From assembly GCF_053078305.1 (NCBI RefSeq), contig NZ_CP166879.1: a DNA stretch of 64,000 nucleotides; one strand, written 5' to 3'. Shown in pieces: positions 1 through 64,000 of the stretch. How positions within the stretch are numbered: position 1 is the first letter of the stretch; each line of letters opens with the position of its first letter. The position numbers were made by a program, and so were the translations under genes. The notes beneath the pieces were generated by a model, which searched no databases, had not been told where the DNA came from, and saw only the letters and a list, made by a program, of their open reading frames with translations.

Positions 1-11554: not shown

Positions 11555-13489
11555 ATGTTTCAGGACAACCCGCTGCTAGCGCAGCTTAAACAGCAACTGC
11601 ATTCCCAGACGCCACGCGCTGAAGGGGTGGTAAAAGCCACAGAAAAAGGCTTTGGCTTCCTGGAAGTCGACGCGCAAAAAAGTTATTTCATTCCGCCGCC
11701 GCAGATGAAAAAAGTCATGCATGGCGACCGAATTATCGCGGTGATCCACAGTGAAAAAGAACGTGAATCCGCAGAGCCAGAAGAACTGGTTGAACCGTTC
11801 CTGACTCGTTTCGTGGGTAAAGTTCAGGGCAAAAATGACCGTCTGGCCATCGTTCCTGATCATCCACTCTTAAAAGACGCCATTCCTTGCCGCGCAGCCC
11901 GTGGCCTGAACCACGAGTTTAAAGAAGGCGACTGGGCGGTTGCCGAAATGCGCCGTCATCCGCTGAAAGGCGATCGTTCTTTCTATGCTGAACTGACACA
12001 ATACATCACTTTTGGTGACGACCACTTTGTACCGTGGTGGGTTACACTTGCGCGCCATAATCTGGAAAAAGAAGCACCAGACGGCGTCGCTACCGAAATG
12101 CTCGATGAAGGTCTGGTTCGTGAAGATCTGACCGCGCTGGATTTTGTCACCATCGACAGTGCCAGCACAGAAGATATGGATGACGCCCTTTTCGCTAAGG
12201 CGTTGCCGGATGACAAACTTCAGCTGATTGTGGCGATTGCCGATCCAACCGCGTGGATTGCTGAAGGCAGCAAGCTGGACAAAGCCGCGAAAATTCGCGC
12301 ATTCACCAACTATCTGCCTGGCTTCAACATCCCTATGCTTCCTCGCGAGCTTTCTGACGATCTCTGCTCACTGCGCGCCAATGAAGTCCGTCCGGTACTG
12401 GCATGCCGCATGACGCTCTCCGCTGATGGCACCATTGAAGATAATATCGAATTCTTTGCCGCCACCATCGAATCCAAAGCGAAGCTGGTGTATGACCAGG
12501 TTTCTGACTGGCTGGAAAATACCGGTGACTGGCAGCCTGAAAGTGAAGCAATTGCCGAACAAGTCCGTTTGCTAGCGCAAATTTGCCAACGACGCGGCGA
12601 GTGGCGTCATAACCACGCACTGGTGTTTAAAGATCGCCCGGATTACCGCTTTATTCTCGGTGAAAAAGGTGAAGTGCTGGATATCGTCGCCGAGCCTCGT
12701 CGCATTGCCAACCGTATCGTCGAAGAAGCGATGATCGCCGCTAATATTTGTGCGGCCCGCGTACTGCGCGATAAGCTCGGTTTTGGCATCTATAACGTGC
12801 ATATGGGCTTTGATCCGGCGAATGCCGACGCGCTGGCAGCGTTGCTGAAAACGCACGGTCTGCATGTCGATGCCGAAGAAGTGCTCACGCTGGACGGTTT
12901 CTGCAAACTGCGTCGTGAACTGGACGCGCAACCAACTGGTTTCCTCGACAGCCGCATTCGTCGCTTCCAGTCATTTGCTGAAATTAGCACTGAACCCGGT
13001 CCTCACTTTGGCCTCGGTCTGGAGGCATACGCCACCTGGACTTCGCCGATCCGTAAATATGGCGACATGATCAACCACCGTCTGCTGAAAGCGGTTATCA
13101 AAGGCGAAACTGCGACGCGTCCACAGGATGAAATCACTGTCCAAATGGCCGAGCGTCGCCGTCTCAACCGGATGGCAGAACGTGATGTTGGTGACTGGTT
13201 ATACGCACGCTTCCTGAAAGACAAAGCCGGGACCGACACCCGTTTCGCAGCGGAAATTGTCGATATCAGCCGTGGCGGCATGCGTGTTCGTTTGGTTGAT
13301 AACGGCGCTATCGCCTTTATTCCGGCACCTTTCTTACACGCTGTGCGCGATGAACTGGTTTGCAGCCAGGAAAACGGCACCGTACAAATTAAAGGTGAAA
13401 CGGTTTATAAAGTAACTGACGTTATTGACGTCACCATTGCCGAAGTCCGCATGGAAACCCGCAGCATTATTGCGCGCCCGGTCGCGTAA
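11555..13489 (+). CDS. rnb: Exoribonuclease II
   Basis: 644 aa; N-terminal cold-shock/S1 region, RNB catalytic domain, C-terminal S1; sequence recognised as E. coli RNase II. Confidence 0.95.
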
Positions 13490-13498
13490 TCTCCTTTC

Positions 13499-13535
13499 AC
13501 GGCCCATTCCTTATGAATGGGCCGTTTATTTCCCC
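13499..13535 (+). terminator. rnb intrinsic terminator
   Basis: ggcccattc-cttatg-gaatgggcc hairpin followed by gtttattt. Confidence 0.5.
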
Positions 13536-13723
13536 GCTCTACCTTCATCATATCCCGGCAGTTTTTTAACTGACTTTCGTTTGAAAACTGGCGTTTTTCC
13601 AAAACTAGATTACAAATAAATATATAAAAAAAACAATGTGTTTAGCCGCCGTTAATTTCATGTAAGTCATGTTGTTCCTTTTATTTAACCGCGGACTCCG
13701 CTGTTAACCGGAGGATATGCATC

Positions 13724-15709
13724 ATGAAAACCGTTAGGGAGTCCACAACGTTGTACAACTTTCTCGGATCGCACAATCCATACTGGCGGTTGACGGAAAG
13801 CAGCGATGTTTTGCGCTTTTCTACCACCGAAACCACAGAACCTGAACGTACGTTGCAGTTATCTGCCGAACAGGCTGCTCGCATCAGGGAAATGACGGTC
13901 ATCACCTCCAGCCTGATGATGAGTCTGACCGTCGATGAGAGCGATCTTTCTGTGCATCTGGTAGGACGAAAAATCAATAAACGGGAATGGGCTGGCAACG
14001 CGTCTGCATGGCATGACACACCAGCAGTTGCTCGTGATTTATCACACGGACTTTCCTTTGCTGAGCAGGTAGTTTCTGAAGCACATTCCGCAATAGTGAT
14101 TCTCGACAGCCGGGGGAATATCCAACGCTTCAATCGGTTATGTGAAGATTACACAGGGTTGAACGAACACGACGTCATTGGCCAAAGCGTGTTTAAACTG
14201 TTTATGAGCCGTCGTGAAGCTGCGGCATCCAGGCGCAATAACCGTGTATTTTTTCGAAGCGGCAATGCATATGAAGTCGAACTGTGGATACCAACACGTA
14301 AAGGCCAGCGGCTGTTTCTGTTTCGCAATAAATTTGTCCACAGCGGCAGTGGCAAAAACGAGATTTTTTTAATCTGTTCCGGCACCGACATTACCGAAGA
14401 GCGCCGCGCTCAGGAACGACTGCGTATTCTGGCAAATACCGACAGTATCACCGGACTGCCGAATCGTAACGCAATGCAGGAGTTAATCGATCACGCTATT
14501 AACCAGGCAGATAACAATAAAGTTGGGGTCGTGTATCTTGATTTGGATAATTTTAAAAAGGTCAACGACGCCTATGGGCATTTGTTTGGTGACCAGTTAT
14601 TACGCGACGTGTCATTGGCTATTTTAAGCTGTCTCGAACATGACCAGGTGTTGGCGCGTCCAGGTGGCGATGAGTTTCTGGTACTGGCATCCAACACCTC
14701 ACAAAGCGCGCTGGAAGCAATGGCATCACGAATTTTGACCCGCTTACGGCTCCCCTTTCGCATTGGTTTAATTGAAGTTTATACCAGCTGTTCAGTAGGT
14801 ATTGCACTCTCTCCCGAACATGGTTCGGACAGCGCGGCTATTATTCGTCACGCCGACACAGCAATGTACACAGCAAAGGAAGGCGGACGAGGACAATTTT
14901 GCGTTTTTACCCCAGAAATGAATCAACGGGTATTTGAATATCTCTGGCTGGATACCAACTTGCGTAAAGCACTGGAAAACGATCAGTTGGTTATTCACTA
15001 TCAACCAAAAATCACCTGGCGTGGCGAAGTGCGCAGTCTGGAAGCACTAGTACGTTGGCAGTCACCTGAACGTGGGTTGATTCCACCGTTGGACTTCATT
15101 TCCTACGCAGAAGAGTCAGGGCTAATTGTGCCTTTAGGCCGTTGGGTGATTCTCGATGTCGTACGCCAGGTGGCGAAGTGGCGGGATAAAGGCATTAACC
15201 TGCGAGTGGCGGTAAACATTTCTGCACGTCAGCTCGCCGATCAAACCATTTTCACCGCCCTGAAACAGGTTCTCCAGGAACTCAATTTTGAATACTGCCC
15301 TATTGATGTTGAATTGACAGAGAGTTGTCTGATTGAGAATGATGAACTGGCACTGTCTGTTATTCAACAATTTAGCCAACTAGGTGCGCAAGTGCATCTG
15401 GATGATTTTGGTACCGGCTACTCTTCACTTTCGCAACTGGCGCGCTTTCCGATCGATGCCATCAAACTTGACCAGGTTTTTGTTCGAGATATTCACAAAC
15501 AACCTGTCTCGCAGTCACTGGTTCGGGCAATCGTCGCTGTGGCCCAGGCATTGAATCTTCAGGTGATCGCCGAAGGTGTAGAGAGTGCAAAGGAAGATGC
15601 TTTTTTAACCAAGAATGGGATCAATGAGCGGCAAGGATTTTTGTTTGCCAAACCGATGCCCGCCGTCGCCTTCGAACGCTGGTATAAACGCTATCTGAAG
15701 CGCGCATAA
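13724..15709 (+). CDS. pdeR: Cyclic-di-GMP phosphodiesterase PdeR (YciR/Gmr), PAS-GGDEF-EAL
   Basis: 661 aa; degenerate GGDEF region (RPGGDEF) and EAL domain; K-12 synteny. Confidence 0.9.
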   Translation: MKTVRESTTLYNFLGSHNPYWRLTESSDVLRFSTTETTEPERTLQLSAEQAARIREMTVITSSLMMSLTVDESDLSVHLVGRKINKREWAGNASAWHDTPAVARDLSHGLSFAEQVVSEAHSAIVILDSRGNIQRFNRLCEDYTGLNEHDVIGQSVFKLFMSRREAAASRRNNRVFFRSGNAYEVELWIPTRKGQRLFLFRNKFVHSGSGKNEIFLICSGTDITEERRAQERLRILANTDSITGLPNRNAMQELIDHAINQADNNKVGVVYLDLDNFKKVNDAYGHLFGDQLLRDVSLAILSCLEHDQVLARPGGDEFLVLASNTSQSALEAMASRILTRLRLPFRIGLIEVYTSCSVGIALSPEHGSDSAAIIRHADTAMYTAKEGGRGQFCVFTPEMNQRVFEYLWLDTNLRKALENDQLVIHYQPKITWRGEVRSLEALVRWQSPERGLIPPLDFISYAEESGLIVPLGRWVILDVVRQVAKWRDKGINLRVAVNISARQLADQTIFTALKQVLQELNFEYCPIDVELTESCLIENDELALSVIQQFSQLGAQVHLDDFGTGYSSLSQLARFPIDAIKLDQVFVRDIHKQPVSQSLVRAIVAVAQALNLQVIAEGVESAKEDAFLTKNGINERQGFLFAKPMPAVAFERWYKRYLKRA

Positions 15710-15847
15710 GTAGATGAATATATATACTTAGCGCTATATTCCGTCATTATATATCGTATTCCCGGATGATAATTAGCCGTTGCTGTTAAACACTTCTCTT
15801 TTAGCGGCAATTTTTGCATTATTCATTTTCCCCCTTTTGCTATAAGG

Positions 15848-16030
15848 ATGTCCTTGATGTCTGAATTTGATGCCCAGCGCGTTGCCGAACGTATTGATAT
15901 TGTGTTAGATATCCTTGTGGCAGGCGATTACCACTCTGCGATCCATAATCTCGAGATACTTAAAGCAGAACTCTTGCGCCAGGTTGCTGAATCTACGCCA
16001 GACATCCCGAAGGCACCGTGGGAGATTTAA
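15848..16030 (+). CDS. yciZ: Small protein YciZ (UPF0509)
   Basis: 60-aa ORF (true start may be an internal Met); position between pdeR and yciT as in K-12. Confidence 0.55.
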
Positions 16031-16119
16031 CAATCGTGCCTTCAGGTTTTCCTATTTGAGGATGCCCGGCGCGTCAGTATTTTTTTATTTAGTATTATAA
16101 CGTTATAAGAATTACAGCG

Positions 16120-16869
16120 ATGAATTCCCGACAACAAACTATTCTACAGATGGTCATTGACCAGGGTCAGGTTAGCGTAACCGATCTGGCAAAAGCCACT
16201 GGAGTTTCTGAAGTTACCATTCGCCAGGATCTCAACACCCTCGAAAAACTGAGTTACCTCCGCCGTGCACATGGCTTTGCAGTTTCGCTTGATAGTGATG
16301 ACGTCGAAACCCGTATGATGAGCAACTATACGCTGAAGCGTGAACTCGCCGAGTTTGCCGCGTCACTGGTTCAACCGGGCGAAACCATCTTTATCGAAAA
16401 TGGCAGCAGCAATGCCCTGCTCGCCCGGACTCTGGGGGAGCAGAAGAAAAATGTCACTATCATCACGGTCAGCAGCTACATCGCGCATTTGCTGAAAGAC
16501 GCGCCTTGTGAAGTTATTTTGCTCGGTGGCGTGTACCAGAAAAAAAGCGAAAGTATGGTTGGCCCGTTGACACGCCAGTGCATCCAACAGGTACATTTCA
16601 GCAAAGCATTTATTGGTATTGATGGCTGGCAACCTGAAACTGGATTCACCGGTCGCGATATGATGCGTACCGATGTGGTGAATGCCGTGCTGGAAAAAGA
16701 GTGCGAAGCGATAGTCCTGACTGACAGCTCGAAATTTGGTGCTGTACATTCATACTCCATCGGTCCCGTTGAGCGATTCAATCGCGTGATTACCGATTCG
16801 AAAATACGCGCCAGCGATCTGATGCATCTTGAGCACAGTAAACTCACCGTTCACGTCGTTGACATTTAA
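16120..16869 (+). CDS. yciT: DeoR-family transcriptional regulator YciT
   Basis: 249 aa; N-terminal DeoR HTH ([21 protein letters not shown]) and sugar-phosphate-binding C-domain. Confidence 0.85.
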
Positions 16870-17137
16870 CCATTTCCCTTCTCTACGGATGATTTGCAGT
16901 TTGACAAATCATCCGCTCTAAGATGATTCCTGGTTGATAATTAAGACTATTTACCTGTTATTAACACTCTCAAGATATAAAATTATTATCAGCGATATAA
17001 CAGGAAGTCATTATCACCTGCGTGATATAACCCTGCGCGCGAGCGGATTTCACGGAATAATTTCACCAGGCTTATTCTTAGCTATTATAGTTATAGAGAG
17101 CTTACTTCCGTGAATCATAAATTCAGGAGAGAGTATT

Positions 17138-17356
17138 ATGTTTGTAACGAGCAAAAAAATGACCGCGGCTGTTCTGGCAATTACCCTGGCAATGTCTCTG
17201 AGTGCCTGTTCTAACTGGTCTAAACGGGACCGCAACACCGCAATCGGCGCGGGTGCAGGGGCATTAGGCGGTGCAGTACTGACCGATGGCAGTACGTTGG
17301 GTACATTAGGTGGCGCAGCTGTCGGTGGTGTTATTGGTCACCAGGTCGGTAAATAA
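17138..17356 (+). CDS. osmB: Osmotically inducible lipoprotein OsmB
   Basis: 72 aa; lipobox LSAC; glycine-rich GxxxG repeats. Confidence 0.9.
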   Translation: MFVTSKKMTAAVLAITLAMSLSACSNWSKRDRNTAIGAGAGALGGAVLTDGSTLGTLGGAAVGGVIGHQVGK

Positions 17357-17453
17357 TCGTAAATAAATGTCGATTATCGACTCGTAATTATAATACGCTT
17401 GATTCTGTTCAGTACGAAATAACTGAATAATACACACAGTAAAATATTCGAAA

Positions 17454-17480
17454 GCCACGGATATATCCGTGGCTTTTTAT
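17454..17480. terminator. Bidirectional terminator between osmB and yciH
   Basis: gccacggatatatccgtggc hairpin followed by ttttta; sits between convergent genes. Confidence 0.55.
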
Positions 17481-17481
17481 G

Positions 17482-17811
17482 TTAACCGCCTGCGAGTTTT
17501 ACCTTCATCCCTTTCGCTTCAAGTAGTGATTTTAATAAATCACGCTTATCGCCCTGGATTTCAATAACTCCATCTTTAACTGCTCCGCCGCAGCCGCATT
17601 TTTTCTTCAGTTCCGCTGCAAGTTTTGTCAGTTCGGCATCATCGAGATCGATACCGGTAATCAGGCAAACGCCCTTACCTTTACGTCCACTGGTCTGACG
17701 CTGAATACGCACCACACCATCGCCTTTAGAGCGTACTGGGGCCGCTTTGGGCTCATCAATACGCCCGGTTTCTGTTGAGTAGACCAGACGGCTGTTGGAA
17801 TCACTCATCAT
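17482..17811 (-). CDS. yciH: SUI1/eIF1-family translation initiation factor homologue YciH
   Basis: 109 aa; SUI1 fold signature; overlaps pyrF stop by 4 bp as in K-12. Confidence 0.85.
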
Positions 17812-18545
17812 GCACTCCGCTGTAAAGAGGCGTTGATCGCTTTCAGCGTCTGCGCTGGATCTACCGATTGCGTTACCGGGCGACCAATCACCATATAATC
17901 AACACCAGCCGCCAACGCCTGTTCTGGCGTCATAATGCGGCGCTGGTCACCAGCTTCACTCCCCTGCGGACGAATGCCCGGCGTAACCAGTTTGAACTCC
18001 TGACCGAATACCTGTTTAAAGCGCACAGCTTCCTGAGCAGAACACACCACACCATCAAGGCCACATTTTTGCGTCAGTGCTGCCAGACGTTCTGCATAAT
18101 CTGCAGGTGACAGTGTCACGCCAAGATCGGCCAGGTCGCTGACTTCCATGCTGGTCAACACTGTCACAGCAATCAAAAGCGGTGCATCTTTGCCAAACGG
18201 AACCAGTGCCTCACGCGCTGCGGTCATCATACGCGCCCCACCAGAGGCATGAACATTCACCATCCACACGCCTAAGTCAGCTGCAGCAGCGACAGCGTGC
18301 GCTGCAGTGTTGGGGATATCGTGGAATTTCAGGTCAAGAAAGATATCAAAACCACGCTGTTGAAGTTCGCGCACAAACTGTGGCCCAAACAATGTAAACA
18401 TCTCTTTGCCGACCTTCAGACGACAATCGCGTGGGTCGATCTTGTCGACAAAGGCCAGCGCGGCATCACGATTATGATAATCAAGGGCAACAACCACAGG
18501 AGAATTCGTAACAGCGCGGGAAGAAGATGAAGCAGTTAACGTCAT
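17808..18545 (-). CDS. pyrF: Orotidine-5'-phosphate decarboxylase
   Basis: ORF 17808..18605; likely start at [12 protein letters not shown] giving the 245-aa PyrF; conserved lysine in [10 protein letters not shown]. Confidence 0.9.
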
Positions 18546-18737
18546 GACCAGACCTTCTTGATGATGGGCACCGGAAGTGGCGCGAAACAGGTAAACGGCG
18601 AGCATTCTACCCGTGGAAATAAAAAATTAACAGTTGCGATTTCTCCCCTGGCAGGCTTTTTCTGCGCCGCCGTTGCCGGAGCACAATGGGACATAAATAA
18701 CTAGTATGTTGTAACTAAAGTCGGTTTTTTTAAAAAA

Positions 18738-19907
18738 TTACAGGCCATCAAGACCGCGAATCGGTTTAATAGTTGACCAGGCACGACAAGACGGACAATG
18801 CCAGTAGAGGGTGTATGCGGTAAAACCACATTTCTGGCAGCGATAACGAGGCTTACTACGTACCTTCTCGCCAACCATGTCACGCAGCACCATCAGGCTC
18901 TCTTTGGCACGCCCTTCTTCCGCTTCATTTAAGTGGTAATCCATTAACTTATGGAACACACGCATGGTCGGATGACGCTGAAGCTGGCGCGTAATATAGA
19001 CCTGTGCGGCCTCACTACCGTCGCGCGCTTCGATGATATCAGCAAGCATCAATTCAGCATCGGCACCGGTGTTCTCTTCCACCGCGCGCTGCAGGAATTC
19101 TGCCCATTCGGCAGTTTTACCCAACTGCTGATAGCAGGTTTGCAGCATTTCCAGCGTTTCGCTGACCAGTTCTCTGTCCTGGGATATCACGCGTTGCAAA
19201 CTTTCGACGGCTTTGGCGTATTCTCCTTTCGCCATAAACACGCGTCCCATCATGATGGATACGCGGGCGCTGTTTTTATCTGCCGCCGCCCCTTTTTTTA
19301 GCAAGGTCATGGCACGATCGAGATCGTCGCTGGCCATATGCTGCAGGGCTAACTCACAGTAGAAATGGGCAATTTCGACGCGCTGTTTATCTTTACCCAG
19401 CTTCACCAGGCGTTCGGCAACATCAATTGCTTTCTGCCACTCACTGGTAGCCTGGTAGATTTGTAGCAACTGTTGCAGCGCGCCAATGCGGAAGTCAGTT
19501 TCATCGGTCAGCTGATTGAACATGTCTTCCGCGCGGTCATATAACCCGGCGGCCATGTAATCACGCCCCAGTTGTTGAATCGCCAACAGACGCTGTTCAT
19601 AGGTCAGCGAGGCGCTTTCCATTAGGGTCTGATGGATGCGAATAGCGCGATCAACTTCGCCACGCGAACGGAACAGGTTTCCGAGCGTAAGGTGGGCTTC
19701 AACGGTGCCTGTATCCTCTTTAAGCATATCGAGAAACAGGTCTACCGCTTTATCCTGTTGATTACTAAGCAGGAAGTTAACCCCCGCTACGTAATCACGC
19801 GACAAGCGGTTGGCTTCATCTTGCTTGTTTTGTTGCGCACTTCTGCGGCCCATATACCAGCCATAGGCAGCGGCTACAGGCAAAAGCAGAAACAACAACT
19901 CCAGCAT
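18738..19907 (-). CDS. lapB: LPS assembly protein LapB (YciM), TPR repeats plus C-terminal rubredoxin-like zinc finger
   Basis: 389 aa; N-terminal TM, TPR repeats, C-terminal CQKCGF...CPSC. Confidence 0.9.
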   Translation of the reverse strand: MLELLFLLLPVAAAYGWYMGRRSAQQNKQDEANRLSRDYVAGVNFLLSNQQDKAVDLFLDMLKEDTGTVEAHLTLGNLFRSRGEVDRAIRIHQTLMESASLTYEQRLLAIQQLGRDYMAAGLYDRAEDMFNQLTDETDFRIGALQQLLQIYQATSEWQKAIDVAERLVKLGKDKQRVEIAHFYCELALQHMASDDLDRAMTLLKKGAAADKNSARVSIMMGRVFMAKGEYAKAVESLQRVISQDRELVSETLEMLQTCYQQLGKTAEWAEFLQRAVEENTGADAELMLADIIEARDGSEAAQVYITRQLQRHPTMRVFHKLMDYHLNEAEEGRAKESLMVLRDMVGEKVRSKPRYRCQKCGFTAYTLYWHCPSCRAWSTIKPIRGLDGL

Positions 19908-19913
19908 AGAAAG

Positions 19914-20222
19914 TTATTCCTTCGCCGCTGACGAGTGCTGCACTACAGCCACGTCAGTCGCGGGTGAAAGCTGGTTTTCCAGTCGCTTTATTTTACGTTC
20001 AGCGCGCACCAGGGAAACACGAACTCGCAGCCAGAACAGGCCACAAATCAACCAACCGATAGCAAAACCCGCAGCAAACAATACCGCCAGCAATGTGGAA
20101 ATACGGTACTCCCCTTGCGCTAACAGATAATTAAACGTCACCTGTTGATCGTTCTGCGCACCCAACGTGACCGAAATCACGAAGATCGCTAACACCAGTA
20201 AGAAAATGAGTAAATATTTCAC
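19914..20222 (-). CDS. lapA: LPS assembly protein LapA (YciS)
   Basis: 102 aa; two TM segments; immediately upstream of lapB. Confidence 0.85.
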   Translation of the reverse strand: MKYLLIFLLVLAIFVISVTLGAQNDQQVTFNYLLAQGEYRISTLLAVLFAAGFAIGWLICGLFWLRVRVSLVRAERKIKRLENQLSPATDVAVVQHSSAAKE

Positions 20223-20370
20223 ATTACTTCCCGTTATGTGGTTAGAGCGAATAAATTATGGTCAACTTACCGCAATAGCCCTTTAAAGTACCATTTTCGC
20301 GCCGTCTGCGAAATGGCATCCACGCGCATTGTTGATGATTTAAGGGCTAAATTCGGAAAATCAACCAGCG

Positions 20371-21135
20371 TTAACTTTCTTGTTCTCGTTGCGCTATTTC
20401 GCGATTTTCTTCCGCTGGTGGTGTTAATGGCCCACAAATTCGTTGCGCAAGCCACGTTGCCACCGCCACCAGCGCCCACGAAATCAACGTAGCTACTACC
20501 AGATCGCGTGGCCAATGCATCCCGAGCAGCAGGCGGCTTCCCATGACTCCAGTTGCCCAGACCAACAAGATAGCAATGGTTAACGTTCGCCGACGCGGCC
20601 ACAGCAAACCAACAGCCAGCAGTGCCCAACTGGCAGCAAACATCGTGTGACCGGAAGGAAAGGCAAACCCCGTCTCTTTCTGCCAGTGTGAACGCAAATA
20701 TTGTGGGATATTTTTCTCTTCAGCCAACTGTTCTTTCACTAGATTTCCGCGTTCTGCTCGCTTTAAAGTGTAGAACTCATCAACCGGAATATGATGTGTT
20801 TTTTCCAGCCAGATAACAAAAGGTCGTGGTTCCTGGACTTTGTCTTTGATCCAGGATTTAACGCCTTGTCCCACAAGGATTGCGGCCGCCAGAATGGCAA
20901 ATAATACAAAGGCAGCCTTAATGCGAAAACGCAGACACCAGAGAAACCAGCCGAATAAAATCAAATGTGTAATGACGCCCCAGGGCTGGGTGACAGTTTC
21001 AGTAACCCAAAAAGCCGCTTTTAGTAGCCAACTTTGTTCTCCAGGTTGCCAACGCCAGCCAGAAATCCATACGGCTACTGGCATAACAAGCAATAGTGCA
21101 GCTCCCACTGCGGTACGTCTGGCAATCGAACGCAT
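20371..21135 (-). CDS. pgpB: Phosphatidylglycerophosphatase B (PAP2 family)
   Basis: 254 aa; membrane protein with PAP2 motifs (PSGH, SR...H). Confidence 0.9.
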   Translation of the reverse strand: MRSIARRTAVGAALLLVMPVAVWISGWRWQPGEQSWLLKAAFWVTETVTQPWGVITHLILFGWFLWCLRFRIKAAFVLFAILAAAILVGQGVKSWIKDKVQEPRPFVIWLEKTHHIPVDEFYTLKRAERGNLVKEQLAEEKNIPQYLRSHWQKETGFAFPSGHTMFAASWALLAVGLLWPRRRTLTIAILLVWATGVMGSRLLLGMHWPRDLVVATLISWALVAVATWLAQRICGPLTPPAEENREIAQREQES

Positions 21136-21304
21136 GGCCTCTCCTTTTTGATAAGTCCCACAATCATAACTGAAAATGCCAGTTCCAGGAAAAATTGACA
21201 GATTTGTGCCATTCCGTGAACGATCGACGCGTCGTGATTAGGTGAACCCCTTCTCGTTATGGCAAAATAAGCCAATACAGAACCAGCATTATCTGGAGAA
21301 TTTC

Positions 21305-21895
21305 ATGCAGCTTAAACGTGTGGCAGAAGCCAAACTGCCAACCCCATGGGGCGATTTCCTGATGGTGGGATTTGAAGAACTGGCAACCGGACACGATCAT
21401 GTCGCGCTAGTCTATGGCGATATTTCCGGGCATACCCCGGTACTTGCGCGCGTCCATTCCGAATGTCTGACCGGTGACGCCCTGTTCAGCTTGCGCTGCG
21501 ATTGTGGCTTCCAGCTCGAAGCGGCATTGACGCAAATTGCCGAGGAAGGCCGTGGTATTTTGCTGTATCACCGTCAGGAAGGTCGTAACATTGGTCTGCT
21601 GAATAAAATCCGCGCTTACGCACTGCAGGATCAAGGTTACGATACTGTAGAGGCTAACCACCAGTTAGGCTTCGCCGCTGATGAGCGCGACTTCACTCTT
21701 TGCGCTGATATGTTCAAACTCCTTGGCGTCAATGAAGTCCGCTTGTTAACCAATAACCCGAAAAAAGTCGAAATTCTGACCGAAGCGGGGATTAATATTG
21801 TTGAACGCGTACCATTGATTGTAGGTCGTAACCCCAATAACGAACATTATCTCGATACTAAAGCCGAGAAAATGGGTCATTTGCTGAACAAATAA
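21305..21895 (+). CDS. ribA: GTP cyclohydrolase II
   Basis: ORF 21242..21895; likely start at MQLKRVAE giving 196 aa; zinc-binding CxxC..C motif ([18 protein letters not shown]). Confidence 0.9.
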
Positions 21896-21917
21896 CCCTC
21901 TTGCATTGTGGAATTAA

Positions 21918-21953
21918 TTTGCTTGCCGGAAGCAAAATAACCGGCAAGCAAAT
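21918..21953. terminator. Bidirectional terminator between ribA and acnA
   Basis: tttgcttgccgg-aagcaaaataa-ccggcaagcaaa hairpin between convergent genes. Confidence 0.5.
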
Positions 21954-21958
21954 ACTTG

Positions 21959-24634
21959 TTACTTCAGCATATTACGAATGACATAATGCAAAATGCCGTC
22001 GTTCTGGTAGTAGGTCAACTCCGTCGCGGTGTCGATACGACAACGGCAGGGTACGACTTCCTGGCTACCATCCGCGCGCGTAAGCGTCACCGGAACCGTC
22101 GCGCCGGGTTGTAGATTTTGCAGATCGCCAATATCAATCTTCTCTTCCCCGGTTAGCCCTAACGTTTTACGCGTCACGCCTTGCGGAAATTCCAGCGGCA
22201 AGATGCCCATGCCAATTAAATTCGAACGGTGAATTCGTTCAAACGATTCGGCAATCACCACACGAATACCAAGCAGACGCGGACCTTTTGCCGCCCAGTC
22301 ACGGCTTGAGCCTGATCCATACTCTTTCCCGGCAATCACCGCCAGCGGCGTTTGCTCCTGCTTATAGCGCATCGCGGCATCATAGATAGAGACAACATCG
22401 CTGTCAGGTAAATGCCGCGTCATCCCCCCTTCAACGCCAGGCACCATTTCATTACGGATGCGAATATTGGCGAAGGTGCCGCGCATCATCACTTCATGGT
22501 TACCACGCCGCGAACCGTAGGAGTTAAAGTCTTTTCGCTCAACACCCCGACCTTGTAGATATCGACCCGCCGGGCTGTCGGGCTTAATACTGCCCGCCGG
22601 AGAGATATGGTCAGTGGTGACTGAATCCCCCAGCATTGCGAGGATCCGCGCACCGTGAATATCTTCCACAGGTGCTGGTGTTGCCTGCATTTCATCAAAG
22701 AAAGGCGATAAACGAATATAGGTTGAATCCTCCTGCCATCCGTAGGTATCGGATCGTGCGACGTTAATTTCTTTCCACTCTGCAGTGCCTTCAAAAACTT
22801 CTGCGTACTCTTTGCGGAACATTTCTGTGGAGACTTGTTCTACCGCACGGGCAATTTCTTGTGCCGATGGCCAGATATCTTTCAGATAAACCGGATCGCC
22901 TTTGCGATCATGGCCGATAGGCTCAGAAGCCAGGTTGATATTCATATTTCCCGCCAGCGCATAGGCAACCACCAGCGGCGGCGAGGCCAGCCAGTTAGTT
23001 TTAACCAGCGGATGGATACGGCCTTCAAAGTTACGGTTGCCGGACAGCACCGCACCGACGGTTAAATCGCCTTTTTTGATTGCCGTTTCGATAGGATCGG
23101 GCAGCGGCCCAGAGTTACCAATACAGGTGGTACAACCGTATCCCACAAGGTTAAACCCCAGTTCGTCGAGATACGGTGTCAGTTTCGCTTTTGCCAGATA
23201 GTCAGAAACAACTTTCGAGCCTGGTGCCAGCGACGCTTTGACCCACGGTTGCCGCTTGAGGCCCAGAGTTACGGCTTTTTTCGCCAGCAAGCCTGCAGCC
23301 ATCAGCACACTTGGGTTAGAGGTGTTGGTGCACGAGGTTATCGCAGCAATGACCACAGCGCCATCAGGTAACTGATACTGATGTCCGTTCATAACATAAT
23401 CGACCGGCTGGCGATCTTTATGCGTGGCATTCACTTCCAGTTCGTTACTGGCGGCAAATGCTTTTGGTACATCGGGCAGTGCAACGCGATCCTGTGGGCG
23501 TTTTGGCCCTGCCAGGCTCGCTTCAACGTCATTCATATCCAGTTCTAACGTACTGGTAAAAATCGGTTCATCGCCCGGGTTACGCCACATGCCCTGCGCT
23601 TTGGCGTATTTTTCGACCAACTCGACCTGATCTTCACTGCGCCCGCTTAAACGCATGTAATCGAGGGTGACAGCATCGATTGGGAAGAAGCCACAGGTGG
23701 CACCATATTCTGGCGACATATTGGCAATGGTGGCGCGATCCGCCAACGGTAGTGAATCCAGACCATCACCATAAAATTCGACGAATTTCCCGACCACGCC
23801 ATGTTTGCGCAGCATTTGGGTAACAGTGAGAACCAGGTCTGTGGCGGTAATACCTTCACGTAATTTTCCGGTAAGTTTGAAGCCCACTACGTCCGGGATA
23901 AGCATGGAAACCGGCTGGCCTAACATTGCGGCTTCTGCTTCGATCCCACCAACGCCCCACCCCAGCACGCCAAGGCCGTTGATCATGGTGGTGTGCGAGT
24001 CAGTACCAACGAGTGTATCCGGATAAGCAATCCATTCACCGTCCTGCAATTCACTCCACACTGCTTTGCCGAGATATTCGAGGTTAACCTGATGGCAAAT
24101 GCCTGTGCCTGGCGGCACGACGCTAAACCGACTGAACGCCTGCTTTCCCCATTTCAGGAACACATAACGTTCGTGGTTGCGCTCCATTTCCAGGCGTACG
24201 TTTTCTTCAAATGCCTCATCATCACCAAAACGATCGACAGTCACCGAGTGGTCAATGACCAGGTCGACCGGTGAGAGCGGATTAACCTTTGCAGTATCGC
24301 CGCCGAGGCGTTTAACCGCTTCGCGCATTGCCGCCAGATCAACAACGGCAGGTACGCCGGTAAAGTCCTGCATCAGCACCCTTGCCGGGCGGTAGGCAAT
24401 TTCACGGTCAGCATGGGCATTTTTCAGCCATCCCGCCAGCGCGTGGATATCCTCTTCGGTAACCGAGTTACCATCCTGCCAGCGCAGCAGGTTTTCGAGC
24501 AAAACTTTGAGTGACTTGGGTAGACGGGTGATATCGCCCAGTGATTTGGCAGCAAGCGGCAGGCTGTAGTAGTGGTAAGTTTTATCTTTGGCCTGCAACG
24601 TGTCCTTACTGGCTTCTCGTAGGGTTGACGACAT
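21959..24634 (-). CDS. acnA: Aconitate hydratase A
   Basis: 891 aa; aconitase Fe-S cluster cysteines and swivel domain; sequence recognised as E. coli AcnA. Confidence 0.95.
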
Positions 24635-25006
24635 AGCTCCTCCTTAATGACAGGGTTGCGAAGCCCTGATTCTCTTCAGGGTGAATATTAAAGATAACAC
24701 AAACATCGCGTAACGATTTGATAACAACCCAAATTGATAAAAGAGGAGAAACCTTGTGGCAAAGCAAATGACAACCCCGCCGCAGCGGGGTCAAGGATCA
24801 GTGAGTAATGATCCAGAGGAGTTCGGCCCAGAAGAGCATCGACAGAGAAAATGCACCCATCCAGGACCAATATTTCATATTTGTGTTGATCATAGGCTAC
24901 ACCCTTAACGGTTATTACTTTGTGTTGAGGTAACTCAACCTGTTATTGCTGCGGTGTATTAAAAGCCCTTTAATTCATTAAAAATGGGTAATAAGAATGA
25001 TGATAA

Positions 25007-25195
25007 TTATTGTTTCGGCTGATCATCTTCAGCAAACAGTTCTATAAAGGCTTGCTGCTGCGATGTTAGTTGCCAGTCGTCTGGAATAACGACGGAACAT
25101 TCCCGCTTCGTTTCTGGTTCATTGTCACTATCCTGGCATAATGGTGACGACTCCAGTTGCTCCTGACCAACCATAGTTATCCCCACACTTTCCAA
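25007..25195 (-). CDS. yciX: Small protein YciX
   Basis: 62-aa acidic ORF between acnA and cysB, the position of ymiA-yciX in K-12. Confidence 0.45.
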   Translation of the reverse strand: MESVGITMVGQEQLESSPLCQDSDNEPETKRECSVVIPDDWQLTSQQQAFIELFAEDDQPKQ

Positions 25196-25305
25196 ATCAG
25201 CAGTGCGACAACCACCCAGAAAAGTGCAGAACCAAGAAAAACCGCCAGCCAGGCTTTACGTTTTAATTCAGGATCGCGGCGGGGTTCCTGATTTCCAGAA
25301 GGCAT
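25177..25305 (-). CDS. ymiA: Small membrane protein YmiA
   Basis: Hand-translated 42-aa ORF (MPSGNQEPRRDPELKRKAWLAVFLGSALFWVVVALLIWKVWG) with one TM helix; not in the >=60-aa ORF track; coordinates approximate. Confidence 0.4.
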   Translation of the reverse strand: MPSGNQEPRRDPELKRKAWLAVFLGSALFWVVVALLIWKVWG

Positions 25306-25589
25306 TGCTAACCTCATATAATCGCCATCACTTATCAGCAAGACGTTGAACGATTGGTGTAATTAATCATACGATGAGACAAATCCTAAAGAAACTTTAG
25401 TCAAAAATCCAGCGAATTTACGAATCGTCTCCAGTGAATAATTCAATCTTTTGACCTGAAATAGATATTTGAAAACTGGAATTTGCGAGGCGGGTAATTA
25501 GACACTACTTTACAGGTAATTTACCCTATAAATATGAGGGATAAAAATATTGTGCACGATATACAAATAAGTAACAAAAGAAAATATAT

Positions 25590-25621
25590 TTCGGCACCTT
25601 CGCTACAAAAAAGGTGCCGAA
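25590..25621 (-). terminator. cysB intrinsic terminator
   Basis: cggcacctt / aaggtgccg hairpin, followed on the minus strand by an A/T-rich tract, 15 bp after cysB stop. Confidence 0.5.
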
Positions 25622-25635
25622 AATAACGCAAGAAA

Positions 25636-26634
<999 letters not shown>

Positions 26635-26761
26635 TCAGAACATCGTTTTTTCGTCACACCTGGCGGGTGACTAATACGATTTAATAATAAAAAAGGTGCT
26701 AACTATAACCACTATATCATTTATAGCCTTAGTGTATAGGTATGAAGAAAAAATAATATGC

Positions 26762-26794
26762 AATAAAAAAGGGCCGCTTTCGCGACCCTTTGTT
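26762..26794 (-). terminator. topA intrinsic terminator
   Basis: aaagggtcgcgaaagcggccc hairpin followed by ttttttatt on the minus strand, ~25 bp after topA stop. Confidence 0.45.
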
Positions 26795-26819
26795 TATAAA
26801 AACCTGACAGAATTAAAGG

Positions 26820-29417
26820 TTATTTTTTCCCTTCAACCCATTTGCCATCAACATAAAATGCTGACCAGCCAGTCGCCTTTCCGTCTTTTTCCGAAGAGAC
26901 ATATTGCTGTTTGGTTTTACGGCTAAAGCGAACCATAGTCTTATTACCTTCCGGATCCTGTTGCGGCGCATCGGCCAGATAACGCAGTTTTTCCGGCAGA
27001 CGATCGCGGAAGCGATACAGCTCTTCCACCAGCGGCGCACGCGTTTCACGCGATTTCGGGAAGGTATTGGCCGCCAGGAACACACCGGCAGCACCGTCAC
27101 GCAGCACGAAATAGGCATCTGATTTTTCGCACGGCAGCTCCGGTAATGGTACCGGATCTTCTTTCGGTGGAGCCACTTCGCCGTTACGTAAAATCTTACG
27201 CGTGTTTTTACACTCTTCGTTGGTGCAGGCCATATATTTACCGAAACGCCCCATTTTCAGGTGCATTTCAGAACCACATTTTTCACACTCAACGATCGGG
27301 CCGTCATAACCTTTAATGCGGAATTCGCCCTCTTCGATCTCGTAACCGTCGCAGGTTGGGTTATTACCACAGACATGCAACTTACGTTTCGGATCGATGA
27401 GATAGCTGTCCATCGCCGTGCCGCATTTCGGGCAACGACGTTTTGCGCGCAGCGCGTTGGTTTCAGCGTCTTCGCCTTCCAGCACGTTCAGCACTTCGTT
27501 TTCCGGCACCAGGTTAATGGTTGTTTTGCAACGCTCTTTCGGCGGCAGCGCATAGCCAGAACAGCCAAGGAATACCCCGGTGCTCGCTGTGCGAATCCCC
27601 ATTTTGCGACCACAGGTCGGGCAGTCGATGCTGGTCAGAACCATCTGGTTCGGACGCATACCCCCCTCTTCCGGATCTTTTTCAGCTTTATCTAACTGCT
27701 GAGTGAAATCCGAGAAGAAGTGATCCAGTACAGCTTTCCACTCTGCTTCGTGATTTGCCACCTGGTCGAGGCTGTTTTCCATCTGCGCGGTGAAGTCGTA
27801 GTTCATTAACTCGCGGAAATTCTCTTCCAGGCGATCGGTGACGATTTCGCCCATTTTTTCCGCATAGAAACGACGGTTTTCTACACGCACATAGCCACGA
27901 TCCTGAATGGTCGAAATGATCGACGCATAGGTAGACGGACGACCGATACCGCGTTTTTCCAGTTCTTTAACCAGCGATGCTTCACTGAAACGGGCTGGCG
28001 GCTTGGTAAAGTGCTGGGCTGGTGTCAGTTCAACGAGCGTCAGAGCATCGCCTTTATCGACTGCCGGTAAGATACGATCTTCATCGCCTTTACGCAGTGC
28101 AGGCATCACTTTTGTCCAGCCATCAAAGCGCAAAATACGACCGCGTGCTTTCAGGCGGAAATCGCCCGCACCAACGGTCAGCGTCGTGGAGTCATATTTC
28201 GCTGGGGTCATCTGGCAAGCAACGAACTGACGCCAGATTAACTGGTACAGTTTCTGCGCATCTGCTTCCATATCCTTCAGAGATTCCGCCATCACATTGA
28301 CGTCAGAAGGGCGAATCGCTTCGTGCGCTTCCTGTGAGTTTTCTTTGCTGGCGTACTGATTCGGACTTTCCGGCAGATATTTCTTACCAAAATTATCGCT
28401 GATATAACCGCGAACCATATTTACCGCGTCCTGACTCAGGTTAGTGGAGTCGGTACGCATGTAAGTGATATAGCCTGCTTCATACAAACGCTGCGCCATC
28501 ATCATGGTTTTTTTCACGCCAAATCCAAGACGGGTGCTGGCAGCTTGTTGCAGCGTAGAGGTAATAAAAGGAGCGCCAGGTTTACTGGTTGTCGGTTTGT
28601 CTTCACGTTCCAGCACGCTGTAGCGCGCTTTTTCCAGCAGACTTACCGCAGCCTGAGTTTGTTCTTTGTTGACCGGACGGAACGGTTTGTCGTTCTGATG
28701 AGTCACCTGCAACGCCAACGCTTCACCAGATGGCGTGGTCGTGCTGGCATCGACTTCCCAGAACTCTTCCGGCACGAACGCTTTAATTTCACGCTCACGC
28801 TCGACCACCAGGCGGACTGCCACCGACTGCACACGACCGGCAGATAGACCACGAGCGATCTTTTTCCATAGCAGCGGCGAAACCATATACCCCACCACGC
28901 GGTCCATAAAGCGACGCGCCTGCTGGGCATTAACACGATCAATATTCAGCTCACCCGGTTTGTTAAATGCCTGGCGGATCGCGTTTTTAGTAATTTCGTT
29001 AAACACCACTCGGCTATAGCGCGCATCATCACCACCAATCACTTCCCGCAGGTGCCATGCAATGGCTTCCCCTTCGCGGTCAAGGTCGGTTGCGAGATAG
29101 ATGTGGTCGGCTTTTTCAGCCAGTTGTTTCAGTTCAGAGACGACCTTCTCTTTACCAGGCAACACTTCATAGTGCGCCTCCCAATTGTGCCACGGGTCAA
29201 CCCCCATACGGTTGACGAGAGCGCCACGTTCATCCTTTTTAGGCTTTTTAGCCGTCTTGGTGGAGGTAGAGTCGGCACTCTTTTTGGCAGCTGAGCCACT
29301 GGTCGGCAAATCGCGGATGTGACCGACGCTGGATTTCACCACGTAGTCACTACCCAGATACTTGTTGATCGTTTTGGCTTTTGCCGGGGACTCAACGATG
29401 ACAAGAGCTTTACCCAT
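26820..29417 (-). CDS. topA: DNA topoisomerase I
   Basis: ORF 26820..29459; likely start at [15 protein letters not shown] giving 865 aa; Toprim domain, three C4 zinc ribbons and C-terminal repeats. Confidence 0.95.
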
Positions 29418-29796
29418 ATTCACCTTACCTAATTTGATTCTTCCAGGAATGCGTCGCACGTTGATAAACCTTCCACTGGCAACGAGTTACCGATATGGAC
29501 TCGTTCTCTGCGGATATCAACCCCTTGTCGTGACTCTGTTCACGAAAATTCAGGTGACTGAGTTAACAGGTCTTGGCCTACAGGCGCTATAGCACGACGG
29601 AATTTTGGTCGAATGTCAAGCAAATCTATTGCCAGATTGACGAAAGCGTCACACTGTACCTGATAAAATCCGATACGCAACTTTATTAGCATGCAAAATC
29701 CAAAGTTGCCAGTAAGGCGCTCTTGCCACCAGCGTGGTATATTTGTCTGCAAGCCATGCCTGGCGTAGACTAATGTCCTTGTTTAAGGAGTAAATA

Positions 29797-30048
29797 ATGA
29801 ACAAAGAGACACAACCCATCGACCGCGAAACGCTGTTGAAAGAGGCCAACAAAATCATTCGTGAGCATGAGGATACGCTCGCAGGGATTGAAGCCACCGG
29901 CGTCACGCAGCGTAATGGCGTGCTGGTATTTACCGGCGACTACTTTTTAGATGAACAAGGATTGCCAACAGCCAAAAGCACCGCGGTGTTTAATATGTTC
30001 AAACACCTGGCCCATGTGCTTTCAGAAAAATATCACCTGGTTGATTAA
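29797..30048 (+). CDS. yciN: Small protein YciN
   Basis: 83 aa; K-12 synteny between topA and sohB. Confidence 0.8.
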
Positions 30049-30051
30049 AGC

Positions 30052-30086
30052 AAAACGCGAGGTCTTACCCTCGCGTTTGTCTTTTA
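30052..30086. terminator. Bidirectional terminator between yciN and sohB
   Basis: aaaacgcgagg-tcttac-cctcgcgttt hairpin followed by gtctttt. Confidence 0.5.
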
Positions 30087-31133
30087 CATCAATGGCTTTT
30101 GCCCCCGCTGCCACCAGCGTAACAACAATCGATCGGCGCTCTCTGCCGCGCTGCCGGTGAATCGGTCAATGAGTCGTTTACGCTGCATATAGCGTACATT
30201 GACCACTTCTCGGCCTTCCATCAGGCTAAGAATAACTTCATCACTGGTGTTGATTTCATCAACCAGGCCTTTCTCTACCGCCTGTTGTCCGTACCAGTGT
30301 TCACCCGTTGCCACCTGTTCAATATCCAGAGACGGACGCATACGCTTCACAAAATCTTTAAATAACTGATGCGTTTCGTTCAGCTCTTCGCGGAATTTCT
30401 CCCGCCCTTCTTCGGTATTTTCACCCAGCAAGGTCAGCGTACGCTTATACTGCCCGGCGGTGTGAAGTTCGATATCAATATCTTTGCTTTTCAGGAAGCG
30501 GTTAAAGTTGGGCATTTGCGCCACCACCCCAATGGAACCCACAATAGCAAACGGTGCGGAAACAATTTTGTCCGCCACACAGGCCATCATGTAACCGCCG
30601 CTGGCAGCGACTTTGTCTACCGTAACAGTTAAAGGAATGTTTTTATCGCGCAGACGCTGCAGCTGCGAAGCCGCCAACCCGTAACCATGCACCATGCCAC
30701 CAGGGCTTTCCAGACGGAGCACAACCTGATCCTGCGGTTTGAATGCTGCGAGTACAGCCGTTATCTCTTCACGTAGCGAGTTCACTTCATGGGCGTCCAT
30801 GCTGCCTTTAAAATCCAGCACCCAGACGCGGGGTTTACTGTCAGTTGCCACCTCTCCCAGTTTGGCTTTCGCTTTTGCTGCTTTCGCTTCTTGCTTATGC
30901 TTTTTCTTCTGCGCTTTGTGCCACTGTTTTTGCTGATGTGAGTCCATCAGCGCCGCGGCCAGTTCTTCTTTCATCTCCTTATACTGTTCGCTGAGATTGT
31001 TGACCCGTAACTCGCCACGCTGGCGTTTATTACGTTGAGCAACATTGACAATAATGGCGGCAATCGCCGCAATCGCTAGCACAACGGTAACGATTTTCGC
31101 CAAAAACAAACCATATTCAGACAACAATTCCAC
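30084..31133 (-). CDS. sohB: Inner-membrane S49 peptidase SohB
   Basis: 349 aa; N-terminal TM, lysine-rich linker and ClpP/SppA-type domain. Confidence 0.9.
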   Translation of the reverse strand: MELLSEYGLFLAKIVTVVLAIAAIAAIIVNVAQRNKRQRGELRVNNLSEQYKEMKEELAAALMDSHQQKQWHKAQKKKHKQEAKAAKAKAKLGEVATDSKPRVWVLDFKGSMDAHEVNSLREEITAVLAAFKPQDQVVLRLESPGGMVHGYGLAASQLQRLRDKNIPLTVTVDKVAASGGYMMACVADKIVSAPFAIVGSIGVVAQMPNFNRFLKSKDIDIELHTAGQYKRTLTLLGENTEEGREKFREELNETHQLFKDFVKRMRPSLDIEQVATGEHWYGQQAVEKGLVDEINTSDEVILSLMEGREVVNVRYMQRKRLIDRFTGSAAESADRLLLRWWQRGQKPLM

Positions 31134-31352
31134 GAGTCCCCACCTTGGTTAAACAACGCTTTGGCTCACAGTTTACAACAGGCATGTTAAGCCGTCTCGC
31201 AGAGATGTTATTGCAGCGAAAGTATGACAAAGTATCCATTTTGCGGTGTTATCGCCCCAGGCTGATTGAAATGCCCTTCTGTTTCAGGCATAAAGCCCCA
31301 AAGTCATAAAGTACACTGGCAGCGCGACAGACAACGTCGTTGAGGAGTAGCC

Positions 31353-32111
31353 ATGCATTACCAGCCAAAACAAGATTTACTCAATGATCGCATTATCCTG
31401 GTGACGGGAGCCAGTGATGGTATTGGTCGTGAAGCCGCGATGACGTATGCACGCTATGGTGCGACAGTGATTCTGTTGGGCCGTAATGAAGAAAAATTAC
31501 GTCAGGTAGCCAGCCACATAAACGAAGAAACTGGGCGTCAGCCACAGTGGTTTATTCTCGATTTGCTGACCTGCAGGTCCGAAGATTGCCAACAACTGGC
31601 ACAGCGCATTGCCGTTAATTATCCGCGTCTGGATGGTGTTTTGCATAATGCCGGATTGCTCGGCGATGTTTGCCCAATGAGCGAACAAAATCCACAGGTC
31701 TGGCAGGACGTCATACAGGTCAACGTTAATGCTACCTTTATGCTCACCCAGGCACTGCTTCCTTTATTACTCAAATCGGACGCCGGTTCACTGGTCTTTA
31801 CTTCATCAAGCGTTGGACGTCAGGGACGAGCCAACTGGGGCGCATATGCAGCGTCGAAATTTGCCACCGAAGGGATGATGCAGGTACTGGCCGATGAATA
31901 TCAGCAGCGCCTGCGCGTCAACTGCATTAACCCAGGCGGTACGCGCACCGCAATGCGTGCCAGTGCATTCCCGACCGAAGATCCACAGAAACTAAAAACA
32001 CCCGCTGATATCATGCCGCTCTACCTTTGGCTGATGGGCGATGACAGCCGCCGTAAAACCGGCATGACCTTTGACGCCCAACCGGGCCGTAAACCAGGAA
32101 TTTCCCAATGA
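31353..32111 (+). CDS. yciK: Short-chain dehydrogenase/reductase YciK
   Basis: 252 aa; Rossmann TGASDGIG and YxxxK catalytic motif. Confidence 0.85.
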   Translation: MHYQPKQDLLNDRIILVTGASDGIGREAAMTYARYGATVILLGRNEEKLRQVASHINEETGRQPQWFILDLLTCRSEDCQQLAQRIAVNYPRLDGVLHNAGLLGDVCPMSEQNPQVWQDVIQVNVNATFMLTQALLPLLLKSDAGSLVFTSSSVGRQGRANWGAYAASKFATEGMMQVLADEYQQRLRVNCINPGGTRTAMRASAFPTEDPQKLKTPADIMPLYLWLMGDDSRRKTGMTFDAQPGRKPGISQ

Positions 32112-32698
32112 GTGATGAACGCTACCAACAGCGTCAGCAACGAGTGAAAGAGAAAGTAGATGCTCGTGTGGCCCAGGCCCAGGATGAACGCGGTATTATC
32201 ATCGTCTTTACCGGCAATGGAAAAGGCAAAACCACCGCGGCATTTGGTACGGCAACACGCGCAGTTGGTCACGGAAAAAAAGTGGGCGTCGTGCAGTTTA
32301 TTAAAGGCACCTGGCCTAATGGCGAACGCAATCTGCTGGAGCCACATGGCGTTGAGTTTCAGGTGATGGCAACGGGCTTTACCTGGGATACACAAAACCG
32401 CGAGTCTGATACCGCCGCCTGCCGCGAAGTCTGGCAACATGCAAAGCGGATGCTTGCTGATTCCTCACTGGATATGGTTTTGCTCGATGAGCTGACATAT
32501 ATGGTGGCGTATGACTATTTGCCACTGGAAGAAGTGTTGCAGGCGTTAAATGAACGTCCACATCAACAGACGGTGATTATCACGGGTCGAGGCTGTCATC
32601 GGGATATTCTTGAACTGGCGGATACGGTGAGTGAGTTGCGCCCCATCAAACATGCGTTTGATGCCGGTGTAAAAGCGCAGATAGGGATCGATTATTAA
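32108..32698 (+). CDS. btuR: Cob(I)yrinic acid a,c-diamide adenosyltransferase
   Basis: 196 aa; P-loop GNGKGKTTAA; overlaps yciK stop by 4 bp. Confidence 0.9.
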   Translation: MSDERYQQRQQRVKEKVDARVAQAQDERGIIIVFTGNGKGKTTAAFGTATRAVGHGKKVGVVQFIKGTWPNGERNLLEPHGVEFQVMATGFTWDTQNRESDTAACREVWQHAKRMLADSSLDMVLLDELTYMVAYDYLPLEEVLQALNERPHQQTVIITGRGCHRDILELADTVSELRPIKHAFDAGVKAQIGIDY

Positions 32699-32705
32699 TC
32701 TGTAA

Positions 32706-32732
32706 AAATGCCGGATATGACGTCCGGCATAC
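32706..32732. terminator. Bidirectional hairpin between btuR and rluB
   Basis: atgccgga-tatgacg-tccggcat inverted repeat between convergent stops. Confidence 0.45.
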
Positions 32733-32737
32733 TTTGA

Positions 32738-33610
32738 TTAACCGTTATTACGTCCGCCAGAACGACGACCGCCGCTCACCTGACTGTGACGTTTCACCGC
32801 ACGACGAATCTGATTCGCCTTCATGCGACGACGGTCTTTTTCTACAGCGACTTTAGAGCTGGTTTCTGGCGGTAGCTCCACCAGTTCGCGCAGATAGTTA
32901 GTCTGGGCGAGGTCCAGCTCCGTCCAGCCACCGCGTGGCAGACCTTTTGGCAGTGGGATATCACCGTAACGAACACGGATCAGGCGGCTCACCTGCACAC
33001 CAACCGCTTCCCACAGACGACGAACTTCACGGTTACGGCCTTCGGTCAGAGTCACGTTGTACCACTGGTTGATCCCTTCGCCGCCGCTGAACTTGATGGT
33101 TTTAAAAGCTGCCGGACCATCTTCCAACTGCACGCCACGACTCAAATCACGCAGTTTCGCGTCGTCAACCTGACCAAATACACGCACGGCATATTCACGT
33201 TCAACTTCACGGCTTGGGTGCATTAAACGGTTTGCCAGTTCACCATCGGTGGTGAACAGCAGCAGACCACAGGTATTAACGTCCAAGCGACCCACGGCAA
33301 TCCAGCGTGCGCCACGCAGTTTTGGCAGACGGTCAAACACCGTTGGACGTCCTTCCGGATCGTTACGGGTACACAACTCACCTTCCGGTTTGTAATAGGC
33401 CAGAACGCGACAAATTTGTTCAGCGGACTCACGTACCGAAATCAGGTGACCATCGATACGGATTTTCAATCCAGGGGTAACTTCAACGCGATCGCCGAGT
33501 TTAGCAATTTTGCCATCAACACTCACACGACCGGCTTCAATAATAGATTCGATTTCACGGCGAGAACCGTGGCCGGCACGCGCCAGCACTTTCTGTAGCT
33601 TTTCGCTCAT
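32738..33610 (-). CDS. rluB: 23S rRNA pseudouridine(2605) synthase RluB
   Basis: 290 aa; S4 domain, RsuA/RluB catalytic motif ([17 protein letters not shown]), arginine/glycine-rich C-tail. Confidence 0.9.
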
Positions 33611-33822
33611 AGAGCTTCCTTTTGGTGTCGCCTTCCCAGGCGTCTGATATGCTTTTGTGCAACAGTGAGTCAGAACTTACATCTGACTCACTGATAGTAA
33701 AGTCTGTTTGAACTCTTCAGGCCTTAAGTAAACGACTCGACGTTTTAACTGGCCTGGCTTTGAGGCGCAACATACTACACTATCTTTATGGTTAAAGCTT
33801 GTTTCGATTATCATCAGCTTAA

Positions 33823-34473
33823 TTACCAGCCACCACCGCCTCCGCCACCCGCGCCGCCGCCAGCACCACCACCGGAATAACTTCGCCCCAACAAACTGGT
33901 ATTGGCCCCCAGACTCAGGTGCATCTGTAATGAGAACAAAACGCCACTACGGGCAATTTCCGGGGCGCTAACAGCCGCTGTGAGTGATGGGGTGATACGT
34001 GCTACCCATTCTCTTCCAAGGTTTGCTGAGACTGCCCAACCTGGCAACGCGTAATCCAGTTTCCGTGTTTCCCCTTTCCGCCGCCGCCCACTGTGTGTTG
34101 CCGCCTCTTTACGCGCAAGATAGTTAACGATAGCTTCACCGTGGGCATAACGTTGCTGCCCAGTTTGGGTAAACTTTGGCAGAAAAATATACCCCATACC
34201 AGTGAGATAACCGGTCAGGAAAACAGCGCTAAAATAACCCGCTGGCATATACCAGTAAAAGAATACATCTCCGACATTGATATAGAGAGAATAAAAGGCC
34301 ACGCCTGAACAAATCAGCGGTAAAAACAAAGTGATGATTACACGATTAACGCAAGGCTTGTCATCATCGCGGGCAAACAAAAGCTCAAGGGAGCAAAATA
34401 AAAAAGGAAGAAGCCAGCAGATCATAATAAACATATCGCCCATGTAACCAGGTAAATCATTTGATACCGACAA
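33823..34473 (-). pseudogene. yciQ: 3' remnant of membrane protein gene yciQ, truncated by prophage insertion
   Basis: 216-aa ORF with TM helices and glycine-rich C-tail in the position of yciQ (upstream of rluB in K-12) but far shorter than a full-length gene; its 5' side runs into prophage-end sequence; ORF start is a TTG, not a real start. Confidence 0.5.
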
Positions 34474-34620
34474 GGGTTTTAGTGAAAGGAGGTGAAATCA
34501 CCTGTAAGATACTGAAATAAAACAGGTGATCGATGATTCTGGAGGTTGTTTAGTTTTGATACTGATTAAATAAAATCCGGTATAAAATTAAGGTATCGGC
34601 AACAAATTTGATACTGCACA
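34458..34620. repeat. Putative prophage left-end (attL) transposase-binding sites
   Basis: TTGATAC(C/T)G-like motifs at ~34461, ~34557 and ~34608 plus related copies (agatactga ~34507; inverted gccgatacc ~34592); about 96 and 51 bp apart, similar to my recollection of Mu L1/L2/L3 spacing. Confidence 0.4.
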
Positions 34621-34747
34621 TACTGCTTATGGACGTTTTTAAAAGTACTTAAAATGTCTTTTATGCTAAAAAGTTTATATCAATATCGATCTGGTCACAA
34701 ATCAAGTTGAAAGTGCTCGCTAAGTGCATAGCCTGGGCTTCATGGGG

Positions 34748-35266
34748 TTACGCTTTGGCTTCTTTATGGGTTAAATTGAAATGATGCTCCTTGGTTTCAT
34801 CTCCCTCGAAAATCTCTCTAACCTTTTGATCTGATAAATTATTAAGGCTCAATGCTGCCAGGCGTCGAATACCTGTTAAAGCGATCAACTCTTGATTCTC
34901 TTGATTGCAGAATTCCAGCAATTTTTCTACCCCTTTCCTTCTCAAGGTGTAAATAACTAATTCTTGCTCTTCTTGGCTCAAAGTGTCGATGAGTTCGAGC
35001 AACTCGCTATTGCCACCGTTCTTTTGAGGGGGCTGGTGTTTTATTTCTGCACTACCTGTAATGATGGAAACAACATGTGCAGGTAAGTCGCTTAAACGGT
35101 AGGCAAATGCTCTCCCTCTGATACCAGGTGTAGTTACCGAACGTTTTTCCCATCCTTCATTTTTTGCTCGTTTATGAAGCCCAGCCAGAGATGAAGGAAG
35201 ACCTCCAACCCCCAACAAGTCACTGGCAAGGATCCATTCTTGGTCAAGGATCATATCAAACTCCAT
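34748..35266 (-). CDS. Mu c-type prophage repressor
   Basis: 172 aa, transcribed leftward ~280 bp from the left end; N-terminal motif LPSSLAGLHKRAK shared with the transposase N-terminus (LPSSLAGLHKKAK). Confidence 0.7.
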   Translation of the reverse strand: MEFDMILDQEWILASDLLGVGGLPSSLAGLHKRAKNEGWEKRSVTTPGIRGRAFAYRLSDLPAHVVSIITGSAEIKHQPPQKNGGNSELLELIDTLSQEEQELVIYTLRRKGVEKLLEFCNQENQELIALTGIRRLAALSLNNLSDQKVREIFEGDETKEHHFNLTHKEAKA

Positions 35267-35483
35267 TTGATATTAACTTTTGTTTATATCTTTTATGCGG
35301 TTTATTTCAAAAATAACTCAATAAAAAACAAATAGATACAGAGCAAATTTAAAAATTTGAAATTAACCAGTTGATATTTACTAAGTTAATATCTAACATA
35401 TCAAACATACACTAGTGAGTAACTCAATAGAGTAGCACACATGAGTAATAAAGTTTGCCATAGAAAGTACACAGGGGGCCATT
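35267..35483. promoter_or_regulatory. Early regulatory region (divergent repressor/early promoters and operators)
   Basis: 217-bp AT-rich intergenic region between divergent repressor and ner, with ttgatat-type direct and inverted repeats. Confidence 0.5.
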
Positions 35484-35729
35484 GTGAGTCTTATTGAAGA
35501 TTGGTCTTCCGCCGATATAAAGGCAGCCTTAGAAAAACGCGATACCAATTTGTCACGTTTATCAAGGGAAAATAATTTGCAGCCTAGGACTTTGGGTAAT
35601 GCTTTGCGAGTTCCCTACCCTAAAGGTGAAAAGATAATTGCTAGGGCTATAGGTGTAGAGCCACAGGTTATTTGGCCTACTAGATATGAACGACGTGCGC
35701 GGAGGAAATATGTGGGTTGCAATGACTGA
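35484..35729 (+). CDS. ner: Ner/Nlp-family DNA-binding protein
   Basis: 81 aa; resembles Mu Ner / E. coli Nlp (...LSRLSRENNLQPRTLGNALRVPYPKGEKIIARAIGVEPQVIWPTRY). Confidence 0.75.
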   Translation: MSLIEDWSSADIKAALEKRDTNLSRLSRENNLQPRTLGNALRVPYPKGEKIIARAIGVEPQVIWPTRYERRARRKYVGCND

Positions 35730-37794
35730 ATTGATTTCATTCAGTGACCTACCTAGTTCTTTGGCAGGTCTGCACAAAAAAGCAAAGAGGGAAGCGTGGA
35801 AAACGCGGCTAAAACCAGGGGTAAAAGGGAAAGTTTTAGAGTGTGAAATAGGAGCTTTGCCTTTAACTGTTCAGCAGGCAGTACGCGAACGCCATGCCCT
35901 GCAACTGATGACGCAAAAAGCCGATGAATCACCGGCTCCGGTGGTGACAAAGGCCAGACGCTCACCTGCCGTGGTTGATGCGGTGGAGGCATATCGCGGA
36001 TCACCCCAACTGATGGTCGAACGCCTCAATGCCCTGACTGAAAATCAGCGCCAGGTGGCTGATGCACGAATCGCGATCGTCAGCGAAGTTCTGAAAGTCG
36101 CGCAACAACCTGGTTTCAGCTGTGCGAAGGCTATCCGGTTTATCGTTGACAACCTGGCACGTTCGCAGTTGGACGAGCGCATTGTGGCAATGGTTGAGAC
36201 GGCGAACGCCAAAAAGGGAAACAGCCGCGCGTTAAGTGAAATCACGCTGAAACGCTGGATTGCGGCCTTTAACAAGGCGCAGAACGCCGCTGAACGCCTG
36301 CTTTTACTGGCACCGGGTAAGCGCCAGGAAATAAAAGCCGAAGATATTAACTGGCTGCCCGAATTTCTGGCGCAGTATCGCCAGTCAAACGGCCGACCAA
36401 TGACCGAGGCTTACGAGGATTTTGTCGCTGAATGGCAGCACCGGCACGCCGATGAGCCTTATATGCTCGATATCATGCCGTCTTATGACACCATTCGCCG
36501 CGCAATGAAGAAACTGCCGGAAGTGGTGAAACAAAAAGGCCGGGTGACCGGCAGTGAATACCGCCAGCTTGAGGGATTCACGCGCCGCGACTGGTCAAAA
36601 ATGCCGGTGAATTATGTCTGGATTGGTGACGGTCACGGCATGAAGCTGAAATGCGCACACCCGGTTCACGGTCGGCCATTTGCACCGGAAGTGACCTTTG
36701 TTATCGACGGTGGCACGCGCTTTGTGGTGGGCTGGAGCCTTGACCTGGCTGAAAATGTTTTCGCCGTAGCCGGTGCCATACAGCACGGCATTCGCCATCA
36801 CGGCAAACCGTTTCTGTATTACTCGGATAACGGCTCCGGGGAAACCGCCGACATCCTGGATAAGGAGGTTGTGGGGATACTGCCGCGACTGGGGATTAAT
36901 CACCCGACCGGGATTGCCGGTAATCCGCAGGGACGAGGCATTATCGAACGGCTTAACCGCACATTACCGATGCGCATAGCCCGTAAATACCGCACCTATT
37001 TCGGGAAAGGTGCAGATCGCGAGACGTTACGCAAAACCAACCGCGATTTACGCTCGGCATTTACTGCCCTGCAACAGGGCAAACGGCTGAACGCCCGGCA
37101 GCAGTCAGCGATGCGTGATTTACCGTCCTGGTCTGAACTGATTGATGCCATTCGTGACGGTGTTGAGTGGTACAACAACCGGCCGCACGATGAATTACCG
37201 GTGAAGCCGAACGGCAAGCATTACAGCCCGGCGGAGTTCAGAAAAAAACGCCTGGCGGAAGAGGACACGGAAATTGAATGGCTGTCCGATGTTGAGCTGC
37301 GGGATATGTTCCGGCCGATGGTGGAACGCCCTGTAAGACGCTGTGAAATACGCTGGCTGAATAATATTTACTACGCGCCCGAGCTGCGTGACGAGCATGG
37401 TCGTAAGGTGCTTATCAGCTATGACATTCATGATGCCGAACGAATTACCGTACGTCGCCTGGATGGCAGCGTGATTTGCGAGGCGGTATGGGACGGTAAT
37501 AAACGCGAAGCCTTCCCGGTTAGCGCGGAATACTACAAACAGCAGCAACGCCTTAAAGGCATGCGTAAACGCGCAGAGGAAAAAATCCGTGATGCCGAGG
37601 ATGAGGTTGTCAACGTGCTGGAGCACAAGCCGCAGGAGCCCTGGCTGGAAAACATATACCGCCCTGTGGGTAATACGGTGACCGTTCAGCAACCGGTCGC
37701 TGACGATGAACCTGATGAAGAATACGAGCGTAATTTCCAGCGGGGATTGCAGTTGCTGGAAGCGAAATTAAAAGAAAATGACCCGCTGGCCTGA
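35710..37794 (+). CDS. Mu-type DDE transposase (MuA-like)
   Basis: ORF 35686..37794; N-terminal repressor-like DNA-binding domain; DDE core (WIGDGHG, YYSDNGSGE); start codon ambiguous. Confidence 0.9.
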   Translation: MWVAMTELISFSDLPSSLAGLHKKAKREAWKTRLKPGVKGKVLECEIGALPLTVQQAVRERHALQLMTQKADESPAPVVTKARRSPAVVDAVEAYRGSPQLMVERLNALTENQRQVADARIAIVSEVLKVAQQPGFSCAKAIRFIVDNLARSQLDERIVAMVETANAKKGNSRALSEITLKRWIAAFNKAQNAAERLLLLAPGKRQEIKAEDINWLPEFLAQYRQSNGRPMTEAYEDFVAEWQHRHADEPYMLDIMPSYDTIRRAMKKLPEVVKQKGRVTGSEYRQLEGFTRRDWSKMPVNYVWIGDGHGMKLKCAHPVHGRPFAPEVTFVIDGGTRFVVGWSLDLAENVFAVAGAIQHGIRHHGKPFLYYSDNGSGETADILDKEVVGILPRLGINHPTGIAGNPQGRGIIERLNRTLPMRIARKYRTYFGKGADRETLRKTNRDLRSAFTALQQGKRLNARQQSAMRDLPSWSELIDAIRDGVEWYNNRPHDELPVKPNGKHYSPAEFRKKRLAEEDTEIEWLSDVELRDMFRPMVERPVRRCEIRWLNNIYYAPELRDEHGRKVLISYDIHDAERITVRRLDGSVICEAVWDGNKREAFPVSAEYYKQQQRLKGMRKRAEEKIRDAEDEVVNVLEHKPQEPWLENIYRPVGNTVTVQQPVADDEPDEEYERNFQRGLQLLEAKLKENDPLA

Positions 37795-37865
37795 AATAAA
37801 AAAATAACCCGAGCGGCGACTCAGGTTATTTGATTAAACAAGGTATCAAATGAAAGGTTAATAAT

Positions 37866-38798
37866 ATGACTGATATTAACGATGTAATCAAGACCATTGA
37901 TGAACTTATTGATGGCGGCGTACTGACGCAGTATGCCATCGCCAGAGAGGCGGGAATTTCCGACGGCACATTATCGGCTTTCCGTAAGGGAAAATATAAA
38001 GGCGATAACGCTGCTGTGGCTGCTTCCCTGCGTTCCTGGTATGAGAACTGGAATAAACAAAGCGCACTGCCGGAACCGCCGCAGTTTGTGGAAACGCAGA
38101 CAGTCCAGGAGCTGCGCACACTGTTTCAGGCGGTTCGTCTGATGGGCTGTATTAACGTTATTGTGGGCGTACCGGGTGTGGGTAAAACGGCCACTGCCCG
38201 TAATTACTGCCAGGAGCAACCAAACACCTGGATGATCACCCTGTCACCCGCGCACTCCAGCGTCACGGAGTGTCTGCTGGAGCTGGCCGATGCGCTGGGG
38301 ATTGATTACACCCGCGCGAACAAAGGGGCATTATCCCGCGCCATCCGCCGTCGCCTGATGGGAACGCGTGGACTGGTGATTGTGGATGAGGCGGATCATC
38401 TTGGTATTGACGGTCTGGAGCAACTCCGGGCAATTCAGGACGCCACGGGGATCGGGATGGTGCTTATTGGTAACCCGCGCGGATTGTTTAAAGGTGGACG
38501 CCGCGCCTTTGATGATTTATCGCGCCTGTTCAGCCGTCTTGCCCGTACAAAACAACTTCGCAAGGCCAAAAAGGCGGATGTGCTGGCCATTGCCAGTGCG
38601 TGGGGGATCAGTGGTGAGGCCGAGCTGGCCGTCATGCAGGCTATCGCTGAAAAGCCGGGAGCGTTACGCGTTCTGACACATACGCTTAACCAGGCGTGGC
38701 TCACCGCCAGCGGTGAAGGCGCGGCGCTGACAGAAAAACATATTAATGCGGCCTTTAAAGAGGTTTATACCAACCCTGAATTACTCTCACAGGTGTGA
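37866..38798 (+). CDS. Mu B-like AAA+ ATPase (target DNA activator)
   Basis: 310 aa; N-terminal HTH, Walker A GVPGVGKT, Walker B VIVDEADHL. Confidence 0.85.
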   Translation: MTDINDVIKTIDELIDGGVLTQYAIAREAGISDGTLSAFRKGKYKGDNAAVAASLRSWYENWNKQSALPEPPQFVETQTVQELRTLFQAVRLMGCINVIVGVPGVGKTATARNYCQEQPNTWMITLSPAHSSVTECLLELADALGIDYTRANKGALSRAIRRRLMGTRGLVIVDEADHLGIDGLEQLRAIQDATGIGMVLIGNPRGLFKGGRRAFDDLSRLFSRLARTKQLRKAKKADVLAIASAWGISGEAELAVMQAIAEKPGALRVLTHTLNQAWLTASGEGAALTEKHINAAFKEVYTNPELLSQV

Positions 38799-39022
38799 TT
38801 ATGGCGGTATTTAATATTCCTGATATTTACGGACGCTTTTACCTGGTTAATTTCGATAACGTGAAGGTGATTTCACTGGCCGAAAATAAAGAATGTGGCG
38901 ATTTACTTTTTGAATTTAATGACCGCACACGAATGGTGATATCTGCCGGACTTGATCGCGAAGGTGCGACAGACGTTTACAGCGGAATATGCCGTTCTGT
39001 TGGTGCGAAACAAGTCAGCTAA
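38795..39022 (+). CDS. Hypothetical protein (prophage accessory region)
   Basis: 75-aa ORF overlapping B stop by 4 bp; no recognisable motif. Confidence 0.45.
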   Translation: MIMAVFNIPDIYGRFYLVNFDNVKVISLAENKECGDLLFEFNDRTRMVISAGLDREGATDVYSGICRSVGAKQVS

Positions 39023-39289
39023 ATGAGGTGTTATATGAATATGCAATCCTGCGGTAACAAAATGAATTTATTCGACTCCCTGAACAGCGCGCGCCGTCTG
39101 ACCGAACTTGCCGGTGCGGTACTGGAACGCAGTAAGCGCTATCCGCAACGTTTTGCACTGAAAACCACGCCGCCGGTAGGCAACGTGCAGGGAACCGGTG
39201 AAATTGAAATCACCATACAGACCAACGGCCTGCGCCGCCGTGTGAAGGCCACCCGCATCAGCGGCTGCACGGTTTACTGGGAGGTGTGA
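39023..39289 (+). CDS. Hypothetical protein (prophage accessory region)
   Basis: 88-aa ORF, tightly packed in the same operon; start may be an internal Met. Confidence 0.45.
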   Translation: MRCYMNMQSCGNKMNLFDSLNSARRLTELAGAVLERSKRYPQRFALKTTPPVGNVQGTGEIEITIQTNGLRRRVKATRISGCTVYWEV

Positions 39290-39366
39290 GGTGAAAAAAA
39301 AATCTCATTGCATGGGCGTGGTCGAGTGGTCTTATTGAGTTTGGTTACGTCCTGCCGGAAGGTGCA

Positions 39367-39573
39367 TTGCCGATAGTTGCCGGAAAGCCTGCCACGGTAC
39401 GGCATGTGATTGAGGTTATGGCGCGTCATGGACGTGATGAACAGGAGCAGTTACTGGTTCCGGGGATACCGGAAGCGGTGACGGAGGAAGAAGCCTTTAA
39501 TGCCATGATTCGGTTCTGCCGTGAGGTCAGACGCCGGGTCAGTTATCCAAACAGAACGAGGACCAGAGGATGA
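39367..39573 (+). CDS. Hypothetical small acidic protein
   Basis: 68-aa ORF; possible upstream GTG extension near 39292; stop overlaps next start. Confidence 0.4.
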   Translation: MPIVAGKPATVRHVIEVMARHGRDEQEQLLVPGIPEAVTEEEAFNAMIRFCREVRRRVSYPNRTRTRG

Positions 39574-39842
39574 GTAAAGTCGTACGCATTATTTTCGAAT
39601 ACAAGGAGCACGTTATCCATAAAAACGCGGATGGAACAGTGCGCATGGGGATAAGTCTGGACATACGTTCAACCGGGATAAAGCAGAAAGGTGATGGACC
39701 TGCCATGATTTTTGGGGTGGTTATGCTCGCGGAAAGCAGAGACTTTGCTGAACTTGTGGCAATGAAAGCCAGTGCGCTCATGAAAGATATGAGCATGCGT
39801 TCCGGGGTTATTAAAGGTAATGAATTTAATCAGCAGGGGTAA
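39570..39842 (+). CDS. Hypothetical protein, paralogue A of a tandem pair
   Basis: 90 aa, MSKVVRIIFEYKEHVIHKNADGTV...; N-terminus resembles the next gene. Confidence 0.5.
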   Translation: MSKVVRIIFEYKEHVIHKNADGTVRMGISLDIRSTGIKQKGDGPAMIFGVVMLAESRDFAELVAMKASALMKDMSMRSGVIKGNEFNQQG

Positions 39843-39846
39843 TTCC

Positions 39847-40140
39847 ATGAGCAAAGTACGCGTTATTTTTGAATTTAAGCATGTTTCGCATGACGAAAAA
39901 CCGGCAGGCAATGACTGTGTTGAAGTGCATGAAAAGATTGGTGTGGATGTAAAAACAGAACGTGATACGAATAACAGGCCGACGTCACTCTGTGACGTTT
40001 ATGTAAGTATTCTCCAGTATCACAGTCCTGAAATTATTCAGTTTCTCTCAGCGGAATTTCAGGCATCTGTACAGGCTTTTGGGGCGGATGCCATCATTAA
40101 ACGCCACCGCGTGCATAAAGCATCAGGCACACTGCAATAA
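39847..40140 (+). CDS. Hypothetical protein, paralogue B of a tandem pair
   Basis: ORF 39820..40140; likely start MSKVRVIFEFKHVSHDEKPAGND... Confidence 0.5.
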   Translation: MSKVRVIFEFKHVSHDEKPAGNDCVEVHEKIGVDVKTERDTNNRPTSLCDVYVSILQYHSPEIIQFLSAEFQASVQAFGADAIIKRHRVHKASGTLQ

Positions 40141-40151
40141 GGAAAAACAAA

Positions 40152-40682
40152 ATGGCAAAACGCGTTACAAAATTAAAGGCCGCAGCAGAGGCGGCACCGC
40201 AGACCCGTGAAGAGGTCAGCCGCGATATCCGCACCCTGGGCGATATTCAGCGAGAGGCGCTGCGCCTGGAAACAGCGATGAATGATGAAGTGGCAGAAAT
40301 CACCGCCCGTTATACGCCGCAGATTGAAAACCTTAAAAAAGAAATCAAAGTGCTTTTTAAGGGGATTCAGGACTGGTGCAAAACCAACCGTGATGAGCTG
40401 ACGAACGGCGGCAAAACCAAAACTGCCAATCTGACCACCGGAACAGTGTCATGGCGGCTGGGAAATCCATCATGCAGCGTCAGCCGTGATGTGGAAGGTG
40501 TGATTGAAATGCTGCGCCGTATGGGGCTTGAGCGATTCATCCGCACGAAAGAGGAAGTGAACAAGGAAGCGGTCCTGGCGGAGCCGGATGCAGTGAAAGG
40601 CATTGCCGGTATTAAGGTGAATAAAGGCGCTGAAAGTTTTTATGTCGAGCCTTTTGAACAGGACGCCGGACTGAATAAATAA
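40152..40682 (+). CDS. gam: Host-nuclease inhibitor Gam (Mu Gam family, DNA-end binding)
   Basis: 176 aa; size, position after B and sequence features consistent with Mu Gam. Confidence 0.75.
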   Translation: MAKRVTKLKAAAEAAPQTREEVSRDIRTLGDIQREALRLETAMNDEVAEITARYTPQIENLKKEIKVLFKGIQDWCKTNRDELTNGGKTKTANLTTGTVSWRLGNPSCSVSRDVEGVIEMLRRMGLERFIRTKEEVNKEAVLAEPDAVKGIAGIKVNKGAESFYVEPFEQDAGLNK

Positions 40683-40779
40683 CACCGCATTAAATCTTTA
40701 AATATCACATCGTTTTAAGTATGGCGCTCGCGTCAGGGGACTGTCTGCGCCTGTAAACTGAAAATAAGGAACAGGATAT

Positions 40780-41322
40780 ATGGCATATTTTTATTTCAAA
40801 TTAGACCGTGTGCAGACAAATAAATATTTCACCAAATATCAACAGACTGTTTTACCGCTACGCAACAGTATTCTTCGGGCATTACTGAAAAATACAGGCG
40901 CTGCCGGATTGCGCTTAAAGCCGTTTGCCATGGACGTAATCAGTGAGTTTTATTTTTCTGGTACTCTGCCTGCGGGCTGGCGTAAGCGCGATGATGTGGC
41001 TTTTATCGGGGACGGACCGTGCTTTATTGCCAGACCTGATGAGTCATGCCCTGAAGGACCGGCGATTGCCGCAATGATTGAAGCCGCTGAACGCGAGTTA
41101 AGAAAGCGTCCTGATTTCCTTGTCTGGCTCTGTGAAAAGCTGGGGGTAATGAGAATCCCCTCCATGTTTAACATGGACTCCTGGTGGACCCCGTCGCTCT
41201 CCCGTGATGCCCTGTGCGTGGTGTTTAAAGTAGGCGCTTATGGCAGGGAAATAAAAGGGGGTATTCCTGAAGAATGCCAGGAGATTAAACATTCTGAATA
41301 TGTGGCGCTGACGGAGGAATAA
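40780..41322 (+). CDS. Hypothetical protein
   Basis: 180-aa ORF, no recognisable motif. Confidence 0.45.
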   Translation: MAYFYFKLDRVQTNKYFTKYQQTVLPLRNSILRALLKNTGAAGLRLKPFAMDVISEFYFSGTLPAGWRKRDDVAFIGDGPCFIARPDESCPEGPAIAAMIEAAERELRKRPDFLVWLCEKLGVMRIPSMFNMDSWWTPSLSRDALCVVFKVGAYGREIKGGIPEECQEIKHSEYVALTEE

Positions 41323-41325
41323 TTC

Positions 41326-41859
41326 ATGATTGATGCAAAAGTGCTTGAAGGGGTTAAAAACTGGCTGAGTATTTACGGGCGTCTGACCTGCGGAGTTCTG
41401 GCTGAAAAAATGAATATGCCGCCATCCTCGATGGTTTATTTTCTGCGTGATGCGGTTGATGCCGGGGTGCTGACGGAATGTAACGGTTTTTATGATATTC
41501 CGCGTCCCCGCCCGGTGCAGCCGGTTCGTCGCAAATGCAGCCAGGAGTCTGCGGCTGATGATGTTCAGTGGTGCAGCTTCAGAAAATCCCTGCCGTGGAT
41601 TGAGGGGCATGATATTCCGTCGATGGCGTGGGAATTTGCTCAGGGCATACTGACCTGTGAAACCGTTTATGTGGTGGCTGAAGTTGATGAGCAGGCCATG
41701 AAAGAAGGCGTGCCCCAGTTTGTGATGGCGTATATCGACATACGCCTGGGTGTCATTATCTGCGGTTTAAGCGGCTGGAATATCACCTCGCGCGTTCTGC
41801 GTTACCTGATTGTTGACCGGACGGCCGCGCCTGCCGGGATATCTGCGGAGGTGGCGTAA
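41326..41859 (+). CDS. Hypothetical protein (possible N-terminal winged helix)
   Basis: 177-aa ORF, 3 bp after previous stop. Confidence 0.45.
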   Translation: MIDAKVLEGVKNWLSIYGRLTCGVLAEKMNMPPSSMVYFLRDAVDAGVLTECNGFYDIPRPRPVQPVRRKCSQESAADDVQWCSFRKSLPWIEGHDIPSMAWEFAQGILTCETVYVVAEVDEQAMKEGVPQFVMAYIDIRLGVIICGLSGWNITSRVLRYLIVDRTAAPAGISAEVA

Positions 41860-42374
41860 TGTTCTTTAAAACATCAAACCCTTCCGCGCTGGCCGCGTGG
41901 CAAAAATATCAGCAGGACTGCCAGAAAGTTAAGGATGAGGCAAAACGCCTTGAGGCCGTGCTGAATGTTGCGTGCCGGTCGGTATTTGTATCCGGTATCA
42001 GTGGCTTTTGTTTTAAAGGGCTGCGCTTTATGGATGACAAATATCCTTTTCATCGCGACTTATGGCGAAAACCGACTGCGTCGAATGGCTGGAGCTGCAC
42101 ACCGCGCACATCACGTATTCCCAAAGCCCTGCGCGTTGCCTCTGACGAACTTAACAGTCTGTGGCGTGAATATTCGCCCGTCACGTATGCCAGAACCGAT
42201 GCACTGTTGTTCTGGCTGGGTATTGATTTCTCGGCAATCATGTTTGGCCCTGTGAAGTGGTTCTGCGTTGACGATGTGATTTACCTTGAGTGCGGCGTAA
42301 AACCCGCAAATCAGAAAATGACCGAAATTCTGTCTGATGAGTTTTATGCTGCTGAAAAGCGAGTCAGGGGGTGA
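41859..42374 (+). CDS. Hypothetical protein
   Basis: 171-aa ORF, start overlaps previous stop. Confidence 0.45.
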   Translation: MFFKTSNPSALAAWQKYQQDCQKVKDEAKRLEAVLNVACRSVFVSGISGFCFKGLRFMDDKYPFHRDLWRKPTASNGWSCTPRTSRIPKALRVASDELNSLWREYSPVTYARTDALLFWLGIDFSAIMFGPVKWFCVDDVIYLECGVKPANQKMTEILSDEFYAAEKRVRG

Positions 42375-42377
42375 TGT

Positions 42378-42929
42378 ATGATGATTTTACAACCCATGGG
42401 GCGAAAAGGTCAGGCACCTGCTCATGTCCGTGCGTGGACACCTGAAGAAGATGCGCTGCTGATTGCGCTTTATCCATCCACCCCGGTTAAGGATATTGCT
42501 GTCAGGGTAAAAAGAAGTTTCTGGGGTGTACATAACCGGATTGTTTTATTACGCGGTACTTACCCGGAGTTGCTCAAATGCAAACGTCCAAGATTTAAAC
42601 ATGATGAAGATAAATTTATCCGAAAAAATGCCAGAACGATGACCGGTAAGCAAATAGGAGAATATCTGGGGCGAGACCGGGATTCTGTCCACAATCGGGC
42701 GCGATATATTGGCGTAAGCATGAAAAAATACGGAGAATTGCTGCCCTTCACCCGTATACCTGACGATGATGTTCATCTTATTCGTGAATTACGGGATGCT
42801 GAATCACCACGACGTCTTACCTTCCGGGAAATAGGCGAGAAATTTGAATTATCCGAGAGTACGGTGAATTTTATTTATCACCATCGCCGGACTGCCGAGG
42901 ACGCTGTATTACGGGAGTTAACGCCATGA
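42378..42929 (+). CDS. Hypothetical DNA-binding protein with three tandem ~45-aa Myb/HTH-like repeats
   Basis: 183 aa; repeats begin WTPEEDALLIALY..., KHDEDKFIRKNAR..., IPDDDVHLIRELRD..., each ending in an S-x-x-N-R/H-R-R-like motif; AT-rich codon usage. Confidence 0.5.
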   Translation: MMILQPMGRKGQAPAHVRAWTPEEDALLIALYPSTPVKDIAVRVKRSFWGVHNRIVLLRGTYPELLKCKRPRFKHDEDKFIRKNARTMTGKQIGEYLGRDRDSVHNRARYIGVSMKKYGELLPFTRIPDDDVHLIRELRDAESPRRLTFREIGEKFELSESTVNFIYHHRRTAEDAVLRELTP

Positions 42930-43111
42930 TAAAGAGACTTGTATTTTTCGCAATTTTCGTTCCGGTGTTGGGGGTTGGTTTTATATTTGCGATTACAGGA
43001 AACCTGTCCATGATGCCAGATATTTGGTTCTTTATCAGGATGTCGCTCTTCCTGTTTATTATGAATCTTCTTATCGACATATATATCCGTATTACTGGAA
43101 AACATAAATGA
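42926..43111 (+). CDS. Small hydrophobic membrane protein (2 predicted TM)
   Basis: 61 aa; MIKRLVFFAIFVPVLGVGFIFAITG... and FFIRMSLFLFIMNLLIDIYI; very AT-rich. Confidence 0.45.
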   Translation: MIKRLVFFAIFVPVLGVGFIFAITGNLSMMPDIWFFIRMSLFLFIMNLLIDIYIRITGKHK

Positions 43112-43482
43112 GAAAAATCACGTCCTTGTCAGAGTTACAGGAGATGAATATGAGTATTGAATTAAGATCGTCTTATGAGTATCGCAAATTTCTTATCGCC
43201 GGAGGCATGAAACCGGAAGATGTGGAAAAAATCGTTTCTTTTATGGATAAGGAATGTGACAAGCGGGATGTGTCAGAAATTATTATGGATGACATGATTC
43301 TGGATTCAGTCGTGGCGTTAAGTCCGTTATGGATTGTGCATTCTCTTGCGGAAATTGCCAAAGGCACCGATAAACAGGCAGCTGTTGCTGCCCTTCAGAC
43401 GCTTAATGAAATGCGTATATCTCCACGCCCGACATTAATACAGATGATTTTGTCCAGTATGGAGGATAAAGCAAATGAATAG
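43108..43482 (+). CDS. Hypothetical cytoplasmic protein
   Basis: 124-aa ORF, start overlaps previous stop; possible internal start at MSIELRS. Confidence 0.45.
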   Translation: MRKITSLSELQEMNMSIELRSSYEYRKFLIAGGMKPEDVEKIVSFMDKECDKRDVSEIIMDDMILDSVVALSPLWIVHSLAEIAKGTDKQAAVAALQTLNEMRISPRPTLIQMILSSMEDKANE

Positions 43483-43672
43483 TCTACCCGCTGGATGGGC
43501 GCGCCCTCTGATGGCTAAGAAGCATCATTTTTTTAAAACTGGCGATAATATCAGTATATGTAGGCGGTGGTTATATCTGGCTCATAATCGCGAGCCGGAT
43601 ACATTTGAAAGCCCTGATGACTGTGCCGAATGTCGCAGAAGACTGAATAAGGAGAAAGATAATGGACAGTAG
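43475..43672 (+). CDS. Hypothetical small protein with Cys/His cluster
   Basis: 65 aa; C...H...CAEC spacing suggests a possible small zinc-binding knuckle. Confidence 0.4.
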   Translation: MNSLPAGWARPLMAKKHHFFKTGDNISICRRWLYLAHNREPDTFESPDDCAECRRRLNKEKDNGQ

Positions 43673-43958
43673 TTCGCAGTTGTTCTGGTGTTTATATATC
43701 ACATCGTTTTTCGGTGCATTCGTCATTACACGATGGCTGTGCCGGAAAGTTATCAGTATTTTTCATAAAAAATACCTGATTGGGCTGGCGGCGACTTCTC
43801 TGATTAATGCACTTGCCAGATATCATAAGGGGGAATACTACTCAAGAATAAAAACTGATGATGGTTTTAATATTTTTGTGATTCCTCCGGAGTATCGGGT
43901 TCAGCTCGATCGGGAAAGTAATATCTATCATATCAGCAGGAGTGTTGATACAGCATGA
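43662..43958 (+). CDS. Small membrane protein (N-terminal TM helix)
   Basis: 98 aa; LFWCLYITSFFGAFVITRWL hydrophobic segment. Confidence 0.45.
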   Translation: MDSSSQLFWCLYITSFFGAFVITRWLCRKVISIFHKKYLIGLAATSLINALARYHKGEYYSRIKTDDGFNIFVIPPEYRVQLDRESNIYHISRSVDTA

Positions 43959-44464
43959 GAGGGAAACTGATATCCGCTATTCATGTGGCAAAGCGCGAGC
44001 TTGCCCTGGATGATGAGACCTACACATTCGTACTACTGGCAGCCACCGGCAAAACCAGTTGCCGGGATATGTCACCGGATGAGTTATCCCGCGTGCTGGA
44101 TGTTTTCAAAAAACGCGGTTTTAAAGTGCGTCAGAAACCGGTTAACCGGGCCTTAAAACCGGGTACGGTGACCGCCAAAATTCGCGCCATCTGGAAAGTG
44201 ATGCACTGGCAGGGCTTTATCTCTGATGGTGCGGAAACCGCTCTTAACCGCTGGGTGAAATCGCAGACGGCCGCGCAGAACGGCGGCGAAGGTGTGGCAA
44301 ACTGGCAGTGGCTGGAGCAACACCCCGCCCTGGCCTCAGATGTGCTGGAGCGTCTCAAGCGATGGCACCGCCGCAAAATGCTGGCCGCGATGGGAATGCC
44401 CGAACGCACGCTGATGGGGTATGACGCCGTTTGCAGGCAGTATGAAAAATCACTTCCCCGTTAA
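43955..44464 (+). CDS. gemA: GemA-like protein (Mu gp16 family)
   Basis: 169 aa; last gene of early region before terminator; motifs consistent with GemA family. Confidence 0.6.
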   Translation: MRGKLISAIHVAKRELALDDETYTFVLLAATGKTSCRDMSPDELSRVLDVFKKRGFKVRQKPVNRALKPGTVTAKIRAIWKVMHWQGFISDGAETALNRWVKSQTAAQNGGEGVANWQWLEQHPALASDVLERLKRWHRRKMLAAMGMPERTLMGYDAVCRQYEKSLPR

Positions 44465-44467
44465 CCC

Positions 44468-44500
44468 CAAATCCCGCCACAACGCGGGATTTTTATTTTA
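44468..44500 (+). terminator. Early-operon intrinsic terminator
   Basis: aaatcccgc-cacaa-gcgggattt hairpin followed by ttttatttt directly after gemA stop. Confidence 0.55.
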
Positions 44501-44533
44501 AACTTACCGGGAACGCGAGAACCGGAGGCTGAT

Positions 44534-44959
44534 ATGGCAGAAACTCAGATGAGCATGTTTGGTGGTGACAGTGAGCAACTGCACGCCCTTATCGACCGCC
44601 TTGATGACATCCCTGATGATGTTCTCAAAAAGAACTGGCCGCGTACCCTGTCTGAACTGGTTGAAGTCACCGGCGCAGAACTTCAGCGTCAGGGGATTGA
44701 GCCGGTACTGGCCGGTAAACTGGCACGCAAGGTGGCTGCGGCTCAGGCCGCCTATATGGGCGGACGGGGTTATTACCTGCCGGTCGGGGAATCTCTCTTT
44801 GCCGAGCTGCGAAACAATGAGATATTTTCGCGCTGGGACCGGGGCGAGAAAATTGAATCCCTTCGCCGCCATTACCGGATGTCAGAAACCCAGATTTATA
44901 CCGTCATACGTGAACAGCGCCGTCTGCATCTGGCAAGAACACAACCGCCACTTTTCTGA
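44534..44959 (+). CDS. Mor/C-family transcriptional activator of middle/late genes
   Basis: 141 aa; C-terminal HTH (ETQIYTVIREQRR); sits between early terminator and lysis genes. Confidence 0.65.
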   Translation: MAETQMSMFGGDSEQLHALIDRLDDIPDDVLKKNWPRTLSELVEVTGAELQRQGIEPVLAGKLARKVAAAQAAYMGGRGYYLPVGESLFAELRNNEIFSRWDRGEKIESLRRHYRMSETQIYTVIREQRRLHLARTQPPLF

Positions 44960-45030
44960 TATTCCGCAAAGCCTGCCGCCTTTCCTTCACCGTTACGCTG
45001 ACTCAGAGAACATCATGAGACAGCGTAACA

Positions 45031-45531
45031 ATGCCAAAACTCCCCGCACCACTGCGTAAAAAGCTGATTGCCCTTGTTCTGGCCGGTGCCGGGACGTTCA
45101 CGATTGCCACGCATTACACCGGTTACTGGGAAGGGAAAGAAAACTCCACGTATATCGATCCCACCGGTACACCCACCATCTGTTACGGCCATACCGGCCC
45201 GGATGTGAAACCGGGTATGACCCTGACGGATGAAGAATGCCTGGAACTACTGGAAAAGGACATGAAATGGGCCTTTGCGGCCATTGATCGGCGTGTTCAG
45301 GTGCCGCTTACCCGTGGTCAGACGGTGGCGCTGGCTTCGTGGATCTTCTGGGCCGGTGAAACGAACTTTCGCAACTCCACGCTTCTGCGCCTGATCAATG
45401 CCGGGCAGATGCCCGCGTCCTGTAAGCAGTATATCCGCTGGATTTATTCAAAGGGGGTGAAGCTCCCCGGCCTTGAGGCCCGCCGTTCGGCGGATGAATG
45501 GTTATGTCGCTACGATTTGCCGAAAGTCTGA
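45031..45531 (+). CDS. Phage endolysin (lysozyme family, signal-anchor type)
   Basis: 166 aa; N-terminal hydrophobic segment; lysozyme-like catalytic region. Confidence 0.8.
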   Translation: MPKLPAPLRKKLIALVLAGAGTFTIATHYTGYWEGKENSTYIDPTGTPTICYGHTGPDVKPGMTLTDEECLELLEKDMKWAFAAIDRRVQVPLTRGQTVALASWIFWAGETNFRNSTLLRLINAGQMPASCKQYIRWIYSKGVKLPGLEARRSADEWLCRYDLPKV

Positions 45532-45605
45532 ACCGCTTCTGGCGACCGATCATGATAGCGCTGCTGTGTGCGGTACTGCTGTTACGGGGTGTCCTGTGGC
45601 TGCGG

Positions 45606-45994
45606 TGAATAATGCCTTACCGGCCCTGATTGCCGGGGCGTGCATGGCGGCGCTGGGGATTATCGCTGTACTGGTTGCCGCGATATGGGGAATGCACCAG
45701 AAGACGCAGCGCCTTGAAGACAATAATCAGGTGCTTGTGCGTGAGCGGGATGAGGCGCGTCAGGTGCTGGCAAATCAGCAGCACACCCTGCAACTCATTT
45801 CACAAATCAGTGAGGCGGCCACGAATGAAAAACAACAGAACATTCAGCACAGCGAGGGGCAGCAGAGCGTTGTCCGCCGGTCGCTGGCAGCAGTGCCTGC
45901 GGCCTCTGCCCCTGTTCCTGATGATGTGGCTGATCGGGTGCGCCGGGCCGTCTGTGAAATACGTGCCTGTGAAGCCGGTGCCGATCCCCGCTGA
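45606..45994 (+). CDS. Putative i-spanin (Rz-like)
   Basis: Part of ORF 45473..45994; probable GTG start near 45606; TM helix then coiled coil. Confidence 0.45.
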
Positions 45995-46196
45995 ATGGCT
46001 GGCTGACTGCCTGGTCCCTCCTGCGCCGGAGCCGTTCACGTTTGGGGCATCGGTCACTTACAACCTGCAACTGCTGGCGGTGATCAAGAACTGCAACGTG
46101 GACAAGGCCAGTATTCGTCGTCTGGAGGCGCGGCGACAACATGAATTTACTGATATGGCCGGAACGCCTGCTGTTCCGGCAGGAAAGACGAAGTAA
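45825..46196 (+). CDS. Putative o-spanin lipoprotein (Rz1-like), out of frame and overlapping i-spanin
   Basis: Part of ORF 45630..46196; lipobox LIGC followed by proline-rich mature region; start uncertain. Confidence 0.4.
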   Translation: MKNNRTFSTARGSRALSAGRWQQCLRPLPLFLMMWLIGCAGPSVKYVPVKPVPIPAEWLADCLVPPAPEPFTFGASVTYNLQLLAVIKNCNVDKASIRRLEARRQHEFTDMAGTPAVPAGKTK

Positions 46197-46206
46197 GGAA
46201 AAAGGT

Positions 46207-46434
46207 ATGGATGATTCAGATCGTGCTCAGGCTGTGATGGAGCGGGGATCAGAACGCGCCCTTTGTAACCGGCTGACACGTAAGCGCCGGGCAGTGGATG
46301 CTCCGGGCAGACGTGTCTGCGCAGACTGTGGCGGAGAGATCCCCGCCGCACGTCTTGTTGCTGTGCCGGATGCCATCCGTTGTGTGAACTGCCAGAACAT
46401 CATGGAGGCCCGTCATGTGGGTCAGCATCGTTAA
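46207..46434 (+). CDS. TraR/DksA-family C4 zinc-finger protein
   Basis: Part of ORF 46141..46434; CADCGGEIP...RCVNCQ four-cysteine finger. Confidence 0.6.
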   Translation: MDDSDRAQAVMERGSERALCNRLTRKRRAVDAPGRRVCADCGGEIPAARLVAVPDAIRCVNCQNIMEARHVGQHR

Positions 46435-46723
46435 AGATTATGTTGTGCCGATCCTTTCGGCGACGGCAACCGCTGGCGGGATATTCATGGCGCTGATGCG
46501 CAAAACGTTTGTCCCCCGCGAGGCCTTTGAAAAACTCTCCGACCGCGTTGAGAAGGTGGAAACCCGCCTGTCGTCACTGCCGACAGAAGCCGAGGTCAAC
46601 CGTCTGAATGTGGAAATCGTGACCCTGCGGGGTGAACTGAAAACCACGAACGCCACGCTCCGCTCTGTCTCCTATCAGAACGAACTGCTGCTGGAGCAGG
46701 CTGTAAGGAAAAAAACGCAATGA
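46415..46723 (+). CDS. Membrane-anchored coiled-coil protein
   Basis: 102 aa; N-terminal TM then coiled coil. Confidence 0.45.
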   Translation: MWVSIVKDYVVPILSATATAGGIFMALMRKTFVPREAFEKLSDRVEKVETRLSSLPTEAEVNRLNVEIVTLRGELKTTNATLRSVSYQNELLLEQAVRKKTQ

Positions 46724-47010
46724 GTGATTTCATTACTGAAGATCAGCGTCTGGTCATTCTGCGGTCGCTGGCAGATTACAACGGTGAACTGGGTGAATCC
46801 GTGCTCCAGGACTGTCTGGATGATTACGGCCACCGCGTGTCCCGCGACACCGTTCACACCCACATAGCCTGGCTTGCCGAGCAGGGACTGGTGCGCAAAC
46901 GCGTTCTGATTAACGGTTATTTCATCGCGGAACTGACCGGTCGTGGGCAGGATGTGGCGGAAGGCCGGGCCTGCGTTCCGGGTGTGAAGAAACCACGCGC
47001 AAGGGGGTAA
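46720..47010 (+). CDS. Hypothetical protein, possible winged helix
   Basis: 96-aa ORF, start overlaps previous stop. Confidence 0.45.
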   Translation: MSDFITEDQRLVILRSLADYNGELGESVLQDCLDDYGHRVSRDTVHTHIAWLAEQGLVRKRVLINGYFIAELTGRGQDVAEGRACVPGVKKPRARG

Positions 47011-47012
47011 CG

Positions 47013-47594
47013 ATGGACAAGCCGACGCGTGGTCGTGTACGCAAGGTGGATTTGCTCCCCGACAGCATCCGTAAGCCGCTGCTGGAAATGCTGCGTGAAA
47101 AACGTCTGACGCAGGTCCAGATCCGCGAGGAAATCAACCGTCTGATCCGTGAGGCGGGCCTGCCGGAAGAGCAGCAGCTTTCACCGGCGGCCATCAGCCG
47201 GGAAGCCTCCCGTAATGAGCTGATTGCCCGTAACCTGCGTGATTTACGCGAGCAGACAAAAGCCATGATGGCCGAACTGGGGGACAAGCCAACCGGTGAA
47301 ACCACAGCGCTGATTCTGGAAATGTCCCGCGCCCTGATGTACCGCCGCCTGCGTGCCGCGACCGAATCTCTGAACAGCGACAGCGACGTGGATATGCGCC
47401 TCATCAAAGACATCCTCCTGTCAGCACAGCGTGCGGAAAGTGCCGCCGAGCGCAGCATTAAGCGTGAAAAAGAAATCCGGGCCGCATTTGCTGAAGAGAT
47501 GGCAAACGCGGTCACCGACGAGCTGCGCGGCGTGGATGGCATGAGCGAGCAGATAGAATTTCGTATCAGGCAGATGCTGCTGGGTAAAGCGTAG
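47013..47594 (+). CDS. Mu gp27-like protein (putative small terminase / packaging DNA-binding subunit)
   Basis: 193 aa; basic N-terminus with HTH-like segment; directly upstream of terminase large subunit. Confidence 0.55.
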   Translation: MDKPTRGRVRKVDLLPDSIRKPLLEMLREKRLTQVQIREEINRLIREAGLPEEQQLSPAAISREASRNELIARNLRDLREQTKAMMAELGDKPTGETTALILEMSRALMYRRLRAATESLNSDSDVDMRLIKDILLSAQRAESAAERSIKREKEIRAAFAEEMANAVTDELRGVDGMSEQIEFRIRQMLLGKA

Positions 47595-47604
47595 GAGGTG
47601 AATC

Positions 47605-47853
47605 ATGGCAACAGATAACCGCTCACTGATGATCTGTGCCCATCAGAAGGCATTCAGTCTTGCAACACAGTTACCTCCTGAAACCATAAAAGTGTGTCGT
47701 GAGTTGACTGAACTCTGCATTGCCGGGGAAATCTCCCTGAAACAACTGCATTCGCTGCTGGCAGAGGCTGTCACTGATGAATTGAGCAGCGTGGACGTGA
47801 TGACTGAAGAGCTTGAGTCCCGAATCAGGGGCATTCTGACAGGTAAAGCATGA
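47605..47853 (+). CDS. Hypothetical protein with C-terminus paralogous to the preceding gene
   Basis: 82 aa; C-terminal AVTDELSSVDVMTEELESRIRGILTGKA matches C-terminus of 47013..47594 (AVTDELRGVDGMSEQIEFRIRQMLLGKA). Confidence 0.45.
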   Translation: MATDNRSLMICAHQKAFSLATQLPPETIKVCRELTELCIAGEISLKQLHSLLAEAVTDELSSVDVMTEELESRIRGILTGKA

Positions 47854-49517
47854 TGAGCAAAGCCAAAGAAACGTCTCCTTCACTGATGCAAATGACGCCT
47901 CCCCGCAAAATTGATCTGGCCGGTGAAAAAGCCCTGCTGGGCGTGGATGTGCCGGACAGCCTTGATTTACCCGGTGATATGCCGGTGTTTCTGGATTATC
48001 AGGCCCGCTGGTTTGAGGATGAAAGTCAGGTCTGCATCGCGGAAAAATCCCGACGCACCGGGCTGACCTGGGCGGAAGCCGGGCGTAACGTCATTACCGC
48101 CGCAAAGCCTAAGCGTCGTGGTGGCCGTAATGTGTTTTATGTGGGGTCAAAGCAGGAGATGGCGCTGGAATATATTTCTGCCTGCGCCCTGTTCTCCCGT
48201 GCCTTTAACCAGCTGGCAGATGCTGATGTGTATGAGCAGACCTTCTGGGATCGGAATAAAAAAGAAGAAATTCTGACCTACATGATCCGCTTTCCGAACA
48301 GTGGATTCAAAATTCAGGCACTGTCTTCCCGTCCGTCAAACCTGCGCGGCCTTCAGGGGGATGTGGTGATTGATGAAGCCGCGTTCCACGAGTCACTGGA
48401 TGAGCTTCTCAAGGCGGCAATGGCGCTCACCATGTGGGGCGCGCGCGTGCGTATTATCTCCACGCATAACGGCGTCGATAATCTGTTTAATCAGTACATT
48501 CAGGAAGCCCGCGAGGGGCGCAAGGATTACAGCGTCCACCGCATAACCCTGGATGATGCCATTGCGGACGGGCTGTACCGTCGTATCTGTTATGTCACCG
48601 GCCGCGAATGGTCACCGGAAAGCGAGCAGAAGTGGCGTGATGATCTCTACAAAAACGCCCCGACCCGTGAGGATGCCGACGAGGAATACGGCTGTATCCC
48701 GAAAAAATCCGGCGGTGCCTATATTCCTCACGCGCTTATTGAAATGGCGATGCTCCGCGACATCCCGATTCTGACGTTTGAAGCCCCGGACGACTTCATC
48801 AGCCGTGCCGCATGGCTGCGTGAATCGGAGGTTTTAACCTGGTGTGAAGAACATTTAAAACCGCTTTTAGAGGCGTTAAATCCCCGTTCCCGCTTCAGCT
48901 TCGGGGAAGACTTTGCCCGCACCGGTGACCTCTCCTGCTTTGTGCTGCTGGAAATCACTGAATCCCTGGCAAAACGCGAGGTGTTTCGCGTGGAGCTGCG
49001 CAACCTGCCGTATGCCCAGCAGGAGCAGGTGATGATGTACATCCTGACCCGCGTTCCGGCGCTGGTCGGTGCGGCGTTCGACGCCACCGGTAACGGCGGC
49101 TATCTGGCCGAAGCCGCGCTGCTGGCCTTTGGCCCGGACATCATCGACTGCGTGATGTTATCGCCGAAGTGGTACGGCGAGTGGATGCCAAAACTGAAGG
49201 CCGAGTTTGAGGATCAGAATATCCTCGTCGCCCGCCATCAGACCACGCTTGATGATTTGCGCCATGTGAAGGTGGTGAACGGTATCCCGCAAATCGACAA
49301 GGGGCGTACGAAGGACCAGAACGCAACGGCTGTGAACGCCCGCCGCCATGGCGATTTTGCCGTGGCGCTCTGTATGGCAAACCGGGCGTCGTACATGGAG
49401 GGCTTCATCCTGGATGAATCAGCCTGTCAGGCGCTGCCGGAGCGGTCGCGGGCCATGGAGGGCGGTTATCGTGATGACGATGAGGCATATCATGAATTTG
49501 ATCGGGGGTGCTGGTAG
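47850..49517 (+). CDS. Terminase large subunit (Mu gp28-like)
   Basis: 555 aa; ATPase and nuclease halves; position before portal. Confidence 0.8.
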   Translation: MMSKAKETSPSLMQMTPPRKIDLAGEKALLGVDVPDSLDLPGDMPVFLDYQARWFEDESQVCIAEKSRRTGLTWAEAGRNVITAAKPKRRGGRNVFYVGSKQEMALEYISACALFSRAFNQLADADVYEQTFWDRNKKEEILTYMIRFPNSGFKIQALSSRPSNLRGLQGDVVIDEAAFHESLDELLKAAMALTMWGARVRIISTHNGVDNLFNQYIQEAREGRKDYSVHRITLDDAIADGLYRRICYVTGREWSPESEQKWRDDLYKNAPTREDADEEYGCIPKKSGGAYIPHALIEMAMLRDIPILTFEAPDDFISRAAWLRESEVLTWCEEHLKPLLEALNPRSRFSFGEDFARTGDLSCFVLLEITESLAKREVFRVELRNLPYAQQEQVMMYILTRVPALVGAAFDATGNGGYLAEAALLAFGPDIIDCVMLSPKWYGEWMPKLKAEFEDQNILVARHQTTLDDLRHVKVVNGIPQIDKGRTKDQNATAVNARRHGDFAVALCMANRASYMEGFILDESACQALPERSRAMEGGYRDDDEAYHEFDRGCW

Positions 49518-51106
49518 TGGGACGTATAATTGATCTTGACGGAAAACCTTTCTCCTTTGACCCGGAGATGCAGAGTGCCGCGCTGGATATTCCGCAGATT
49601 GCCAGCCGTTATATTGAACATCCGGCCTCGGGTATCACCCCGAACCGGGCGGCGCAGTGCCTTCGCGGGGCTGAACGTGGCGATCTGATTGCCCAGTCCG
49701 ATCTGGCCGCTGACATTGAAGAAAAGGATACCCACCTTTTTGCAGAGCTGGGCAAGCGACGTCTTGCCATTCAGGGGGTGCCATGGAGTATTGAGCCGCC
49801 ACCGAACGCCAGCGCGAATGAGAAAAAGGACGCGGAAATGCTCGACGAATATCTGCATTCCGCCGACTGGTTTGATGCCATGCTGTTTGATGCCACCGAT
49901 GCCATCCTGAAGGGCTATTCCTGCATGGAGATTGAGCACGGGATGCTCGGTAAAATGCACATCATCCGCGCCATCCGCTGGCGTGACAGCGGGCATTTCT
50001 GCCTTAACCCGGATGATTTGAGCGAACTGCGGCTGCGTGACGGCAGCCATGCCGGGGTGGCGTTTCAGCCCTTTGGCTGGATAGTGCATCAGTCGCGTTC
50101 ACGCACTGGCTACGGTGGTGCGACGGGGCTTGTCAGAACGCTTATCTGGCCGTTCATTTTCAAAAACTATTCCGTGCGCGATCTGGCTGAATTTCTGGAG
50201 GTGTACGGCCTGCCGATGAAGGTCGGGAAATACCCGTCCGGGGCAACACCGGAGCAGAAAAGCGCCCTGATGCGGGCGGTGATGGATATCGGGCGACGTA
50301 CAGGCGGGATCATCCCTGCCGGGATGTCGCTGGAGTTTCAGGCAGCCGCGAACGGTCAGGCCGATCCGTTTGAAACCATGATTTCGTGGGGGGAGCGTTC
50401 CATCTCCAAAGCTATCCTCGGCGGCACGCTGACCACGGAAGCCGGAGACAAGGGCGCGCGTTCGCTGGGTGAAGTGCATAACGAGGTGCGCCGGGAAATC
50501 AGGGATTCTGATTTACGTCAGCTGGCCGCCACGCTGAACCGCGATCTGGTGTATCCGCTGTATGCCCTGAACACCGCCCACGCCATTGATATCCGTCGCC
50601 TGCCGCGTATCTGTTTCCAGACCAAAGAGCCGGGGGATATCACCAAAATCACCAGTGCGGTGATGCAGCTCAGTACGGGGATGGATATTCCAGATCCCTG
50701 GGTACGGGAGCAGACCGGTATTCCACAGCCAGCCCCCGGTGAAGCCATCTTCCGTGTCCGGCAGAGCAGTAATGAACCCGCGCAGATCAACAGGGAAACA
50801 CCGCCGGAAAAACAGGAAAAGACAGAGCAGACGGCGCTGTCAGCCCGAGTGCCGGAAGCGAAAAGCAGCCCCCGTGATGAACTGGACGACATGGGGGATG
50901 CGGTGCCTGCCCGCCGGTTACAGGAGGCCATCGACCCGCTACTGGAGCCGGTCATTGATGCCATCAGAACGCGGGGGCTGGCGGATGCGCTGGCAGACCT
51001 GCCTGCCCTTTACCGTGAAATGGATGATTCCCGCCTGATGACGCTGCTCAGTGATGCCATGTTTGCTGCGGAAATGAAGGGGATGCTGGATGGCTCAGGG
51101 GATTGA
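49508..51106 (+). CDS. Portal protein (Mu gp29 / DUF935-like)
   Basis: 532 aa; position and size. Confidence 0.8.
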   Translation: MLVVGRIIDLDGKPFSFDPEMQSAALDIPQIASRYIEHPASGITPNRAAQCLRGAERGDLIAQSDLAADIEEKDTHLFAELGKRRLAIQGVPWSIEPPPNASANEKKDAEMLDEYLHSADWFDAMLFDATDAILKGYSCMEIEHGMLGKMHIIRAIRWRDSGHFCLNPDDLSELRLRDGSHAGVAFQPFGWIVHQSRSRTGYGGATGLVRTLIWPFIFKNYSVRDLAEFLEVYGLPMKVGKYPSGATPEQKSALMRAVMDIGRRTGGIIPAGMSLEFQAAANGQADPFETMISWGERSISKAILGGTLTTEAGDKGARSLGEVHNEVRREIRDSDLRQLAATLNRDLVYPLYALNTAHAIDIRRLPRICFQTKEPGDITKITSAVMQLSTGMDIPDPWVREQTGIPQPAPGEAIFRVRQSSNEPAQINRETPPEKQEKTEQTALSARVPEAKSSPRDELDDMGDAVPARRLQEAIDPLLEPVIDAIRTRGLADALADLPALYREMDDSRLMTLLSDAMFAAEMKGMLDGSGD

Positions 51107-52415
51107 TTTAGGTTATGCCGCCACGCTTCCCTCAAAAGAGGCGGTGGCATACTTCCGCGCCAAAGGGGCGCATATCAGCTGGAACTGGTTCGAAACAGAC
51201 GCGGATGTTCATGCCCGTTCATTCACGGCGGCAAAAGTGGCACGCCTGGACGTACTGACCACACTACAGGCGGAAGTGCAGCGTGCTGTTGATGAGGGGA
51301 TTTCACAGAAAGCATTTATCCGCACACTGACACCCCGCCTGCAAAAGCTGGGATGGTGGGGAAAGCAGATTGTGGTGGACAGTGCCGGTAACGCGGAAGA
51401 AGTGCAGCTGGGCAGCCCCCGCCGTCTGGCGCTGATTTACAACGTGAACACCCGCGTGGCTTACAATGCCGGGCGTTACACGCAGATGATGAACAACACG
51501 GACACGCATCCGTTCTGGCAGTATGTAGCGGTGATGGACAGCCGCACCCGCCCGGCGCATTCCGCCCTTAACGGGCTGGTATTCCGCTATGACGATCCGT
51601 TCTGGAATACACACTACCCACCCAATGGCTGGAACTGCCGCTGCCGTGTCCGGCCATTGTCTCAGGCCCGTCTGGATGCAATGGGGTTATCCGTTTCATC
51701 CGGTCAGGATCATCTTTCCACCCGCAATGTTGAGGCTGGCGTGGATAAGCAGACCGGAGAAGTCAGAGAAATGCCGGTGACCACATATTCAGATGGCACC
51801 AGAACCATGACACCGGATGTGGGCTGGTCATATAACCCCGGTTCGGCGGCGTTCGGCACAGACCAGGCGCTGATCCGCAAGCTGATCGAAGTGAAAAGCC
51901 CGGCGTTACGGGAAATGGTGGTTCAGGAGATGAACAACAGCCCGGAGCGGCAGCTGGCGTTCCGCATCTGGGCAAAAAACATCATGAAAACCCGGCGAGG
52001 CGGTAACGATATCCGCACGCTGGGCTTTATGACCGAAAGTATTGCGCAGGCGGTGGAAAGCCGGACGGGAACGCCACCGGCCCGCCTGCTGGCGATGAGC
52101 GGTAAAAATGTGCTCCATGCGGACAGCGTGAAACATCAGAATGACGGTATCGCCCTGACGCCGGAGGATTTCGCGCAGCTTCCCGCCATGCTGGCTTCCC
52201 CCGATGCCGTGCTGTGGGATCATGTCCATCAGAACCTGCTTTACATCACTGAAACCCGTGACGGAACGGCAAAGATTGCCGTCAATGCGCCTTATGGTGT
52301 GAAGCGCCAGCCGGATAAGCTGGATGTGGTAATTAATGCTTACCGGGTAAATAAATTTGATATTGAAAAAGCAATAGAGGGCGGAAAGCTGGAACTACTG
52401 GAAGGTAAATTGTAA
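51090..52415 (+). CDS. Head morphogenesis protein (Mu F / gp30-like)
   Basis: 441 aa; follows portal. Confidence 0.75.
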   Translation: MAQGIDLGYAATLPSKEAVAYFRAKGAHISWNWFETDADVHARSFTAAKVARLDVLTTLQAEVQRAVDEGISQKAFIRTLTPRLQKLGWWGKQIVVDSAGNAEEVQLGSPRRLALIYNVNTRVAYNAGRYTQMMNNTDTHPFWQYVAVMDSRTRPAHSALNGLVFRYDDPFWNTHYPPNGWNCRCRVRPLSQARLDAMGLSVSSGQDHLSTRNVEAGVDKQTGEVREMPVTTYSDGTRTMTPDVGWSYNPGSAAFGTDQALIRKLIEVKSPALREMVVQEMNNSPERQLAFRIWAKNIMKTRRGGNDIRTLGFMTESIAQAVESRTGTPPARLLAMSGKNVLHADSVKHQNDGIALTPEDFAQLPAMLASPDAVLWDHVHQNLLYITETRDGTAKIAVNAPYGVKRQPDKLDVVINAYRVNKFDIEKAIEGGKLELLEGKL

Positions 52416-52417
52416 GC

Positions 52418-52500
52418 CGGTGACGGGGGTCGAACCCGCATAAACATATGACCCCTGAGGGTTTATGCCGCTTTACCAGTTAAGAGTACACCGGCCTGTA
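52418..52500 (-). other. tRNA-like structured element (acceptor stem and T-arm signature only)
   Basis: Minus strand reads GCCGGTG...GCGGGTTCGACCCCCGT-CACCGGC: a 7-bp acceptor-like stem and a T-arm with TTCGA loop; D and anticodon arms do not fold canonically; coordinates approximate. Confidence 0.25.
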
Positions 52501-52533
52501 TTTATTTTAATCAGATAGTTTTAAGGAGGCAAC

Positions 52534-53007
52534 ATGTCATCCATCGATGCAGCCGTGGTGGTGGACGTTGCGCGTCTCCAGCGGGTCTTTGCCCGGCTTC
52601 AGTTTGTGGGTGGTGGAAAAGACCTGGCCCGCAGTGTGGCGGCGAGTCTTCTGTCATCGTCAGAAATGGCGTTTGAACAGGAAAAAGAGCCGGACGGCGA
52701 ACGCTGGCATGACTGGTCAGATCCTTACCGCAAGTGGCGTACCCGTAAGGGATACATGCCCGGCAAAATCCTGACGCTGAACGGCGATCTGGCCCGACGC
52801 CTGACCACGGATTATGGCGACACCTGGGCGCTGATTGGATCAAATGAGCCTTATGCGGCCATTCATCAGTGGGGTGGCCTGCCCGGTATGCCACCGGGAC
52901 CGGCGGCCATTGGTGCACGTCCGTATATGGGCTTTGATCAGGTGGCAGAGCAGGAGATCATGGACGAAATCAGAAAACGCTTTAAAAAGGCCACAGAAAC
53001 GCCTTAA
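52534..53007 (+). CDS. Virion morphogenesis protein (Mu G / gp31-like)
   Basis: 157 aa; position after F. Confidence 0.65.
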   Translation: MSSIDAAVVVDVARLQRVFARLQFVGGGKDLARSVAASLLSSSEMAFEQEKEPDGERWHDWSDPYRKWRTRKGYMPGKILTLNGDLARRLTTDYGDTWALIGSNEPYAAIHQWGGLPGMPPGPAAIGARPYMGFDQVAEQEIMDEIRKRFKKATETP

Positions 53008-53183
53008 TTGTTTAAGGTATGCAAATGCATTACCTTACCCCCTTCAGGCGCGTGTCGTGATTTTCTAACCTGTATTTAACGGGCTTTAAAATCTGCGTGA
53101 AGCGCCTTTGTATTTTTCCCCTGGAAGCACTTCCTGAAATCCCGCAAAACCCGCCCTGAAAATTCCCGGCTTATGCTGCCGGA

Positions 53184-54308
53184 ATGAAGACGAAAAACAC
53201 GCCCAAACTTGCTTATGCCATTCTGAATGCCATCAGCCTGTCCGCAGACGGGGACGGTGACTGGTGTCAGATCATGCCAGCCGGTCGGGTAAAGGCCCGT
53301 GACGGTCGCCCGGAAAAACCGGCTGAAGGCTGGCTGATTAACCGTGCGACCGTTGAGCGCATGGTATCCCGGGTTGTGGCGCTCAATCAGCCGGTAAAAA
53401 TTGACTACAACCACCAGACCCTGATTAAGGGGCATCAGGCACCGGCTGCCGGTTTTGTGATGGCCTCACCGGAGAATTTTCGCTTCAGTGAAGAGCGTGG
53501 CTTCGAGGTGCGCCCGAAGTGGAATCCTCCGGCCCTTGAACATCTGCGTAATAACGAATTCCCCTGGTTTTCACCGGTGATTGGCTATGACGAGAGCACC
53601 GGCGAACCTGTCGAACTTCGGATGCTGGCTATTACCGGTGACCCCGGTCTGACCGGCATGAATCCTGTCGCCGCGCTGTCGGCGGATGACCTTTATAACG
53701 CCTTAAACCCTCCTTTAAAGGATACCTCCATGAATGAGCAATTACGCCAGTTGCTGACGGCGCTCGGTCTGACCGTGGCTGACGGTGACGAATTTACGCC
53801 GGAGCTGGGCACGGCAGCGCTGTCTGCCCTCACCGGGATCAAAACCCGTGCGGATGCACACGACAACCTGAAAACACAGGTTGCCAGCCTGTCGGCAGAG
53901 CTGGAAACCGCAAAAGGCACACCGGCTGGCGGCAGTATTGATCTGACGAAATACGTGCCTGTTGAAACGTATAACGCCCTGCGTACCGAATACGTTGCGC
54001 TGTCGGCGCAGCACGGCAGCACCACGCTGGAGCAGGTGCTGGACAAGGCTGAATCCGAAGGGCGCATCTTCAAAAGCGAACGCGGCTATCTGGAACAACT
54101 GGGCGGGCAGATTGGCGTGGCGGCACTTTCTGCACAGCTTGACGCCCGCCAGCCGGTTGCGGCCCTGACCGGCCTTCAGACCGACACCGTGACCGTGCCG
54201 GATAAAAAGACTGCCACCGCTGTGCTGTCGGCTGAAGATATCGCGGCCGCCAAACTGCTGGGTAAAACCGAAGCCGAGTTCCTGAAAATGAAAGAGGAAA
54301 TGCAATAA
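53184..54308 (+). CDS. Prohead protease/scaffold protein (Mu I / gp32-like)
   Basis: 374 aa; N-terminal protease-like domain, C-terminal alanine-rich helical scaffold-like region; directly precedes major capsid gene. Confidence 0.7.
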   Translation: MKTKNTPKLAYAILNAISLSADGDGDWCQIMPAGRVKARDGRPEKPAEGWLINRATVERMVSRVVALNQPVKIDYNHQTLIKGHQAPAAGFVMASPENFRFSEERGFEVRPKWNPPALEHLRNNEFPWFSPVIGYDESTGEPVELRMLAITGDPGLTGMNPVAALSADDLYNALNPPLKDTSMNEQLRQLLTALGLTVADGDEFTPELGTAALSALTGIKTRADAHDNLKTQVASLSAELETAKGTPAGGSIDLTKYVPVETYNALRTEYVALSAQHGSTTLEQVLDKAESEGRIFKSERGYLEQLGGQIGVAALSAQLDARQPVAALTGLQTDTVTVPDKKTATAVLSAEDIAAAKLLGKTEAEFLKMKEEMQ

Positions 54309-55255
54309 TGCCTACCCCGATTACACCGGCGATGATCACCGCCCTGATGACGGGCTACCGTTCTGATTTTCAGGCCGGGATGTCCATGGCCCCGTCGCAG
54401 TACAAAAAAATTGCGATGACCGTGCCCTCCACATCGAAATCCAACACCTACGGCTGGCTGGGGCATGCGCCTCATTTTCGTGAGTGGATTGGTTCTCGTG
54501 TGATCCAGAAAATGAAAGCGCACGGTTATTCCATTGTAAACAAGACCTGGGAAGATACCGTCCCTGTTAATCGTGATGATTTTGAGGACGATAATCTCGG
54601 TATTTACTCGCCTTTATTTCAGGAGCTTGGTCGTGCCGCTGCTGTTCAGCCGGATGAGCTTGTATTTGCTGCTCTGCGTGATGGTCTGAAAAGTGCGTGT
54701 TACGACGGTCAGAACTTCTTTGATACCGAACACCCCGTCTACCCAAATGTGGATGGTACCGGTGATGTGGCGCTGGTCAGCAACATGTTTGTGGCAAAAA
54801 CCGGCTCTGTCGGTGCACAGGCAGATTACAGCGGACCGGCCTGGTATCTGCTCGACTGCTCCCGTGCAATAAAACCCATCATCTATCAGAGCCGCCGCAA
54901 GGTTGAACTGGTTGCACAGACAAAAATTGATGAAGGTCGCGCATTCACTGATAACGAGTTTGTGTTCGGTGCATCCGTTCGTCACAACGTGGGCTACGGC
55001 TTCTGGCAGATGGCCTACATGATGCAGTCACCGCTGACGCTGGATGCGCTGTGGCATGGCTGGTCCGCCATGCGTGAGTTTACCGCTGACGGTGGCCGCA
55101 AACTCGGCATCAAACCCACCCATATTGTTGTCCCCACCTCGCTGGAAAAACAGGCGGTGCAGCTGCTGGAGCGTGAACTGTTCGCAGACGGAAACGCAAC
55201 CGTCTCTAACGAGATGAAGGGCAAGCTGGAGCTGGTTGTCGCGGATTATCTGTAA
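54308..55255 (+). CDS. Major capsid protein (Mu T / gp34-like)
   Basis: 315 aa; start overlaps scaffold stop. Confidence 0.8.
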   Translation: MPTPITPAMITALMTGYRSDFQAGMSMAPSQYKKIAMTVPSTSKSNTYGWLGHAPHFREWIGSRVIQKMKAHGYSIVNKTWEDTVPVNRDDFEDDNLGIYSPLFQELGRAAAVQPDELVFAALRDGLKSACYDGQNFFDTEHPVYPNVDGTGDVALVSNMFVAKTGSVGAQADYSGPAWYLLDCSRAIKPIIYQSRRKVELVAQTKIDEGRAFTDNEFVFGASVRHNVGYGFWQMAYMMQSPLTLDALWHGWSAMREFTADGGRKLGIKPTHIVVPTSLEKQAVQLLERELFADGNATVSNEMKGKLELVVADYL

Positions 55256-55298
55256 ATGGTGAGCCGGGCTTACGGCCCGGCCCCTGCGGAGGGCAAAT

Positions 55299-55730
55299 AT
55301 GAATGAACATCACACTGTGGCAGCAACAGATGATTCAGGTCTTCAGATCAGTGGTGACAATTCTGTCACGGTGCTGGCAGAAGTGCGTTGCAGTCGTTCG
55401 GCGTTTCGTCGTGCGGGGTTCCTGTTCACGCGTGGACGTCAGCAGGTTGAGGTCACCCCGGAGCAGCTTGCCCGACTGGAGGCGGAGCCATGCCTCACTG
55501 TGCGAATACTACAGACGTCTGCTGATGATGCGGGGAGCGTGGCGGGTGTGGTTCATGCAGTGGCCTGTACAGATTTAGCCGAAGCCGAAGCCGAAGCCGA
55601 AGCCGAAGCCGAAGCCGAAGCCGAAGCCGAAGCCGAAGCCGAAGCCGAAGCCGAAGCCGAAGCCGGACAGGATGCTCCCCGGAAAAAGACCGGTAACAAA
55701 GCGAAACAGGCGAAAAAGGCCCGCGCATGA
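55299..55730 (+). CDS. Head-region protein with (Ala-Glu)14 low-complexity tract
   Basis: 143 aa; contains AEAEAE...(x14) encoded by a perfect GCCGAA repeat; basic lysine-rich C-terminus. Confidence 0.5.
   Translation: MNEHHTVAATDDSGLQISGDNSVTVLAEVRCSRSAFRRAGFLFTRGRQQVEVTPEQLARLEAEPCLTVRILQTSADDAGSVAGVVHAVACTDLAEAEAEAEAEAEAEAEAEAEAEAEAEAEAGQDAPRKKTGNKAKQAKKARA
55578..55661 (+). repeat. Perfect hexanucleotide tandem repeat (GCCGAA) x ~14
   Basis: Read directly from sequence; in-frame inside CDS 55299..55730; coordinates +/- a few bp. Confidence 0.9.
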
Positions 55731-56146
55731 ATTACGCCACTGAAACCGATATGCGGGCGCGTTACCGCGAGGATTTGCTCAGGCCGTTACTGGCTGTGCC
55801 CCGTTCGGATGAGCCGGACACGCGCAAGCTGAACCGGGCGCTGACAGATGCGTCAGCCCTTATCGACAGCTATCTGTCCGCCCGTTACACGCTGCCGCTG
55901 GAGGTTATTCCGGCCGTTCTTGTTCAGCACTGTTGCGCGATTGCCTTTTATTACCTGTGCGATCAGCGAGCCTCCGATCAGGCGCGTGACCGTTACCGTG
56001 AAGCGCTGGCCTGGCTGAAAGATGTCATGAACGGCAATGTGCCGGTCGGTGTGGATACGAACGGTGCGGCCCCTGAATCCGGGGATTTACCACAGGTTCT
56101 GTCTGATGCAGCGGTATTCGGGCGCAACCAGAAGGGCTTCATATGA
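55727..56146 (+). CDS. Head-tail connector/completion protein (Mu gp36-like)
   Basis: 139 aa; position between capsid and sheath genes. Confidence 0.55.
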   Translation: MNYATETDMRARYREDLLRPLLAVPRSDEPDTRKLNRALTDASALIDSYLSARYTLPLEVIPAVLVQHCCAIAFYYLCDQRASDQARDRYREALAWLKDVMNGNVPVGVDTNGAAPESGDLPQVLSDAAVFGRNQKGFI

Positions 56147-56703
56147 TTACGGAAACCGAACAGGCATACATCGCCCGTATCCGTGAGTATTTCGGGAATG
56201 AACTGGTGTCTGTTGACACGCATCCCGGCGACTGGAGCGACAGCGTACTGCGCACCATGCTGATTAACGCCCCGGCGATCTACGTTGCCTGGCTGGGTGC
56301 CGGTGAAGGCCGTACCCGTGGTCGTCTGGTCAGTCACTGGGTGTTCTACGTCATCGGCGACATGCTCAACGGGCGTGAGGCCAGCCGTCCCGGACTGTAT
56401 CAGATTGTGGCCCGGCTGATTGCCGTGCTTAACGGCTTCAGAACAGAAAAAACCTCACCGCTTTACTTTGAAAAGGCGGTCAACGGTTACACCGAAACCC
56501 AGGCGGACAGTGGTGCGGTGATGTATGCGCTTTATTTCTCCTGCGAGGAAATGATCGCGCCACTGACGGATATCAGCTCGCTGGACGACTTCCTGCGTCA
56601 TTACGAAACCTTTGTGGAGCCGCCCGGTACGCCGCCGTTTGAGGCACATATTGATTTGCCGGGGAACACGACAACGGCGGTCGAACCGCCGGAGGAACTG
56701 TAA
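56143..56703 (+). CDS. Tail-head joining protein (Mu gp37-like)
   Basis: 186 aa; start overlaps previous stop. Confidence 0.55.
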   Translation: MITETEQAYIARIREYFGNELVSVDTHPGDWSDSVLRTMLINAPAIYVAWLGAGEGRTRGRLVSHWVFYVIGDMLNGREASRPGLYQIVARLIAVLNGFRTEKTSPLYFEKAVNGYTETQADSGAVMYALYFSCEEMIAPLTDISSLDDFLRHYETFVEPPGTPPFEAHIDLPGNTTTAVEPPEEL

Positions 56704-56949
56704 ATGAAAACCATCTTTATCAAACCCGCGCCGGGACGCCTGATTCGTGATCCCGACACAATGCGCCCGCTGGCACAGGAGGGGGAGGAAAAGCCCTTCA
56801 CGCCGTTCTGGTGTCGGCGTCTTGATGACGGCGATGTCATTCAGGCTGAAAAAGCCGCTGAAGAGGCTCCGGCTGTATCTGCGGATGCAACGACTGCGAC
56901 AGAAAAACCGGTCGCCCAACCGGCATCCGATAAGGAGAAACCGCAATGA
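56704..56949 (+). CDS. Small structural-module protein (Mu gp38-like)
   Basis: 81 aa; acidic Ala/Glu/Lys-rich C-terminus. Confidence 0.45.
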   Translation: MKTIFIKPAPGRLIRDPDTMRPLAQEGEEKPFTPFWCRRLDDGDVIQAEKAAEEAPAVSADATTATEKPVAQPASDKEKPQ

Positions 56950-58448
56950 TTAATTTTGACGGGATCGGTAATGACCGCCGTATACCGCTGATTGAGGTTG
57001 AGTTTAATAACTCCATGGCTGTCACCGGCACCCCGGCACAGCGTCAGTGTGTACTGCTGTTTGGTCAGGCGAGAATGAAAGAGAATGCCGTGGACGGTAC
57101 CGGTGTTCTGGATGTTCCGGTCAGGATCACCCGTGCGTCTCAGGCAACAGAACTCTGGGGGCGCGGCTCCATGATTGCCCTGATGGTGGCGGAATTTATC
57201 GCCATCAATCCTGATGCTGAACTGTATGCCATTGCTCAGGGGAATGGCACCGGACAGGCAACGGCTGCGGCCATGAATCTGACCGGAACGGTCACCCGTG
57301 ACGGGATTGTTTATGCCTGCGTGGGGGGGCGGCGTTATACACTCCCGGCACCAAAAGGTAAGAAAGGCAAAGAACTGACCGACGAGCTGGCCGCGCTGAT
57401 CAATGCCGATCCTGACGCGCCCTTCACGGCCTCCTCTGGTGCAGGAAGTGGTGATAATGGCGCAGGTCTGAAAGGGTCTCTGGGGATCACCGCCCGCTTT
57501 ACCGGTGAATGCTCCGTGCATGATGTGCGCCTGAACTATCACGACGGGGAAGCAACCCCGGAAGGAATACAGGTCGCTATAGCCTATCCGAAACAAAAAG
57601 CGGCTAACCCGGATATCACCCGAAGCGTGGCGGGTATGGGCGATCGCCAGTACAACTATGTCGTCATGCCCTATAAGGATGATGCAAACCTGAAAATCAT
57701 CAGTGATGAGCTTCTGAAACGCTGGGGACCGGCCAAAATGTCTGACGGCGTGCTGTGGCTGGCACATACCGGCACGTTTGGTGAGGTGCAGGCATTCGGG
57801 GCAAAACGCAATGATTTTCTGGCGACCTGCACATCCATTCCCAAAGCCCCTGAACCGGATTACCTCTGGGCCGCGGCGGTCTGCGCCACCTGTGCACCCT
57901 CTCTGGGAGCAGATCCTGCGCGTCCGCTTCAGACGCTGGCGCTTCCGTCACGCATGGCCCCGGCTCCGGCCGATCGTCTGACGCGTGAAGAGCGTAACAG
58001 TCTGCTGTGGGGAGGGATTGCCTCGGTCAGTGTGGCTGCCGGTGATGTGGTTCAGATCGAACGTCAGGTGACCATGTATCGCCAGAACGTGTACGGCGAA
58101 AGTGATCCCAGCTATCTGGATGTGGAAACCATCTACACCCTCTCCTGGCTGCGTTATTCCCTGCGTACTTTTATCACACAACGTTTTCCGCGCCATAAAC
58201 TGGCTGATGACGGGACGCCCGTTCGTGCCGGTCAGAATATCGTGACGCCGGAGATCATGAAGCTTCAGTTAATTTCGCTGGGTGAAGAGTGGGTGGAACT
58301 CGGGCTGGTCGAAAATCTGGACACCTTTAAAAAGAATCTGCTTGTGGAGCGTAATGCGTCAGATCGAAACCGTCTTGACGTGTTATGCACGCCGGATCTG
58401 GTTAACCAGTTCCGCTTCCTGGCAGCACAGATCCGTTTCATTTTGTGA
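56946..58448 (+). CDS. Contractile tail sheath protein (Mu L-like)
   Basis: 500 aa; position directly before tube gene. Confidence 0.8.
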   Translation: MINFDGIGNDRRIPLIEVEFNNSMAVTGTPAQRQCVLLFGQARMKENAVDGTGVLDVPVRITRASQATELWGRGSMIALMVAEFIAINPDAELYAIAQGNGTGQATAAAMNLTGTVTRDGIVYACVGGRRYTLPAPKGKKGKELTDELAALINADPDAPFTASSGAGSGDNGAGLKGSLGITARFTGECSVHDVRLNYHDGEATPEGIQVAIAYPKQKAANPDITRSVAGMGDRQYNYVVMPYKDDANLKIISDELLKRWGPAKMSDGVLWLAHTGTFGEVQAFGAKRNDFLATCTSIPKAPEPDYLWAAAVCATCAPSLGADPARPLQTLALPSRMAPAPADRLTREERNSLLWGGIASVSVAAGDVVQIERQVTMYRQNVYGESDPSYLDVETIYTLSWLRYSLRTFITQRFPRHKLADDGTPVRAGQNIVTPEIMKLQLISLGEEWVELGLVENLDTFKKNLLVERNASDRNRLDVLCTPDLVNQFRFLAAQIRFIL

Positions 58449-58456
58449 GGTAACGC

Positions 58457-58822
58457 ATGAGCGGAAAACAGTATCAGGGCACGGCCACTATCCGTGTGAA
58501 CGGTCAGGAATACGAGACGCTTGAGGGGGCTACATTTTCTCCGTCAGGTTTTGAACGTGAAGTGGTGAAAGGCGCGAAAGTCTATGGTTACCGCCAGAAA
58601 CCACGTGAAGCGACGCTGGACTGCAAATTTCCGGCAGGCGGAGAAGGCTCACCAGCCGCTGATGAAATCAACAACTGGACTGCGGTCACCATCGAGTTTG
58701 TGGCGGATACCGGCGAAGTCCACATGATGACGAAGGCCTGGAGCAGTGAACCGGCCTCGCTTGACGGTGGCGGGGAGATCTCCGTGAAGTTCGCCAGCGC
58801 CTCCAGTACCCGTGTTCAGTGA
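58457..58822 (+). CDS. Tail tube protein (Mu M-like)
   Basis: 121 aa; follows sheath. Confidence 0.75.
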   Translation: MSGKQYQGTATIRVNGQEYETLEGATFSPSGFEREVVKGAKVYGYRQKPREATLDCKFPAGGEGSPAADEINNWTAVTIEFVADTGEVHMMTKAWSSEPASLDGGGEISVKFASASSTRVQ

Positions 58823-59313
58823 TCAGGAAAAATAAAATGACCACACGTAAGAAAAAAACGGCAGTTTCCGATGCCGCCGTGATGGAGGCAATCCGGGAAG
58901 CACTTGAGGGGGCTGATCCACGCACTGCCGGGCTGACAGAGCAACTGGCAAAGGGATATGTGGATCTGCTTGATGGTCTGCCGTTTGGTGAGACCCGTGA
59001 ATATCGTGTCACGTTCCGGGAACTGACTGCGAAAGACAGTATTGACGCAGAAGCAGAAGCCGAGCGCGTGGTGGAGACAAACAATGGCCCGATGCTGATA
59101 GCGTCTCCGTCGTTACGCGGTGTTGCACTGCTGCGCCGTCAGATTGCCGCAGTGGGAGACATTGAGGGTCCGTTGTCACCCCGTCAGATTGGGCGGTTAA
59201 GCGAGCGCGATCTCTCCCGCCTGATGGCAGCGGTCAGCCTGCTGGATACCGCGCTTGCCGGAAAGCTGGCTGCTGACCGGGGGCGATCAGGCGCAGTGTC
59301 GGGATCAGATTGA
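58819..59313 (+). CDS. Putative tail assembly chaperone
   Basis: 164 aa; between tube and tape measure. Confidence 0.5.
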   Translation: MIRKNKMTTRKKKTAVSDAAVMEAIREALEGADPRTAGLTEQLAKGYVDLLDGLPFGETREYRVTFRELTAKDSIDAEAEAERVVETNNGPMLIASPSLRGVALLRRQIAAVGDIEGPLSPRQIGRLSERDLSRLMAAVSLLDTALAGKLAADRGRSGAVSGSD

Positions 59314-59437
59314 AGAAGCGGCAATTATCCTGGGGATGGTGACAAAAAGCGGCCCGGAATGGGCGCTTAACCTCCCCCTGTCGCAACTTTACCGGCACTG
59401 CCGACAGACAGAAAAAATCATCAGAACGAAGCAGTAA
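59255..59437 (+). CDS. Overlapping ORF, possible alternative-frame C-terminal extension of the chaperone
   Basis: 60-aa ORF overlapping the 3' end of 58819..59313 in another frame and ending 3 bp before the tape measure start. Confidence 0.3.
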   Translation: MPESWLLTGGDQAQCRDQIEEAAIILGMVTKSGPEWALNLPLSQLYRHCRQTEKIIRTKQ

Positions 59438-59439
59438 GT

Positions 59440-61515
59440 ATGGCCCGAAATCTCAGAGCATCTCTGATAGTTGATTTGCTCGGCAATATCTCAGCCAAAT
59501 CCCGCCAGTGGTCTCAGGAGCTGGGGGCATTCTCACGCTCCGGCCAGGCGGGGCTGGGTGGTCTGGGAAATGCTGCCCGCCGTGCCGGGCAGGAAACAGA
59601 TGTACTCGGAAGCAGGATGCAGCGCACGCTGGCCGGGGTGCGGGGCAGTATCCGCCATGTCACTTCTGATTTTGACCGTCTTCAGGGCAGTATTACCGGC
59701 ACCATCGGGCGGATCAGCAATCTTTACGGAATGCTGGCCGGTGGTGCTGCTGTATATGGCTTTAACCGGGGATTTATTCGCCCGGCAGCGGAGATGGAAA
59801 CCTATATGATTCGCCTGAACTCCCTTTACAAAGGGGATCGGGCGAAAACGGATGATGTCCGCAGGTGGGCAATACAGAATGCGAAGGAAACCACCTGGGG
59901 GCTGGCTGGCGTCATGCAGGAATATACGTCCAGTCTGGGCTTTGGTATGAGTGACAGGGAGGCCCGAAATTTTGTCACCATGCTTCAGGATCAGGGTGCC
60001 GTGGGCGGCTGGTCACTGTCCGATGCACAGGGGGCATCCCTGCAACTGAAACAGATGTATGCAAGAGGCAGTATTCAGGCGGCGGATGCAAATATTCTTG
60101 CCACCTACGGCATTAATGCCTACCGCGTGCTGGCTGATCGTCTGGGTGTGGACCAGAAAGTGGTCAGAAAACTTGGTGAAAAAGGGCTGCTTGGGCCGGA
60201 CAGTATTCGCCTGTTATTTCAGACGCTGGCGGAACAGGCCAGGGGAGCACAAAAGGACGCAATGAATTCCTGGAGTGGCCTGACGGCCATGATGGGTGAC
60301 GTCTGGGACCAGTTTGCCCGGGATGTGATGGACAGTGGGCCATTTGAAAAACTGAAGGGTAATCTCAGGGGATTTCTTTCATGGGTTGACAGTGCCAAAT
60401 CTGATGGCAGTTACCATTCCCTGGCGGAAAGCACGGCATCAGCCATGAACCAGGGCTTTGAGTATGCCCGTGATGCAGTGACAGGGTTTTATCAGGCGAT
60501 CAGAAAGGTACGCGACACGCTTCAGGCTCTGCGGGATGCGGGCTATGGTGATGCGCTGGATCGCATTGGTCAGGGGGCACAGACTGCCGCGAAATACCTG
60601 CTGTACATGTATCTCGCCACCCGTGCCCTGAAAATGGCGCGGGCTGTCGGAACGGGGATTATACGTCCGGGTGCTGCATTGCTGGGATACGGATTATCAG
60701 CGGCGGCCTTCCTGACTTCACCTTTCCGGCGCTCTCCTCCGGCCGGAACACCACCAGGCACATCTCAGGGACGAGGGCAACGTTTTATGAACTTTCTTAC
60801 CGGGGTAAATCCGGCAGCCGTTCAGCCAGTGCTTGTAACAAACTGGCCCGCAGGAGGACTGTCCGGCACCGGCGCGACCGATACATCCTCAGGCGGACGT
60901 CAGGGACGGGGCCGCAGGAAACGCGGACCGGGGCGCGGAAGACCGGTCACGCCTCCCCTGCCACCGTCCCCTGTACCACCGTCGCCCTCTTCTGGTGGGT
61001 CAGGGTTCTGGGGGCGCATGATGGGGCGCGCCGGTGGGTTGCTTTCGTCTGCCGGTAACCGCATGGGACTGGGGCGTTTCTCCGGCTTTTTCCGCAGTGC
61101 CGGTGGACTGGCTGGACGGCTGGGTGGCGGTGCCCTGTGGGCTGGCGCGATGGCAGCCCCGGTTCTGCTGGATGGCAGCGCCAGTATCACAGACAAGGGA
61201 GAAGCGGTCGGCTCTCTTGCAGGCAGTATTGCCGGTGGTGCGCTGGGGGCGGCAGCCGGACCTGTGGGGATTGCCATTGGTTCTACGGTGGGCAGCTATC
61301 TCGGTAACTATCTGGGGGGGTGGCTGACTGAAGCCTGGCAGAAATTACGGGGCAGTGATAATGAAAGCAGTGGACAGGCGGTACAAAAAGCCTCTGCCCG
61401 TGTGGAGCTGGTTGCCCCGGAAGGGTGGCAGGCTCGCAGTATTGATATTGATGACACGTCCGGTCACGGACTGGATGTGAATGTCTGGAACGGAGGGAAT
61501 TATGGCCTCTGGTGA
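59440..61515 (+). CDS. Tail tape measure protein
   Basis: 691 aa; helical N-terminal part and glycine-rich C-terminal part; position after chaperone. Confidence 0.8.
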   Translation: MARNLRASLIVDLLGNISAKSRQWSQELGAFSRSGQAGLGGLGNAARRAGQETDVLGSRMQRTLAGVRGSIRHVTSDFDRLQGSITGTIGRISNLYGMLAGGAAVYGFNRGFIRPAAEMETYMIRLNSLYKGDRAKTDDVRRWAIQNAKETTWGLAGVMQEYTSSLGFGMSDREARNFVTMLQDQGAVGGWSLSDAQGASLQLKQMYARGSIQAADANILATYGINAYRVLADRLGVDQKVVRKLGEKGLLGPDSIRLLFQTLAEQARGAQKDAMNSWSGLTAMMGDVWDQFARDVMDSGPFEKLKGNLRGFLSWVDSAKSDGSYHSLAESTASAMNQGFEYARDAVTGFYQAIRKVRDTLQALRDAGYGDALDRIGQGAQTAAKYLLYMYLATRALKMARAVGTGIIRPGAALLGYGLSAAAFLTSPFRRSPPAGTPPGTSQGRGQRFMNFLTGVNPAAVQPVLVTNWPAGGLSGTGATDTSSGGRQGRGRRKRGPGRGRPVTPPLPPSPVPPSPSSGGSGFWGRMMGRAGGLLSSAGNRMGLGRFSGFFRSAGGLAGRLGGGALWAGAMAAPVLLDGSASITDKGEAVGSLAGSIAGGALGAAAGPVGIAIGSTVGSYLGNYLGGWLTEAWQKLRGSDNESSGQAVQKASARVELVAPEGWQARSIDIDDTSGHGLDVNVWNGGNYGLW

Positions 61516-62851
61516 CGGTCGTGGTGCGTTCCGTGGTGTGCCGTTCCTCGTCTGGCGTGAGCAGCGCGAACGTGGCGGGCGAAACATTGTCCGTCGGGAA
61601 TATCCGTTACGGGAAACCGGTGGAGCAGACGATCTGGGACCTAAACTGGCTGAATTTACGTTCAGTGTACTTGTGATGGGGGATGATGTTCAGACGCAGC
61701 GAAATCGTCTGCGTGATGCCCTTCGTGCTCCCGGTGCCGGGGAGCTGCTTCACCCGGATTACGGCACGTTAAATGTGCTGATAAACAGCTTTGAAAGTCG
61801 TTATAACGCCGCTGAACAGGGCGTGGTTGAGTTCACCATTAATGTCACGCCGGTAAGTGATGATACCGCACCTGCTGTCACACAGGACACGGCCGCCATT
61901 CTGGAGCAGAAGAGTACCACCGCGCTCGGGCAGGTTTTTGAAACCCTGGAAGCGGGCTGGACGGTGATTTCTGACGGAATGCACGATGTCCAGGCAATGA
62001 CCGAAACCATCAGCGATAAGGTGTCCGCCCTGGAAAATGCCGTTTCCGGCATGGGGATTGTGCAGGATATCAGTGCCTTTACTGCCACGTTCACGGCGCT
62101 GAAAGGGAATGCCACGGCATTACTGACAGCACCTTCCCGCATGGCCTCATCTTTTGCGGGGCTTTTCAGTGCCCTGATCACCCTGCCATCGCTGCCGTCA
62201 CTGTCTTCAGGAGGCCTGAATACCCGGCCCGGTGGCAGTATCGGCCGGACGACATCCGCCGTCTATCAGGGAATGCCGCAACTGTACAGGACATTATCTT
62301 CCCTGCGTTACGTGCTGGATGAGCAGGATAATCCGCAGACTCTCATCGGTCTGACACCGGCAGCACAAAAGAATATTCGTCTGATACGGGCGGTAATGCA
62401 GAGTGCTGCCGTGGTGGCCCAGGCACAGACCGTGGGAAAACTGCTGGATCAGGTTCTCAGTCAGGAAACCCTGCCGGATAGTGACGCAGCCCACCGTACC
62501 TGGCCTGTCTGGCTGGAAAGTTCAGTCGATCTTCAGCGCATTAACCGTGACTTAAGCGAAGCGCTCGAACGGCAGGTGATGACACTGTCCGGGCAGGGGT
62601 ATACCGCCACGGCGCTGACGCTTCGTGATGCCAGACTGGCACTGACAGAGGATCTGAATACACGGGGAGTTCAGCTACCCGGTGCAACAGTAGTGACTGT
62701 ACGTACCACCGAGCCTGCACTGGTGACCCTGTACCGTGCCACCGGGAACAGTACCGGCTGGCAACGTTTTGTGCGCCGTAACGGTATTGTTGATCCGCTG
62801 TTCATTCCCGGAGGCCATTCAGTGGAGGTGATTAGTGAGCAGCAGGGTTGA
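61481..62851 (+). CDS. DNA circularisation protein (Mu N-like)
   Basis: 456 aa; position after tape measure. Confidence 0.65.
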   Translation: MSGTEGIMASGDGRGAFRGVPFLVWREQRERGGRNIVRREYPLRETGGADDLGPKLAEFTFSVLVMGDDVQTQRNRLRDALRAPGAGELLHPDYGTLNVLINSFESRYNAAEQGVVEFTINVTPVSDDTAPAVTQDTAAILEQKSTTALGQVFETLEAGWTVISDGMHDVQAMTETISDKVSALENAVSGMGIVQDISAFTATFTALKGNATALLTAPSRMASSFAGLFSALITLPSLPSLSSGGLNTRPGGSIGRTTSAVYQGMPQLYRTLSSLRYVLDEQDNPQTLIGLTPAAQKNIRLIRAVMQSAAVVAQAQTVGKLLDQVLSQETLPDSDAAHRTWPVWLESSVDLQRINRDLSEALERQVMTLSGQGYTATALTLRDARLALTEDLNTRGVQLPGATVVTVRTTEPALVTLYRATGNSTGWQRFVRRNGIVDPLFIPGGHSVEVISEQQG

Positions 62852-63968
62852 ACTGTATCTGGGCGGTGAGATTTTTTCCGGCTGGCTGACGGTGAGTGTT
62901 CGTCGCTCTCTTGAACATCTGGCGGGCTCCTTTGAACTGGGGGTAATGATGCCCGGTGTACGCCTTCCGTCATCCGTCCGTGCCGGTCAGTCTCTGGAAT
63001 TGCGCATTGACGGTCAGCCTGTGATCACCGGCTGGCTGGATCAGGTCCGGCAGCGCATCAGCGCCACGCGTTTTCAGATCACGCTCAGCGGACGGGATAA
63101 AACCGGTGACCTGGTGGACTGTTCAGCCATTCATCCGGGCAGCCAGTGGAGGAACCGTACGCTGGAGCACATTGCTTCAGATTTGTGTGCTCCGTTCGGG
63201 GTCACGGTGCGCTGGCAGGTAAATGATGCAACGGCAGCCCGGCCCTTTTCCACCTTCACACTGGAAAACTCAGAAACCGTGGCAGATGCGCTGACACGGG
63301 CCGCGAGACACAGAGGCGTCCTGGTAACCAGTAATGCCGCCGGTGAACTGGTTTTCACTCAGGCCGGCAGTCAGCGTGGCGACACGCTGACGCTGGGCGA
63401 AAATCTGCTGGATTTGGATCACAACGTGGATCACCGTCTGCGCCACAGTGAATACCGTGTACGGGGGCACGGGCGTGGTGGTGGTCATGCCGGGGATGCA
63501 CTGACAGCCGGAACGCTGGCCGCACCCGTTGGTACGGTGACAGACAGTGCCATCCACCGTTACAGACCGAAAATTGTGCTGGCGGATCATGCTGTTGATG
63601 CAGACGGTGCACGCCAGAGGGCTGTCCGGGAAATGCGCCGGGCGGTTGCCCGCTCTGTGCGCCTGACAGCCACCGTGCGGCACTGGTTTCGGGAGAACGG
63701 CCAGTTGTGGGATATCAACCTGCTGACGGCTGTCACGGCTCCCCGCACCGGAGTGGAAGAGCGTGATCTTCTTGTCTGTCAGGTGGAGTTTTCGCTGGAT
63801 GCAAATCACGGCGAAACCACCCGTCTGATTCTGGCACCCCGTGACGGCTTTATTGTTCCGGCAGAGCCGGACAGCCGGGGAAACAGCGGAAGCGGAAATG
63901 CGGGTGATGTGGACGCCTTCGTGCGGGCACAGATGAAAAAACAGGGGATTAAATTCAATGATGAATGA
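62835..63968 (+). CDS. Baseplate/tail protein (Mu P / gp44-like)
   Basis: 377 aa; position in tail module. Confidence 0.65.
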   Translation: MSSRVELYLGGEIFSGWLTVSVRRSLEHLAGSFELGVMMPGVRLPSSVRAGQSLELRIDGQPVITGWLDQVRQRISATRFQITLSGRDKTGDLVDCSAIHPGSQWRNRTLEHIASDLCAPFGVTVRWQVNDATAARPFSTFTLENSETVADALTRAARHRGVLVTSNAAGELVFTQAGSQRGDTLTLGENLLDLDHNVDHRLRHSEYRVRGHGRGGGHAGDALTAGTLAAPVGTVTDSAIHRYRPKIVLADHAVDADGARQRAVREMRRAVARSVRLTATVRHWFRENGQLWDINLLTAVTAPRTGVEERDLLVCQVEFSLDANHGETTRLILAPRDGFIVPAEPDSRGNSGSGNAGDVDAFVRAQMKKQGIKFNDE

Positions 63969-64000
63969 CGAAGTCATCAGCCGCCTTCTGGCCCCCGTGA
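63965..64000 (+). CDS. Start of next baseplate gene (3'-truncated by window edge)
   Basis: ATG at 63965 overlapping previous stop (atgatgaatgacgaagtcatc...); only 12 codons visible. Confidence 0.3.
   Translation: MTKSSAAFWPP

Follow-up and report, generated by a model that had tools for sequence, protein, structure and literature searches.

A variable slot upstream of gemA in an Sp18-type Mu-like prophage of Escherichia coli that probably holds five separately exchangeable small genes

Five small genes just upstream of gemA in an Sp18-type Mu-like prophage of E. coli are probably the contents of a hypervariable slot in the semi-essential early region; they appear to be unrelated to each other and to be exchanged one at a time. 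The window analyzed is a 64,000-nt stretch of contig NZ_CP166879.1 (GCF_053078305.1), in which the five ORFs, named c1 to c5, occupy positions 42378-43958. The genes are most likely early-lytic accessory genes for host takeover, anti-defence or competition, which names a class of activity, as none of the five proteins has a homologue of known function; each would act alone as a dispensable early-lytic helper, and the five would not act jointly as a defence system protecting the lysogen. The useful negative in this reading is that an AT-rich run of small genes, by eye a defence island, would be nothing more than the usual variable cargo site in the early operon of Mu, and the comparison documents the gp12-gemA slot as an exchange hotspot for single genes among Mu-like phages.

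All five ORFs described in the initial annotation are present, co-directional on the + strand and tightly packed: c1 (42378-42929, 183 aa), c2 (42926-43111, 61 aa), c3 (43108-43482 as the longest ORF, 124 aa), c4 (43475-43672, 65 aa) and c5 (43662-43958, 98 aa). Junctions within the stretch are overlaps of 4-11 nt or a spacing of 3 nt, and a good Shine-Dalgarno site precedes each start. The 124-aa length of c3 is that of the ORF, but the protein most probably starts at the ATG at 43150 and has 110 aa (43150-43482), since the AGGAG motif 7 nt upstream of this ATG, the RefSeq call, the beginning of the PHROG match at residue 15 and the start in the sister prophage L005 all agree. Purifying selection acts on all five (ω, or dN/dS, of 0.10-0.30 between two prophage variants), which indicates that they are genes and not chance ORFs. 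A search of positions 41800-44700 on both strands against Rfam (E ≤ 1) gave no RNA family.

The stretch had been judged much more AT-rich than the flanking phage genes, and windowed GC bears this out: the stretch has 42.5% GC, the remaining early region 51.5% and the late region 57.1%. Of 1249 sliding windows of equal length, only 18 have a lower GC content, and the 15 lowest that were listed all lie at the prophage left end and immunity region (33.9-36.1 kb). The AT-richness is nevertheless not peculiar to c1-c5, as other small early genes of the same prophage have 42-45% GC. The genes differ in composition from the conserved Mu backbone and have an origin separate from it, and the earlier proposal that these are accessory genes, placed in the Mu early region before gemA, is supported.

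The host element recurs across E. coli, in 231 of 5426 complete genomes; Sp18 itself is a predicted intact Mu-like prophage (PMC2669165). Mitomycin does not induce Sp18. On the left, the stretch is bordered by a homologue of Mu gp12 (41859..42374, + strand, 171 aa; 54% identity to Mu gp12 over 169 aa, E 3e-67; phrog_2314; RefSeq 'Mu-Gp12 family protein') and on the right by GemA of the gp16 family (43955..44464, + strand; 43% identity to Mu GemA, E 1e-39; phrog_286; RefSeq 'gp16 family protein'). These flanks belong to a wider synteny with Mu that includes Gam (57% identity), gp11 (67%) and a Mor homologue, and c1-c5 occupy the gp12-gemA interval, where Mu has gp13-gp15. From 37866 to 44464 the genes form an unbroken co-directional string with gaps of at most 98 nt. 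Directly after gemA lies a terminator-like hairpin (44469..44492, + strand; 9-bp stem with five G-C pairs, followed by a T-run), the only such site with at least five G-C pairs found in a + strand scan of 34000-46000. By position the five genes thus belong to the B-to-mor part of the Pe early operon, and they share its direction.

A simple consensus scan found nine promoter-like sites versus 14.2 expected from shuffled sequence, the best matching at no more than 9 of 12 positions, with no convincing promoter inside the c1-c5 stretch. The genes would be translationally coupled links in a long early operon running from ner to gemA and, by analogy to Mu, would be made from the early promoter Pe once the repressor is lifted, the lysogen expressing them at no more than a basal level. 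In Mu, the semi-essential genes have largely unknown functions and are carried on the Pe transcript, of which lysogens show low basal expression (PMC3820752); such transcription leaves room for a lysogen phenotype. Literature searches on Mu semi-essential gene function, Sp18 expression and early ORFans of PB1-like phages turned up no work that names the c1-c5 proteins; a paper on the MuC sliding clamp has no bearing on the gp12-gemA interval.

Inheritance of the genes is mosaic in the three lineage variants that were read in detail. The sister prophage L004 retains c1, but in place of c2-c5 it has a 110-aa ORF, a Mu gp14-like gene and a reverse-strand gp15-like gene; another sister, L005, has three additional ORFs between c2 and c3. 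Beyond the lineage, the contents of the gp12-gemA slot differ among Mu, SfMu and a Salmonella prophage. The initial annotation had taken the five genes for a single cassette, and this part of its interpretation does not hold: because near-identical sisters carry different subsets and distant phages carry relatives of c1, c3 or c4 singly, c1-c5 do not appear to be one module inherited as a unit, but rather small genes that are probably exchangeable individually. They vary among related phages as the semi-essential early accessory genes of Mu do, and are most likely non-essential. The combination is still common within E. coli, since a 2.7-kb query spanning the stretch is covered to at least 80% in 207 of 232 matched records (about 89%), and some of them, such as c2 and c5, may function jointly. 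Nor are the genes undescribed, as had been thought; all five fall in PHROG families (c2 weakly), and they are annotated as hypothetical proteins in more than 200 complete E. coli genomes, including those of O157:H7 strains.

c1 is a basic protein (pI 9.9; ω of its gene 0.30) that matches phrog_323, 'transcriptional regulator, D5-like' (E 6.3e-59), and its residues 66-168 align with the whole of Mu gp9, also a member of phrog_323 (30% identity, blastp E 8.6e-9). The initial annotation, which recognized no known Mu product among the five, therefore missed one, although c2-c5 are indeed not homologous to Mu gp13-gp15. The three tandem helix-turn-helix (HTH)-like repeats that it described are supported, the first (r1) being weak by sequence (E 0.3 against the second, r2); r2 matches the first half of Mu gp9 (E 1.5e-7) and the third repeat (r3) the second half (E 1e-3). 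Searched against the PDB, the c1 family profile retrieves tandem-HTH proteins (2lvs, E 9.5e-4) and the HTH of the Mos1 transposase (E 5e-3). By sequence c1 can be placed in the Mu gp9 family as a tandem-HTH protein with one extra N-terminal repeat; it is probably a DNA-binding regulator, which would bind DNA and tune phage or host transcription.

It is possible, but unlikely, that c1 is not accessory at all and is instead a relocated and enlarged Mu gp9 with a core role in the early programme or transposition, leaving only c2-c5 as cargo. c1 is kept at 94-97% identity in both variant prophages (94.5% in L004) while its neighbors are swapped, and its retention in all three variants means that it may belong to the core, as a regulator, and not to the accessory genes. 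It shares its PHROG with Mu gp9, its GC content of 46% is the nearest of the five to that of the backbone, and gp9 had no match among the ORFs upstream of gam that were compared with the early proteins of Mu, which leaves c1 as the only homologue of gp9 found in the prophage. These points are weighed against a sample of only three lineage variants read in detail and against the distribution of c1 relatives, which are scattered, as accessory genes would be, among phiSM, Vibrio phages and Klebsiella phages; a c1 relative is also carried among the early genes of a P2-like phage. On the same side, Mu gp9 is dispensable in Mu. It belongs to the semi-essential region, for most of whose genes no function is known (PMC3820752).

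c3 and c4 are small soluble proteins that would be binders or inhibitors of host factors. c3 is acidic (pI 4.8) and all-helical, with six helices, and matches phrog_1988 (E 5e-44); it aligns with SfMu gp14 (YP_009152200) at 34% identity over 83% of its length (tblastn E 8e-9) and has the conserved helical motif common to the family, which places it by sequence in the SfMu gp14/PHROG 1988 family. Its relatives occur without the other four genes in SfMu, the vB_YpM phages and the Mu-like loci L011/L012 and L014. One database entry bears the name of a HEAT/helical-repeat protein, but c3 has no structural match to HEAT/ARM repeat proteins, and homology of the c3 family to the Mu gp14 family is likewise rejected (hhalign probability 0.2%). 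c4 has a beta-rich core followed by a C-terminal helix and carries the signature GW..P...H.F...C..W...C..C, in which the conserved H18, C29, C50 and C53 probably form a His-Cys3 zinc site. Its relatives are found in about 290 lytic PB1-like Pseudomonas phages at 37-45% identity (PHROG 2358, e.g., JG024 gp88), and one, in a Mu-like prophage of Salmonella, stands by itself immediately before gemA. Foldseek hits for c4 are a DUF3565 protein (E 3.4e-3) and DUF3039 (E 4.8), so that c4 may be a zinc-binding mini-domain of this type, but Pfam reports no DUF3565 for c4; the comparison also covered PWWP/Tudor-like barrels, a candidate fold only. Homology of the c4 family to Mu gp13 was rejected (hhalign probability 2%). 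For both families, c3 in Mu-like early regions and c4 in temperate Mu-like and lytic PB1-like phages, these are the first structural or sequence signatures.

A more specific role for this pair, with c3 and/or c4 made early as anti-defence proteins or host-factor inhibitors that neutralize a protein of host immunity or repair, and with the remaining three genes unrelated, is doubtful. Both proteins are small and early, c3 is acidic, the c4 family spans the early regions of lytic PB1-like and temperate Mu-like phages, the adjacent Gam is itself an inhibitor of host nucleases, and counter-defence cargo would be expected in a variable slot. Fold searches, uninformative overall, gave no likeness of c3 or c4 to any known inhibitor, and the low ω of the two genes (0.10-0.17) gives no sign of an ongoing arms race.

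c2 and c5 are the membrane-type proteins of the set and would act at the inner membrane, in competitor exclusion or envelope manipulation. c2 (pI 10.4) has the two transmembrane spans assigned to it earlier, with clear Kyte-Doolittle peaks of 2.79 and 1.9, and positive ends (N-terminal MIKR, C-terminal RITGKHK). Its PHROG match is weak (phrog_19804, E 1.3e-5), its ω is 0.15, and tblastn finds it in the sister prophage only, with nothing outside the lineage; it is thus predicted to be a lineage-restricted membrane hairpin with two spans. c5 matches phrog_17269 (E 9e-66), has no sequence match in the PDB, and has homologues in only six clusters in a set of 5.8 billion proteins, every named one being from E. 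coli; it is restricted to the Sp18-type lineage. The membrane anchor that had been attributed to c5 (conserved hydrophobic residues about 7-28) is probable but not certain: an uncharged stretch of 22 residues is flanked by D2 and R24/R28/K29, and the best 19-residue Kyte-Doolittle mean of the N-terminus is a moderate 1.43.

Judged from its sequence variation, c5 exists as two ancient alleles that recombine independently of near-identical flanks. The N-terminal 29 residues are conserved (dN 0.03) and the C-terminal domain of about 65 residues is dimorphic; the alleles, counted in 64 and 162 genomes, are 50% identical in protein and 64% in DNA between flanking genes that are 96-100% identical. 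Nucleotide identity drops progressively after about 43710 and is back to 87-100% at the start of gemA. Between alleles dS is saturated (1.9) and ω is 0.20. c2 is 98% identical where c5 is only 50% identical, so it does not co-vary with the c5 allele. c5 is accordingly a newly identified dimorphic gene with a probable membrane anchor, and a sensible first target for exclusion or competition screens.

The proposal of the initial annotation that the genes form a superinfection-exclusion or abortive-infection module now looks improbable. Such a module, of all five genes or of c1, c2 and c5, would protect the lysogen, with c1 as sensor or regulator and the membrane proteins as effectors. In favor of it are the presence of two small membrane-type proteins beside a DNA-binding protein, the occurrence of the combination in most Sp18-type prophages, the resemblance of the dimorphic c5 to a specificity determinant, and the low basal activity of Pe in lysogens of Mu (PMC3820752). 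A Mu-like Pseudomonas phage, Fc02, also has documented small exclusion genes; that for a 7.9-kDa exclusion protein and gene 10 adjoin its repressor and ner genes and are transcribed in the lysogen (PMC9936078), whereas c1-c5 sit in the middle of a lytic early operon with no convincing promoter of their own. PADLOC-DB 2.0 has no defence profile for c2-c5 or for nine other ORFs (variant slot cargo and neighboring early ORFs), and the sole match among the five genes is a weak one of c1, via its HTH repeats, to a 'homing endonuclease' profile (E 0.0083, 13.8 bits); Pfam, searched with the five proteins joined by glycine linkers, returned nothing at E ≤ 0.001, and NCBIfam gave sub-threshold noise only. 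The components do not co-occur outside the lineage, L004 keeps c1 without c2-c5, c2 and c5 show no co-variation, and c4-family proteins are abundant among obligately lytic phages. GC content is not uniform across the prophage and the five proteins are not all homologous to characterized Mu proteins, so the idea of a defence module is weakened, not formally refuted; as far as the sequences go, c1-c5 are not a recognizable defence system and nothing points to defence or abortive infection.

A narrower version, and still a long shot, would make c5, possibly with c2, a membrane-anchored specificity determinant in phage-phage or phage-host conflict of Mu-like phages, its alleles held by balancing selection in E. 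coli and moved between otherwise identical prophages by recombination roughly at gene boundaries; if true, transposable phages would have in c5 a dimorphic factor for exclusion or compatibility of a new kind. Finally, it is very improbable that c2 acts like a pinholin to time lysis by the signal-anchored endolysin encoded at 45031-45531: in size, N-in/C-in topology with two spans and charged C-terminal tail it is similar to class II holins, the endolysin begins with a hydrophobic, anchor-like segment, and no holin is recognized among the ORFs listed beside the endolysin, but c2 lies about 1.9-2 kb upstream in the early operon, with gemA, the terminator-like hairpin and mor in between, is absent from L004 and has no PHROG holin match, and for lysis of Mu itself extensive mutant screens are described as having identified only an endolysin (PMC9239132).

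The reading of c1-c5 as separately exchanged early cargo can be set beside several known systems. The exclusion proteins of Fc02 are, like c2 and c5, small hydrophobic proteins of a transposable phage, but this likeness is by description and not by sequence, and the genes differ in position, those of Fc02 adjoining the repressor and ner and c2 and c5 being well inside the early operon. The PHROG 2358 proteins of PB1-like phages share the c4 signature and are likewise found among small same-strand hypothetical ORFs, though in obligately lytic phages of Pseudomonas, in contrast to the temperate E. coli prophage that carries c4. SfMu gp14 has the same helical motif as c3 and also occupies the slot upstream of gemA, where its neighbors are Mu gp13-like and gp14-like genes instead of c2 and c4. 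Mu gp9 (E8) shares tandem HTH repeats and PHROG 323 with c1, but has 99 aa and lies upstream of gam, whereas c1, of 183 aa with an extra N-terminal repeat and a C-terminal tail, lies downstream of gam and brings a gp9-family gene into the gp12-gemA interval. The gp12-gemA interval of Mu (gp13, gp14 and the reverse-strand gp15) is shorter, at about 760 bp compared with 1581 bp here (about twice as long), its gp15 is on the reverse strand whereas c1-c5 are all on the + strand, and its three products have no homology to c2-c5 by blastp or hhalign; it nevertheless has the same position in the operon and, like the c1-c5 stretch, consists of small, tightly packed genes of unknown function that vary between relatives.

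A Mu-like transposable prophage occupies the window from ~34.3 kb onward, with its genes in the order repressor, ner, transposase A, B (37866), small early genes, Gam (40152), gp11 homologue (41326), gp12 homologue (41859), five small ORFs (c1 to c5), GemA (43955), Mor (44534), lysis genes and then morphogenesis genes. The prophage is of the Sp18 type of O157 Sakai; Sp18 is described as an intact Mu-like prophage that is not induced by mitomycin C (PMC2669165). Matching DNA is present in 231 of 5426 complete E. coli genomes, chiefly STEC/O157:H7, and also, as an inserted Mu-like phage, in two Stx-converting phage records; in LC727881.1 (L005) and LC727895.1 (L004), a Mu-like phage of Sp18 type sits within the Stx prophage. 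The RefSeq annotation of a sister prophage, L001, includes a "tRNA-OTHER" (L001 19364-19443, the equivalent of ~52160-52240 in the window) on the minus (opposite) strand, between head-morphogenesis and virion-morphogenesis genes.

The best supported reading of c1 to c5 is that they are early-lytic accessory genes. It is very probable that they were acquired independently and lie in a variable slot, the gp12-gemA interval, within the Mu semi-essential region; their assignment to a class of dispensable genes with early-lytic accessory roles is made with moderate confidence. The five ORFs are located as first annotated (c1, 42378-42929; c2, 42926-43111; c3, 43108-43482, most likely starting at 43150; c4, 43475-43672; c5, 43662-43958). 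Junctions are overlaps of 4-11 nt or a spacing of 3 nt, and a Shine-Dalgarno site precedes every start. Comparison of two prophage variants gives a dN/dS (omega) of 0.10-0.30 for every gene, which indicates that all five are real coding genes. Their reported AT-richness is also confirmed, with a GC content of 42.5% versus 51.5% for the early region and 57.1% for the late region (c1, 46%; c2, 35.5%; c3, 41%; c4, 45%; c5, 40%); within the prophage, the left end/immunity region alone has a lower GC content. Other small early genes of the prophage also have 42-45% GC, making low GC a feature of its small accessory genes in general.

c1 is a basic protein with three HTH repeats and is therefore predicted to bind DNA; its family profile matches the tandem-HTH DNA-binding proteins 2lvs and the Mos1 transposase HTH in the PDB. 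c2 (61 aa) has positive ends and two strong hydrophobic spans. c3 is acidic and belongs to a family with 26 representatives at E <= 1e-3 among 1.84 billion proteins and a conserved motif, LSxxWI..L..IA.G.DK.AAVAAL; its predicted structure has six helices (pLDDT 78), and a fold search gave no informative match. None of the five proteins matched Pfam, NCBIfam or PADLOC, and the alternative cargo genes of the slot were likewise without annotation when searched. The sequences of c1 to c5 are already public as hypothetical proteins and PHROG families. The proposal that c1 to c5 form a defence or abortive-infection module is improbable, having no positive evidence in its favor and several points against it.

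Slot contents differ among three near-identical prophages, the variant versions being those of the Mu-like copies in LC727881.1 and LC727895.1. The window carries c1-c2-c3-c4-c5; L005 carries c1-c2-[75 aa]-[103 aa]-[130 aa]-c3-c4-c5', where c5' is its version of c5; and L004 carries c1 followed by a 110-aa ORF, a Mu gp14-like gene and a gp15-like gene on the reverse strand. The three-gene insert of L005, in which the 75-aa ORF comes first, matched phrog_6925 and phrog_6158. Compared with L005 2809-3725, the c2/c3 junction of the window (43108-43150) keeps 11 nt (ATGAGAAAAAT) from the start of the 75-aa ORF, which marks this junction as the site of an insertion or deletion; such a boundary also accounts for the spurious extension of c3 by 14 codons at its N-terminus. 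The start of c3 is most likely 43150 (110 aa) rather than 43108.

Relatives of c3 occupy the same slot in SfMu, Yersinia vB_YpM phages and further Mu-like prophages, where their neighbors are Mu-type gp13/gp14 genes. A c4 relative in a distinct Salmonella Mu-like prophage overlaps the GemA start, and others are encoded in 289 records of Pseudomonas (PB1-like) phages, which are obligately lytic; the JG024 relative lies amid further small hypothetical ORFs of the same strand. The P2-like phage phiSM carries a c1 relative in its early region, and c2 and c5 are found in this E. coli prophage lineage only. The differing slot contents, together with genes found singly elsewhere, point to a hotspot of single-gene exchange upstream of gemA. 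The "five-gene cassette" of the initial annotation thus dissolves as a unit into one state of this slot, an ordinary example of a known phenomenon.

c5 (window 43662-43958; L001 10863-11159; L005 4237-4533) has a conserved N-terminal segment that is uncharged and, after it, a domain of ~65 residues. In O157:H7 strain 380-94, gp12 and c1 to c4 share 98-100% protein identity with the window and GemA shares 96%; c5 shares 50% protein and 64% DNA identity. Nucleotide identity between the c5 alleles is high across the N-terminal anchor, drops progressively beyond ~43710 and is back at 87-100% where gemA starts. Residues 1-29 are near-invariant (dN 0.03 despite dS 1.3) and the C-terminal domain is divergent. 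Saturated dS (1.9), an omega of 0.20 and near-identical flanks argue for two old alleles under purifying selection that are exchanged by recombination. The window allele occurs in 64 complete E. coli genomes, against 162 for the second allele; variation in c2 does not follow that of c5. This dimorphism is the sole feature here that merits follow-up.

Genes from B (37866) to gemA lie in a single co-directional string in which no gap exceeds 98 nt; a consensus scan gave fewer promoter-like matches than in shuffled sequence, none of them strong. By analogy to Mu, c1 to c5 would be transcribed from Pe upon derepression. Pe gives only low basal transcription in Mu lysogens, and the functions of the Mu semi-essential genes on the Pe transcript are largely unknown (PMC3820752). 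A terminator-like hairpin just after gemA (44469-44492; 9-bp stem, 5 G-C pairs, then a T-run) is the only one on the + strand with at least 5 G-C pairs in a scan of 34000-46000. Since it lies between gemA and mor, mor may be separate from the early transcript; the gap ahead of mor is 70 nt. An Rfam search of the region found no RNA family.

Unlike Mu, the prophage has a single Mor/C-family gene before the lysis genes; within 44534-45531 the endolysin, with a hydrophobic, signal-anchor-like N-terminus, directly follows mor, and no holin was recognized beside it. Upstream of gam are two neighboring AT-rich ORFs (43-45% GC), 39570-39842 (90 aa, phrog_4107) and 39820-40140 (106 aa, phrog_2230), with similar openings: the first begins with MSKVVRIIFEYK, and the second has MSKVRVIFEFK from its residue 10 onward. 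These openings resemble the start of Mu gp7 and may reflect an old tandem duplication. Between gam and the gp11 homologue, a 180-aa ORF (40780-41322, phrog_2260) lacks a counterpart in the set of Mu early proteins compared; its L004 version (196 aa) is strongly diverged with a similar C-terminus, marking a second site of variation in the early operon.

The genes flanking the slot are clearly homologous to those of Mu (Gam, 57% identity; gp11, 67%; gp12, 54%; GemA, 43%), in which the gp12-gemA interval carries gp13, gp14 and reverse-strand gp15. Sequence comparison and hhalign found no relationship of c2 to c5 to gp13, gp14 or gp15. The initial view that none of the five is recognizable as a known Mu product fails for c1, of which residues 66-168 match the entire Mu gp9 (E 8.6e-9; phrog_323 common to both). 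Mu gp9, a 99-aa protein with two HTH, is encoded upstream of gam in Mu, and c1 differs from it by an additional N-terminal repeat.

Follow-up and report, generated by a model that had tools for sequence, protein, structure and literature searches.

A single C-type member of the Mor/C activator family between gemA and the endolysin gene of a Mu-like prophage of Escherichia coli

The gemA–lys interval and the prophage that carries it

The stretch of DNA analysed here (the window; 64,000 nucleotides of contig NZ_CP166879.1, assembly GCF_053078305.1) contains a Mu-like prophage of E. coli, of which it covers the left three quarters. Between the last gene of its early operon, gemA, and its first lysis gene, the endolysin gene lys, lies one regulatory gene, together with the signals that may govern its expression and its action. 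The features that carry the argument, all read 5' to 3' on the strand given, are the following.

43955–44464 (+): gemA (gp16 family), last gene of the early operon; Pfam GemA PF06252, E 5.4e-30; 43% identical to Mu GemA
44469–44500 (+): intrinsic terminator found by terminator scan; 9-bp perfect stem (AAATCCCGC/GCGGGATTT), 6-nt loop and U-tract
44499–44504 (+): −10-like hexamer TAAACT (4/6), candidate promoter of the activator gene by positional homology; no −35
44534–44959 (+): activator gene of the Mor/C family, C-type, 141 aa; Pfam Mor PF08765, E 2.8e-32
44956–44999 (+): predicted activator-dependent lysis promoter; box CTGATATTCCGCAAAGCCTGCC at 44956–44977, −10-like TACGCT at 44994–44999; no −35
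45031–45531 (+): endolysin gene (lys), first late/lysis gene; Phage_lysozyme PF00959, E 6.3e-37; 39% identical to Mu gp22
53134–53177 (+): second predicted late promoter, before head protease gene I; box CTGAAATCCCGCAAAACCCGCC at 53134–53155, −10-like TATGCT at 53172–53177

Contiguous rightward reading frames run from ner, A, B, a kil-like gene and gam to gemA and make up an early operon of ~9 kb. The hairpin at its end (AAATCCCGC-cacaac-GCGGGATTT, 44469–44492) starts 4 bases past the gemA stop codon and is followed by TTATTTTAAA (TTATTTT tract); the terminator RNA folds with −13.5 kcal/mol (z = −3.47), and none of 200 shuffled sequences folds as well. The activator reading frame begins 33 nt past the U-tract and has a GGAGG ribosome-binding site ahead of it, and the 71-bp gap that separates it from lys contains neither a terminator nor a −35 element. 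Both the strong terminator after gemA and the single 141-aa Mor/C-like gene ahead of the endolysin gene, which a first-pass annotation of the letters alone had pointed out, are therefore present at this locus.

The left end of the prophage was placed at 34443 by 88 bp that match the end of the Mu-like insert of Stx phage LC727881, and its right part extends beyond the end of the window (base 64000), with ~9–10 kb outside. What is said below of that outer part was judged from near-identical copies, namely the LC727881 insert and L004 (a locus of E. coli STEC2017-197, 1–43001, comprising a complete prophage copy plus flanks), and not from this genome itself. The complete copy in L004 spans ~38.7 kb, from the repressor to com/mom, and is 99.6% identical to the window over 42000–46000. 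Of 5426 complete E. coli genomes, 231 carry a prophage of this family, whose position varies among them, and the same phage family is also inserted in Stx phages, in whose records the target-site duplication is annotated; from the many genomes, the varying positions and the Stx-phage insertions we conclude that the element is active or recently active.

The Mu-like phages within Stx phages LC727881 and LC727895, as well as the Mu-like prophages of STEC/O157 strains, belong to the same family as the window prophage: their activator is 100% identical and the region 98–99.6% identical to the window, whereas the immunity region and the tail region of the LC727881/LC727895-type copies differ. The right arm is the most variable part of the prophage (78–89% identity to the LC727881 copy). 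At the other end, the repressor/immunity region (34531–35871) gives no alignment with the otherwise 97% identical LC727881 Mu-like phage, and the window prophage is probably heteroimmune to that copy, as judged from this comparison. The records of the LC727881 and LC727895 inserts are neither annotated gene by gene nor accompanied by a regulatory study. In the phage collection, a search for distant DNA matches returned only these two Stx-phage records with a Mu-like insert, and no cultured, annotated relative; literature searches for regulatory work on the Sp18 or JNE082796 Mu-like phage found none.

Subtype and number of the activator genes

The 141-aa protein matches PF08765 with 111.3 bits, well above the curated cutoff of 24.9, over model positions 2–107 of 107, and scores 154 bits against an HMM of its own family (136 sequences). 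Members of the Mor/C family are small (~100–150 aa) and combine a conserved beta-strand linker that contains glycine with an HTH at the C-terminus (PMC2582627), and the protein has this size and both these parts: its linker, YMGGRGYYLP, corresponds in the alignment to FLGGRQFYIP of C and HLGGGQVYIP of Mor, residues G76, G77, Y81 and P83 are invariant, and the HTH region (S/T-x-x-Q/T-I/V-Y) aligns as well. Within the family it is clearly closer to Mu C than to Mu Mor, in phmmer scores (97.5 versus 40.7 bits), in identity (39–40% versus 31%) and in its PDB matches (the cryo-EM structures 9l0x and 9vw8, 'Late transcription activator C', E 1e-26; 1rr7, Mor, E 2e-9). It shares with Mu C not only family, fold class and a similar size (141 aa here versus 140 aa) but also the conserved beta-linker of the form GG-R-x-x-Y-x-P and the C-terminal HTH, and its gene occupies the same place, directly upstream of the endolysin gene, with an activator-type promoter (a −10 and no −35; predicted here) lying between the two. 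On these alignments and this gene position the protein is the counterpart of Mu C, of the C type rather than the Mor type. The first-pass annotation was right about the family and had left the gene as 'Mor/C-like', missing that it is specifically C-type; within the STEC/O157 prophage family the appropriate label is C-type late activator, not 'Mor'.

A word-indexed search for relatives of the 141-aa protein yielded nothing beyond close ones in E. coli/Shigella, which were unusable for a family profile. The family HMM was built instead from 136 diverse members among the 2917 clusters (E <= 1e-3) that an exhaustive search of 1.8 billion representatives had brought up, and was run over all six frames with filters off. 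In Mu, which served as the positive control, this search gave two matches, C with 163.8 bits and Mor with 126.5 bits. It gave one match each (154 bits) in the window, in L004 and in the LC727881 insert, with no second Mor/C match in any of the three and nothing else below E = 3. In agreement, PGAP annotates a single 'Mor transcription activator family protein' CDS in L004, and when the family profile was compared by hhalign with 43 small and medium CDS of L004 the activator reached 100% and all others <=4%, so that no remote homologue emerged there. The two Mor/C paralogues in series that mark the three-tier arrangement of Mu are not found in the window or in the two complete copies.

The first-pass annotation had allowed for a second activator outside the interval and proposed that the rest of the prophage be searched for another Mor/C homologue. 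That search yielded none in the window or in the two complete copies, and one match per prophage copy against two in Mu leads us to reject, for this family of proteins, a second gene elsewhere. Such a gene might in principle reside in the right part of this particular prophage beyond base 64000, given that ~9–10 kb of it lie there and that the right arm is where copies differ most; yet it is absent from both complete copies, and the family genes sit between gemA and lys in Mu and in all surveyed relatives, and we regard its existence as exceedingly improbable.

A lone activator is not a peculiarity of this prophage. Among IMG/VR loci with a Mor/C relative (flanks up to 10 kb), 47 of 52 carry a single family gene, and the five that carry two are all Mu/D108-like. 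The single activators are of two kinds, C-type (the window family, L020 and others) and Mor-type (L028–L057, with 156–174 bits to Mor versus 41–79 to C). A scan with a C-type profile collected 80 loci with 55 distinct upstream regions, and in none of these 55 distinct C-type loci did a Mor-type gene occur within 6 kb of the C-type gene. Previous reports point the same way: in the Pasteurellaceae phages 3927AP2, phiMhaMu2 and SuMu a single mor is immediately followed by lys, and Niu et al. 2015 concluded that the middle genes are absent (PMC4553209); in Burkholderia phage KS10 a single Mor gene stands between gp16 and the protease (PMC2628397). These phages (of Mannheimia for 3927AP2 and phiMhaMu2, of Haemophilus for SuMu) thus also have one Mor-family gene between gemA and the late genes, in other hosts and as only distant sequence relatives of the window prophage; the activator of Pasteurella phage Pmp9 is 40% identical to the one in the window.

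A single activator is accordingly the common state in Mu-like phages, as previously noted, and the pair in Mu is the exception. To treat the single gene as a departure from Mu, as the first-pass annotation did, was correct with regard to Mu itself but not as a sign of anything unusual. What is corrected is the expectation of a Mor/C pair that comes with the Mu paradigm, for in the sampled viral contigs one activator, of either type, is the rule; the finding is correct but ordinary, and of small importance beyond annotation. The coupling of the gene to gemA does vary: in KS10 the activator overlaps the gemA homologue, whereas in the window family a terminator separates the two, and the first survey contained 22 distinct gemA-coupled upstream regions with a gap of <=15 nt and no terminator.

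Two further arrangements were seen in the course of these surveys. In the Mor-less locus L068 / L212 (IMGVR_UViG_2713897197_000012) gemA is followed by a hairpin, ~500 bp of small ORFs, a hairpin with TATAAT and then the C-type gene, a layout that is a Mu-like middle operon without mor. Several database proteins of 200–280 aa (P0094, P0105, P0132, P0150 and others) contain two Mor/C-family stretches per polypeptide, and they may be either fused tandem activators or merged gene calls.

Predicted late promoters and DNA specificity

The same box of ~25 bp, with a TAYGCT hexamer 35 nt downstream, stands at the start of two late-gene groups with identical box–hexamer spacing. One copy precedes lys, where the 35 nt are counted from the ATAT of the box, and this box (44956–44977) overlaps the stop codon of the activator gene (44957–44959); the other precedes the protease gene I; and in position they correspond to Mu Plys and to Mu PI, respectively. 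When L004 was scanned with a 25-nt box the lys and I sites both scored 43/50, against 32 for the next best site, and no comparable box was found in L004 before the tail genes or com/mom, while Mu has four C-dependent late promoters. The box (…CCGCAAA…) and a 30-nt distance to TACKCT are kept before lys in L158, L172 and L175 (84%, 66% and 56% protein identity). A shorter marker of the site, the 9-mer AWATYCCGC, had proved too common, with 14 matches in the 43-kb L004, and was replaced by the 25-nt box.

We infer that the shared boxes are the binding sites of the activator. They differ from the Mu C box (TTAT-N6-ATAAyCCC), which is absent from them: the predicted boxes, CTGATATTCCGCAAAGCC and CTGAAATCCCGCAAAACC, contain no TTAT/ATAA dyad, the box here reading CTGAWATYCCGCAAA, and their spacing to the −10 is longer by 8 bp than in the four Mu late promoters. 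Because of these two features the protein, although C-like in role and descent, probably has a different DNA specificity. Residues of Mu C that contact DNA in the C complex include R30, Q73, R98, Q116 and R120 (bioRxiv 10.1101/2025.05.02.651988), and at these the alignment gives R30N, Q73G, R98E, Q116T and R120E for the 141-aa protein; a box that differs from that of Mu and lies ~8 bp further from the hexamer fits such substitutions. Proteins of the Mor/C family act on sigma-70 promoters without a −35 by binding to a dyad whose centre is near −43.5; such activation is predicted for the 141-aa protein from the two shared boxes ahead of −10-like hexamers with no −35.

The site before gene I shows one peculiarity. 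Only 6 nt separate the end of TATGCT, in the predicted PI promoter, from the ATG of gene I, a start that is backed by the alignment with Mu I and by an in-frame stop at 53157–53159. A −10-like element so placed requires a leaderless mRNA or a different start site, or else the promoter assignment is off.

The regulatory cascade and the control of the activator gene

In Mu the order is gemA, mor, terminator/Pm, gp18–20, C, terminator/Plys, lys (AF083977 annotation), which agrees with the statement of the first-pass annotation that mor ends the early operon and C belongs to the middle operon. Like mor, whose product (1rr7) is of the same family, the window gene is the first regulator past gemA; but Mu mor overlaps gemA, lies inside the early transcript and is followed by a terminator, whereas in the window the terminator precedes the gene. 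Unlike Mu C, on the other hand, the window gene has no mor, Pm or gp18–20 ahead of it and no terminator behind it.

We consider it quite probable that the phage controls its cascade in two tiers, from early genes through the C-type activator to late genes, where Mu has three, with the sole Mor/C activator as the counterpart of Mu C, no Mor, and two predicted late promoters. The simplified two-stage cascade raised in the first-pass annotation is thus the reading that we favour. Transcription of the early operon (ner, A, B … gemA) would stop at the intrinsic terminator, and transcription of the activator gene would then run, unhindered by a terminator, into the lysis genes by way of the promoter-like element. 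Like Mu C, the activator presumably binds as a dimer or tetramer, and it would switch on at least two sigma-70 promoters lacking a −35, one before lys and one before protease gene I. Its own gene would be fed by limited read-through of the terminator, by the weak −10-only promoter TAAACT, or by both. Read-through from the early promoter should be limited, since the terminator is canonical, and any that occurs would enter the lysis genes, there being no terminator past the activator gene. A −10-only promoter active constitutively would be harmful in a lysogen, and some control must therefore exist; what replaces Mor as the trigger of the activator gene is the point of some interest here.

A sigma-70 scan of 43400–45200 detected no promoter. 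Comparison of lineages is more telling, in that all related Mor-less lineages of this layout have a −10-like hexamer directly past the U-tract, in leaders that have otherwise diverged: TATAAT in L212, L215 and L184, TATACT in L183, L188 and L195–L210, and TATATT or TATAGT in L172 and L175. The TAAACT of the window is positionally homologous to the hexamers of L172 and L175, and the TATAAT/TATACT hexamers of L183–L215 lie 2–3 bp nearer the hairpin. After unrelated hairpins of the same pattern a 5/6 hexamer follows in only 2 of 33 cases, and the 4/6 level of TAAACT is reached in 7 of 33. The same type of hairpin is found directly upstream of C-type genes in at least eight distinct lineages, and in L171, L173 and L177, where its left arm is lost, GCGGGATTTTT and the hexamer remain. 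Taken across the related lineages, these comparisons support a real promoter with hairpin DNA over its −35 and spacer. In the window the hairpin DNA would occupy about −42 to −19 of such a promoter, and TAAACT, a weak match placed by positional homology, is a candidate for it.

The survival of the hexamer where the RNA hairpin cannot form suggests that the DNA may be read by some factor, or by a termination-coupled mechanism, that replaces Mor as the early-to-late timer. It is tempting to generalize that the C-type gene of Mor-less phages is controlled by an undescribed conserved element in which a terminator hairpin covers the −35 and spacer of a −10-only promoter, but we hold this to be rather unlikely. 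Two more specific proposals for the hairpin were set aside. That it is a specific operator, being kept at 45% protein identity, is weakened by the occurrence of the same pattern at 58 unrelated viral loci. A geometry like that of Mu Pm, with the dyad centred at −43.5, would place +1 at ~44525, inside the ribosome-binding site, and there is no −10 at 44513–44518.

Three tiers might still be kept if an early protein unrelated to Mor, either a 183-aa D5-like regulator or GemA, activated the promoter of the C-type gene, and we see this as a tangible possibility, albeit short of probable. A −10-only promoter under a GC-rich hairpin should need an activator if it is to be silent in lysogens and active after induction; the 183-aa protein (42378–42929, +) has, besides its match to phrog_323 'transcriptional regulator, D5-like' (E 6e-59), weak Pfam matches to HTH families; and the hairpin–hexamer spacing stays at 27–29 bp across clades whose late-box spacing differs (26 versus 34), a constancy that fits a regulator other than the C-type protein. 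However, several lineages that share this hairpin and hexamer (L172, L175, L212 and others) lack the 183-aa protein, a gap that led us to drop it as a universal substitute for Mor, and apart from ner, A, B and gemA, which are universal, no early gene goes along with the arrangement. As to GemA, we know of no demonstrated DNA-binding role. The distribution of the 183-aa protein is itself patchy: it has no Mu homologue and occurs only in some C-type lineages (the window family, L170, L173 and L215).

Alternatively, read-through might prime the synthesis of C-type protein, which would bind the palindromic hairpin DNA (AAATCCCGC) and activate its own promoter. The core of the predicted PI box indeed repeats the left-arm 9-mer of the hairpin letter for letter; in Mu it is the t9.2 terminator hairpin that contains the Mor site of Pm (PMC4390567); and in Mor-less phages with a Mu-like late box (AATCCC) that motif is 27–28 bp from the hexamer at the hairpin versus 25–26 bp at the late promoters. 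Yet the hairpin of the window scores <28/50 when compared with the extended 25-nt late box, L004 contains the degenerate 9-mer 14 times anyway, and the box–hexamer distance in the window clade, 29 bp at the hairpin versus 34 bp at the late promoters, is out by half a helical turn. Since the hairpin fails the box, its spacing is off and is constant across clades, and it is of the generic terminator type that recurs at the 58 unrelated loci, we think positive autoregulation unlikely. A still weaker case can be made for a defective derivative of Mu from which mor and the middle genes were deleted, so that the arrangement would have no regulatory meaning. Compared with Mu, a segment with mor, gp18, gp19 and gp20 is in fact missing between gemA and C; but the same arrangement is found in many diverged lineages (45–88% protein identity), the complete prophage copy has its full complement of genes, repressor to com/mom, and the family occupies varying positions in its 231 genomes and has entered Stx phages with an annotated target-site duplication. 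In addition, an activator only 39–40% identical to Mu C argues against any recent deletion of Mu, and we regard this origin as highly improbable.

Some minor features of the prophage may be recorded alongside the two-tier reading. An extra 82-aa ORF at 47605–47853 (+) ends in a C-terminus (…AVTDELSSVDVMTEELESRIRGILTGKA) that repeats that of the preceding gp27-like gene (47013–47594); the ~250 bp concerned are absent from L004 and from the LC727881 copy, and the ORF has the look of a partial tandem duplication that has diverged. PGAP places a 'tRNA-OTHER' in L004 between the F and G genes (18759–18838, −; about 52416–52533 of the window), and ARAGORN finds no tRNA in the window between 34000 and 64000. 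Finally, a DksA/TraR-like zinc-finger protein (phrog_54, E 1e-19) is encoded at 46141–46434 (+), just after the spanin genes. Homologues of it are present in most of the single-activator Mu-like loci tested, and not in Mu, the two-activator loci or the L020 lineage; the protein may modulate RNA polymerase.

Follow-up and report, generated by a model that had tools for sequence, protein, structure and literature searches.

The window analysed here, 64,000 nucleotides of contig NZ_CP166879.1 (NCBI RefSeq assembly GCF_053078305.1), belongs to an E. coli chromosome and contains the packaging block from the late operon of a Mu-like prophage; its positions 10000–12500 are 99.8% identical to the E. 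coli yciW-rnb-fabI region. The order of the packaging genes agrees with that of phage Mu. A lysozyme gene (45031–45531), a TraR/DksA-like gene (46141–46434), a DUF2730 gene (gp25, 46415–46723) and gp26 (46720–47010) precede the gene of a gp27-like protein of 193 amino acids, a putative small terminase (47013–47594, plus strand; gp27 in the following). Further downstream are terL, which encodes the large terminase (47850–49517, plus strand), the portal gene (49508–51106) and MuF (51090–52415). The terL product was recognised by phrog_2 'terminase large subunit' (E = 8e-43); Pfam gave nothing for it. Between gp27 and terL lies an open reading frame of 82 codons, ORF82 (47605–47853, plus strand), which we regard as a chimeric accessory ORF. 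The initial annotation had pointed out that the C-termini of ORF82 and gp27 resemble each other, and had read this as a partial tandem duplication that possibly yields two proteins docking on the same partner, such as TerL.

The gp27 protein matched Pfam family PF11985 (Phage_Mu_Gp27, E = 3e-33) and phrog_426 'terminase small subunit' (E = 9e-55). Its AF2 model consists of an N-terminal helical domain, long helices, a loop (residues 172–178) and a terminal helix (residues 179–189), which corresponds to the generic layout of small terminases (PMC9611059), where a helical core links an N-terminal domain of DNA-binding type to a flexible C-terminal part. Searching PDB sequences with a gp27 profile returned nothing below E = 0.16, and a Foldseek comparison of the model with the PDB gave no significant match (top match E = 2). 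The last 28 codons of the gene (codons 166–193, AVTDELRGVDGMSEQIEFRIRQMLLGKA, 47508–47591, plus strand) are referred to as the tail below. In the AF2 model the tail covers the end of a long helix, the loop and the short terminal helix; that is, it is a loop (RGxDGMS) followed by an amphipathic terminal helix. Within the gp27 family this is the most conserved segment, from E. coli to the Mu-like phages of Vibrio and Pseudomonas. Among 56 distinct tails, 18 of the 28 positions were at least 90% conserved, and the gp27 of Pseudomonas JBD25 is only 32% identical overall, yet it has the C-terminal end ...RGSDGMSEQLENRIRGILLGKA. In the literature on Mu gp27, small terminase and DUF3486, we found no study on the gp27 tail or on ORF82.

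ORF82 is tightly embedded between its neighbours. The TAG stop codon of gp27 overlaps a strong Shine-Dalgarno sequence for ORF82 (TAGGAGGTGAATC, 47592–47604, plus strand), and the ORF82 stop codon in turn overlaps the terL start (ATGA/TGATG; GCATGATGAGC). The second ATG, at 47853, is the likely terL start in the window; among related prophages with ORF82, terL starts at either ATG. A promoter scan of positions 46400–48400 revealed no promoter-like site, and a terminator scan no terminator-like site in or flanking ORF82. Judged from this sequence context, ORF82 is very probably translated, keeping terL translationally coupled. The encoded protein, modelled by AF2 as four helices, matched phrog_30922 (PHROGs v4, unknown function) with residues 2–82 on positions 2–82 of the 82-position profile (E = 3e-47). 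Since this match runs from end to end, the family has already been catalogued, and both ORF82 and the members of phrog_30922 are annotated as hypothetical proteins by NCBI/RefSeq. Their chimeric origin is not recorded in the literature and databases searched. Neither a Pfam family (at E<=0.1) nor phrog_426 matched ORF82. With a GC content of 0.49, the ORF deviates from its neighbours (0.57–0.59), and its N-terminal part (about 160 bp) has a GC of 0.48 and a GC3 of 0.49 versus 0.57–0.59 and 0.62–0.69 in the neighbours (gp27: 0.59 and 0.67).

To compare related prophages we distinguished several arrangements of this junction. In type A, gp27 ends directly on the terL start and ORF82 is absent, while type B is the arrangement with ORF82. 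Prophages of this kind occurred in 229 of the 5,426 complete E. coli genomes, of which 24 carried type B and about 205 lacked ORF82, and some E. coli genomes held up to four such prophages. The nearest phage records (97% identity), which are Mu-like phages inserted in Stx phages, are also of type A; they and the approximately 205 E. coli genomes lack exactly the 259 bp that represent ORF82. The gene was seen in E. coli alone, where it formed 9 clusters. It was intact, with exactly 82 codons, in all nine distinct alleles (14 loci), and its synonymous diversity was similar to that of its flanks. Hence, ORF82 is neither a very recent acquisition nor a decayed gene.

An ungapped alignment of the two C-termini revealed 19 identical residues among 31 (BLASTP E = 4e-10, composition-adjusted), and hhalign aligned residues 48–82 of ORF82 with residues 159–193 of gp27 (E = 4.3e-10). 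In addition, gp27 residues 162–193 matched phrog_30922, the profile of the ORF82 family (E = 6e-8). Within the 28-residue tails proper, 18 of 28 amino acids and 58 of 84 nucleotides were identical (69% at the DNA level), and the alignment is collinear and terminates exactly at both stop codons. The second tail copy, codons 55–82 of ORF82 (AVTDELSSVDVMTEELESRIRGILTGKA, 47767–47850, plus strand), thus forms a direct repeat with the first, 259 bp away on the same strand, each copy closing a reading frame. Because the copies are just 69% identical, an exact-seed repeat finder missed this 84-nt repeat. The C-terminal module common to both proteins is therefore homologous far beyond chance, as the initial annotation had suspected, and the similarity is confined to the tail. 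Codons 1–47 of ORF82 showed neither DNA nor protein similarity to the rest of gp27, and the local DNA alignment of the N-terminal part of ORF82 with gp27 scored 22, within the range of shuffled sequences (mean 17.3, maximum 24).

The two copies within the window are not each other's closest relatives. At 67 of 84 nucleotides and 21 of 28 amino acids, the tail of ORF82 is nearest to the gp27 tail of type-A prophages; Salmonella tails follow with 57–60 of 84 nucleotides, and the adjacent gp27 tail ranks behind them with 58 of 84. It has kept 14 of the 18 conserved gp27-tail positions, and the AF2 models of ORF82 and gp27 present their tails in the same loop-plus-helix layout. All eight positions of the terminal helix (E179, L181, E182, I185, L189, G191, K192 and A193) are retained in the ORF82 of the window. 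The loop has changed by R172S, G173S (G in some alleles), G176V and S178T, all at positions which are 95–100% conserved in gp27 tails, and L190T is changed as well. None of these five substitutions occurred in any of the 56 distinct gp27 tails. ORF82 therefore shares with the Phage Mu gp27 family (PF11985/DUF3486; phrog_426) the signature of the terminal helix and the ...GKA-stop/terL-start junction. It differs in its length (82 versus 193 amino acids), in lacking the N-terminal domain and the long helices (gp27 1–160) and in the absence of the loop signature R172-G173-x-D175-G176-M177-S178. That is, apart from its terminal helix, ORF82 is not a member of the gp27 family.

Where, then, does the remainder of ORF82 belong? 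Its N-domain (codons 1–54, 47605–47766, plus strand) is homologous to tail-less proteins encoded at the same site, the slot between gp27 and terL, in other Mu-like prophages. An exhaustive profile search detected P0130, a protein of 67 amino acids (ORF67), which aligned with residues 1–56 of ORF82 (HMM E = 1.4e-10) and has a different C-terminal end. Its gene occupies the same slot in a further junction type (type D, L039), with the same Shine-Dalgarno/TAGGAGGTGAATCATG junction as ORF82; there the gp27 protein is identical, and P0130 is followed by a 119-bp spacer and a terL with a different leader. Type C (L005) equals type D minus 303 bp and retains a 9-codon remnant (MATDWFSYE), again preceded by a TAGGAGGTGAATC-type gp27/slot junction. 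In Salmonella Mu-like prophages the slot holds ORFs of 65 or 87 amino acids. The 65-aa family (about 25 clusters) is collinear with ORF82 (residues 4–59 versus 6–61; hhalign E = 3e-5, BLASTP E = 7e-5). Homology of the N-domain extends to the slot ORFs of three further loci (L080, L084 and L092), and the 84-aa homologue of the first matched phrog_30922 at E = 4e-4. The tail-less relatives (P0130, the Salmonella 65-aa and the L080 84-aa proteins) match just positions ~2–55 of this profile. Distant Mu-like phages carry related tail-less ORFs of 58–84 amino acids and other small genes in gaps of 130–630 bp. A slot gene is absent from Mu, Vibrio ZX4290, Pseudomonas JBD25 and many others, in which gp27 abuts terL. 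In a set of 80 diverse loci, no other locus had a second tail. Pfam gave nothing for P0130 or the Salmonella ORF65. Slot proteins weakly matched phrog_220 'minor head protein', but a comparison with gp30/MuF of the window revealed no relationship (hhalign probability 0.2%). Judging by its homologous N-domain, its genomic position and its start context, ORF82 is a member of this unnamed slot-gene family. Short genes related to ORF82 are thus found in the slot of E. coli, Salmonella and distant Mu-like prophages, but the tail-bearing form is found in E. coli alone.

Comparison with a type-A prophage (L015) in bins of 40 nt delimited the exchanged DNA. Identity was 39–40 of 40 up to position 47539, dropped to 27 of 40 followed by a gap across 47540–47911, and returned to 38–40 of 40 from 47912. 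Across 8 kb, identity of the window reaches 97.9% with type-A prophages, but only 90–95% with other type-B prophages. Since the collapse of identity is limited to 47540–47911 (plus strand), we regard the junction as an exchangeable cassette of 372 bp in a type-A backbone. It spans the final ~17 gp27 codons, the whole of ORF82 and the initial ~20 terL codons, and its edges fall at conserved codons, those for DGMSE in gp27 and those for RKIDL in terL.

We therefore favour, albeit with reservations, a chimeric origin: ORF82 would have arisen by recombination in a plasticity slot, and its tail copy would be a tolerated, at most weakly selected by-product. Its codons 1–54 would derive from the fast-evolving family of small slot proteins (58–84 amino acids) that lack a gp27-like end. 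Codons 55–82, together with the stop/start overlap with terL, would represent a captured gp27 3' end, taken from a lineage whose gp27 directly abuts terL. In the simplest scenario, two collinear Mu-like genomes would have undergone an unequal in-frame crossover, with the slot gene of one broken near codon 55 and the terL-abutting gp27 of the other broken near codon 166. The product of such an event would keep the native overlap of gp27 end and terL start (GGTAAAGCATGATG) downstream of the slot gene, and the whole junction, about 370 bp here, would later have moved between backbones as a cassette. That the tail was gained rather than lost is a direction we infer from parsimony.

In comparisons between Mu-like loci, the gp27 tail behaved differently from the gp27 body. 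Between Mu and L115, identity is 76% for the gp27 body, 37% for the tail and 57% for TerL; for the window and Mu the respective values are 56%, 70% and 73%. The phylogeny of the tail tracks that of TerL and not that of the gp27 body. Furthermore, tail type co-varies with a motif at the TerL N-terminus: in 13 of 13 loci with a type-II tail (…AGLSGEAAAEIRREILGIA), TerL lacked the N-terminal PRKIDL..LGVD, and Shewanella MuM16-2 and Vibrio 1.028.O likewise combine a type-II tail with a TerL devoid of it. The motif is present in the TerL of nearly all loci with a type-I tail and a readable TerL start. Because its phylogeny follows TerL and its type co-varies with the TerL N-terminal motif, we consider the tail a unit tied to TerL. 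In lambda and P22, the C-terminal region of TerS binds the TerL N-terminus; in P22, residues 140–162 of gp3 bind the N-terminal part of TerL, residues 1–58 (PMC9611059). lambda gpNu1 and P22 gp3 have the same overall layout as gp27, and their C-terminal region contacts TerL; the co-variation of the gp27 tail with the N-terminal region of TerL is what such a contact would predict. However, neither protein has a sequence or detectable fold relationship to gp27, and TerL binding in Mu-like phages is putative. We regard the gp27 tail as the TerL-linked part of the protein and, given the co-variation and the lambda/P22 precedent, probably as its TerL-docking element. In Mu-like phages, the putative small terminase ends in a separable, swappable module of ~28 residues which is inherited with TerL and not with the rest of gp27, a result of more use than ORF82 itself. 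The co-variation of tail and PRKIDL..LGVD provides a concrete, testable prediction for the TerS-TerL contact in Mu-type transposable phages, and the natural chimeras (ORF82; type I versus type II tails) are ready-made probes of it.

Against this background, selection on ORF82 was assessed by counting substitutions across the same 14 type-B loci for all genes (N/S, ratio per site). gp26 had 29 synonymous and 3 nonsynonymous substitutions (N/S 0.04), gp27 49 and 2 (0.01) and terL 88 and 22 (0.07), compared with 15 synonymous and 31 nonsynonymous substitutions in ORF82 (0.65). The ratio for ORF82 did not differ from neutral (p = 0.12). For the tails alone, the counts were 14 and 1 in gp27 (0.02) and 6 and 7 in ORF82 (0.36), a significant difference (Fisher test, p = 0.011), with a hint of some constraint on the ORF82 tail (p = 0.065). 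The probability of the frame staying open under neutrality was 0.18–0.29. Thus, ORF82 evolves near-neutrally, while the gp27 tail is under very strong purifying selection; selection on ORF82 maintains at most an open frame and, possibly and weakly, the helix. The intact frame of all nine alleles, the complete terminal-helix signature and this hint of constraint speak against a mere by-product, and fast evolution would also be expected of an arms-race or exclusion protein.

Several of these findings can be read differently, with ORF82 as a functional mimic of the small-terminase tail whose helix docks TerL at or near the gp27 site. Such a protein, which compared with lambda gpNu1 or P22 gp3 would be a tail without a terminase body, could modulate packaging in its timing, stoichiometry or nuclease restraint, or it could disturb the terminase of other Mu-like phages residing in the same host. 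The TerL linkage of the gp27 tail, the presence of every conserved terminal-helix residue and the common loop-plus-helix layout are in line with this possibility, as are the strong Shine-Dalgarno sequence, co-translation just ahead of terL and a frame open in nine of nine alleles. With up to four such prophages per genome, cross-talk is plausible, and rapid evolution is compatible with conflict-driven selection. However, all or most ORF82 alleles have lost four conserved residues of the loop, and the substitution ratio is indistinguishable from neutral. Moreover, tail-less homologues hold the slot elsewhere, a second tail is absent from the 80 diverse loci and most related prophages do without ORF82. 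We regard a docking mimic, acting as a TerL-binding decoy or modulator, as the main alternative, possible but rather unlikely. If true, such a mimic could adjust packaging of the phage itself, or it could sabotage, or discriminate against, the terminase of other Mu-like prophages in the same host. The same doubt applies to the broader suggestion that the ~370-bp segment as a whole, with the terminal helix of gp27, the slot gene and the N-terminal leader of TerL, could act as an exchangeable 'interaction cassette' setting TerS-TerL pairing specificity. Since the loop signature is lost and the gene drifts near-neutrally, we take the ORF82 tail for a tolerated by-product rather than for a dedicated second subunit that docks on TerL; most likely it is a hitch-hiking remnant whose 3' end supplies the coupling junction of terL. 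The proposal that both proteins dock on TerL is hence reasonable for the gp27 tail, by its phylogeny and co-variation, but doubtful for ORF82.

A chimeric origin also has to be weighed against the reverse order of events, which makes the tail-bearing form the ancestor of the slot-gene family, ORF67 and the Salmonella 65-aa proteins its truncated derivatives and type A the result of a deletion between the tail repeats. Indeed, the type-A tail resembles the head of copy 1 joined to the end of copy 2, GK[TA] is the C-terminal end of both ORF67 and ORF82, and close to the end of the Salmonella proteins there is an AV.ED motif which aligns with AVTDE. Deletion derivatives do exist, as type C illustrates. 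However, the type-A tail and terL leader are only ~70–80% identical to copy 2, compared with 97–100% in the flanks, and type A is therefore not a recent deletion product. Two further points argue against an ancestral tail: gp27 directly abuts terL in all distant relatives, and the tail-bearing form is confined to E. coli, whereas tail-less forms have a wider distribution. We consider this order of events quite improbable.

Less probable still, and by a wide margin from the chimera we favour, is a local origin in which part of the adjacent gp27, its 3' end, was duplicated in tandem, as the initial annotation had suggested, and the copies then diverged. Same-strand direct repeats 259 bp apart, both ending reading frames, are what one would expect from such an event. 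But the copies are less similar to each other (58 of 84 nt) than copy 2 is to the type-A gp27 tail (67 of 84 nt), and the spacer DNA is unrelated to gp27 and compositionally different. As the N-terminal part of ORF82 has no DNA similarity to gp27, a tandem unit of 259 bp can be rejected. In addition, the N-domain belongs to a family of its own without the tail, and the tail variant of the adjacent gp27 (IEFRIRQM) is also found in L005 and L039, where no ORF82 tail exists. The tandem duplication claim is thus not supported. Finally, although the two segments are both helical, with many charged residues, similarity by chance or amino-acid composition can practically be dismissed in the face of the composition-adjusted BLASTP (E = 4e-10), hhalign (E = 4e-10) and PHROG profile (E = 6e-8) matches and a collinear, ungapped alignment to both stop codons with 69% DNA identity.

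Mu-like phages are known to carry short accessory ORFs ('morons'), typically of 34–100 codons, in regions of genomic plasticity (PMC4378225). ORF82 resembles these in its fixed insertion/deletion site between core genes, its patchy presence and its deviant composition. In contrast to a classical moron, ORF82 lacks its own promoter and terminator, is chained by translation to the core genes on either side and contains part of a core gene. We conclude that ORF82 is a mosaic accessory ORF made by recombination, an instance of ordinary phage mosaicism and not a new system; the gene had been catalogued before (phrog_30922), but no record of its chimeric nature was found in the literature and databases searched. 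The stakes are modest: a puzzling repeat is explained as a product of phage mosaicism. The junction also illustrates how an in-frame unequal crossover can graft the end of a core gene onto an accessory gene while the essential gene downstream stays translationally coupled.

The TerL leader was examined by comparing window positions 47853-47911 with the terL starts of the Mu-like loci L001, L005, L025, L026, L044-L046 and L078-L114. Residues 1 to 13-30 of TerL proved hypervariable among prophages that are otherwise 95-97% identical, and a conserved PRKIDL-x7-LGVD motif follows this leader. The TerL leader and the gp27 terminal helix are swapped as one. PHROGs identified the window terL (47850-49517) as a terminase large subunit (phrog_2, E=8e-43). 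A search against Pfam-A gave no match at E<=0.1; in RefSeq the protein is annotated as 'hypothetical protein', and the Mu RefSeq record labels gp28 'putative portal protein'.

Besides the tail found in the window, we observed a second gp27 tail type (…AGLSGEAAAEIRREILGIA) in L115 and L117-L128 (IMG/VR) and in L047 and L048. It is joined to a Mu-like gp27 body, with 76% identity to Mu gp27 as far as EKEIRQAFAEE, and in every case it is accompanied by a shorter TerL N-terminus that lacks PRKIDL..LGVD. The second tail type is a clean natural domain swap with its breakpoint at the tail boundary.

The slot between gp27 and terL is occupied by two more small gene families in other Mu-like phages. 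The phrog_21398 family (65-68 aa, MxxEKxxYKxSTELA…) lies on the plus strand (L084 3254-3451, L086 3093-3299, L088 3262-3465), and a family matching phrog_25148 (61-89 aa, MKEKLTIDQK…) on the minus strand (L084 3432-3659, L088 3440-3709, L093 3419-3616, L095 3274-3459). Weak matches to phrog_220 ('minor head protein and DNA pilot', 1338 columns), at positions ~917-974 of that profile, were obtained for a Salmonella 65-aa slot protein (L029 ~3590-3787, E=2.5e-5) and for the 84-aa slot protein of L080 (E=6e-4); compared with the MuF protein of the window, both slot proteins were unrelated (hhalign probability 0.2%).

A mini-ORF of 9 codons (MATDWFSYE and a stop codon) was detected at 3593-3622 of L005 (IMG/VR UViG_2654587996_000001), where it follows a Shine-Dalgarno sequence of the ORF82 type and overlaps the start of terL. 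This mini-ORF was left behind by a 303-bp deletion in which the 67-aa slot gene and its spacer were lost, turning the type D arrangement into type C; L014 has the same junction. The type D spacer itself, which is 119 bp long and separates the 67-aa slot gene from terL, is located at 4205-4323 of L039. Its minus strand carries a Shine-Dalgarno-like GAGGAGAG, then ATGATG and an open frame reaching back into the slot gene, and this could represent a small antisense ORF.

One relative, represented by a single Logan contig, carries an in-frame fusion of gp26 to gp27 (P0011, 291 aa, …PRARGVTMDKPTRG…; corresponding to window 46999-47015). The fusion apparently arose because the AGGGGGTAA run, located at the gp26 stop, has one additional G, which could reflect a sequencing error or G-run slippage. 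At 371-613 of another Logan contig (L043, ERR987418, 2153 bp), ORF82 codons 1-33 are fused to unrelated sequence, and a baseplate gpP-like gene comes directly next. Either a defective prophage has undergone a large deletion here, or the contig is a chimera of the assembly.

Follow-up and report, generated by a model that had tools for sequence, protein, structure and literature searches.

A probable non-decoding tRNA-like RNA gene antisense to the F-G head-gene junction of Mu-like prophages

Introduction

tRNA genes carried by phages are usually explained by codon usage and, lately, by escape from tRNA-cleaving defence systems. Some RNAs of mobile elements have tRNA-like features and act in other ways. 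C4 of phages P1 and P7 and CI of the satellite P4 are tRNA-like antisense RNAs that serve as RNase P substrates and are expressed in lysogens. They possess an acceptor-like terminal helix and variable specificity loops on a conserved scaffold, and are complementary to known targets; to our knowledge, they have no D/T elbow. The tRNA-like module of YrlA, the tRNA-like RNAs of murine gammaherpesvirus 68 and mascRNA are non-decoding RNAs in which the elbow is kept and read by tRNA enzymes and the anticodon region is absent or shortened. The topology of YrlA is reversed, with the RNA ends at the 'anticodon' side and the acceptor closed by a loop, and CCA is added to the herpesvirus RNAs and mascRNA, which are eukaryotic. 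We know of none of these RNAs within a phage head operon. Phages also carry morons, which are independent transcription units inserted between conserved late genes.

Among annotated bacterial genes, tRNA-Other of Bacillus cereus is described as a predicted pseudo-tRNA with no role in translation and with a regulatory effect (PMC3399842). Non-canonical tRNAs with 8/4 or 9/3 acceptor/T branches keep the 12-bp branch (PMC5389517). In this study, we analyzed a structured element lying between two head genes of a Mu-like prophage in Escherichia coli, which very probably represents a functional, non-decoding tRNA-like RNA gene.

Results

Genomic context of the element

The window, a stretch of 64,000 nucleotides from contig NZ_CP166879.1 (assembly GCF_053078305.1), is part of an E. 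coli O157:H7 chromosome, and the element sits in the head-gene block of a Mu-like prophage (Table 1). The gap of 118 bp between genes F and G houses it and is filled exactly by the RNA gene, as the -35 hexamer of the latter lies within the start region of G, flanked by the Shine-Dalgarno sequence and the start codon, and the 3' end of the RNA gene overlaps the stop codon of F. Positions 52300-52650 are 100% identical to strain Z1835 (NZ_CP062700.1), in which PGAP annotated the identical sequence as tRNA-OTHER. Copies of the element in RefSeq either bear this label or are unannotated, and no description of it was found in the literature searched. The automatic label is the sole existing one, and the family is apparently undescribed. 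At least one copy is present in 228 of 5,426 complete E. coli genomes (~4%), many of which belong to O157:H7 or other Shiga-toxin-producing strains.

Table 1. Features of the F-G junction and its surroundings (positions of the window)
Feature	Position	Strand	Evidence or remark
Portal gene	49508-51106		Pfam Portal_Mu
Gene F, minor head protein	51090-52415	+	Pfam Phage_Mu_F and MuF_C; PGAP 'phage minor head protein'
Mosaic block (last ~20 F codons, 3' half of RNA gene, middle arm)	52320-52470
Stop codon of F	52413-52415		Overlapped by the RNA gene's extended acceptor helix (opposite strand)
Likely full RNA with extended acceptor helix, ~84 nt	52414-52497	-	Predicted ends
Core tRNA-like RNA, positions +1 to 73, 81 nt	52415-52495	-	Rfam tRNA match; model R1
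Acceptor stem, 3' strand CACCGGC	52416-52422	-	Perfect 7-bp pairing with 52489-52495
T arm GCGGG-UUCGACC-CCCGU, G49·U65 wobble	52423-52439	-	Enclosed by acceptor stem
Closed hairpin GCAUA-A-ACCC-(UCAG)-GGGU-CA-UAUGU replacing the anticodon arm	52444-52468	-	Arm fold
D arm, UCUU/AAGC stem, loop AACUGGUA with G18 G19	52470-52485	-	Infernal alignment to tRNA model
Acceptor stem, 5' strand GCCGGUG	52489-52495	-	Perfect 7-bp pairing with 52416-52422
Predicted sigma-70-type promoter: -35 TTGCCT (52532-52527), 17-nt spacer, -10 TAAAAT (52509-52504)	52504-52532	-
Ribosome-binding site of G, AAGGAGG	52523-52529
Gene G, virion morphogenesis	52534-53007	+	Pfam Phage_tail_S; PGAP annotation
Protease I gene	53184-54308		Same prophage head-gene block

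tRNA-like body

The region 52300-52620 was scanned with cmscan against Rfam at E-values up to 10. The tRNA model (RF00005) matched the element over its full length with 31.4 bits, above the gathering score of 29 (E = 6.6e-5), and its alignment places a 15-nt 'anticodon loop' in the element, compared with 7 nt in tRNA. Apart from a Vibrio TarA hit at 52349-52395 that is due to chance, scoring 14 bits where the threshold is 80, no other Rfam family, including P1 C4 / P4 CI, tmRNA and Y RNA-like, was matched in this region. A family covariance model, R1, gave 89.6 bits for the element (E = 3.5e-20) and detected a single copy within the window. ARAGORN made no tRNA call in the whole window or in ten related loci scanned.

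On the minus strand, the RNA reads GCCGGUG-UAC-UCUU-AACUGGUA-AAGC-G up to the middle arm and UUAU-GCGGG-UUCGACC-CCCGU-CACCGGC-U after it. The perfect 7-bp acceptor-like stem and the T arm with a TTCGA loop inside it, both described in an earlier note on this DNA, are present. The same note saw no D arm, which is not correct: a UCUU/AAGC stem closes a loop containing G18 G19 and covaries in relatives. This stem has one U·C mismatch, and a single extra C lies between U8-A9 and the stem. The elements of a cloverleaf (7-bp acceptor, D and T arms) can all be recognized, with stems that are 94-99.6% paired and covarying, and the nucleotides responsible for the L-shape, including R15:Y48, are in place. 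In alignments of 13 and 15 sequences, the elbow columns U8, A14, G18 G19, U54 U55 C56, A58 and G53:C61 are invariant; U48 is invariant in the former and nearly so in the latter. These alignments show or strongly imply that the RNA retains the tRNA-elbow nucleotides U8, A14, G18 G19, U54 U55 C56 and A58, as well as A15 with U48.

The folding energy of the minus strand is unremarkable (z = -0.86), and the plus strand folds slightly better (z = -2.46). The case beyond chance is thus made by the covariance-model score, the covariation across relatives and the conservation of the flanking promoter, and not by thermodynamic stability.

Middle arm and acceptor end

As the earlier note had observed, a canonical anticodon arm is absent; its place is taken by a bulged hairpin closed by a UCAG tetraloop, with no anticodon loop. 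The 5-bp anticodon stem with a 7-nt loop (U33, purine 37) that marks a tRNA is not found in the element. The long CAUAAAC/GUUUAUG hairpin proposed in that note can indeed pair, in the sequence class of the window only; a reading that suits the whole family better consists of GCAUA/UAUGU and ACCC-UCAG-GGGU, after which 4 nt (UUAU) are single-stranded. A capped, well-formed middle arm occurs in all 47 distinct members of the family. Its apical loop is a tetraloop in 30 members (UUCG in at least 10), a triloop in 6 and longer, with 5-18 nt, in the remaining ones, and a 7-nt loop was observed in none of the 47. The length of the arm ranges from ~14 to 36 nt, its sequence is highly variable, and at least seven unrelated versions exist within E. 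coli-type loci alone. In close relatives of the window's class, the stems are constant and the tetraloop drifts (UCAG, UCAA, UCCG, UUCG, UAAC), so that the cap behaves as unconstrained. For one satellite copy, PGAP reports 'tRNA-Tyr'; this call is based on the GUAC tetraloop of a perfect palindrome, which is no anticodon loop, and was rejected.

Targets of the arm were sought in the window. A search with up to 3 mismatches returned the element's own locus only, and 10- and 11-mer matches to the arm occur at chance level. Complements of the class III arm loop were likewise at chance level in the loci carrying it, the satellite, the window and prophage CP55.

The acceptor helix extends two pairs past the 7-bp stem, G-1·U73 (52496/52415) and A-2:U74 (52497/52414). 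The 'discriminator' 73 is paired with -1 in 43 of 47 members (17 G:C, 13 A:U, 9 U:A and 4 G·U), leaving the acceptor end without a free discriminator, and the next pair, -2:74, is formed in 34 of 47 distinct members. CCA is not encoded, and the trailer reads UUACAAU; an unpaired discriminator followed by CCA is thus lacking in the encoded sequence. In the E. coli-type loci, subtracting 6 from the distance to the -10 hexamer gives the count of extra pairs, in most cases to within one: spacings of 7, 8, 9, 10 and 14 nt go with 1, 2, 4, 4 and 7 extra pairs, with one exception (L067). Such tracking suggests a primary transcript that begins with the first base of the helix. The rule fails in some distant loci, such as L089, L085 and L106, where 4-5 unpaired leader nucleotides are predicted. 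Given these exceptions, we take the pairing of the discriminator as established and only infer that the RNA is never processed. RNase P processing, as well as CCA addition after trimming, may occur.

Distribution and covariation of the family

To collect relatives, covariance model R1 was run on 126 loci fetched with a G-protein profile, and scanning viral and metagenomic contigs for exact patterns added more variants. With a gapped DNA pattern matched exactly, there were no hits in species-representative genomes and 22 loci in viral contigs; host names were obtained by a G-protein search followed by the covariance model. Three loci matching the DNA pattern (L056, L058 and L062, with acceptor GCCCCAG) lie in an unrelated low-GC phage context without F or G and were excluded. 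The resulting family has 47 distinct members in phages and satellites. Nearly all of them are antisense between F and G of Mu-like prophages from Enterobacterales and Alteromonadales, and a few are located in satellite arrays. Named hosts include Citrobacter braakii, Edwardsiella anguillarum, Alishewanella jeotgali and a Shewanella species. All non-satellite members with checkable flanks lie just upstream of G on the opposite strand, and the antisense position is constant in Mu-like loci, with one end at the F stop codon and the other ~25 nt before the Shine-Dalgarno sequence of G. As judged from these searches, members occur only in Mu-like phages and in what are likely their satellites.

Conservation of the RNA extends far beyond close relatives. 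In other E. coli Mu-like prophages (some of which are inserted in Stx phages), the F-G gap is ~78% identical overall and keeps the acceptor, D and T arms via compensatory changes, and the element is still present where G and F are only ~41% and ~34% identical to the proteins of the window. Most relatives score below the Rfam tRNA threshold in the larger search. In a set of 15 diverse members, standard pairs fill 99.6% of the cells in the acceptor, D and T stems, and seven stem pairs change on both sides, five of which belong to the seven acceptor pairs. None of 500 shuffles of this set matched the observed pairing and covariation, and sliding the partners by 1-3 columns reduces pairing to 33-59%. 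The 13-sequence set agrees with this result. In the T arm, 100% of cells are paired and pair 50:64 covaries from C-G to U-A; the D stem covaries as GCUC/GAGU in L003c, GAAU/AUUC in L097-L100 and GAUU/AAUC in L162. RNAalifold recovered the acceptor and T arms unaided.

With a tRNA covariance-model match above the gathering score and stems that are conserved and covary in other Mu-like prophages, the element is upheld. Of the identities put forward in the earlier note, a tRNA-like processing or regulatory RNA agrees best with the evidence, which indicates a minus-strand gene, conserved and covarying, for an RNA shaped like a tRNA and with a predicted promoter of its own. A degenerate tRNA in the sense of a decaying pseudogene does not agree, since the body and the tertiary nucleotides are kept where G is ~41% identical and the arm is capped in every distinct member.

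Promoter and transcribed strand

The predicted sigma-70-type promoter upstream of the RNA (TTGCCT-17-TAAAAT) is the sole promoter-like site in 49000-53500 and ends 8 nt before +1. According to this prediction, transcription should start at 52497 or 52496, 1-2 nt ahead of the acceptor stem. Nearly all Mu-like loci have a -10-like hexamer (TAAAAT, TATACT or TATAAT) at 6-14 nt before +1, which is retained although the surrounding bases differ between loci. Downstream of the RNA gene, the minus strand has no T-run, and no intrinsic terminator was detected there.

The acceptor and T stems of 48 distinct sequences contain 520 Watson-Crick, 28 G·U and 4 A·C pairs. Because a G·U pair on the minus strand corresponds to a C·A mismatch on the plus strand, this bias implies that the minus-strand RNA, rather than the late mRNA, is under selection. 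It also speaks, together with the missing T-run, against a structured late-promoter or terminator region, as the earlier note had alternatively suggested.

Accessory status, mosaic exchange and satellite arrays

In phage Mu, F and G overlap by ATGA, leaving no intergenic space and no element. F also abuts G in the relatives L082, L086, L091, L094, L161 and L164, which have no element; in several relatives, one of them with a G that is 65% identical, the F stop directly adjoins the ribosome-binding site of G. Since Mu and several relatives do without it, the element is a gain-and-loss accessory of ~120 bp outside core morphogenesis. It shows the insertion between genes adjacent in relatives and the patchy presence that are typical of morons; as to transcription signals, a conserved promoter-like site was seen and an intrinsic terminator was not found downstream. 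On these comparative grounds, the element is an accessory insertion ('moron') in one lineage of Mu-like transposable prophages.

Comparison with prophage CP55 shows that the surrounding 3 kb are 94% identical and that identity drops to 43-72% at 52320-52390 (the end of F) and to 55-60% at 52431-52470 (the arm). From locus to locus, the 10-12 variable residues at the end of F change together with the arm class, and the tail helix ends in a shared GGK-LE-LLEG motif. We read the F tail and the arm as one mosaic block, probably exchanged by recombination between conserved flanks. No cognate preference was observed in the duplex energies of the arm with the 3' trailer (-19.1 vs -17.9 kcal/mol) or with the F-tail mRNA (-20.7 vs -21.3 kcal/mol), and the F tails are acidic; both points favour physical linkage over interaction. 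Part of the 'hypervariability' of the arm may be old allelic divergence, given its linkage to the variable F tail. The F tail was also considered as a polymorphic toxin with the RNA as its immunity factor, a notion that was rejected because the variable part amounts to only ~10-12 residues of a homologous helix.

On one metagenomic contig, the unit of F tail, RNA gene and G start is duplicated in tandem.

Copies of the RNA gene also occur in an E. coli satellite island of ~8 kb, which encodes an integrase, ash, Icd-like proteins, a RepA helicase, SSB, PerC and a Mor activator, and which is located in mdtP or beside a tRNA-Ile gene. The island terminates in an array of 2-3 tandem RNA genes in sense orientation that overlap no gene, and the three-copy array consists of one of each arm class from E. 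coli Mu-like prophages. Action in trans is plausible for these copies, which are antisense to nothing there. A Mu-like helper phage has been reported for an island of a similar kind in Pasteurella (PMC6092414). No tRNA-related enzyme that might serve as a partner is annotated within the prophage.

Discussion

The element is very probably a functional, non-decoding tRNA-like RNA gene. A genuine decoding tRNA was rejected on the grounds of the negative ARAGORN results and the missing anticodon loop; with no free discriminator and CCA either, the encoded sequence argues against both aminoacylation and decoding on the ribosome. The tRNA body is under strong selection, the anticodon has been discarded and the discriminator is paired, so the selected property must be the shape of a tRNA.

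From structural and evolutionary findings on the family that we regard as solid, we infer the following function. The RNA would be transcribed from its own minus-strand sigma-70-type promoter, without dependence on late transcription, both in the prophage and early during infection. It would be stable, its two ends being enclosed in a helix, and would be neither charged with an amino acid nor used in translation. It would act through its tRNA shape by binding or titrating a factor of the host or of a rival element that recognizes the tRNA body, reading the acceptor/T helix and the elbow and not the anticodon. A tRNA-directed nuclease, a modifying toxin and a processing enzyme are candidates for such a factor, and the RNA would be a decoy in phage-host or phage-satellite conflict. 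A decoy or titrator is favoured by the patchy presence, the constitutive-type promoter and the sharing with satellites. Taken as a mechanism by itself, decoy action is a tentative proposal; the blended account, a non-decoding tRNA mimic gene that acts as a decoy, is the best explanation that we can offer, and we lean towards it with modest confidence. The confinement to Mu-like phages and the constant site fit a role in Mu-like biology at least as well as a general decoy.

A related and somewhat doubtful possibility is that the RNA serves as a weapon or shield. Here, a decoy with a paired acceptor would be directed at a tRNA-recognizing immune nuclease or toxin, or against a rival phage or satellite, and the cassette of arm and F tail would be under diversifying selection. 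If this were true, satellites would carry each arm class so as to cover or counter all variants of the helper.

An antisense regulator of the late head operon appears unlikely, and it is the main alternative. According to this reading, a duplex at the F-G junction would be cut by RNase III, alter the F:G ratio or silence leaky transcripts in lysogens, and satellite copies would act in trans on the F-G junction of the helper, with the variable arm setting specificity. The RNA is perfectly complementary to the late mRNA at the junction, its exact position and orientation are constant in every Mu-like locus, its promoter overlaps the start region of G, and the satellite has one copy for each of the three arm classes of E. 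coli Mu-like prophages. Hypervariable apical regions on a conserved scaffold also typify the specificity determinants of antisense RNAs such as plasmid copy-control RNAs. However, antisense pairing leaves the conserved elbow nucleotides and the L-shape unexplained, as it does the sense-oriented satellite copies. The loops at the end of most arms, of 3-4 nt and often UUCG, are ill suited to kissing interactions; cognate pairs were not favoured in the pairing energies, and the search for trans targets in the window and related loci gave nothing beyond chance. Moreover, related phages thrive without the element, and Mu overlaps F and G.

A natural tRNA scaffold is a quite improbable alternative, in which the body would provide stability or processing and the variable hairpin would be active as a small protein-binding decoy, for example as a CRISPR-repeat mimic. 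The arm is swapped like a cassette between phages otherwise 94-98% identical and exists in at least seven unrelated versions in E. coli-type loci, and satellite arrays mix different arms. In one pair of loci with flanks ~90% alike (L026 and L036), the 10-nt apical loops share 3 of 10 bases. By eye, the class II arms (CUGCC...GGUGG and CAGCCU-GUAC-AGGCUG) resemble what we take to be the type I-F repeat hairpin, and the class I arm contains AUAAACC, which presumably corresponds to the type I-E 5' handle in 7 of its 8 nt. Nevertheless, classes I, II, IV and V keep the stem only and their tetraloops drift, as expected for an unconstrained cap and not for a recognition site, and arm length spans ~14 to 36 nt. 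The likenesses to CRISPR repeats are short and were drawn by eye, and the arms concerned change bases known to be read by Cas6f.

That the locus matters as DNA, being a recombination or integration site or a hotspot of cassette exchange to which the RNA is irrelevant, is very improbable. In favour of this, tRNA genes are well known as integration sites, the middle of the element varies between two conserved halves, and both cassette exchange and a tandem duplication were seen; yet compensatory changes, the one-strand G·U bias and the conserved promoter point to selection on a transcribed RNA, and no copy is interrupted by an integrated element. A decaying or functionless tRNA pseudogene, or a plus-strand structure of the late mRNA such as a terminator or processing site, is hardly credible and already appears largely refuted by the covariation, arm and G·U data, since the borderline tRNA score (31.4 against 29, with most relatives below the Rfam threshold) and the slightly better plus-strand fold (z = -2.46) have to be set against deep conservation with covarying stems, an arm well formed in 47 of 47 members in contrast to random decay, a G·U to A·C ratio of 28:4 that favours the minus strand, and the lack of a T-run for a terminator.

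The partner of the proposed tRNA mimic, once found, could reveal a new layer of phage-host or phage-satellite interaction acting via tRNA mimicry. As its arm tolerates inserts of 14-36 nt, the element is, in addition, a counterpart in nature to the 'tRNA scaffold' of RNA engineering.

The family may be likened to other non-decoding tRNA mimics, namely tRNA-Other, the YrlA module, the herpesvirus RNAs, C4 and CI. With canonical tRNA (RF00005), it shares the 7-bp acceptor, the D arm with G18 G19, the T arm with UUCGA, U8 and A14, a variable region of 4-6 nt and an overall length of 71-92 nt; it differs in having no 7-nt loop or anticodon, an extra nucleotide after A9, a paired discriminator and no encoded CCA. 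An acceptor helix of more than 7 bp (8-9 bp in the element) is shared with the 8/4 and 9/3 tRNAs (PMC5389517), tRNA-His and tRNA-Sec, but those keep the anticodon and a free CCA end; with its 5-bp T stem, the element has a branch of 13-14 bp, compared with 12 bp in the 8/4 and 9/3 tRNAs. Like phage morons, it comprises ~120 bp with a predicted promoter of its own, is patchy in distribution and lies between genes that overlap in Mu, whereas its product is an RNA instead of a protein and no terminator was found. The RNA anti-CRISPRs are solitary CRISPR-repeat mimics that closely resemble a repeat of the host in sequence and structure (PMC10651486), and the likenesses of the element to CRISPR repeats are short and were seen by eye. 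The B. cereus tRNA-Other (PMC3399842) is also a tRNA-shaped gene product linked to a mobile island, but its sequence and host are unrelated, and the capped arm and paired discriminator are features of the prophage family. With regard to cis-antisense regulation, the RNA gene and the F-G junction of the late operon do overlap, and the satellite copies overlap no gene. With C4 and CI, the element shares a terminal helix and the plan of a scaffold with variable loops, and it differs from them in that no target was found for it and in the possession of a D/T elbow.

Setting of the tRNA-like RNA gene

The Mu-like prophage that carries the tRNA-like RNA gene is itself an insertion in a lambdoid prophage, where it splits a gene annotated as "phage head completion protein" adjoining HK97-type head genes; comparable Mu-like insertions are annotated within Stx1a and Stx2c phages. 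On one side of the RNA gene, the variable end of the minor head protein F comprises its last 10-12 residues, beyond the motif NAYRV. These residues differ sharply among otherwise near-identical phages, and the variable tail goes together with the class of the RNA-gene arm (the capped hairpin in the anticodon-arm place). On the other side, a gap of 176 bp separates G from the protease gene I. Because the phage Mu record has a gyrase cut site annotated directly after G, this gap may, by analogy, hold an equivalent strong gyrase site.

Coordinates of features in the window and in the loci fetched for comparison
Feature	Sequence	Position
Lambdoid host prophage	window	~34100-34450 and leftwards
F codons ~411-441	window	52320-52400
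G-I gap	window	53008-53183
fdhF SECIS element	L003	2468-2522
Island array	L003 (= L035)	3778-4078 (= 41444-41640)
Island array	L040	9031-9227
Island array	L044	1132-1433
Island array	L045
Island array	L060
Duplicated unit	L048	1180-1660
Three tandem copies	L099	1128-1434
Arm-complement match	L026	13533-13542

Arrays in a satellite-like island

In E. coli, tandem arrays of two to three tRNA-like genes were also detected at one end of an island of ~8 kb, with spacers of ~23 nt that have U6 at their end. The island encodes an integrase, ash, two Icd-like proteins, DUF4222, RepA helicase, SSB, PerC and a Mor activator, and appears to be a satellite of Mu-like phages. It lies within mdtP in one strain and adjoins a tRNA-Ile gene in another, and the array query was matched over at least 80% in 13 complete E. 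coli genomes. An Rfam match in one array-bearing locus (87 bits) is the expected SECIS element of host fdhF and has no relation to the tRNA-like family.

Possible tRNA ancestry

Apparently genuine tRNA genes were found in large viral contigs (L008, L009, L012, L017, L022-L025); judged by eye, they seem to include one type II tRNA-Leu(CAA) and one Ile(UAU)-like tRNA. Since the T-arm and acceptor junction UAUGYGGGUUCGACCCCCRYCAC is exactly common to these genes and the tRNA-like family, they hint that the mimic may have arisen from this lineage of phage tRNAs. The complement of the loop and stem in L026's class III arm (CAGTGTTGAT) is matched once, over 10 nt; chance alone would give ~0.3 matches of this kind, so the hit is probably meaningless.

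Multiple copies in Mu-like loci

In a more distant Mu-like phage (L099; G 42% identical), three divergent tRNA-like copies, scoring 28, 19 and 16 bits with the covariance model, lie in tandem upstream of G. Another locus, L048, carries a tandem duplication of a unit comprising the C-terminal tail of F, the tRNA-like gene, the promoter and the first ~17 codons of G, in which the arm of the second copy differs. This duplication shows that recombination is active at the F-G spot, and it is reminiscent of polymorphic loci with their displaced "orphan" cassettes.

Follow-up and report, generated by a model that had tools for sequence, protein, structure and literature searches.

The DNA analysed here is a stretch of 64,000 nucleotides (the window) that combines host chromosome with part of a prophage. 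Positions 1 to ~34442 are E. coli chromosome, comprising the acnA-topA-pdeR-rnb region with 99.6% identity to complete E. coli genomes, and from ~34443 a Mu-like prophage extends beyond the end of the window. Within the prophage, genes for a virion morphogenesis protein, the Mu protease I, the major head protein gpT, a protein containing a simple-sequence repeat, gp36, gp37, a DUF2635 protein and the tail sheath follow one another in that order. The repeat gene thus sits between those for the Mu-like gpT and gp36, a gene order which bears out the description of its product as a head-module protein in an earlier note on this DNA. The features of the locus are as follows.

53184-54308: Mu-like protease I, upstream of gpT and of the repeat gene
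54308..55255, plus strand: Mu-like major head subunit gpT, the upstream neighbour
55299..55730, plus strand: gene for a 143-aa protein assigned to the Mu gp35 / HI1506 family (homologue of ECs_4975 of prophage Sp18)
55371..55514, plus strand: folded domain, residues ~25-72, a beta-hairpin, helix and strand, as indicated by Pfam FluMu_N, a structural model and profile matches
within 55371..55514, plus strand: EQLARLEAEPCLTV, aligned counterpart of the capsid-contacting segment of JBD30 gp39
55577..55665, plus strand: whole span over which the 6-nt period is perfect (14.8 copies), including the adjoining A and GCCG, which extend the pattern
55578..55661, plus strand: perfect hexanucleotide array (GCCGAA)x14, encoding (Ala-Glu)14, residues 94-121
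55662..55727, plus strand: C-terminal tail A-GQDAPRKKTGNKAKQAKKARA, at the position where Mu gp35 and other relatives have their 3-helix C-domain
55701..55720, plus strand: second small tandem repeat with a 9-nt unit (GCGAAACAG/GCGAAAAAG), from Tandem Repeats Finder and lineage comparison
55727..55730, plus strand: ATGA overlap between the stop of the repeat gene and the start codon of gp36
55727..56146, plus strand: Mu gp36-family head-tail adaptor, the downstream neighbour
55495..55728, minus strand: shadow open reading frame with an (RL)n repeat, opposite the plus-strand frame with the Pfam domain; not a gene

In E. coli O157:H7 Sakai the same locus is ECs_4975 of prophage Sp18, of which the window prophage is a mosaic relative. 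Of 5426 complete E. coli genomes, 227 contain the repeat gene (228 records), and the prophage around it is 49 kb long with a full gene set. Compared with the prophage of cattle isolate 113, to which it is otherwise 97-99% identical, the window contains unmatched segments at 34531-35871, 42933-43136, 43771-43947 and 47591-47758, which include the repressor-proximal region at the left end of the prophage. This left end, at ~34443, lies inside a minus-strand open reading frame (33823-34473) next to rluB (32738-33610). The frame encodes a Gly-rich C-terminus (GGGAGGGAGGGGGGGW), and Tandem Repeats Finder reported arrays at 33829-33873. We take it to be yciQ, which insertion of the Mu-like prophage seems to have truncated. 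Related copies occur in other settings: two records of Stx-converting phages carry an inserted Mu-like phage that holds the repeat gene, LC727895.1 (26891-27298) with ~10 units and LC727881.1 (53808-54197) with ~7 units, both judged from span length. In NZ_CP075697.1 (strain STEC2018-607) the gp36 adaptor gene at 786-1205 contains an internal stop and carries a pseudogene annotation, and some copies of the related prophage are therefore decaying.

The repeat is established by direct reading of the sequence, which gives 14 GCCGAA units, all perfect, at 55578-55661 on the plus strand, in frame with the 143-aa open reading frame 55299..55730. Tandem Repeats Finder delimits the array at 55577-55665 (period 6, 14.8 copies, 100% matches, score 178). 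Both results agree with the earlier note, which had described 14 perfect units encoding (Ala-Glu)14. Because no other array in the 64 kb window exceeds 3 copies, the tract is far beyond chance. It had been called unusual, which holds in a relative sense, since six-base in-frame VNTRs are familiar in E. coli O157 genomes. The opposite strand yields the (RL)n frame at 55495..55728, which had already been considered artefactual, and a further (SA)n frame at 55553..55699. Since it is the plus-strand frame that encodes a Pfam domain and sits in a conserved gene order, both were rejected as genes and are regarded as shadows. The tract DNA has no secondary structure, both strands folding less stably than 200 of 200 shuffles (z +2.9 and +3.2). 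Hairpin-driven instability was rejected on these grounds, which would point to plain slipped-strand mispairing as the source of any length change.

Such change is extensive. In a set of 29 gene copies chosen as representatives from every length class, exact counts gave 1, 2, 3, 5, 6, 7, 8, 9, 11, 12, 13, 14, 15, 16, 17 and 20 units. The tract is perfect in nearly all of these copies, the open reading frame is intact and in frame in 29 of 29, the stop codon and the gp36 overlap are shared by all alleles, and the flanks of the compared copies are 97-100% identical. When 57 of the 228 E. coli records were sampled at even spacing, all values from 1 to 17 units except 2 were present, and multiples of 6 nt together with a single, separate indel of 9 nt accounted for every match length. 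The spectrum in this sample is broad and nearly flat over 3-17 units, with a distinct 1-unit class (9 of 57 records). The two C-tail lineages distinguished by the 9-nt indel each cover wide unit ranges, and length changes must therefore be recurrent. The variability of the tract is thus established, as is the prediction in the earlier note that the tract would vary in length between isolates without leaving the frame: the comparison of copy number across related prophages that it had proposed returned lengths of 1 to 20 units, hence not identical. The locus is not an ON/OFF phase-variation switch of the kind that depends on a shift of frame or of promoter spacing, as the unit is 6 nt and all 29 alleles are in frame.

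The tempo of this process is apparent within a single clone. Cattle isolates 113, 118 and 121 have 14, 15 and 13 units by exact count and show 0 mismatches over ~48.7 kb, a span comprising the whole prophage and host flanks, their only difference being a single 6- or 12-nt gap. Isolates 113 and 118 first diverge where the tract ends. It is therefore established that the tract changes faster than point substitution accumulates. In other assemblies of this clone, measured by span, 14 units recur in six isolates and 13 in three. At the opposite end of the range, the 1-unit alleles read LAEAGQD (GCCGAAGCCGGA) at the tract site. Mu gp35 has LAEAGG at the corresponding place and the window protein LAEAG, and the 1-unit GCCGAA-GCCGGA allele is likely the proto-repeat. 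The 9-nt repeat at 55701-55720 is present or absent according to prophage lineage, giving tails that read KQAKKARA vs KQARA/EQARA. Given its place directly before the gp36 start, it might also alter the ribosome-binding region of that gene.

Sequence comparison places the protein in the Mu gp35 / HI1506 family, in a truncated or variant architecture, and this assignment is regarded as established. Pfam FluMu_N (PF17891) matches residues 36-72 with 37.1 bits against a cut-off of 25.8 (E 2.6e-9). The N-domain also matches the NMR structure of Haemophilus HI1506 (PDB 2OUT; E 1e-4, and 4.5e-11 with a profile) and is 48.8% identical to the product of phage Mu gene 35 over residues 23-63. The gene is also placed as in this family, flanked by those for the major head protein and the gp36 adaptor. 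Distant relatives share the N-domain, a short variable low-complexity linker and a 3-helix C-domain. The motif of the latter, NPxHFTxxGxPKVxAV..LG, is absent from the window protein, which has 22 residues beyond the tract, namely an Ala followed by 21 residues with a net charge of ~+7. The family alignment is shallow (12-15 sequences), because word-indexed and exhaustive protein searches gave few relatives beyond E. coli.

An AlphaFold model (AF2) built on a 15-sequence alignment gave pLDDT 83-92 for residues ~23-72, which form a beta-hairpin, a helix and a third strand, and pLDDT below 50 from residue 78 onward (78-117), a segment that includes the repeat site. A helix over the AE tract appeared in a single-sequence AF2 model and was set aside as untrustworthy, that model being poor (pLDDT 56). 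Comparison of the two main E. coli lineages gave pN/pS of ~0.45 for the folded core and ~1.1-1.2 for positions outside it, values which rest on small counts and essentially on one lineage split. Over the 93 codons preceding the repeat, overall pN/pS is 0.6-0.9. The repeat region is accordingly predicted, from the model and these ratios, to be disordered and to evolve nearly neutrally, and the disorder prediction itself is established. Length changes had been expected to alter a spacer in this protein, which agrees with a tract that follows the only confidently folded domain, is modelled as disordered, shows pN/pS of ~1 and corresponds to a variable linker in relatives. The net charge of the subunit would move with the repeat, from ~+2 at 1 unit to ~-17 at 20 units.

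The location of the protein in the virion is approached through the Mu-like Pseudomonas phage JBD30. In an hmmsearch, the family profile matched PDB 8RKC/8RQE chain B (8RKC_B; E 1.5e-4; 427 chains in two entries), which is gp39 of that phage, and profile-profile comparison with gp39 (hhalign) gave a probability of 93.4% and E 2.4e-7 over 41 columns. The gene order of JBD30 matches as well (protease/scaffold, major capsid, gp39, adaptor). JBD30 gp39 is a minor capsid protein with a Soc-like beta-tadpole fold which forms trimers at the 3-fold and quasi-3-fold axes of a T=7 head, is found on only ~5/12 particles and was judged dispensable, and which contacts the capsid through residues E91, S95, D96 and K100 (PMC11445458). 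These contact residues fall in a QLxxLExDPxLxV motif that aligns with EQLARLEAEPCLTV of the window protein. The folded domain of the window protein thus appears to be remotely homologous to the capsid-binding domain of gp39, and the repeat protein is a putative capsid decoration protein at roughly even odds. The odds are set no higher because Pfam FluMu_N scores the JBD30 fragment at 23.7 bits, just under its cut-off of 25.8, and because the GenBank record of Mu (which cites PMID 29767456) annotates Mu_35 as a 'head-to-tail connector complex protein'.

We propose, with a probability of about 0.7, that the locus is a hypermutable in-frame VNTR drifting, by slippage, in a tolerated tether that follows the folded domain of a gp35/HI1506-family head protein. 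Slipped-strand mispairing in replication would add or remove GCCGAA units and, because the 6-nt unit keeps the frame, every allele would retain its reading frame and its ATGA junction with gp36, which changes in the repeat would never disturb. The array would have arisen just past the sole folded domain, in a segment that appears to be a variable disordered linker family-wide, and would have grown there from a single GCCGAA-GCCGGA proto-repeat that is still extant in some prophages. Its product would be a polyanionic (Ala-Glu)n tether of 2-40 residues linking the folded domain to the short basic tail. This tether most likely hangs off the head surface, given the remote homology between the folded domain and the part of gp39 that binds the capsid. 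There tether length would be uncritical, all lengths would be tolerated and the locus would drift. That 1-unit alleles are common shows the expanded tract to be dispensable. Neutral drift is the most economical reading of the length variation.

A different placement of the protein follows if it is an accessory component of the neck or connector, with (AE)n serving as a spacer inside or beside the head-tail joint and thus off the capsid surface. The Mu_35 annotation, the translational coupling of the repeat gene to the gp36 adaptor gene and the capsid of Mu, on which no cement protein or decoration density was seen, would all accord with this placement. The Mu connector, however, is resolved at 3.4-3.6 A and consists of gp29, gp36 and gp37 only, without gp35, and JBD30 gp39, the only family member with an assigned position in a virion, sits on the surface of the capsid. 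A tightly packed neck is moreover unlikely to accept 2-40 extra acidic residues, and we therefore regard a connector role as unlikely, though the best of the alternatives to a drifting tether on the head.

The tether may instead be tuned by selection, the repeat being a phage contingency locus whose length is selected because it sets a virion property, for example surface charge, colloidal behaviour, the ability to adhere to mucus or surfaces, or how far the basic tail reaches. Several of the properties described above would suit such a locus: a mutation rate that is very high relative to substitutions, a broad and nearly flat allele spectrum from 3 to 17 units, purity of the tract in most alleles, a charge ranging from +2 to -17 per subunit, a homologous protein that decorates the capsid 3-fold and quasi-3-fold axes in JBD30, and (AE)n tracts in unrelated phage proteins, one of them likewise followed by a basic tail. 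Yet neutral stepwise mutation also yields a flat spectrum, and the tract must be dispensable if 1-unit alleles make up 9 of 57 sampled records. The homologous decoration protein was itself judged dispensable, there is no known phenotype, and no decoration is seen on the capsid of Mu. Adaptive tuning accordingly seems somewhat less probable still than a place in the connector. Its specific form, in which the length and charge of a polyanionic bristle on the capsid would be reset stochastically to give virions that vary in surface charge, stability or adhesion, is more doubtful again. If this were true, the locus would provide heritable and rapidly reversible variation of a capsid surface property, and not of a receptor-binding protein, and if the JBD30 arrangement holds, a T=7 head could bear up to ~420 copies of the bristle.

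Drift in a tolerated tether must also be distinguished from simple decay, in which the gene would be functionless, decaying prophage DNA and the repeat would vary for want of constraint. Such a state might be suspected from the pN/pS of 0.6-0.9 over the 93 pre-repeat codons, the pseudogenised gp36 of at least one related prophage and the loss of the family C-domain from the window protein. It is difficult to reconcile with an open reading frame that is intact in 29 of 29 copies, with pN/pS of ~0.45 in the core vs ~1.2 in the flanks, and with a 49-kb prophage that retains its full gene set. The basic tail and the gp36 junction are furthermore kept across lineages that diverge by ~10% in DNA, and decay is therefore considered improbable. 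It is hardly conceivable that the copy-number differences are sequencing or assembly errors in a low-complexity tract, even if many database proteins of the family are partial and stop at the tract, as the differences occur in complete closed genomes and always as whole perfect units, the 84-nt tract is well inside long-read length, and a given allele recurs in separately assembled isolates of a single clone (by span, 14 units in six and 13 in three), which argues against assembly error.

The locus is of a well-understood repeat kind and does not represent a new mechanism; its value is practical and comparative. With at least 18 alleles, and with changes that occur within a clone without SNPs over 49 kb, the repeat is a highly discriminating length marker which can be used for E. 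coli strains with Sp18-type Mu-like prophages, whether or not they produce Shiga toxin. Many database entries for the repeat protein are labelled partial and end where the repeat begins (about residues 92-103). Evidently, assemblies from short reads break at the tract, and gene calls turn partial there. Sequence similarity also provides a probable link between the long-uncharacterised Mu gp35 / HI1506 family and the capsid decoration protein of JBD30. Since anything between 2 and 40 additional acidic residues is tolerated behind the folded domain, this part of the protein would offer a natural insertion-tolerant site, for example for display. The locus provides a test case as well for whether phages vary capsid surface properties via simple-sequence repeats.

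The closest parallels among known repeats are the O157:H7 loci used for MLVA typing. Like these, the tract is a perfect coding hexanucleotide repeat that gains and loses units stepwise and differs between near-clonal isolates, and it occurs in the same group of organisms (Sp18 of Sakai). Unlike them, it resides in a Mu-like prophage found in just 227 of 5426 complete E. coli genomes, and it cannot for that reason be a universal typing marker. No paper naming the Sp18-type repeat locus was found in the literature searched, beyond whose reach most of the classic MLVA papers lie.

Among head proteins, JBD30 gp39 resembles the window protein in the position of its gene right after the major capsid gene, in a small domain with RAGF and QLxxLExDPxLxV motifs, and in the possession of a disordered arm. 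The arrangement is reversed, however, as the folded domain of gp39 is C-terminal and its disordered arm N-terminal, and gp39 has neither an (AE)n tract nor a basic tail. Mu gp35 and FluMu HI1506 (PDB 2OUT) share the Pfam N-domain and the gene position, and HI1506 reportedly has an unstructured linker of ~30 residues after its N-domain. These proteins end in a 3-helix C-domain, whereas the Sp18-type protein ends in a 21-residue basic tail and its linker is a VNTR.

In Neisseria, slippage in the in-frame hexamers of lbpB (AAGCTG) and pigA (GAAGCC) alters protein length without switching the gene off (PMC7371114). The pigA unit is a rotation of the window hexamer. This match is coincidental; the two Neisseria genes are unrelated host genes and do not belong to a prophage. 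The Neisseria GAAGCC repeat was considered as the same locus in a Neisseria Mu-like prophage and was rejected, because it lies in pigA. Among viruses, (GCCGAA)≥4 is present in at least 120 contigs of IMG/VR; it falls in the Ala-Glu frame of the longest open reading frame in 55 of them, and only six of these represent the repeat gene. (AE)n tracts encoded by GCCGAA recur in many unrelated phage proteins. One such viral protein (IMGVR_UViG_3300033067_001865, positions 34-81) has the same layout as the window protein, with (AE)8 and then the basic tail PAKKKRGRPA at its end.

As a protein design, the tether can be compared with the Ser-Asp repeat of ClfA of S. aureus, a dipeptide stalk made of short DNA repeats whose length varies between strains and which serves as a spacer between functional domain and anchor. 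Both are two-residue repeats derived from short DNA repeats, and both form spacers of variable length. ClfA is a bacterial cell-wall protein, and stalks of its type need a minimum length for function, whereas in the phage protein described here 1-unit alleles are common.
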